27,689 nucleotides of DNA, from NCBI GenBank assembly GCA_964354495.1, contig CAYHAA010000023.1:1-27689 (forward strand), in the 5' to 3' direction. The position numbers and the translations under genes were made by a program. The stretch's first letter is position 1. The number at the start of each line of letters is the position of its first letter. Under the pieces are notes generated by a model, which saw only the letters and a program-made list of their open reading frames with translations, was not told where the DNA came from and ran no database searches. This stretch comes from an uncultured archaeon (GTDB lineage: Archaea; Asgardarchaeota; Thorarchaeia; Thorarchaeales; Thorarchaeaceae). This document shows, one piece after another, positions 1 through 27,689 of this stretch.

Positions 1-7370: not shown

Positions 7371-7955
7371 TTGAGCGGGTCAGGGCAGTTGGATGGATTT
7401 ACCAAAGCGATAAGAAGCATTCAGCATCGTATCTACACGTCTAGGAAACTCATTGCGAGACGTATCACTGTCCTGCTACTGTTTCTCTATCTTGCTGCTC
7501 TAGTGGATGTGGGAAGCGCTATTTTAGGCGACCTCAGGACTGGGTTCTGGTATGATAATATTGGACATACACTGTTCCCCTATCCGCACACAGCAGGTGG
7601 TCTTCTCCCTGTGATAACTCCGGTTCCTCCAATCGAAGTCTTCGTCTACGTCGCATTTGTCTATCAGGGGATTTGGATTGCTTGGACAGCCCTAGGCATC
7701 ATTTACATCGTAGCACCTCTTTTCATTTGGGCCTACAGAACCCTTAGAAAACCAGCTGCAGGAGCTGCACAGGCACAGCAGGAGAAAGAAGAGAAGACTG
7801 GTATTCTTACAGGAATGCTTGTATTTCTCTCCATACTGCTCTCAATTGGAACCTTCGCTATCACCAACAATCTCCATTCCTATGGATTCATGCCGTTCCT
7901 AGCTGCGGTCGGGCTCTCAGCAGTGCTTGTTGGCATCTTGACTCAGAATTGTTGA
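7371..7955 (+). CDS. Hypothetical membrane protein (about 4 TM)
   Basis: 194-aa ORF with a TTG start (uncertain) and four hydrophobic stretches. TATA-like CATAAATA at about 7330. Confidence 0.65.
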   Translation: MSGSGQLDGFTKAIRSIQHRIYTSRKLIARRITVLLLFLYLAALVDVGSAILGDLRTGFWYDNIGHTLFPYPHTAGGLLPVITPVPPIEVFVYVAFVYQGIWIAWTALGIIYIVAPLFIWAYRTLRKPAAGAAQAQQEKEEKTGILTGMLVFLSILLSIGTFAITNNLHSYGFMPFLAAVGLSAVLVGILTQNC

Positions 7956-7978
7956 AGTGCTTATCGAGGGTATTCCTC

Positions 7979-8404
7979 TCACAGTCCAATCCTAAGCCTG
8001 CACTCACTATCTCCCGCTATGATTGATCTCTCTAGTATGACATCCACTGGTCTTCCAAGCGCACCCTCGAAGAGCGCCTTAGCCCAGCCCACGGAGCAGT
8101 TGCAATAGACGGCTGGCATCTGACCCTGCGGTATCTTGTTGACTCGCTTGCAGTAACATCTCGGGTATACAAGGTACGTGCCCTCTTTCTCTCTGTGAAG
8201 TTGTTTGTACGTCTTTCCAAACTCAGCAAGAAATTTGTCAACATCTTCTAATCTCTCGTAGATAGCCTTGGCGCTCTTGATGGTGCTCTGGGACCGACAC
8301 CCTCTGCCACAGTCCACAAGGACTCTCTTCAGTGTTTCATCATCAACGTTCTCATCAAGGCCTCCGATGAGGTCGCATAGCCATTTTTCACCTGAACTGA
8401 CCAA
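7979..8404 (-). CDS. Cys-rich V4R-like (DUF6144-type) small ligand/metal-binding protein
   Basis: CGRGC, YPRCYC and YCNCSVGW..ALFE..LG.PV.V....SII.GD.EC...I pattern of V4R/ATC-hydrolase-like folds. Start probably the TTG at 8404 behind GAGGCGT (ORF track begins at 8449). Confidence 0.75.
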   Translation of the reverse strand: MVSSGEKWLCDLIGGLDENVDDETLKRVLVDCGRGCRSQSTIKSAKAIYERLEDVDKFLAEFGKTYKQLHREKEGTYLVYPRCYCKRVNKIPQGQMPAVYCNCSVGWAKALFEGALGRPVDVILERSIIAGDSECRLRIGL

Positions 8405-8570
8405 TATGGACGCCTCATCATGTCTATCGCATGTCCGACATATGAACAAATCGACCTTGGTAGAAAAACTATGACCTTTCTAATCCGTCTGATTTCGTCC
8501 ACGATACCAAGAAGCTGGTAGAGAACTCAGTACGTGAGATATGGGTAGTGGACGTGCTGCAGCAAGAGCA

Positions 8571-9314
8571 TCACATATCGATGAGAAGGACACCTTCCTT
8601 ATGAATTGGCAATGAAGCGAGTACTTTGCCGCTCCGATCAGTGTGCCATGCTCCTCCCGTTGAAGCATGTTCAGGGCAATCACAGAGTAGATTCGCAGCG
8701 AGGACGACTGCACCAGTCTGTCGCCATCGTTCTCTATAGTGTGTCAGTTCTGCACTCCAGCTCTCTTCAGTATCATCAGCTGCAACGAAATCCCGAGCAA
8801 AGGGGTATAACAGATAGTCTGGTTCCCCAGTCTTGAGTCTTCCAAGTACGTCATCATTCCAGAGATCCCCACAGATGAGAAAGGCCACTCTCCCTAAGGG
8901 AGTTTCTACAACTGGTATCTCGGTGCCTTCCTGATAGACACTATTATCGTCATCAGGCATGTGCCAGTCTGAATCATTTCGACGGTGGTGCAGAACGAGA
9001 TCTCCGTCAGGGTCGAACAGGAGCGCAGAATCAAAAATGTTGCCGGCAGCTCTCTCCAAGAGCCCAGCTGCAAAAAACACCCCATTATCAGATGCGAATG
9101 ATCTCCACTCATCGTTTCTGGATCCGGGGACTGGCTCTGCAATCTCTAGGTCGATATTGGGAAAGCCAGTATTTGCGAGTCCTGTGGCAGCAGCTTCTGG
9201 AAAAAGAACAAGTTTAGCTCCCTTCCTCACAGCTGCTGATGCAAGTCCAAGTATCCTTGATTGATTCGCCTGGAAATTCGCTGTGACACGATTGGAGATA
9301 ATTGCAGCCTTCAT
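8571..9314 (-). CDS. Carbon-nitrogen hydrolase (nitrilase superfamily)
   Basis: LVLFPE (catalytic Glu), IFDSALLFDPDG, ETPLGRVAFLICGDLW (catalytic Cys). The Lys position reads HRR. Confidence 0.9.
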   Translation of the reverse strand: MKAAIISNRVTANFQANQSRILGLASAAVRKGAKLVLFPEAAATGLANTGFPNIDLEIAEPVPGSRNDEWRSFASDNGVFFAAGLLERAAGNIFDSALLFDPDGDLVLHHRRNDSDWHMPDDDNSVYQEGTEIPVVETPLGRVAFLICGDLWNDDVLGRLKTGEPDYLLYPFARDFVAADDTEESWSAELTHYRERWRQTGAVVLAANLLCDCPEHASTGGAWHTDRSGKVLASLPIHKEGVLLIDM

Positions 9315-9504
9315 ATGAACTCTTGCGTGAAATGGGCACAGGGATGTGAAAAATGTGCCTACTGATTAGTTCCTTCAAGTTCCTTTCCTTCATTCTTGGA
9401 GCGCATATGTTGTCCTGCTCTCTTCCCTGCATGAACAACCCGGTACGTCCCTCGCAACGTCGTAAGACATATAGCATCAGTCACAATATCATAACATTGT
9501 TGGT

Positions 9505-10005
9505 GTGAGGTGCGGACAGTTGATCATTGTTGCTCTCACATGCTTCCTCGTTTGGAAGCATCAGAGGGGTAATATCGCTAAGAGAATAGATGTCCTAGTT
9601 GCTATTTCTGTACTGGTCACGGGATTGACATTCATTACGGCTGCCAGTCCTCCAATGGTAGAGATACCTACAGGACCGAATCAGGAACTCAGAGTGATGC
9701 CCCCCACTGCATTCCCATTCACAATGCAACAGTATAGAAACTATGATCTAGACCAGTTCTATTATCGAATAGTCATTGGCTGGCCAGACGGAATACCAAT
9801 CTACGAGGGAGTAGCAAACGATGACCAGAGCGAGTTCATACATTTCGCACATCTCTACACGGCCATGTTTCTGGGTGCGTACATGGTTGTTGGGCTAATG
9901 GTGATTCTTGTGATAGTCTATCTTTTAGCTCTCCGAAGACCGAGAAAGGAGAGTTTCACAATGAACACATCCCCTGATAACAGAACGAGGATGTCTGAGC
10001 AATAG
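9505..10005 (+). CDS. Hypothetical membrane protein
   Basis: 166 aa, GTG start. Two N-terminal hydrophobic segments, a Pro-rich loop, and a C-terminal TM followed by RRPRK. May be a fragment. Confidence 0.55.
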   Translation: MRCGQLIIVALTCFLVWKHQRGNIAKRIDVLVAISVLVTGLTFITAASPPMVEIPTGPNQELRVMPPTAFPFTMQQYRNYDLDQFYYRIVIGWPDGIPIYEGVANDDQSEFIHFAHLYTAMFLGAYMVVGLMVILVIVYLLALRRPRKESFTMNTSPDNRTRMSEQ

Positions 10006-10036
10006 CCACAGCATAGGGTTGGTTCTCATCAATTCC

Positions 10037-10762
10037 CTACTGGGCTCTACGCAGCACGTATATTGTCCAAGGTGCTATTCTGGTTTCATTGACCCAATCG
10101 TAGGGCTCCTTCTTCTTCGCTAGAGGTTTGTATATGTGCACAATTTCCAATTTGGCACGCTGATATGTTTCCCTATAGGATTCGGCTGTCCAGAGGATGT
10201 CGCTCACGGGTCTCTTGTCATCGATATCTAACTGGATAATGCGTACGATGTCCCCACTTCTTGCATCTCTATTCTCTGGGAAGTCTTTGGTGGAGAATGA
10301 TGTCCATTCGTGTGTGTATATCTCCGGCGATGATACCAGATTGATGAGCACGCCGTCATCTCTCAAGAGGTCTCTCAGTCCTCTGAGGTTCATGACCTTC
10401 TTTTCCATCGTAGGAATGTTGTCAAAGGGAAATGCAGACAAGATACAGTCGAATGTGCCTTTCCGGAGTATACTGAAGTCTCCCTCTCTGATGACATGAT
10501 ACTCTCCCATCGGATCGTACTCTCGGGCTCGCTTCACCATCTCCTCGGATATATCAATTCCAATCGTCTGGAGCCCAAGCCTCTGTAAGAATCTGGTTGA
10601 GCGACCAGAACCACATCCAAAGTCTAGTGCTCTTCCGCCTCTGACATGCTTTGCAATGATGGCAGGTAAGTCTCTGAATGCCAGGTAGTATGTGCCGGGA
10701 AATTCGAGTTTCGAATACGCATCAGCCCGAATAGCATCCTCATAGACATTGGAGAACTCCAT
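10037..10762 (-). CDS. Class I SAM-dependent methyltransferase
   Basis: Motif I ALDFGCGSGRST, then GIDIS.EM, GDF, FD.I. Probable start MEFSNVY at 10762 behind GAGGCGTGA (ORF track extends to 10822). Confidence 0.92.
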   Translation of the reverse strand: MEFSNVYEDAIRADAYSKLEFPGTYYLAFRDLPAIIAKHVRGGRALDFGCGSGRSTRFLQRLGLQTIGIDISEEMVKRAREYDPMGEYHVIREGDFSILRKGTFDCILSAFPFDNIPTMEKKVMNLRGLRDLLRDDGVLINLVSSPEIYTHEWTSFSTKDFPENRDARSGDIVRIIQLDIDDKRPVSDILWTAESYRETYQRAKLEIVHIYKPLAKKKEPYDWVNETRIAPWTIYVLRRAQ

Positions 10763-10894
10763 TCTCACGCCTCGAACCTTGCTGGATGACTCTCCTGATT
10801 TATCGATTGTGATTGAATTCACTTTGCTACAAGTAGCTGTACCCGCATGATCCGTCCTCTGACTGCATTGGGGCCATTGGCCTTCGGCGGTTGG

Positions 10895-11170
10895 TCATAA
10901 TGGTTTCTCATCCTCTGAGAGGTCCATGACCTCCTCCTCAAAGGGAGTCCCGTGATAGTGAAACTGAAAGAGTGGTCTTCCTTTCAGCGGTAGTCCGCAG
11001 CTCAGAAGTGGTAGAATCACGAATGCACTCATCAGTAGAGCATATGGAAGCTGATCAAGTCCCATAGTGATGACAGGGAGCATGAGAATGATCAGGATGG
11101 GGAGAAGCATCACTACTAGGCATGCATAGTATCCTGGCAACCTCTCCTGATGCTCCCAATCTTGAGCCAT
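10895..11170 (-). CDS. Small two-TM membrane protein
   Basis: Hydrophobic hairpin YACLVVMLLPILIILMLPVITMG...LLMSAFVILPLLSCG with an acidic C-tail. The ATG at 11170 is preferred over the TTG at 11221. Confidence 0.6.
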   Translation of the reverse strand: MAQDWEHQERLPGYYACLVVMLLPILIILMLPVITMGLDQLPYALLMSAFVILPLLSCGLPLKGRPLFQFHYHGTPFEEEVMDLSEDEKPL

Positions 11171-11233
11171 ATTGCCACCATGCTCACAGTCCACTTGTTC
11201 TGTAATAAGAATCGTCTTCAAAGCATTTGGAGA

Positions 11234-11281
11234 TAAATAAAAAGAGGGTGGGAACGAAGGTGGGCAGTTGGAAACCGCCCA
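11234..11281 (-). terminator. Terminator of the histone gene
   Basis: Minus-strand hairpin TGGGCGGTT-TCC-AACTGCCCA (9 bp including one G-U) followed by a pyrimidine tract ending CTCTTTTTATTTA. Confidence 0.65.
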
Positions 11282-11303
11282 TCCCGTCTCTTGTACTAAT
11301 GAC

Positions 11304-11513
11304 CTAGAAGTCGTAAGCCTTCAGGGTCTTTCGCTTGTTGTCTTTGCAGCGAGCTGCTGCGTCGAGAAGCAGGTGGTTGATGGCGTTGTTGAATGCTTCA
11401 TATGAATCGCTGCCGACCATCATATCCTTATCTCTAGCAAAATCCTGTATTGCCTTCTTGACATAGAAGGTGTACTTTGTATCTTTAGCCACTGGCTTTG
11501 CTTTCTTTGACAT
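11304..11513 (-). CDS. Histone-fold protein, alpha3-truncated face-to-face type, with Lys-rich N-terminal extension
   Basis: alpha1 YVKKAIQDFAR, L1 MMVGSD, long alpha2 SYEAFNNAINHLLLDAAARCKDN, L2 RKTLKAYD, terminating one residue after the conserved Asp (DF*). Same architecture as Leptospira HLp (...KRTTVRPTDF*). Confidence 0.88.
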   Translation of the reverse strand: MSKKAKPVAKDTKYTFYVKKAIQDFARDKDMMVGSDSYEAFNNAINHLLLDAAARCKDNKRKTLKAYDF

Positions 11514-12022
11514 TTCTTAACCCCATATAGTGCTTTCCCGCTTGGCAAGGCTGGGCAACAAGTTGCATCCGCACCTCCAAGCAAAGGCGAAGATAGCCAT
11601 AGTTATCTGGTTAATAAGCATATGGGGCATAGAATGCCTTTGCAGGCTGACCTGAAGGATTTCTACGGAGGCTCTGTTTGGAGCCACAGACGGCGTCAAA
11701 AGTACTGTTTTGCGAGGGTCTCCGGATGACTGTCATTCATTTTTGGCACCTGGCTTCTGCCCAACCCCGGAGAGAAACATCGAAGATGAATTGAGGCGGA
11801 ATGGAGTTGTTACAGCACGCACGATTCAAGCTGAGGTAATCATTGGGTCAGGCCCGGGCTTCGCAATACATGTTCATCATGCACGATCAAACACGAACTC
11901 TCTTCACATTCCGCATCGTCTGAGTTTCGTATTCGAACCTTTTCTTGAACTCCCTCTTCACACTAGGCAAGAATGAAATCTCCTTCATTGTGAATTGCGT
12001 CCGTGAACTGTAATTAGATACA

Positions 12023-12060
12023 TTTATATGCATACTGTACTAATGTACAGTTGTTGAGGT
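12023..12060 (+). promoter_or_regulatory. Promoter with palindromic operator upstream of the wHTH gene
   Basis: TATA box TTTATATG (12023-12030), perfect inverted repeat ACTGTAC-TAAT-GTACAGT (12034-12051) over the expected start site, SD GAGGT (12056-12060). Confidence 0.7.
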
Positions 12061-12063
12061 ACA

Positions 12064-13026
12064 ATGACCGAACATATTGATGATATCAAGAGAGAACTCG
12101 AAGAGGTTCGTAGGCTCAAGGAAGAGCTACAACGGGAAGTCGAGGATACTAAACGGCAGAAAGAAGAGATGCGTCGAGAGAGGGATGACGATGATAAAGG
12201 TCGAGAGGAAGCCCGAAGATTCCACTACGATATGGGAACGCCTCGACCTCCAAAGCCTCCGAAGTCTCCAAAGCCTCCTCGAGAACCCAGACATGTGCCA
12301 CCCGTGAAGATTGACATCGCTGGCATCACAGATAGCCTTGAGGACATGATGGAGGATCTTGGTCATTCAATAGAGATGTCTATCAAAGACTTCGAAGGCT
12401 TAGCAGAAGGTTGCAGGATTCCAGGTGTCCATATCCGCACACACGGCCACAGGGGGAAGGCTGATATGAGAAAAGAGATTGAAGCCATAATCCCTGAACG
12501 CATTGCAAAGATAGTTGCACCTCTCGGGAGTGAGGAACGCCTTGGAATTCTGGACTATCTCAAGGGCGGCGGCAAATCTTTCAATGACATTGAAACCTTC
12601 ACCGGGAAGACCGGGAGCTCCCTTACTCACCATCTCAACCCGCTCGTGGAAGCAGGTTATGTTGTGAAGGGAGAGGTACGAGGGACCTACTACGTCACAG
12701 TGGAAGGTCGCCTAGCATACCGTCTGGCTCAGTGGCTCACTCACAGAGTTGAGAAACAGCGTGAGCAGACTGGAAACAATGGCGACAGTGGTGAGAGTAG
12801 GGTCGATGTGGAGTTCGACGAAACTTCTGAAGGTGATGCCGATACTATCGTGCTTGAGAATGAGGACGACGTTGAGGCGGCTGCTGATCACCTCGACAGG
12901 GTTGCAGACCAGATAGAGGAGGCTCAGGACAAAATCGATGAGGCACGGGATGCCCAAGATGAAGCAGAAGACCAAGATGATGAGGATGATGAAGATGACA
13001 TCGATGATTTGGACTGGAAGGACTAG
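12064..13026 (+). CDS. ArsR-like winged-helix regulator with N-terminal coiled coil, Pro-rich linker and long acidic tail
   Basis: wHTH core LGSEERLGILDYL.GG.KSF.DI...TG.TGSSLTHHL..L...GYV......G.Y.VT.EG. Heptad-like IKRELEEVRRLKEELQREVED. PRPPKPPKSPKPPREP. D/E-rich C-terminus ending DDLDWKD. Confidence 0.85.
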   Translation: MTEHIDDIKRELEEVRRLKEELQREVEDTKRQKEEMRRERDDDDKGREEARRFHYDMGTPRPPKPPKSPKPPREPRHVPPVKIDIAGITDSLEDMMEDLGHSIEMSIKDFEGLAEGCRIPGVHIRTHGHRGKADMRKEIEAIIPERIAKIVAPLGSEERLGILDYLKGGGKSFNDIETFTGKTGSSLTHHLNPLVEAGYVVKGEVRGTYYVTVEGRLAYRLAQWLTHRVEKQREQTGNNGDSGESRVDVEFDETSEGDADTIVLENEDDVEAAADHLDRVADQIEEAQDKIDEARDAQDEAEDQDDEDDEDDIDDLDWKD

Positions 13027-13041
13027 AGGAGGAACAACAAG

Positions 13042-13806
13042 ATGAAGCGACTAATACCTGATGACAATGTAATGGTCACAACTGAGAACTATGATCTGAT
13101 CTCCCACGATAAGGCATTGGTCAAGATGGATGCTGGCTGTGTCTGGGTGTATCTTCTCGAGGACGGAGTGCGAGTTGGTGCTGCGTTCGTCGGACCATCC
13201 CGATTCGCAGTTGACGCTATCGCTGAGACCAAGCTCGGCGCCATGGGTGAGTCGGTGTCTGGCACCCTTGAGGGAATTCAGCTCTATGTCGGGGCAGTGC
13301 CCCTAGAGGCCATCTCCAGGAGTGCTGATGATTCATCTCTTCAGCAGCGAGGCTTTCATGATAGGAAGTATTTCTTGGCAGAAATTGAATCGACAATCAA
13401 GGACCAGCTGAATGGTGACCAAAAACAGGTGAAGATGGATCAGAAGGAGAAGTCCCAGATACTCTTCGGTCGTGATTCTGAGAAGGTCAAACTCATCCTG
13501 ATTCTGAGTCAGAAGAAGGGTCTAGTCTTCACCCGCGGGAAGCAGGTGTTCGTGCTCGATGATGACAATATGGTTTCGGTGAGCAAGTCTGGTGTTGCCA
13601 TTACAGACAAGCATGGGAAGCACATCGTTGTGGGGAAGGGTGGCATACATGGTATTGACAACTTCGTGGACATCGGGCCAATCGTTACAGAATCGGTGAC
13701 CAATGCAATGAAGAGCCTGAAGGGTCTAAAGTCTCTGAAGTCTATGAAGCAAAGCATGAAGGGCTTTCCCTACGACAATGTAGATGATTTCGATTGGGAT
13801 GACTAG
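13042..13806 (+). CDS. Hypothetical soluble beta-rich protein, co-transcribed with the wHTH gene
   Basis: 254 aa, SD GAGGAGG upstream, 15-bp gap. Beta-hairpin-like VSVSKSGVAITDKHGKHIVVGKGG, KSLK-type repeats, ends DDFDWDD. Confidence 0.8.
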   Translation: MKRLIPDDNVMVTTENYDLISHDKALVKMDAGCVWVYLLEDGVRVGAAFVGPSRFAVDAIAETKLGAMGESVSGTLEGIQLYVGAVPLEAISRSADDSSLQQRGFHDRKYFLAEIESTIKDQLNGDQKQVKMDQKEKSQILFGRDSEKVKLILILSQKKGLVFTRGKQVFVLDDDNMVSVSKSGVAITDKHGKHIVVGKGGIHGIDNFVDIGPIVTESVTNAMKSLKGLKSLKSMKQSMKGFPYDNVDDFDWDD

Positions 13807-13837
13807 ATCTCATTCAGAGTCAGATACGCAATAGCTG

Positions 13838-13875
13838 GTGGACGGAGCGAGTGTGCTCTGTCCACTCTTATTCTC
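13838..13875 (+). terminator. Hairpin terminator of the 12064-13806 operon
   Basis: GTGGACGGAGC-GAGTGT-GCTCTGTCCAC 11-bp stem (one G-U) followed by TCTTATTCTC. Confidence 0.65.
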
Positions 13876-13918
13876 TATATGCTACAGTTGACAGCACGAA
13901 CCAAGTCGTAGTGATCAT

Positions 13919-15763
13919 CTATAGCGGTCTCTGCATTGCTCGCGGGCGAATCTGCAGGTAATATAACGAGTAGTATTTGCCCTTTTGCTGCATCAAGTCT
14001 GCATGCCTTCCAGACTCAACAACCTTGCCATGCTCTAACACGACGATTCTGTCCGCGTTCACTATAGTCGATAGACGATGTGCAATGACGATCGAAGTTC
14101 GTCCCCGCAGAAGTACTCTCATTCCCTTCTGAATTGCATGTTCTGTATAGATATCAATGGAACTCGTGGCCTCATCGAGGATGAGGATCTTGGGGTCTGC
14201 AAGAAGCACCCTTGCAAAGCTCACAAGCTGCCTCTCGCCCTCAGAGAGTCGTGCGCCGCGTTCACCCACCTCGGTGTCTAGTCCCTTGTCGAGATTCTCA
14301 ACAATCCTCCTTGCCCCGATGGCATCGAGCGCTGCGACAATCTCCTCCTCAGTTGCATCTTGATGACCATATCGTATATTGTCCCTGACTGTGCCCATGA
14401 AGAGGAACGCATCTTGAAGGACAAGGCCAATCCGTGAATGAAGCGACCTCTGTGTGACCGACCTGACATCGATCTCATCGATCTGAATAGAACCTCTCTG
14501 AACGTCGTAGAACCTGTTCAGCAGGTTCACGATGGTGGTCTTCCCTGCTCCCGTGTCGCCGACAATCGCAATTGCCTCTCCAGATTGTATCTCAAGGTTG
14601 AAGTTCTCTAGTACTAGCATCCCCTCGACATAACCAAATGTCACATTGTCAAAACGAACATGTCCCTTAATCTCTGGCATCGGCAGCGCGTCGGGAGAGT
14701 CCTGAACTGCAGACACTGTATCCAATATTGAAAAGACACGCTCTCCGCCAGCAAAAGCGCTCTGAACATCTGTGTAGAATTGTGCAATTGTCAGAATAGG
14801 TCTGAAGAAGCGGTCGCTGAACTGCACGAACATCACAACCGTTCCAATGGTCACCAAAGGCGTCAAGACAGGGTTGATGTACAGAAGACTCGGTTCCAGG
14901 ATGAACAAGCTTCCGAAGAGGAGGATTATTGCCACTCCCAACGCACTGATAAACCGGACTACTGGAAAGAACGCGGCCTGAGCCTTTCCAGCATCGACAT
15001 TCGATTGATAGTCTGCTTCATTGTATCCAGCAAAGATCTCAGCACTTGTTCTCTCTCTTGCGAAGCTCTTGGTCACCTTTGCACCAGATATGCTCTCAGC
15101 GAGGTTGGAGGTGACGGTCGATATGGTCTTTCTCGTGCGTCGATAGGCCTCTCTCATCACTCTGCGGAAATAGATAGTAGTGATGAGGAGAATCGGAACG
15201 ATAGCAAGAGACACCAATGCCAGCCTAAAATCCGCAACGAACATAGCCCATCCAATGGCAAAGACAACAAAGACCTGAGCAAATGTGTTGATGAGCTCTC
15301 CACCAAGAAGCTCGCTCATGCGGTCGATATCGTTCGTGAGCCTAGAGATGATTCTCCCGCTCGAGGAGTGGTCATGGAACTCCTCTGACATACTCTGCAG
15401 GTGGCAGTACAGCTCCTGGCGTATATCGTAGATTGCCCGCTGACCCATCAGAGTCATCAGGTATCCGCTTCCATACATTGCCATCCATGCGGAAACCTGC
15501 AGGGCAACATAGAGCAATGCGGTTAGTGTGACAGCCTGCATATTCCCGCTCTCAAAGTCTACATCTATGGCCTGCCTGAGTACGAATGGTGACCAGACAT
15601 TGAGAATGATTGTGACAGCAGTAACCACTGCAACAGCTGCGAATAGTCTCCTGTACGCAAGTAGGTACTTTACCATGCGGATCAGAAGGGCGGAATCCGA
15701 GTACTCGTAGGTTCTTGCATCCGGATCGTCTGCGCTGTCGAGTGTCTTACTCACCATGTTCAC
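13919..15763 (-). CDS. Type IV ABC exporter half (TMD+NBD), TM288/TmrA-like
   Basis: 6-TM TMD, Walker A GDTGAGKTT, non-canonical signature LSEGERQ, Walker B LILDE, H-switch IAHRL. Confidence 0.96.
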   Translation of the reverse strand: MNMVSKTLDSADDPDARTYEYSDSALLIRMVKYLLAYRRLFAAVAVVTAVTIILNVWSPFVLRQAIDVDFESGNMQAVTLTALLYVALQVSAWMAMYGSGYLMTLMGQRAIYDIRQELYCHLQSMSEEFHDHSSSGRIISRLTNDIDRMSELLGGELINTFAQVFVVFAIGWAMFVADFRLALVSLAIVPILLITTIYFRRVMREAYRRTRKTISTVTSNLAESISGAKVTKSFARERTSAEIFAGYNEADYQSNVDAGKAQAAFFPVVRFISALGVAIILLFGSLFILEPSLLYINPVLTPLVTIGTVVMFVQFSDRFFRPILTIAQFYTDVQSAFAGGERVFSILDTVSAVQDSPDALPMPEIKGHVRFDNVTFGYVEGMLVLENFNLEIQSGEAIAIVGDTGAGKTTIVNLLNRFYDVQRGSIQIDEIDVRSVTQRSLHSRIGLVLQDAFLFMGTVRDNIRYGHQDATEEEIVAALDAIGARRIVENLDKGLDTEVGERGARLSEGERQLVSFARVLLADPKILILDEATSSIDIYTEHAIQKGMRVLLRGRTSIVIAHRLSTIVNADRIVVLEHGKVVESGRHADLMQQKGKYYSLYYLQIRPRAMQRPL

Positions 15764-17675
15764 CTCTTGGCGATTCTGTGACTGCGAACGGATCTAGTGA
15801 AATACTTGCAGCCAGTTCCATCTCTGTGAGGGTTTCGTGGATGTTGTAGTACAGGCCTCTGCTAGCGATGAGCTGTTCGTGACTGCCTTGCTCAGCAATT
15901 TGCCCCCGTTCCATCATCACTATGAGGTCTGCGTTGCGCACTGTGCTCAATCGATGTGTGATGATGAACGTAGTTCTTCCTCTCATCAAGTTCTCAAGTG
16001 CCCTCTGAATGAGCAACTCCGTCTTTGCGTCAACAGAGCTTGTGGAATCATCAAGTATCAGAATCCGTGGATTAGCCAGTAATGCTCGGGCGATTGCAAC
16101 TCTCTGCTTCTGACCTCCGCTGAGAGTGACTCCGCGTTCTCCAATCTCAGTTTCGTAGCCATTCTCAAGGGTCATAATGAAGTCATGAATCATCGCCGCC
16201 TTCGCAGCCTCTATCACTTCTTCAAGAGAGGCTCCTGTCCGACCAAATGCAATGTTCTCTCTGATTGTCGTCGAAAACAAGAACGGATCTTGATGCACCA
16301 TGCCAATTCGCTTTCTGAGGTCGTCTAGTGCATAGTGCCTGATATCGATCCCATCGATCTTGATTGCTCCTGGCGGCTCAACCGTCAGAGTTTCACCATC
16401 TATTTCGACCTGGTCATTGACGACTCTGTACTCTTTGCCGCCTATGATTGCTGTTCCCTTGTCGTCTATACGATAGCTTCTCCCCTGATAGATGACAGTA
16501 CTGCTGTCATCCACATCATAGAATCTTGGAATCAGGTTCACTAGGCTTGTCTTTCCTGAGCCGGTCCCTCCCAGCAGAGCGACGATTTGACCCGGCTCCA
16601 CATGCAGGGATACATCACGAAGGATGTAGCTGTCCCCCCTATAGCCAAAGGACACATTCTCGAAATCAACCGCTCCAGTGAATCCGGTGGAATCCACCGG
16701 GTACTCTGGGTCCATCACCTCATCAACGGCATCAAGAATGTAGAAGGTACGATCACCTGAGGCTGAGGCTCTCTGGTACATGCCCACTCCCCAGCTTAGG
16801 AATCGCGCAGGGAGAAAGAGCATGGTCACGAGCGAAACAAATCCGACGAACTCTCCTAGTGTCAGATCGGAGGTGACAAGAATTGCATATCCGCCAACAT
16901 AGATTAGGAACCCAACCGCCATGCCGAAGAGCGATGGGAGCATCGGCTGGAAAAACGCTTCAAGTTTGCCAGCCCGGACCCTTCGGTCGAGAAACCCTCT
17001 ATTCTCCTTCTCTACCCTCTGTGCCTCTCTCTCTTCCGCGGCAAATGACCTCACGACCTTGTGCCCCACCATGTTCTCAGCCAAGACCGAGCTAAGCACG
17101 CCATATTGATTGCGCGCACTGAGAAACACTGGTCTCACCTTCTTTGCGAAGACATAGATGAAGACAATCATCACAGGCACCAAAAGGAGAATGTATAATG
17201 TGAGGGTGGCATTCACGCTCCACATCACGATGTAGGTACCAACAAGCTGTGCAGCACCGACGAATAGAACGCGATACCCCCAGTAGAGGAACTCTCTCAT
17301 GAAGGCGACATCAGTAGTCACGCGCGCCAGCAGCTGCCCTGTCTCATTCTGGTCGTAGAATGCTAGATCTTTCTCCATGAGGCTCTCATAGAGGTCCTCA
17401 CGTAGAGAATAGATTACATGTTGGGACGAGACTGCTGACCCGTAACGTCCAAGCATGTCGAAGACTGCGAAGAGGACGTTGAGGCCAATAAAGAGCAGAG
17501 TGTACGGGATGAGAAGATCGAGCTGGCTCCCAAGGATCACCTGATCCACAATCTGAATCGTGACAAGTGGAGTGAGAAGATTGCACACAGTGCCGATAGC
17601 TGATGCAGCAAGGAAACCGAGGAAGAGCCCTCTTCTCCTCATGGCGTAACCCGTGAGTCTGTGTATATGACCCAT
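15747..17675 (-). CDS. Type IV ABC exporter half (TMD+NBD), TM287/TmrB-like
   Basis: Walker A GGTGSGKTS, canonical LSGGQKQR, degenerate Walker B LILDD, ITHRL. Overlaps the partner gene. Carries an insertion of about 45 aa in the NBD. Confidence 0.96.
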   Translation of the reverse strand: MGHIHRLTGYAMRRRGLFLGFLAASAIGTVCNLLTPLVTIQIVDQVILGSQLDLLIPYTLLFIGLNVLFAVFDMLGRYGSAVSSQHVIYSLREDLYESLMEKDLAFYDQNETGQLLARVTTDVAFMREFLYWGYRVLFVGAAQLVGTYIVMWSVNATLTLYILLLVPVMIVFIYVFAKKVRPVFLSARNQYGVLSSVLAENMVGHKVVRSFAAEEREAQRVEKENRGFLDRRVRAGKLEAFFQPMLPSLFGMAVGFLIYVGGYAILVTSDLTLGEFVGFVSLVTMLFLPARFLSWGVGMYQRASASGDRTFYILDAVDEVMDPEYPVDSTGFTGAVDFENVSFGYRGDSYILRDVSLHVEPGQIVALLGGTGSGKTSLVNLIPRFYDVDDSSTVIYQGRSYRIDDKGTAIIGGKEYRVVNDQVEIDGETLTVEPPGAIKIDGIDIRHYALDDLRKRIGMVHQDPFLFSTTIRENIAFGRTGASLEEVIEAAKAAMIHDFIMTLENGYETEIGERGVTLSGGQKQRVAIARALLANPRILILDDSTSSVDAKTELLIQRALENLMRGRTTFIITHRLSTVRNADLIVMMERGQIAEQGSHEQLIASRGLYYNIHETLTEMELAASISLDPFAVTESPRGEHGE

Positions 17676-17957
17676 CTGCTCAGCACCGTCGTCGTTGAAC
17701 TTTCGGACCCTGATGATAAGAGTTGCGAAGATGACACTATCTCAGAGGGTGTGTAGCAGTTGCTGAAAACTTGGACGAACTTGGACATTTCGCTGTACGA
17801 GTTCATATGCTACGACTCACTACAGACAGATGAGGGTGTTCAGACACACGTCTGCCCTCACGGAGTTCGTTCACAGTGCCGTTTTCTGGGCGGACAGCAC
17901 TCCGGTGTCCAAGGTTGTCCAACTTACAATGAACGGTATATGCTCTGTTCCAAGACT

Positions 17958-18374
17958 CTACGAACAACTAGCTGCAAGCTTTTCTCCAAGGCTACGACAC
18001 TCAGCCAGTATGCTCTCTGCAGGATAGTCTTTCGCCTTGATGGGTTGTTCACTGACCAGCGTGCCGCCAAGTTCTTTCAGCCTTCCACTGATTTCATCTG
18101 GAGCCTCTCCGCTCCATCCATACGACCCGAACGCCGCTGCTGGCAGTCCGTGTAGTTGCGGTAGTTCTGAGAGTATGCGCTTGACCATTGGTAGAACTCT
18201 CTTCATTCGTGTTGAACTGCCAACAGCAAGAGCGCAGACGCCTTCGACACTGTTGAAGTCCTGTGCATCAACGACTGTGCACTCTGCACCAGCAGACATA
18301 ACACCCTCGCGGATTGCCTCAGCCATTGCCTTTGTGCGGCCTCTGGTGCTCTCATAGACAATCAAGACTCTCAT
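17958..18374 (-). CDS. Short-chain flavodoxin
   Basis: FMN P-loop IVYESTRGRTKAMAEAI, GSST, AAAFGSYGWSGEA. Confidence 0.92.
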   Translation of the reverse strand: MRVLIVYESTRGRTKAMAEAIREGVMSAGAECTVVDAQDFNSVEGVCALAVGSSTRMKRVLPMVKRILSELPQLHGLPAAAFGSYGWSGEAPDEISGRLKELGGTLVSEQPIKAKDYPAESILAECRSLGEKLAASCS

Positions 18375-18485
18375 TTTGGCTCCCTTGAGGCATCATTATT
18401 GCGAAACAAAAGACTATCGAATGGGCAGTGCTGATGTCGCACTACCACTTTCTAGATAAGGAGGAATTCGTACTGTGGTCCCAGC

Positions 18486-19154
18486 ATGACGACCCAATCA
18501 AAGCAAAAGGCCGAAAAAGCATGCGCGGTCCTTGTTCGCAAGTATGGCAGAGTAGTGAGCCAGCGCAGTCTACCGCCCGTTGATGAGCTAGTGATGACCA
18601 TATTGAGTCAACACACGTCTGACGCAAATATGTCCAAGGCCTTCGAGAGTCTGAAGAAGAGATACGACTCGTGGGAACAGGTCCTTGTAGCACCCCAGGA
18701 TCAACTCGCTGAAACAATCCGTTCCTCAGGGATGTATAATCTCAAGGCCAAGCGGATACAGAGCACACTTCGAGAGATCAATGAGAGAGTCGGACGACTG
18801 GACATATCTCATCTGGAGCATATGCCTCTAGAGGAGGCAAAGAAATGGCTCACATCATTGGACGGCGTAGGTCCAAAGACCGCAGCAATTGTCCTGCTGT
18901 TCTCCTTTGGAAGACCAACACTGCCTGTGGACACTCATGTGTGGCGTGTGACAAAACGTCTGGGAATAATTGATCAGAATGTGTCGCGCGAGCGGGCACA
19001 TGAACTGCTAGAACAGATTGTTCCCAGAGACTGCATCCGTTCCCTGAACAACAATCTGGTGCGCCATGGTCGAGAGATCTGCAAGGCACAACGTCCGCAG
19101 TGTGAAATCTGTTTTCTCAGCGATATCTGCGACTATTATGGTAGTATCAGCTGA
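18486..19154 (+). CDS. nth: Endonuclease III (HhH-GPD glycosylase/AP lyase, 4Fe-4S)
   Basis: ILSQHTSD, HhH LDGVGPKTA with catalytic Lys, PVDTHV with catalytic Asp, C-x6-C-x2-C-x5-C (CKAQRPQCEICFLSDIC). Confidence 0.95.
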   Translation: MTTQSKQKAEKACAVLVRKYGRVVSQRSLPPVDELVMTILSQHTSDANMSKAFESLKKRYDSWEQVLVAPQDQLAETIRSSGMYNLKAKRIQSTLREINERVGRLDISHLEHMPLEEAKKWLTSLDGVGPKTAAIVLLFSFGRPTLPVDTHVWRVTKRLGIIDQNVSRERAHELLEQIVPRDCIRSLNNNLVRHGREICKAQRPQCEICFLSDICDYYGSIS

Positions 19155-19269
19155 TACATCAGAGATGTAATCCATTATTGAACGAAACCCCCAGTTCACA
19201 CACTTTCAGTGCTTCATCGAGGCAGTGTTCTTAAGTTCGGAGTACGCCCTTCAGATAGAGAGTAACACT

Positions 19270-19758
19270 ATGGCAGACGTCCTCAGATCGAAAAAGGGGC
19301 TTGACATCATCCTTGTCATCCTCTCCATAGCCGTTTTGTCGATGGCACTCTGGACGTGGGTCACTGCACTCCCTGTCGCACAAGATGTTGTCTTCCTTGC
19401 TACGACCATCGCACTTGTCATCTCTCTTGTTCTGATAGTGAACGTTTCAATACTTGTCATTCTCAGGCTACAGAAACGAGTCTCTCACCTTGAGTCATTG
19501 GTCATTGGGCCGAGCACAGACAATGCGTCTCCTGAACGAGTCGTCGTGGTCACTCTCAATAACACAGAGCGTCGTATCATCAACCAACTTGAGGAGAATG
19601 GAGGCCGGATGGCACAGGATGATCTTCGAAGAGCAACGGCCCTAAGCAAGTCCACACTCAGCGTTTCTCTCACTGCGCTCGAACGGAAATCGCTCGTAAG
19701 CCGGGCGGAGAGCGGAAGAACCAAGATCGTAGTGCTCGAACGGCGCGTTGGGAGATAG
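19270..19758 (+). CDS. Membrane-anchored winged-helix (MarR-like) transcription regulator
   Basis: Two N-terminal TM helices, then LNNTERRIINQLEENGGRMAQDDLRRATALSKSTLSVSLTALERKSLVSR...GRTKIV. The ATG at 19270 is preferred over the GTG at 19225. Confidence 0.88.
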   Translation: MADVLRSKKGLDIILVILSIAVLSMALWTWVTALPVAQDVVFLATTIALVISLVLIVNVSILVILRLQKRVSHLESLVIGPSTDNASPERVVVVTLNNTERRIINQLEENGGRMAQDDLRRATALSKSTLSVSLTALERKSLVSRAESGRTKIVVLERRVGR

Positions 19759-19786
19759 CTACTAGACTTCGATTATTGGTCTTTTG

Positions 19787-19888
19787 GAACGGTTCTGAAC
19801 CATGATAGCGCCGAAAATCCAGTTTAAGACTTTCATAACCTCCTTTTACCGAGTGATACGAACCGTTCACTGAAAACGACTATTATAG
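19787..19888 (+). promoter_or_regulatory. Promoter of the surface-protein gene with two GAAC-N-GTTC palindromes
   Basis: GAACGGTTC (19787-19795) and GAACCGTTC (19860-19868). BRE-like GAAAACGA and TATA-like TATTATAG at 19872-19888. Confidence 0.55.
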
Positions 19889-19937
19889 AATGATGTACGT
19901 GATAGGGATAGAATCGCTAAGATTCTGGAAGATTGAT

Positions 19938-21728
19938 ATGATGACTAGAACGAGAACGCGACTTGGCACGCTCTTTCTGATTTCAAGCCTGCTCGTCCTG
20001 AGCCTTGGAATCAGCACTGCAGCCGCCCCCGTTACTGAGCCTTATGATAGAACCCAGATTGTGAATCCATTCATAGAGATGCTACCGGGTGTCTATGTTG
20101 CATCACAGTGGTGGAACGAGACAGGGGACATGGATACCTCTTATACCGAGCCTGGTTACTTTATTGAAATCAACGGATCCCGGTACATGGCAGAGTACTA
20201 TGTGGAACACACTAACGGTACTGGCTATATCATAACCGAGAATAGCATATCGAATTGGACCTCTGATTGGTCGTTTTCGAATCTTCTTGTTGTCGTAGTC
20301 CTTGATCCCGATGGATCCTATATGGCTTGGACAGCCAATCAAGGCAATGTTAGTGACCTCTGGAGTATCTTCTGGTGGCCTGAGGCAGGTGCACTCACTG
20401 GAGATGAGGTGTTCATCTACTCCTCGTTTTACTATTCCGAGTACAATTCAAGCTCATACTACTATGCTGAATACAGCTGGCGAAACGAGTATGGTGTACC
20501 AGTAGATCCTAACGATGTGATTCCTTACCTGGCCGAGGAATACACATGGGCCTCGTACATGAACGGTACCTACGAGTTCGACTATGACTGGGACTACTGC
20601 GGTTTTGGATATGATGTCAGCGAGATGTTCAAAACAGAAGCTACAGAGGAGTGGATGCAGCACTACTTCTCCGGCCTGAGTGTCTTCAACGACACCAATG
20701 GCAATGGCAGAATGGATCTCGTCTACAGCGAGGTGTCCTACGATTTCGATGAAGACGATATCATCGACTGGACCAACTACGAATTGAACCGGACCGCCTC
20801 AGAACTGGTCTACGACTTCTATGCAGACAATGCAGAAATCGGTGAGATAGGTCTTCCCTCTGTGAACTCCGATGGTCAAGTCGAGTGGAGCGCCGAGGTT
20901 GTCGATATTGATGGCAATCTCATGACATCGCAACCATACGATGTCTGGTTCGGCGGAGTACGACCCGCTGGTGGCATTATTGGTAATATGCCCGAAGAGA
21001 CCGACCCACTGCCTGTCACCATTGACAGTCTAAAGCTCACATTCAAGTTCGAAACTACCGATGATGCTGCAGTGATAAAGATAGACCAGTACGTTGGCGA
21101 CTTCACGAATCCCATCTCCGGACTTGTACCAGCTGAGCTGAATGGACTTGGTCTCACGCTCAACTACTGGAGTTCCTTCTCAAGCTATACGATGACTGGT
21201 GAGATACCTGTGGAGACGCTCCCCGTGACTGGCGGTGAAGTTCCTCCAGCCTCTGGGACAGACCCCGGAACAGTGACCGAATGGGTTGAAGCGCCGTCAG
21301 ATGCTCTGGAGAGCGACAATGCTCCTGATGGATTCCTTCGATTCAGCGAGGCAGACGATCTCCGGACAATAGTTGAGTTTGGCGGCACCTATGTTCTGGG
21401 CAGTGATGGACTGACCTACGATGTTGGCACAGCAGTGATGCCGATGTACTTCTATGGCCTAGCCTGCGAGTCTGATGCAACATCCACTGGCCTGGTTTAT
21501 TCACTCGACTCTTGGTGGGGCCAGACATACTACTATAGCTCGTGCTACGCAAAGTGGGATGGACACTCAATAACCCACGATCCCATCTTCTCAGTCTTCC
21601 CAATGAGGTCTCCATACTCAGCAAGTGCATTCATCACTGGTCTGATTAATTCGGCCATTATTATCGGAGTCCTTGGTGTCGCAGCCATTGTTGTTGTCTG
21701 CGTACGCATAGACGCAGAACGGAAATAA
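19938..21728 (+). CDS. Large acidic cell-surface glycoprotein (signal peptide, C-terminal TM anchor)
   Basis: Signal MMTRTRTRLGTLFLISSLLVLSLGISTAAA. Nine N-x-S/T sequons in the N-terminal half. Dx[DN]xDG-like loops (DTNGNGRMD, DFDEDDIID). C-terminal TM and short charged tail. Start at 19938 preferred over 19890. Confidence 0.85.
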   Translation: MMTRTRTRLGTLFLISSLLVLSLGISTAAAPVTEPYDRTQIVNPFIEMLPGVYVASQWWNETGDMDTSYTEPGYFIEINGSRYMAEYYVEHTNGTGYIITENSISNWTSDWSFSNLLVVVVLDPDGSYMAWTANQGNVSDLWSIFWWPEAGALTGDEVFIYSSFYYSEYNSSSYYYAEYSWRNEYGVPVDPNDVIPYLAEEYTWASYMNGTYEFDYDWDYCGFGYDVSEMFKTEATEEWMQHYFSGLSVFNDTNGNGRMDLVYSEVSYDFDEDDIIDWTNYELNRTASELVYDFYADNAEIGEIGLPSVNSDGQVEWSAEVVDIDGNLMTSQPYDVWFGGVRPAGGIIGNMPEETDPLPVTIDSLKLTFKFETTDDAAVIKIDQYVGDFTNPISGLVPAELNGLGLTLNYWSSFSSYTMTGEIPVETLPVTGGEVPPASGTDPGTVTEWVEAPSDALESDNAPDGFLRFSEADDLRTIVEFGGTYVLGSDGLTYDVGTAVMPMYFYGLACESDATSTGLVYSLDSWWGQTYYYSSCYAKWDGHSITHDPIFSVFPMRSPYSASAFITGLINSAIIIGVLGVAAIVVVCVRIDAERK

Positions 21729-21741
21729 TCGCTATCTCCTC

Positions 21742-21773
21742 GGGAGCGGAAGACCGCTCCCCTCTCTTTTTTC
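21742..21773 (+). terminator. Intrinsic-type terminator
   Basis: GGGAGCGG-AAGA-CCGCTCCC perfect 8-bp stem followed by CTCTCTTTTTTC. Confidence 0.8.
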
Positions 21774-22561
21774 TATAGCCCCTCAAGACACCTCTCTGCA
21801 TAGCTCTTGGCATCGATGATGTTCCTTCTCTGTCTATGTGAGAGCTCAACGGTGAGAGGGCCCCCATAGCCTGCATGATGAAGTGTCTTGACCGCCCTTG
21901 GTAGGTCAATCTTGCCCTCTCCGGGAACGATATAGTGTCTATAGCCGTCCTCACCGATCAGACTGCCATCGCTGTCCCGAAAGTGGACATTGACAATCCG
22001 GTCTCCAAAGGTTGTTGTGAGCCACTCGATGTCGGAACCATTGATGTGCATGAACTCCATGTCAAGCGTGACTCCAAGGTGTCTATTGTCATGTCTTCCT
22101 ATCTCATCCCGAATTACGAGATCCACATTCTTGATGTATGGAACATTCTCCAAGGCTAACATGCATCCTGTCTGCTCTGCCTTGTTCAGGAGCACCTCGA
22201 ACCTCTTCTCCCACAGGTCACCTGCAAGTTGCTCCCGGTCAGGCAGATGAAGGACCGCCACCTTGAGCTCCAGAACCTCTATGAGGGAGAAAGTGGAGGA
22301 AACTGCCTCATGAAAGACCATCTCGTCAAATGAAACGAGGAATTTCGGCAGGTGAATCGAATAGGCCTTGAGTGATAGGTCGTCGAGAGATGCTTGGACA
22401 GTTTCCCCCAGCCAACTGGGCAGATTACTGTAGTATAACTCTACAGTATCATAGCCCGCGTCTTTCACGCGAACCAGAGTTCTGACCATGTTTGCCAAGA
22501 GGATCTCCGGCGAGGATGATGACTTGATTCCTCCCAGGATGGAACATGAGATGAACATCAC
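21773..22561 (-). CDS. Sugar-phosphate isomerase/epimerase (xylose isomerase-like TIM barrel)
   Basis: AGYDTVEL, SIHLP, VLH, LALENV, VTLD, VHFRD, PGEG.ID, GY.GPLTVE pattern of the AP_endonuc_2 family. Confidence 0.88.
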   Translation of the reverse strand: MMFISCSILGGIKSSSSPEILLANMVRTLVRVKDAGYDTVELYYSNLPSWLGETVQASLDDLSLKAYSIHLPKFLVSFDEMVFHEAVSSTFSLIEVLELKVAVLHLPDREQLAGDLWEKRFEVLLNKAEQTGCMLALENVPYIKNVDLVIRDEIGRHDNRHLGVTLDMEFMHINGSDIEWLTTTFGDRIVNVHFRDSDGSLIGEDGYRHYIVPGEGKIDLPRAVKTLHHAGYGGPLTVELSHRQRRNIIDAKSYAERCLEGL

Positions 22562-22687
22562 TGACTTCTCCGGTTGTCAAAACACTTCGAACCTGTCTTA
22601 TGTCTTCTTGAACGAACAATCTGGCAAGGAACATCTACATGAGAAAAGCATTTCAACGGTCATCATCCAAGCGAATCAGACCAGGAG

Positions 22688-23707
22688 TTGGATGCATTGC
22701 CACGCCGCGAAACACTACTTGCAGTAATACTGGTAATTGCCTTGCTGTCAATCACCACTTTTGCCTCCCAGGGCTCTCCCATCCCGCACAACATCCGTCT
22801 GGCATCTTGGCCAGGTGGATTGGTCATCGATCATACCTGTATTGACCTCGATATGATTCCGAGTGAGTGGATAGACTCTGCTCAGGATGACATTCGTGTC
22901 CATTATGCCCATACCAGTCATGGAGGTCAGATAACCGAGGGGCTCTATCTGATTGAATCCGAGAACGCAACATTCGATTGTTCGGTTGGAGATGGAGCTC
23001 TTCCAACTGATTCTGGCGCGCTCTGTATCCTGGACGGAAATCCTCCAGAATCATACATTACACCTGAGTTGTATTGGCACGAAGCAAGCGCTCGGGCTAT
23101 CACTCAAAGCACAATCAACAACAATCCGACATTGACCGTCTCACTCTGGTCCTGGTGTACTCAAGTCGATTCGTACTCAGAAACTGACGTTCAGGAGTAT
23201 CTCGATGCCATGAGTCTTCTTGAGTCTGCAAACCCCGATATCACTTTCATCTACATGACTGGGAACGCCCAGTCGACGAGCGATGGTGGCTATAATCGAT
23301 GGTTGCGCAACGAGCAGATACGGCAGTACTGTCTGGACAATGATAAGATTCTGTTCGACTTTGCAGACCTTGACTGCTGGAGTGATGGCGTGTATAGCAC
23401 CTATGACTTCGTTGTAGGTGAGGAAACACTCAAGATTCCCGTGGAGCACCCAGACTTCAATGGTGACGAGGCTGCTCACACTACCTATACCAGCTGTGAA
23501 CAGAAGGGTAGAGCCTTCTGGTGGCTCATGGCTATGCTCGCAGGCTGGAATGCTCCTGATCCGACCACGACTACCACCCCAACTGGCACATCATCAACTA
23601 TCACGAATACTGGGTCGCTGTTCGCCGGCGATGTTCTTCTCTACGCAGGGGTTGGAGGCGTCATCCTTCTTCTTGGCTACGCTATCATTCGAAGATATCG
23701 CAGCTGA
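22688..23707 (+). CDS. Secreted, membrane-anchored protein of unknown function (possible hydrolase)
   Basis: TTG start behind AGGAG. N-terminal signal/TM, conserved-looking HTSHGGQI, WSWC, IYMTG, RNEQIR and LFDFADLD segments, Thr-rich linker PTTTTTPTGTSST, C-terminal TM plus RRYRS. Confidence 0.8.
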   Translation: MDALPRRETLLAVILVIALLSITTFASQGSPIPHNIRLASWPGGLVIDHTCIDLDMIPSEWIDSAQDDIRVHYAHTSHGGQITEGLYLIESENATFDCSVGDGALPTDSGALCILDGNPPESYITPELYWHEASARAITQSTINNNPTLTVSLWSWCTQVDSYSETDVQEYLDAMSLLESANPDITFIYMTGNAQSTSDGGYNRWLRNEQIRQYCLDNDKILFDFADLDCWSDGVYSTYDFVVGEETLKIPVEHPDFNGDEAAHTTYTSCEQKGRAFWWLMAMLAGWNAPDPTTTTTPTGTSSTITNTGSLFAGDVLLYAGVGGVILLLGYAIIRRYRS

Positions 23708-23766
23708 GAGTTGGACACGTGACAAGGTTTAAATATTAAATATAGTTAACGTGGGCGGGACTTTTC

Positions 23767-24570
23767 ATGACAGACAATTTCAAGAACTTCCAAATCATAA
23801 ACATCATCGCCGTGGTGTTCACTATTGTGATGAATGCTCTGGCCAACATACTACCCTTTAATGGTGTGAATACAGGAGCGGTTGCAGACTCGTTCCCTAA
23901 CTATTTCACTCCACCGGGTTATGTCTTCTCCATCTGGGGCGCAATCTACATCCTTCTTTTCGTCTTTGCATTCTACCAAGCAAAGAGGAGCCAGGTGAAT
24001 GAAGCATATCTTGGCAAGATTGGCTACCTGTATCTGATAGGTGCAATCCTGAATGTGTCCTGGCTGATTCTGTTCCACTATTCCTATGGAAACACTCCTC
24101 TATTACTGGCGAGTGAGTTCCTGATCGCGGGTTTCTTAGTCGTCCTGCTCCTGACCTATGTCAGACTCGGAATAGGAATCAAAGAGGTTCCTCTGATGCA
24201 GAAGCTGGCAATCCATCTTCCCACGAGTGTATACTTGGGATGGATCTCACTGGCAACTATTGCGAACACCGCAGCGCTTCTTAATGAAAATATGATAATA
24301 GCTGTGGATGTTCAAGTCCTCTGGACAGCCTTGGTCTTGATTGCTGCACTTCTGCTCTCCACCCTGATGATAGTGTTGAGAAGGGACATAGCCTATGGCC
24401 TTGTTGTGATCTGGGCCTCTGTGGGTATTGCATCAAAGTGGGTATCTATTCCACTGATCTCCAATACCGCCATCATCGTTGCAGTCGTTGTTGCACTGCT
24501 CATTCTGATAGTACCCATTATCAGGAAGAAGAACTGGGTCGATTACTACCTCGTTCGAAGACTCGAGTAG
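23767..24570 (+). CDS. TspO/MBR-like tryptophan-rich sensory membrane protein (extended, about 8 TM)
   Basis: FTPPGYVFSIWGAIY TspO-like motif, LNVSWL, YLGWISLATIAN, WA..GIA. AT-rich TATA region at 23727-23748. Confidence 0.8.
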   Translation: MTDNFKNFQIINIIAVVFTIVMNALANILPFNGVNTGAVADSFPNYFTPPGYVFSIWGAIYILLFVFAFYQAKRSQVNEAYLGKIGYLYLIGAILNVSWLILFHYSYGNTPLLLASEFLIAGFLVVLLLTYVRLGIGIKEVPLMQKLAIHLPTSVYLGWISLATIANTAALLNENMIIAVDVQVLWTALVLIAALLLSTLMIVLRRDIAYGLVVIWASVGIASKWVSIPLISNTAIIVAVVVALLILIVPIIRKKNWVDYYLVRRLE

Positions 24571-24617
24571 ACAGTTCTTGGTGAGAGGCAGGATTTCCTC
24601 TCACCAATCTACGTTTT

Positions 24618-27600
24618 TCAACTTTCATTCTCAACAGACTCAGAGGCTCGAATCAATTCGGAGCCAAACGGAGACTCATCCGTGGTCACAAGAAAATGGT
24701 TCTCCAGTGCAGTCATTATTGCCTTGTAGACTCGTCCCTCCTCTAGACCACATCTTGATATTTCTGAGGCAAGTTCTTCGAGTTTGAACTCGACTCCCTG
24801 CTTTCTGGCAATTCTCTCAAGGGCACATGTGTTGGTGGGCAGTTTCTTGGCCTCATCCAGCTTGTAGGTCCGGAGAAGTGCTCCATCGAGGATATCCTCG
24901 AACAACGTGTCGAATTGTGTCTTTGTATGCCTGTCAAGAACAATAATGGGCACATCATGAAGCGTTTCATCGAAGATGAATGCAACCGTCTTCGCAAATC
25001 GAATCATCCTCTCGCGCTGTTCTGGCGAGGGATTCCCTGTCGTGATGAATGCGCAGACCAGTCTGTTTGTGGAGATCACCCTGACAATATCTGAGATTGG
25101 GATGAGCCCCCATTCCTCAGAGGTCGACTCAATATCGAACTCCCCACGGAAGCTTGTGATTGCAGTGATGAATGCTGAGATTACGGTCTCTTCAAGACCG
25201 GCTCTGAGTATCTTGGAATACACGGGCAGGCCGCTCTCCTTGTGGAGGACAATCACGCCCAGCAGGCTCTTCACATCATCAAAACGCCTCTTCACTGCAA
25301 GAGCCTCTTTATTCTCTCGAATCCGTCTTCTCCTAGCTCTTCTTCTGTATACTAATCCAACACCAACTGCTGCAAGTAAGATTATGAATGGATAGTATCG
25401 GACTGTTGTGACCACGAGCATCGTCAATGCATCTCTTCCCGGCTGGAGCGGAACAGAGTATGCGGACTCTAGGACATAATTCTGAGCATCACAGGTGATT
25501 TGCAGTAGGTATACTCCCTCTGCTGCAGGCATGGATATGACTGTGCTGTACTCTCCAGCAATGCTTGTCTCGTCCATGGGAATTGAATCACCTAGTGCCC
25601 CGTTTGGATCAATGATGTAGCAGAATACCTTTACTCCACTCACAGGTGAGCCTGTGCCTGCTTCAGATAGTTTCACAATAATGGTGCTCTGACTCAACTC
25701 AGGTGCGCTCAGACCCTGCAAGACTTCGACAGTAATCGGTACTCTCTCGACAGTGAATGTCAATCTGTACGACGCCGTTTCAAAACCGGTCCTCTCGAAG
25801 GTCAGAATGACAAAGTGCTCCCCCAGTTCTTGGGGTGTGAGACTCACTGAATACTGCCCAGATCCCAGTTCAAGAACGCTAATCCAGTCAGCGCCCTCAC
25901 CAGACGCAAGAACACTGGCCCCTCGAATATAGCTGCTATTCGACTCGAAGATATAGTTGAAGGTGAATGTGTATGACCGGCCTACCAGGAGTGCCTCAAG
26001 TGGGCTTGCACCTTGAGCTGTTGCATCGATTCTTTCTACCTCGATGAAGAACTGCTTGGTTGCAATCCGAAAATCTGTCTTGTTTGCGACCACTGAGAGT
26101 ACCCATGATCCTATTGCGTTGCCTCGTATCGAAATGATGTAGAATCCAGAGTATTCCACTATTTGTATCTGCAAGTCCATGATATCGGAAGGAAGTGCAG
26201 TGATGTTCGCACCTTGAATCGCTGCAGAAGGACTCATTCGTTCATAGTATACCACCAGTTCATAGGGCTCTCCGAACGCTGCGATTGTTGAGGTGACATC
26301 TCCCTCGAAACGCAGAGATGTCTGAATCTCTGTCACAACAAGAGTGAATCCTGCACTCGAACTCTGATAATTGCTGGCAGTGGCTCTGAAGAGCAAGTCA
26401 AAGGTCCTGATCTCAGCGGATTGAACTGTGATATTGTACAAACCATCGCCGACTGACACAGCTCCTGACACTGTTACACCCGAGGGTGGATTGATCAGCG
26501 CGATGCTTGCGATATCGATTGTATTGAAGCTCTCATCCTGAAACCTCAATTGCAGGGTGAAAGTCTGGTTCATTGCGACTGTCGCACTTGATGGAAGTGA
26601 CGTGAGAATGGTGGGTATTCCACTTGCGGTCAACGTAAAGGTGGCGTATTGTGTTTCATGATTGAGGATGTCTGCCCTGACCACAATCGAGAATGTACCT
26701 GCTGATGCAGGCGTCAGGATTATCTCATAGCATCCTTCAGAGACTAGCGTGAAGTTGCCATAGGAAAGACCTGCCGCTGGCGTCACGGCGATAATCTGCA
26801 GGTTGGCTCCTGAAAGCCCATAACCTGTGCTATTCCGGTACTCCACCACAAGTCTATAGTTGCCTCCAAATATGAGGACATCTGCAGTACCATTCAGTAA
26901 TTCCAACTCACTTCCTGTTTCACCTATAATCAGTGTGAAGGAGTCTGTGGCATCGTAATGGAATGTTTTTGATAGAGTGATAGTGACCTCATATATCTCT
27001 GAGATATTGCAGGCAACATCTAGTGAATACGATCCATTGCCATAATCAGCAAATGATTGCCATGAAAGACCGCCTACTGGACCTGAGAATGTGACTGATA
27101 GTGTAGCTCCTGCCACACCGCTGCCATTCAGAAGTCTGTAGCTCAGTTGGACGCTGAATATCTCATTCAGCCCGGTCTGAATCGGGAGTGAGCCTGCATT
27201 CAGTATTTCTAATGCCGTTTGGAATACTGATATGACTGTGAACTGAGTTGTGACAGTGTCGAAATAGGGCATTGATGCATTCACAACCACAATGAACTGT
27301 CCACTGCCTATCAGAGATGTATCGAAGTCAGCTTCCCACCAGTTCTTGGCATAGTTTTGCGTGAATATGACTGTGGTAGAGGACCAATTCGCCACAATCG
27401 AGACGCTGTCATCTAACAAGTAGTCTCCTGTGTCTACATCTCTGAATGTGATTAGATTGGATATTACTTGACCATAATCTGCCTCTATCAAGGGGTAGTT
27501 AGCCGCTACTGAAGCTTGATGGTAGAGGTCAAAAGGCGCATACCCGTATGCGAGTTCTGTACCATTGTTCCAAAACGCTTCTACTGCCCATTCACCAGCA

Positions 27601-27689
27601 GAGGTGTTTGTCCCCGCGAATACCCATGATGAGCTATTTGCGTGCCCATTTATGATGTTAGATATCGAGTCAGAAGCCCATATTGTTCC
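24618..27689 (-). CDS. Giant single-pass membrane protein: tandem Ig-like repeats, TM, cytoplasmic longin-like and winged-helix-like domains (5' truncated by window edge)
   Basis: The frame stays open from 27491 to 27689 (GTIWASD...FWNNGTE...YP-LIEA). About seven ~95-100-aa beta-sandwich repeats with G.Y.h.h...G.h.h.h.A motifs. TM ending RRRARRRR. Longin-like LLGVIVLHKESGLPVY...ETVISAFITAITSF..EF. Confidence 0.88.
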   Translation of the reverse strand, partial: GTIWASDSISNIINGHANSSSWVFAGTNTSAGEWAVEAFWNNGTELAYGYAPFDLYHQASVAANYPLIEADYGQVISNLITFRDVDTGDYLLDDSVSIVANWSSTTVIFTQNYAKNWWEADFDTSLIGSGQFIVVVNASMPYFDTVTTQFTVISVFQTALEILNAGSLPIQTGLNEIFSVQLSYRLLNGSGVAGATLSVTFSGPVGGLSWQSFADYGNGSYSLDVACNISEIYEVTITLSKTFHYDATDSFTLIIGETGSELELLNGTADVLIFGGNYRLVVEYRNSTGYGLSGANLQIIAVTPAAGLSYGNFTLVSEGCYEIILTPASAGTFSIVVRADILNHETQYATFTLTASGIPTILTSLPSSATVAMNQTFTLQLRFQDESFNTIDIASIALINPPSGVTVSGAVSVGDGLYNITVQSAEIRTFDLLFRATASNYQSSSAGFTLVVTEIQTSLRFEGDVTSTIAAFGEPYELVVYYERMSPSAAIQGANITALPSDIMDLQIQIVEYSGFYIISIRGNAIGSWVLSVVANKTDFRIATKQFFIEVERIDATAQGASPLEALLVGRSYTFTFNYIFESNSSYIRGASVLASGEGADWISVLELGSGQYSVSLTPQELGEHFVILTFERTGFETASYRLTFTVERVPITVEVLQGLSAPELSQSTIIVKLSEAGTGSPVSGVKVFCYIIDPNGALGDSIPMDETSIAGEYSTVISMPAAEGVYLLQITCDAQNYVLESAYSVPLQPGRDALTMLVVTTVRYYPFIILLAAVGVGLVYRRRARRRRIRENKEALAVKRRFDDVKSLLGVIVLHKESGLPVYSKILRAGLEETVISAFITAITSFRGEFDIESTSEEWGLIPISDIVRVISTNRLVCAFITTGNPSPEQRERMIRFAKTVAFIFDETLHDVPIIVLDRHTKTQFDTLFEDILDGALLRTYKLDEAKKLPTNTCALERIARKQGVEFKLEELASEISRCGLEEGRVYKAIMTALENHFLVTTDESPFGSELIRASESVENES

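What the first reader, a model, noticed from the sequence alone, without database searches (positions are those of the whole stretch)
11304..11513. Face-to-face-type (alpha3-truncated) histone carrying a Lys-rich N-terminal tail
Seen: a 69-aa histone fold with the L2 motif RKTLKAYD that stops at F immediately after the Asp, so helix alpha3 is missing. The fold is preceded by MSKKAKPVAKDTK (4 Lys in the first 10 residues, 5 in 13). Established: HMf-like nucleosomal histones need the alpha3 region for the four-helix-bundle tetramer, whereas alpha3-truncated face-to-face histones such as Leptospira HLp end in this way and bind DNA differently. Inference: this is a non-nucleosomal histone with a potentially modifiable eukaryote-like tail. 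Tails are usually discussed for nucleosomal Asgard histones. It has its own strong terminator, suggesting a highly expressed chromatin protein.
Basis: partly seen in the sequence, partly recalled or inferred. Interest (0 to 1): 0.7.

Follow-up and report, generated by a model that had tools for sequence, protein, structure and literature searches.

The report
Tailed face-to-face histone of Thorarchaeota
This is a real, conserved 69-codon gene of an Asgard (Thorarchaeota-like) archaeon for a short "face-to-face" histone with a floppy lysine-rich front end, but this class of DNA-packaging protein is already described, so the find is well supported and largely ordinary.

Summary
The ORF at 11304-11513 (-) exists exactly as described. 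It has 69 codons, a Lys-rich first 13 residues, and a stop directly after RKTLKAYDF.

It belongs to the alpha3-truncated, face-to-face (FtF) histone class:
- The family profile hits the two solved FtF histones, HLp (E 1e-9) and HTkC (3e-9). It hits the dimeric HBb at 0.08 and the nucleosomal HMfA at 0.56.
- The AF2 model overlays HLp at 1 A.
- All FtF tetramer residues are present and invariant in 98 relatives: R55, N59, R61, T63, D68 and the C-terminal F69.
- A homotetramer model passes its controls, although like complexes are solved.

The gene is found in 42 of 43 sampled genomes of its family. The tail is a K/A/P-rich, low-complexity extension of 0 to about 27 residues, and fold charge falls as tail charge rises.

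The same genome also encodes a tail-less FtF paralogue and one HMf-type histone.

An invariant TATA-like box, an SD-like site and a hairpin plus T-tract frame a single-gene unit. Similar hairpins follow other genes, so they do not show high expression.

Basic tails are already known on bacterial FtF histones. This scan has reported tailed FtF histones on other DNA, including one from Heimdallarchaeia.

Tail modification is untested. Verdict: a new member of a known kind.

The parts
11304..11513 (-). CDS of the 69-aa alpha3-truncated (FtF-type) histone, including the stop TAG at 11304-11306
   Evidence: ORF and translation; homologues; structure
11475..11513 (-). Codons 1-13: Lys-rich N-terminal tail with net charge +4. 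Residues 1-8 are predicted disordered.
   Evidence: pLDDT below 50 for residues 1-8; tail statistics in homologues
11307..11474 (-). Codons 14-69: histone fold. It has an ordered N-terminal strand at 14-18, alpha1 at 19-28, L1, alpha2 at 37-58, L2 with R61-K62-T63, and a one-turn alpha3 at 66-68. The tetramer residues are R55, N59, R61, D68 and the C-terminal F69.
   Evidence: residue roles taken from PMC11390915, PMC12701072 and bioRxiv 10.64898/2025.12.06.692711
11521..11524 (-). SD-like GGGG, 8-11 nt upstream of the ATG. A GGGG or GAGG lies at the same place in 14 loci of the genus.
   Evidence: Upstream alignment
11611..11624 (-). Candidate archaeal promoter core: CATATGCTTATTAA. The TATA-like CTTATTAA at 11618-11611 is invariant in 14 loci of the genus and lies about 100 nt upstream of the ATG.
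   Evidence: Upstream alignment. That it acts as a promoter is inferred.
11259..11285 (-). G+C-rich 3' hairpin starting 18 nt after the stop. The inner stem GGGCGGT (11280-11274) pairs with ACTGCCC (11268-11262).
   Evidence: Fold z = -3.05; 9 consensus pairs in the genus, 3 of them with changes on both sides; an equivalent hairpin in 28 loci of the family
11231..11245 (-). T-rich tract (T5 at 11243-11239, then ATTTAT): candidate archaeal termination signal
   Evidence: Sequence; a T-run of 4 or more follows the hairpin in 23 of 28 related loci

Best explanation

Shown or well supported by comparison:
- It has a histone fold with a shortened alpha2 and a one-turn alpha3.
- It pairs into a handshake dimer.
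- It keeps every residue by which two dimers of HLp and HTkC join face to face. R55 corresponds to HLp R49 and HTkC R45, which binds the C-terminal carboxylate of the opposite dimer. That carboxylate is F69 here, which explains why the stop falls right after Asp-Phe. N59 and R61 form the hydrogen-bond network. R61 and D68 form the clamp that shapes loop L2.

Inferred by homology:
- The closed tetramer wraps roughly 50-60 bp of DNA without sequence preference.
- Contacts come from the N-terminal end of alpha1 (K19, K20, R27) and from loops L1 and L2 (K62, T63, K65).

Inferred for the tail:
- Each monomer's tail leaves the fold at the DNA-contacting end of alpha1.
- It carries +4 of the protein's net +6 charge.
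- Its most likely role is an extra, non-specific DNA clamp or charge neutraliser that strengthens binding or compaction.
- The tail may or may not also be modified.

Gene organisation: it is a leadered, single-gene unit with its own TATA-like box, an SD-like site and a hairpin plus oligo-T end.
For: Sequence placement. phmmer against the PDB finds only HLp (9qt0, E 6e-4) and HTkC (9f2c). The 98-sequence profile scores HLp at 9.8e-10 and HTkC at 3e-9, against HBb at 0.08 and HMfA at 0.56.

Fold. The AF2 model has pLDDT 84.2. The top Foldseek hits are HLp 9qt0/9qt1 (TM by target 0.93-0.94, rmsd 0.9-1.0 A), then HBb and HTkC.

Signature residues. R55, N59, R61, T63 and D68 are invariant in alignment A1. 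They are kept in 140-144 of the 148 best cluster representatives.

Oligomer.
- The four-copy model scored 0.85 and the best of 3 controls scored 0.00.
- That mark was reached by 20 of 30 proteins solved as pairs of one chain and by 1 of 23 solved as single chains.
- The runs agree in at least 97% of their contacts, and the partner's pLDDT is at least 88.
- Dimer-dimer contacts fall at residues 54-55, 58-59 and 65-68, the FtF interface.
- Like complexes (9QT0, 9F2C) are solved, so this pass shows likeness and may come from the model's memory.

Conservation. The gene is found in 42 of 43 sampled genomes of the same family and in 14 of 14 of the genus.

Tail as charge carrier. Tails are K 39%, A 25% and P 11%. 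Mean fold charge falls from +5.7 to +2.1 as mean tail charge rises from -0.9 to +7.0 across tail-length classes.

Transcription unit. The TATA-like box is invariant and an SD-like site is conserved. The hairpin plus T-tract is conserved. Contigs from RNA libraries of two studies hold the gene with short flanks (11277-11575) at about 96-97% identity.
Against: - No experiment exists on this protein or any Thorarchaeota orthologue.
- The complex tool scores only one copy, so ring closure (torus against open tetramer) could not be read from it.
- HLp K17 and T27 correspond to Q23 and V33 here, so the DNA contacts are not identical (alignment).
- The charge trade-off is computed on related sequences that are not independent, so it may partly reflect clade structure.
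- RNA-library contigs do not prove transcription and say nothing about expression level.
Confidence: 0.85

Rival explanations
1. The tail is mainly a regulatory platform, as in eukaryotes and in the tailed nucleosomal histones of Lokiarchaeia and Hodarchaeales. Its lysines would be methylated or acetylated to tune chromatin. It is compatible with the FtF assignment and rivals only the 'plain DNA clamp' role.
For: The tail is disordered and Lys-rich. A 2026 preprint (10.64898/2026.07.02.735847) reports methylated lysines on Asgard nucleosomal histone tails. One such peptide, AKKKTPAKK, has a make-up close to the SKKAKP.AK of this family. The preprint also reports an Asgard acetyltransferase that acts on Lys-rich tails.
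Against: Tail sequence and length are not conserved: 0 to about 27 residues, with no fixed Lys position beyond K3/K4. That fits bulk charge better than site-specific marks. Like tails occur on bacterial alpha3 histones (PMC11390915). No modification data exist for any FtF histone in the papers read.
Confidence: 0.2
2. It acts as a dimeric DNA-bending protein like HBb of Bdellovibrio (the 'bacterial dimer' class) and not as a tetramer.
For: The monomer fold is nearly as close to HBb as to HTkC (TM by target 0.81-0.85). The HTkC R45A mutant behaves as a dimeric bender (bioRxiv 10.64898/2025.12.06.692711), which shows that the two modes are one residue apart.
Against: The bacterial dimer class is defined by the lack of the R48 and N52 profile residues (PMC11390915). 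Here both are present (R55, N59) and invariant. The profile scores HBb seven orders of magnitude worse than HLp and HTkC. The tetramer model passes with contacts at the FtF interface.
Confidence: 0.07
3. The tailed protein works mainly in mixed oligomers with the tail-less FtF paralogue of the same genome (G000 contig 1, 368825-368995, 53% identical). The tailed-to-untailed ratio would then set how tightly DNA is packed.
For: Most genomes of the genus hold two copies. The second copies lie in stop-to-stop frames of 57-72 aa, too short for a tail in at least four genomes. The paralogue keeps the R, N, R, T and D signature and ends Asp-Leu-stop.
Against: Nothing was tested. At 53% identity the two may have separated into distinct homo-oligomers. 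The two genes are not linked.
Confidence: 0.25
4. It is an HMf-type nucleosomal histone whose alpha3 is missing through a sequencing or assembly error or a recent nonsense mutation.
For: There are weak sub-threshold Pfam hits to PF00125 (17.4 bits) and PF00808 (14.6 bits), and the L2 motif is RKT as in nucleosomal histones.
Against: The same stop position occurs in all 120 close homologues and in 28 loci of the family. It also occurs in 95 of 148 distant representatives. The genome has a separate bona fide HMf-type histone scoring 50 bits on PF00808. HMfA scores only E 0.56 against the family profile.
Confidence: 0.01

Closest known systems
HLp, the FtF histone of Leptospira perolatii (PDB 9QT0/9QT1/9QT2; Hu et al. 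2025, PMC12701072)
   Same: It is the best sequence and fold match. Both end in Asp-Phe-stop. HLp R49, N53, R55, T57, D62 and F63 correspond to R55, N59, R61, T63, D68 and F69 here. Both have a short disordered N-terminal extension; in HLp the first seven residues are not seen in the crystal.
   Different: HLp is bacterial. Identity is only 28-30%. This protein has K62 (RKT) where HLp has T (RTT), and it has a nearly invariant Cys56. Tails in this clade are K/A/P repeats of variable length. HLp has been shown to wrap about 60 bp, and nothing has been shown here.
HTkC of Thermococcus kodakarensis (PDB 9F2C; PMC11390915; bioRxiv 10.64898/2025.12.06.692711)
   Same: It is an archaeal FtF histone that coexists with nucleosomal histones in one genome. 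R45 binds the C-terminal carboxylate of the opposite dimer, which corresponds to R55 and F69 here. The profile E-value is 3e-9.
   Different: HTkC has no tail. It has E where this family has N59 (alignment).
HBb (Bd0055) of Bdellovibrio bacteriovorus, the 'bacterial dimer' alpha3 histone (PDB 8CMP, 8FVX, 9EZZ, 9F0E)
   Same: It has the same truncated fold (TM by target 0.81-0.85).
   Different: Its class lacks the tetramer residues R48 and N52 (PMC11390915). It bends DNA as a dimer. Its profile E-value is only 0.08.
Tailed nucleosomal histones of Asgard archaea (HLoB, HMpB; bioRxiv 10.64898/2026.07.02.735847)
   Same: They come from the same phylum and carry Lys-rich disordered N-terminal extensions of similar make-up.
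   Different: The fold class is different: a full alpha3 with hypernucleosome-type assembly. In this genome the HMf-type histone has at most a short extension, and the longest Lys-rich tail sits on the FtF histone.
Alpha3-truncated histones of the Heimdallarchaeia MAG 'KowaHeim1' (same preprint)
   Same: They are Asgard alpha3-truncated (FtF) histones, reported as abundant chromatin proteins.
   Different: They come from another class of Asgard archaea. The text read does not discuss their tails. No sequence was available for comparison.

Membership tests
alpha3-truncated histones (Schwab et al. 2024, PMC11390915) | Histone fold (helix-loop-helix-loop-helix) that forms a handshake dimer | tested here: met
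   The AF2 model has pLDDT 84.2 with helices at 19-28 and 37-58 and a turn at 66-68. All top Foldseek hits are histones. The intradimer contacts have the lowest predicted errors.
alpha3-truncated histones (Schwab et al. 2024, PMC11390915) | Alpha3 of only 3-4 residues, and alpha2 shorter than in nucleosomal histones | tested here: met
   Alpha3 spans residues 66-68 and the protein ends at 69. Alpha2 has 22 residues. The stop position is conserved.
Face-to-face (FtF) histones | Arg of the dimer-dimer interface (profile R48; HTkC R45; HLp R49) | tested here: met
   R55 aligns with HLp R49. It is invariant in 98 sequences and present in 140 of 148 representatives.
Face-to-face (FtF) histones | Asn of the interface (profile N52; HLp N53) | tested here: met
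   N59 is invariant in A1 and present in 140 of 148 representatives.
Face-to-face (FtF) histones | RxTxxxxD motif of loop L2 (the RD clamp), with the chain ending one residue after the Asp so that the carboxylate can meet the interface Arg | tested here: met
   R61, T63 and D68 are followed by F69 and the stop. The three motif residues are invariant.
Face-to-face (FtF) histones | Closed, torus-shaped homotetramer | tested here: inconclusive
   The four-copy model scored 0.85 against a best control of 0.00, with contacts at 54-55, 58-59 and 65-68. Only one copy is scored and no coordinates are returned, so ring closure was not seen. Like complexes are solved, so the pass may come from the model's memory.
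Face-to-face (FtF) histones | Wraps about 50-60 bp of DNA around the tetramer | not testable with these tools
   This was shown for HLp and HTkC only (PMC12701072; bioRxiv 10.64898/2025.12.06.692711).
Bacterial dimer histones (HBb-like) | Lack of profile residues R48 and N52; confined to bacteria | tested here: not met
   Both residues are present. The homologues that carry a source name are named as Asgard archaea.
Nucleosomal HMf-type archaeal histones (Pfam PF00808) | Alpha3 of about 10 residues forming the four-helix bundle; PF00808 score above its cut-off | tested here: not met
   PF00808 scores 14.6 bits against a cut-off of 21.4. HMfA scores E 0.56 against the family profile. The genome's own HMf-type histone scores 50.5 bits.
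DUF1931 pseudodimeric histones (the label NCBI gives some homologues) | Two histone folds in one chain and a match to the DUF1931 Pfam model; the class lacks DNA-binding residues | tested here: not met
   The protein has a single fold. No DUF1931 hit appears even at E<=10. The RKT and alpha1 lysines are kept. The name on homologues is an annotation carry-over.
Modifiable, eukaryote-like histone tails | Site-specific Lys methylation or acetylation with dedicated writers and erasers | not testable with these tools
   Only composition and disorder could be checked.

The most novel reading that the evidence does not exclude
In Thorarchaeia, and perhaps in several Asgard lineages, the lysine-rich Asgard-type tail sits on the face-to-face histone and not on the nucleosomal one. 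A tailed and an untailed FtF paralogue would together act as a two-state chromatin system. The tail's lysines would be modified like those recently reported on Loki and Hod nucleosomal histones. That would mean histone tails and their regulation arose, or moved, across histone classes before eukaryotes appeared.
Probability: 0.12. Interest if true: 0.65.

Novelty: new member of a known kind. Interest (0 to 1): 0.3.

Why it matters
FtF histones were defined in 2024 and shown to wrap DNA in 2025. They are reported in Asgard archaea, but the survey states that archaeal FtF histones generally lack tails.

This locus shows the following:
- A whole Asgard family (42 of 43 genomes sampled) keeps an FtF histone that usually carries a K/A/P-rich tail.
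- Several other Asgard families have similar MAKKK-type extensions.
- One genome can hold a tailed FtF histone, a tail-less FtF histone and a nucleosomal histone side by side.

For work on Asgard chromatin, this means tails should be looked for on non-nucleosomal histones too. Beyond that it is a correct annotation of a gene that pipelines call 'hypothetical' or 'DUF1931'. It is not a new kind of system.

Tried and rejected
- NCBIfam gave only a spurious sub-threshold SigZ hit.
- Rfam (gathering thresholds) and ARAGORN found nothing in the whole window.
- The sigma-70 and terminator pattern scan found no more sites than shuffles and missed the real hairpin, because the T-tract lies about 15 nt after the stem.
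- Sequencing runs: only small shares of the 1.1-kb query were held. When laid, the RNA-library contigs covered only 11277-11575, and in another run 11738-11936. The lack of cover over the neighbouring genes is not evidence of anything. These contigs give no transcript ends, strand or level.
- The complex job cannot tell a closed torus from an open tetramer, because one copy is scored and no coordinates are returned.
- The listing of cluster members named only one of ten tailed distant representatives (Bdellovibrionales). The split of tailed alpha3 histones between archaea and bacteria outside Asgard therefore could not be counted.
- The idea that the 3' hairpin is special to the histone mRNA, by analogy with the metazoan histone stem-loop, was dropped. 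Comparable hairpins follow at least six other genes of the window, several of them between convergent genes.
- The TATAT at -16..-12 from the ATG was considered as a TATA box for a leaderless mRNA and rejected. It lies too close to the ATG and is not conserved, whereas CTTATTAA about 100 nt upstream is invariant.
- Pfam gave nothing for the N-terminal domains of the fused forms P0122, P0130, P0131 and P0207.
- No tree or CLANS map of all histone classes was built. Placement rests on profile scores, fold matches and signature residues.

Full report
**1. The observation**

The minus strand of the window carries an ATG-started ORF from 11513 down to 11307, with a TAG stop at 11306-11304. It encodes 69 residues.
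- The first 13 residues hold five lysines.
- The last residues are ...NKRKTLKAYDF.
- An in-frame TAA sits two codons upstream of the ATG.
- The closest relative (94% identical, named as a Thorarchaeota MAG) has TAC at that place. This explains why its record is annotated 15 residues longer.
- Most of the other 120 close homologues start at the same Met, as MSKK.. or MAKK...
- The next in-frame Met is M31, behind helix alpha1, so a downstream start is excluded.

**2. What it is**

Standard libraries miss it. PF00125 and PF00808 score below their cut-offs and NCBIfam has nothing relevant.

Comparison with solved structures places it clearly.
- The single sequence finds only HLp of Leptospira perolatii (9qt0) and HTkC of Thermococcus kodakarensis (9f2c).
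- A profile of 98 relatives scores these two at 9.8e-10 and 3e-9.
- The same profile scores the dimeric bacterial histone HBb at 0.08 and the nucleosomal HMfA at 0.56.
- The AlphaFold2 model has mean pLDDT 84.2, with alpha1 at 19-28, alpha2 at 37-58 and a single turn at 66-68. Residues 1-8 score below 50.
- The model superposes on HLp with TM 0.93-0.94 and rmsd about 1 A, ahead of HBb and HTkC.

**3. Membership in the face-to-face class**

Schwab et al. 2024 (PMC11390915) define alpha3 histones by a 3-4-residue alpha3. Within them, FtF histones are defined by a torus-shaped tetramer held by profile residues R48 and N52 plus the RxTxxxxD motif. 'Bacterial dimer' histones lack R48 and N52.

Two later papers identify the key contacts.
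- Hu et al. 2025 (PMC12701072) name R49, S52 and N53 against R55, T61 and F63 of the opposite dimer in HLp.
- The HTkC preprint (10.64898/2025.12.06.692711) shows that R45 binds the C-terminal carboxylate and that R45A turns the tetramer into a dimer.

The gap-free alignment maps these residues to R55, N59, R61, T63, D68 and the C-terminal F69.
- R55, N59, R61, T63 and D68 are invariant in the 98-sequence alignment.
- They are kept in 140-144 of the 148 best cluster representatives out of 894 hits.

A four-copy model scored 0.85, with the best of three controls at 0.00.
- That mark was reached by 20 of 30 proteins solved as pairs of one chain and by 1 of 23 solved as single chains.
- The runs agree in at least 97% of contacts, and the partner's pLDDT is at least 88.
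- The contacts between dimers lie at 54-55, 58-59 and 65-68, exactly the FtF interface.
- Like complexes are solved, so this shows likeness and not binding. The tool also does not show whether the ring closes.

I therefore file the protein as an FtF histone. The tetramer geometry and DNA wrapping are inferred by homology.

**4. The tail**

In 120 close homologues the residues before the fold number from 3 (MAD-) to about 27. They are made of K (39%), A (25%), P (11%), T and S.

Within the genus, tails of 7, 10, 12, 15, 18, 23 and 24 residues occur. The tail is thus a rapidly changing low-complexity extension. Its basic character and MSKK/MAKK start are conserved, but its sequence is not.

In the window's protein the tail carries +4 and the fold only +2. 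Across tail-length classes, mean fold charge falls from +5.7 to +2.1 as mean tail charge rises from -0.9 to +7.0. These sequences are related and therefore not independent.

In HLp the N-terminal end of alpha1 touches DNA. The tail leaves the fold right there, which suggests an additional non-specific DNA contact.

Such tails are not peculiar to this clade.
- Twenty of 112 single-fold distant representatives have a basic extension, and one of them is from Bdellovibrionales.
- Alpha3 histones of other Asgard families sampled here also begin MAKKK.., MVKKKK.. or MSKKKK...
- Schwab et al. state that tails are common on bacterial FtF histones but generally absent from archaeal ones. These Asgard clades are an exception to that second statement.
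- I found no paper in the held library that discusses tails on Asgard FtF histones.
- A 2026 preprint reports abundant alpha3-truncated histones in a Heimdallarchaeia MAG. It also reports methylated Lys-rich tails on nucleosomal Asgard histones, one peptide being AKKKTPAKK.
- Modification of the present tail is possible but untested.

**5. Distribution and paralogues**

The window's genome has 3.3 Mb in 51 contigs and is 97.7% complete. It holds three histone-fold genes.
- This tailed FtF histone.
- A tail-less FtF paralogue, 53% identical, ending ..KPYDL.
- One bona fide HMf-type histone scoring 50 bits on PF00808, with at most a short N-terminal extension.

With this protein as query, 97 of 201 sampled genomes of the phylum have a match. 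So do 42 of 43 genomes of the same family and 14 of 14 of the genus, most of them with two copies.

**6. Transcription unit**

- Upstream, the motif CATAT(G/C)CTTATTAA is conserved, and its CTTATTAA is invariant in 14 loci of the genus. It lies at 11624-11611, about 100 nt before the ATG.
- A GGGG or GAGG element lies 8-11 nt before the ATG. I read these as a TATA box and an SD site of a leadered mRNA. This is inference.
- Downstream, a G+C-rich hairpin starts 18 nt after the stop and is followed by T5.
- In the genus the consensus hairpin has nine pairs, three of them with changes on both sides.
- In 28 loci of the family a hairpin (median -20.7 kcal/mol in 40 nt) lies in the first 60 nt or so after the stop. 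In 26 of them it is the most or second most stable local fold of the 2-3 kb locus, and 23 are followed by a T-run of four or more.
- However, similar hairpins follow at least six other genes of this window. This is the organism's usual gene-end style and no sign of special expression.
- Contigs from RNA libraries of two studies hold the gene with short flanks (11277-11575) at about 96-97% identity. Their differences match the closest relative's tail. This is compatible with expression but does not prove it.

**7. Context**

The gene is divergently paired with an ArsR-type winged-helix protein that has a very acidic C-terminus (12064-13026) and with its downstream partner (13042-13806).
- This pair is next to the histone gene in at least 21 of 29 related loci, down to 45% protein identity.
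- The downstream side is less conserved.

**8. Verdict**

The 'eukaryote-like, modifiable' reading of the tail and the expression argument are not established.

This scan has reported tailed FtF histones before on other DNA, including one from Heimdallarchaeia. I agree with those readings. This is a new member of a known kind, of modest interest.

Noticed in passing
window 12064-13806 (+), next to the histone gene: An ArsR-type wHTH protein (PF01022, E 7e-6) has a charged coiled-coil N-terminus and an extremely acidic C-terminus. Together with the 254-aa protein after it, it is divergently paired with the FtF histone gene in at least 21 of 29 related loci, down to 45% identity. A very acidic protein kept beside a histone gene could be a regulator or a chaperone-like partner. 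This was not tested.
   Followed up: partly
window 11738-11936 (+), in the 550-nt intergenic region: A contig from a sediment RNA library matches this stretch at 90-95% identity. There is no Rfam or tRNA hit. The 88-aa ORF here is less conserved as protein (62%) than the DNA is (82%) in the closest relative, so it is probably non-coding: a 5' leader of the wHTH gene or a small RNA.
   Followed up: partly
G000 contig 1, 368825-368995 (-) (L007 1495-1665) and 410736-410918 (+) (L001): The same genome has a tail-less FtF paralogue (56 aa, 53% identical, ending KPYDL) and a single HMf-type nucleosomal histone. The latter probably starts at a TTG preceded by a purine-rich SD, which would give only a 6-8-residue extension.
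   Followed up: partly
proteins P0122, P0130, P0131, P0207: These are fused forms of about 200-260 aa. An N-terminal domain of about 140 residues with no Pfam match, sharing motifs such as Y.YYD.RGV and GSIG, is joined to one or two Thor-like alpha3 histone folds that end NKRKTLKAYDF/L. This may be an undescribed histone architecture.
   Followed up: partly
residue 56 of the protein (window 11346-11348): Cys56, next to the tetramer Arg (R-C-K), is kept in at least 90% of the Thorarchaeota clade. Other FtF histones, including the tail-less paralogue and HLp, have T or A there. In the model it lies among the contacts within the dimer. Its role is unknown.
   Followed up: no
representatives (for example P0129, P0137, P0140, P0146): Many relatives of about 120 aa are tandem doublets of two alpha3 folds in one chain, each repeat keeping the R..N.R.T....D signature. 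They look like covalent dimers of FtF-type histones.
   Followed up: no
genome G014 (another Asgard family), contigs C147, C197, C205, C243: This genome has five alpha3-histone matches, three of them with an in-frame stop. That suggests local expansion and decay of the gene family.
   Followed up: no
window 13806/13919, 21728/21773 and 24570/24618: Strong shared hairpins (-17 to -22 kcal/mol in 40 nt) sit between convergent gene pairs. They look like bidirectional gene-end structures and seem to be the usual terminator style of this genome.
   Followed up: partly

What the first reader, a model, noticed from the sequence alone, without database searches (positions are those of the whole stretch)
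24618..27689. Receptor-like architecture: Ig-repeat ectodomain, single TM, cytoplasmic longin plus winged-helix-like module
Seen: at least seven ~95-100-aa beta-sandwich repeats with many sequons, a TM (about 25346-25421) with an Arg-rich stop-transfer, and a segment (about 24961-25265) with the longin pattern (hydrophobic beta1, SGLPVY, helix ETVISAFITAITSF..E, three strands, C-terminal helix). A further helical domain follows (FKLEELASEISRCGLEEGRVYKAIMTALENHFL). Established: longin domains act as small-GTPase platforms/GEFs in eukaryotic trafficking (MON1/CCZ1, TRAPP, AP sigma/mu) and are expanded in Asgard archaea. Inference: a surface adhesin or sensor wired directly to GTPase signalling.
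Basis: partly seen in the sequence, partly recalled or inferred. Interest (0 to 1): 0.62.

Follow-up and report, generated by a model that had tools for sequence, protein, structure and literature searches.

The report
Asgard surface glycoprotein with longin tail
This gene of a Thorarchaeota (Asgard) archaeon encodes a large, probably sugar-coated cell-surface protein that crosses the membrane once and ends inside the cell in a longin domain, the fold eukaryotes use to dock small GTPase switches; the layout is real and common in these archaea, but what the tail binds is unknown.

Summary
The architecture is confirmed. Window 24618-27689 (-) holds the last 1023 residues of a ~1553-aa type I membrane protein, cut by the contig end; a 93%-identical Thorarchaeota orthologue supplies the signal peptide. 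It has seven homologous ~100-aa beta repeats, sequons enriched outside and depleted inside, one TM with an Arg-rich stop-transfer, a longin domain (model pLDDT 81; Z 11.6-12.3 to TRAPP/sedlin longins, roadblocks 8.4 or less) and a small winged-helix-like domain (Z 7.3, borderline). The tail is the best-conserved part. The tail profile matches 80/85 genomes of the family; this genome has five copies, and Lokiarchaeota-type relatives have the same layout. 'Wired directly to GTPase signalling' is not shown: GTPase genes are not enriched nearby, and the GAP-longin motifs are absent. The helix-1 surface that docks GTPases in Mon1/TRAPP is conserved, so a non-catalytic docking platform is the best reading. 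I found no paper on this layout. The scan has found it before on other DNA, including two paralogues in this genome.

The parts
24618..27689 (-). C-terminal 1023 codons of a ~1553-aa type I membrane glycoprotein; 5' end cut off by the contig end
   Evidence: ORF; 93.4% identical, gap-free, to residues 531-1553 of P0002 from Thorarchaeota OWC2
27519..27689 (-). C-terminal part of a further beta domain (residues 1-57); weak MG2 hit in the orthologue
   Evidence: P0002 residues 492-568 hit PF01835 at E 0.021
25440..27518 (-). Seven ~100-aa beta-sandwich (Ig-like) repeats, residues 58-750, sequon-rich
   Evidence: profile-profile matches between units against shuffled controls; weak Invasin_D3/Big_1/Filamin hits; sequon excess
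25347..25421 (-). Single transmembrane segment, residues 757-781 (hydrophobic core 766-781)
   Evidence: hydropathy peak 1.86; a hydrophobic stretch at the same place in homologues
25266..25346 (-). Arg-rich stop-transfer and long juxtamembrane helix (782-808) ending in a conserved K-x-R-F-x-D-x-x-N motif
   Evidence: model helix 2-29; D805 98% conserved, R802 85%
24885..25265 (-). [quoted passage not shown]
   Evidence: AlphaFold2 model; Z 12.3 rmsd 2.6 over 125 residues to a TRAPP core chain, 11.6 sedlin, 11.7 Sec22b; conservation
24681..24884 (-). Small winged-helix-like domain (beta, alpha, beta, alpha, alpha, beta), residues 936-1003, without the usual wing hairpin
   Evidence: model pLDDT 90.5; best match Z 7.3, rmsd 2.4, 69/70 aligned to MibB 191-286, then NisB, RecX, RPC62, MecI, RPA2 winged helices
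24578..24607 (+). 11-pair hairpin between this gene and the convergent TspO-like gene; possible terminator
   Evidence: consensus match only

Best explanation
A type I cell-surface glycoprotein of an expanded Thorarchaeota family. A signal peptide sends a rod of Ig-like repeats (plus ~530 N-terminal residues of unassigned beta domains) outside, where AglB glycosylates it; the ectodomain varies in length and sequence and serves adhesion or coat function. Inside, a long helix holds a longin domain under the membrane. Most likely the longin pairs through helix 1 and strand 3 with a second longin (a paralogous tail or a soluble Asgard longin protein) and forms a non-catalytic docking platform for a small GTPase or a longin-fused GTPase; the winged-helix-like domain binds a further protein partner. 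This would tie the position of the surface protein to cytoplasmic GTPase-based sorting or signalling. Shown here: ORF, repeats, topology signals, folds (as predictions), conservation, family range. Inferred: glycosylation, adhesion, dimerisation, GTPase binding, any signal across the membrane.
For: Longin fold with all three helices aligned. Topology: N-terminal signal-like segment in P0002 and most full-length homologues, basic run after the TM; sequons 2.55 per 100 aa outside (shuffled 1.17) and 0.13 inside (shuffled 0.29) in 153 proteins; an STT3/AglB gene is in the genome. The tail is the most constrained part: in the 38 closest homologues median identity is 85% for the tail and 57% for the ectodomain; against the OWC2 orthologue pN is 0.022 in the tail and 0.035-0.061 in six neighbouring genes at similar pS. 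The invariant residues sit in the beta1-beta2 hairpin (G820) and on helix 1 (S838, A/G839, F840, A843, F847, E850), also in the distant Lokiarchaeota-type members. Helix 1 is the dimer and GTPase surface of longins (PMC3747258). In Mon1, G232, G250 and T254 are needed for GEF activity (PMC5216073); G820, A/G839 and A843 have nearly the same spacing (19 and 4 against 18 and 4), which is an inference from spacing, not from a residue-level superposition. The genome has 27 ORFs that match a small-GTPase profile and several soluble longins with the same helix-1 motif.
Against: No genomic link to a GTPase: 1 in 405 kb of flanks against about 3.3 expected; the orthologue is a stand-alone gene between MscL and a TspO-like gene. 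The same helix-1 motif occurs in many Asgard longins, and some of its residues (F840, F847) may simply pack on the sheet. The best fold matches are tied among TRAPP subunits, coat adaptors and SNARE longins, which have different partners, so the fold does not pick a function. No sequence-level match to any solved longin.
Confidence: 0.45

Rival explanations
1. The tail is a GTPase-independent adaptor or scaffold, like AP sigma or SNARE longins: it binds peptides or other proteins to cluster, sort or anchor the surface protein (to vesicle necks, protrusions or the cytoskeleton).
For: AP-3 sigma, zeta/delta-COP, Sec22b and VAMP7 longins score within about 1-2 Z of the best match. The C-terminal domain is closest to peptide-binding winged-helix domains of RiPP enzymes (MibB, NisB, MccB). 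No GTPase neighbours. Related giant ectodomains in this genome carry unrelated helical tails, so tails are interchangeable anchors.
Against: The small-residue helix-1 face and the hairpin glycine are kept across distant lineages, in the pattern of dimer-forming GTPase platforms. The RiPP-domain match is borderline (Z 7.3) and the model lacks the extra strands those domains use (the peptide-binding role is from my own knowledge).
Confidence: 0.27
2. A true ligand-gated receptor: binding outside changes tail dimerisation and switches on GEF or GAP activity towards a small GTPase.
For: Receptor-like layout; paralogues with different ectodomains (about 900-2100 aa) on one conserved tail; tandem paralogue pairs in 5 of 49 loci; longin + winged helix recalls NPRL2/NPRL3.
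Against: The GP motif of GAP longins (PMC12290439) is G-x-P here, and no conserved arginine lies in the short beta4-beta5 loop. The Mon1 lysine after the hairpin glycine is L/I/V, and no SxDxR elbow motif is present. A long rod of Ig repeats has no evident way to relay a conformational signal, and no sensor domain was recognised.
Confidence: 0.15
3. The tail is released by intramembrane proteolysis and its winged helix acts on DNA, as in bacterial one-component membrane regulators.
For: Winged-helix-like fold, with transcription factors among weaker matches (MecI Z 5.2, Fur 4.8).
Against: The domain has no wing hairpin; its conserved residues are hydrophobic or acidic (G981, E984, Y988), with no conserved basic residue; protein-binding winged helices rank above DNA-binding ones.
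Confidence: 0.07
4. The tail is an inert passenger from domain shuffling.
For: Asgard multidomain proteins are extensively shuffled (bioRxiv 10.1101/2020.10.19.343400).
Against: The tail is under stronger constraint than the ectodomain or neighbouring genes, and the fusion is kept in 80/85 genomes of the family and in distant lineages.
Confidence: 0.03

Closest known systems
Eukaryotic longin GTPase platforms (TRAPPC1/C2/C4, Mon1-Ccz1, Fuzzy-Inturned, SRX of SRP receptor alpha)
   Same: Longin fold (Z 9-12); conserved hairpin glycine and small residues on helix 1; an extra helix before strand 1, as in Mon1
   Different: These are soluble or peripheral subunits; none is the cytoplasmic tail of a type I glycoprotein. 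Mon1's lysine and SxDxR elbow motif are missing here; no partner or activity is known.
NPRL2/NPRL3 (GATOR1/SEACIT) and the Asgard 'NPRL2-like longin' proteins of Liu et al. (bioRxiv 10.1101/2020.10.19.343400)
   Same: Longin followed by a winged-helix-like domain; Foldseek aligns 241-251 columns to SEA/GATOR1 chains
   Different: One winged helix here, two or more in NPRL2/3; no GP motif or arginine finger; PF06218 finds nothing in the genome. The paper's text names fusions to two-component domains, not to Ig-repeat ectodomains (its Fig. 5c and tables could not be read).
Longin R-SNAREs (Sec22b, VAMP7, Ykt6)
   Same: Longin domain tethered to a membrane by one anchor; Z 9.4-11.7
   Different: SNAREs are tail-anchored with an N-terminal longin and a SNARE motif; here the longin is C-terminal to the TM, with no SNARE motif and a large ectodomain.
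Asgard adhesin-like surface proteins (e.g. Nerearchaeum fibronectin/Ig-repeat proteins, bioRxiv 10.1101/2025.07.22.663070)
   Same: Signal sequence, beta-sandwich repeat rod, one membrane span
   Different: A cytoplasmic longin tail is not mentioned in the passages read.

Membership tests
Longin domain | [quoted passage not shown] | tested here: met
   Model elements E30-37, E43-48, H55-71, short strand 83-84, E90-94, E98-104, H110-127, H141-154; strand 3 lies in a low-confidence stretch
Longin domain | Structural match to solved longins over the whole domain, above roadblock domains | tested here: met
   Z 11.6-12.3, 120-127 residues aligned; best roadblock Z 8.4
Longin domain | Sequence match to a curated longin profile | tested here: inconclusive
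   No Pfam hit for this protein; one of 69 homologues hits PF19036 at E 0.013; a soluble longin of this genome that passes PF19036 matches the tail profile at probability 91.7
Longin GTPase platform (TRAPP, Mon1-Ccz1 type) | Dimer of two longins through helix 1 and strand 3 | not tested
   Needs the partner; see Tried and rejected for the one modelling job
Longin GTPase platform (TRAPP, Mon1-Ccz1 type) | Small conserved residues on the helix-1 surface and a hairpin glycine | tested here: met
   G820 100%, A/G/S839 100%, A843 100%; correspondence to Mon1 G232/G250/T254 by spacing only
Longin GTPase platform (TRAPP, Mon1-Ccz1 type) | Binds a small GTPase or speeds nucleotide exchange | not testable with these tools
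   Biochemistry needed; gene neighbourhood gives no partner
Mon1/HPS1/Fuzzy catalytic subunit | Lysine after the hairpin glycine and SxDxR elbow motif; three longin domains | tested here: not met
   Position 821 is L/I/V; no such motif between helices 2 and 3; one longin only
GAP longins (NPRL2, FLCN, SMCR8) | GP motif in the beta1-beta2 loop | tested here: not met
   G-x-P, not G-P
GAP longins (NPRL2, FLCN, SMCR8) | Conserved arginine finger | tested here: not met
   beta4-beta5 loop is a short turn, R876 not conserved (N in 49%); the loop position of the finger is from my own knowledge
NPRL2/NPRL3 | Longin followed by two or more winged-helix repeats | tested here: not met
   One winged-helix-like domain, then a 20-residue tail; some distant relatives carry ~90 more residues that were not folded
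Winged helix-turn-helix | Three-helix bundle on a small sheet with a wing hairpin | tested here: inconclusive
   Bundle and sheet present, top matches are winged-helix-type, but best Z 7.3 is within the range of common arrangements and the wing hairpin is absent
Type I single-pass glycoprotein | Signal peptide, one TM, positive-inside run, sequons on the outer side only | tested here: met
   (sequence signals only; signal peptide seen in the orthologue)
Bacterial Ig-like (Big/invasin) repeats | ~100-aa beta-sandwich repeats matching Ig-like profiles | tested here: inconclusive
   Repeats confirmed; Pfam hits below cut-off here, above cut-off in homologues P0238 and P0197; not folded
Longin R-SNARE | N-terminal longin, SNARE coiled-coil motif, C-terminal anchor | tested here: not met
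   Order is ectodomain, TM, longin, winged helix

The most novel reading that the evidence does not exclude
Asgard archaea have a family of single-pass receptors that couple cell contact directly to small-GTPase switching through a cytoplasmic longin dimer (for example the single-copy, class-wide paralogue paired with one of the expanded paralogues), a prokaryotic forerunner of membrane-localised longin GEF platforms.
Probability: 0.17. Interest if true: 0.88.

Novelty: new variant of a known kind. Interest (0 to 1): 0.5.

Why it matters
Asgard longins and small GTPases are known, but the ones tested were not targeted to membranes (PMC10933270), and how they reach the membrane is open. Here a longin is hard-wired to the membrane under a large surface glycoprotein, in nearly every genome of the family and with relatives in other Asgard lineages. 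It gives a concrete candidate for the unexplained surface densities seen on Asgard cells (PMC9834061) and a small soluble construct (residues 782-1003) with which GTPase binding can be tested. If the tail docks a GTPase, it would link the cell surface to eukaryote-like switches before endomembranes existed.

Tried and rejected
Homodimer modelling of the tail (2 copies, 110-row alignment): no answer, score 0.02 against a mark of 0.42; no evidence either way. Sequencing runs: no RNA holder listed. Sequence searches of the tail profile against PDB chains: only chance hits. Pfam on the tail and its homologues: nothing consistent. PF06218 (NPR2) in this genome: no match. Foldseek on the C-terminal domain: no match at E 0.001 or better. 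ESM Atlas: only unnamed archaeal clusters for the tail and leads under 0.9 for the N-terminal part. Search for the missing 5' part of the gene in the assembly: not found. The lead that the tail is a fused form of a soluble adaptor from a surface-protein/longin-GTPase cluster: the best candidate in this genome (C39:1-933) proved to be the cut-off tail of another TM protein of the same layout, with no GTPase gene on that contig. Literature: nine searches gave no paper that describes Ig repeats + TM + longin; the ESCRT survey mentions longin with Ig-like and HTH domains only in Vps28-C proteins; supplements of Liu et al. are not held. In the tree the join of C39 with a Lokiarchaeota-type sequence is between long branches and is not relied on. 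The repeat alignments were gathered by BLAST per unit and may share some rows between units.

Full report
Observation. The stretch 24618-27689 on the minus strand is one open frame of 1023 codons that runs off the end of contig C23, which is the whole window. Its closest relative, P0002 (1553 aa), comes from Candidatus Thorarchaeota OWC2, is 93.4% identical without gaps over residues 531-1553 and has the same downstream genes. So the organism is a Thorarchaeote, and about 530 N-terminal residues, including a signal-peptide-like start, are missing from this assembly.

Ectodomain. Residues 58-750 divide into seven units of 96-102 aa with a recurring G-x-G-x-Y-like motif about every 100 residues. 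Profile comparison gives probabilities of 97.7-99.8 among units 2-6, 80-94 for unit 7 against units 2-6 and 94.6 for unit 1 against unit 2; column-shuffled controls stay below 1. Pfam gives only sub-threshold Ig-type hits here (Invasin_D3 E 7e-5), but homologues pass the cut-off for Big_1, MG2 or YtkA. I did not fold this part, so 'Ig-like' is well supported but not modelled.

Topology. There is one hydrophobic peak (residues 757-781, window 25347-25421) followed by an arginine run. Homologues show an N-terminal hydrophobic segment, a TM just before the tail and a basic run after it. In 153 long homologues sequons occur at 2.55 per 100 residues before the TM (shuffled 1.17) and 0.13 after it (shuffled 0.29), and the genome has an STT3/AglB gene. 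The tail is therefore cytoplasmic by every sequence signal available.

Longin. The AlphaFold2 model of residues 780-1010 (mean pLDDT 80.6) has a long juxtamembrane helix, then strands and helices in longin order. An exhaustive structural search ranks longins first: sedlin Z 11.6 (rmsd 3.3, 127 aligned), AP-3 sigma 11.0, synbindin 10.5, a Lokiarchaeota longin 9.7; roadblock domains reach 8.4. A second look gives Z 12.3 for TRAPP core chains and 11.7 for Sec22b. These scores are tied across functionally different longins.

C-terminal domain. Folded alone, residues 935-1004 give a confident model (pLDDT 90.5) of three helices on a small sheet closed by an N-terminal and a C-terminal strand. Best matches are winged-helix-type domains of RiPP enzymes (MibB Z 7.3, rmsd 2.4, 69 of 70 aligned; NisB 6.7), then RecX, RPC62, MecI and RPA2. 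This supports 'winged-helix-like', with a borderline score and no wing hairpin. Conserved residues are not basic, which argues for protein rather than DNA binding. Longin plus winged helix is the NPRL2/NPRL3 layout, and Foldseek aligns the whole tail loosely to SEA/GATOR1 chains.

Family. The tail profile matches 80 of 85 genomes of the same family, with 1-7 matches each, and more weakly many genomes of other Asgard families (the weak matches may include other longins). This genome has four close copies (C23, a tandem pair on C9, C2) and a fifth, distant one cut by the start of C39, whose orthologues are 1500-2100-aa TM proteins found in all 16 genera, nearly always as a single copy. Distant full-length relatives with the same order of parts are labelled Promethearchaeota in NCBI. 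Ectodomains range from about 900 to 2100 residues. The tail is the conserved part: median identity 85% against 57% for the ectodomain in the 38 closest homologues, and pN 0.022 against 0.035-0.061 in neighbouring genes.

Mechanism. Invariant positions cluster in the beta1-beta2 hairpin (G820, P822, S825) and on helix 1 (S838, A/G839, F840, A843, F847, E850), with D805 just before strand 1. Longin dimers form through helix 1 and strand 3 and bind GTPases on the helix-1 face, mostly as non-catalytic platforms (PMC3747258). The Mon1 residues G232, G250 and T254, needed for GEF activity (PMC5216073), have nearly the spacing of G820, A/G839 and A843. That correspondence is inferred from spacing. 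The catalytic extras are missing: no Mon1 lysine or SxDxR motif, no GP motif or conserved arginine finger of GAP longins. Gene context gives no partner: one small-GTPase gene in 405 kb of flanks, about 3.3 expected, and three distant loci show none. I therefore favour a membrane-anchored, non-catalytic docking platform (0.45) over a GTPase-independent adaptor (0.27), a ligand-gated GEF/GAP receptor (0.15) or a released transcription factor (0.07).

Comparison with what is known. The tail is a longin domain by fold. It is not a member of the Mon1, NPRL2/FLCN or SNARE families by their defining motifs or order of parts. Asgard longins, 'NPRL2-like' longins and their fusions to signalling domains are described, and so are Asgard adhesin-like surface proteins, but nine literature searches found no description of a longin as the tail of an Ig-repeat single-pass protein. 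I could not read the figure and tables of Liu et al., so prior cataloguing is not excluded.

Verdict. A real, widespread and apparently undescribed domain architecture built from known parts: a new variant of a known kind. The scan has noted the same layout before in many genomes and for two paralogues in this one; those notes are not independent support. Function is inferred. Interest 0.5.

Noticed in passing
window 25890-27689 (codons 1-600 of the ORF) against L001: Synonymous divergence from the OWC2 orthologue is 0.094 here but 0.305 in the rest of the gene and 0.25-0.36 in six neighbouring genes (Fisher p 4e-13, breakpoint chosen after seeing the data). This suggests a recent exchange of the ectodomain-coding segment between lineages. 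One pair only.
   Followed up: partly
G000:C39:1-933 (L082): Cut-off tail of a fifth, distant longin-tailed TM protein; orthologues of 1500-2100 aa occur in 66/85 genomes of the family and all 16 genera, nearly always single-copy, unlike the expanded subfamily of the finding. A candidate heterodimer partner.
   Followed up: partly
G000:C2:51112-67553: Two tandem giant surface proteins (2590 and 2897 aa) with related Ig-like repeats and one TM, but with a different, all-helical-looking ~190-aa cytoplasmic tail shared between them and no longin match.
   Followed up: partly
G000:C9:38359-47245 and C2:71203-74703: Three further close paralogues (1695, 1203, 1167 aa); the C9 pair is tandem. Tandem pairs occur in 5 of 49 loci.
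   Followed up: partly
G000:C10:95641-97047, C9:88955-90169, C2:167593-168867: Soluble longin proteins with the same helix-1 motif as the tail; the C2 pair hits PF19036.
   Followed up: partly
P0238, P0240, P0241, P0248, P0250: Distant ~1930-aa relatives (Promethearchaeota where named) carry about 90 further C-terminal residues after the winged-helix-like domain, possibly a second winged helix as in NPRL2/3. Not folded.
   Followed up: no
window 23767-24570 (+): TspO/MBR-like membrane protein gene convergent with the finding, kept next to it in 13 related loci; probably plain synteny.
   Followed up: partly
window 22688-23707 (+) and 19890-21728 (+): Two predicted secreted or membrane-anchored proteins without a clear Pfam family (339 aa with a Thr-rich linker and C-terminal TM; 612 aa with a weak PD40 hit).
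   Followed up: no
L070 (CAYOSZ010000137.1) and P0052: Family members in records labelled Ignavibacteria and Thermoplasmata; most likely misbinned Thorarchaeota contigs.
   Followed up: no
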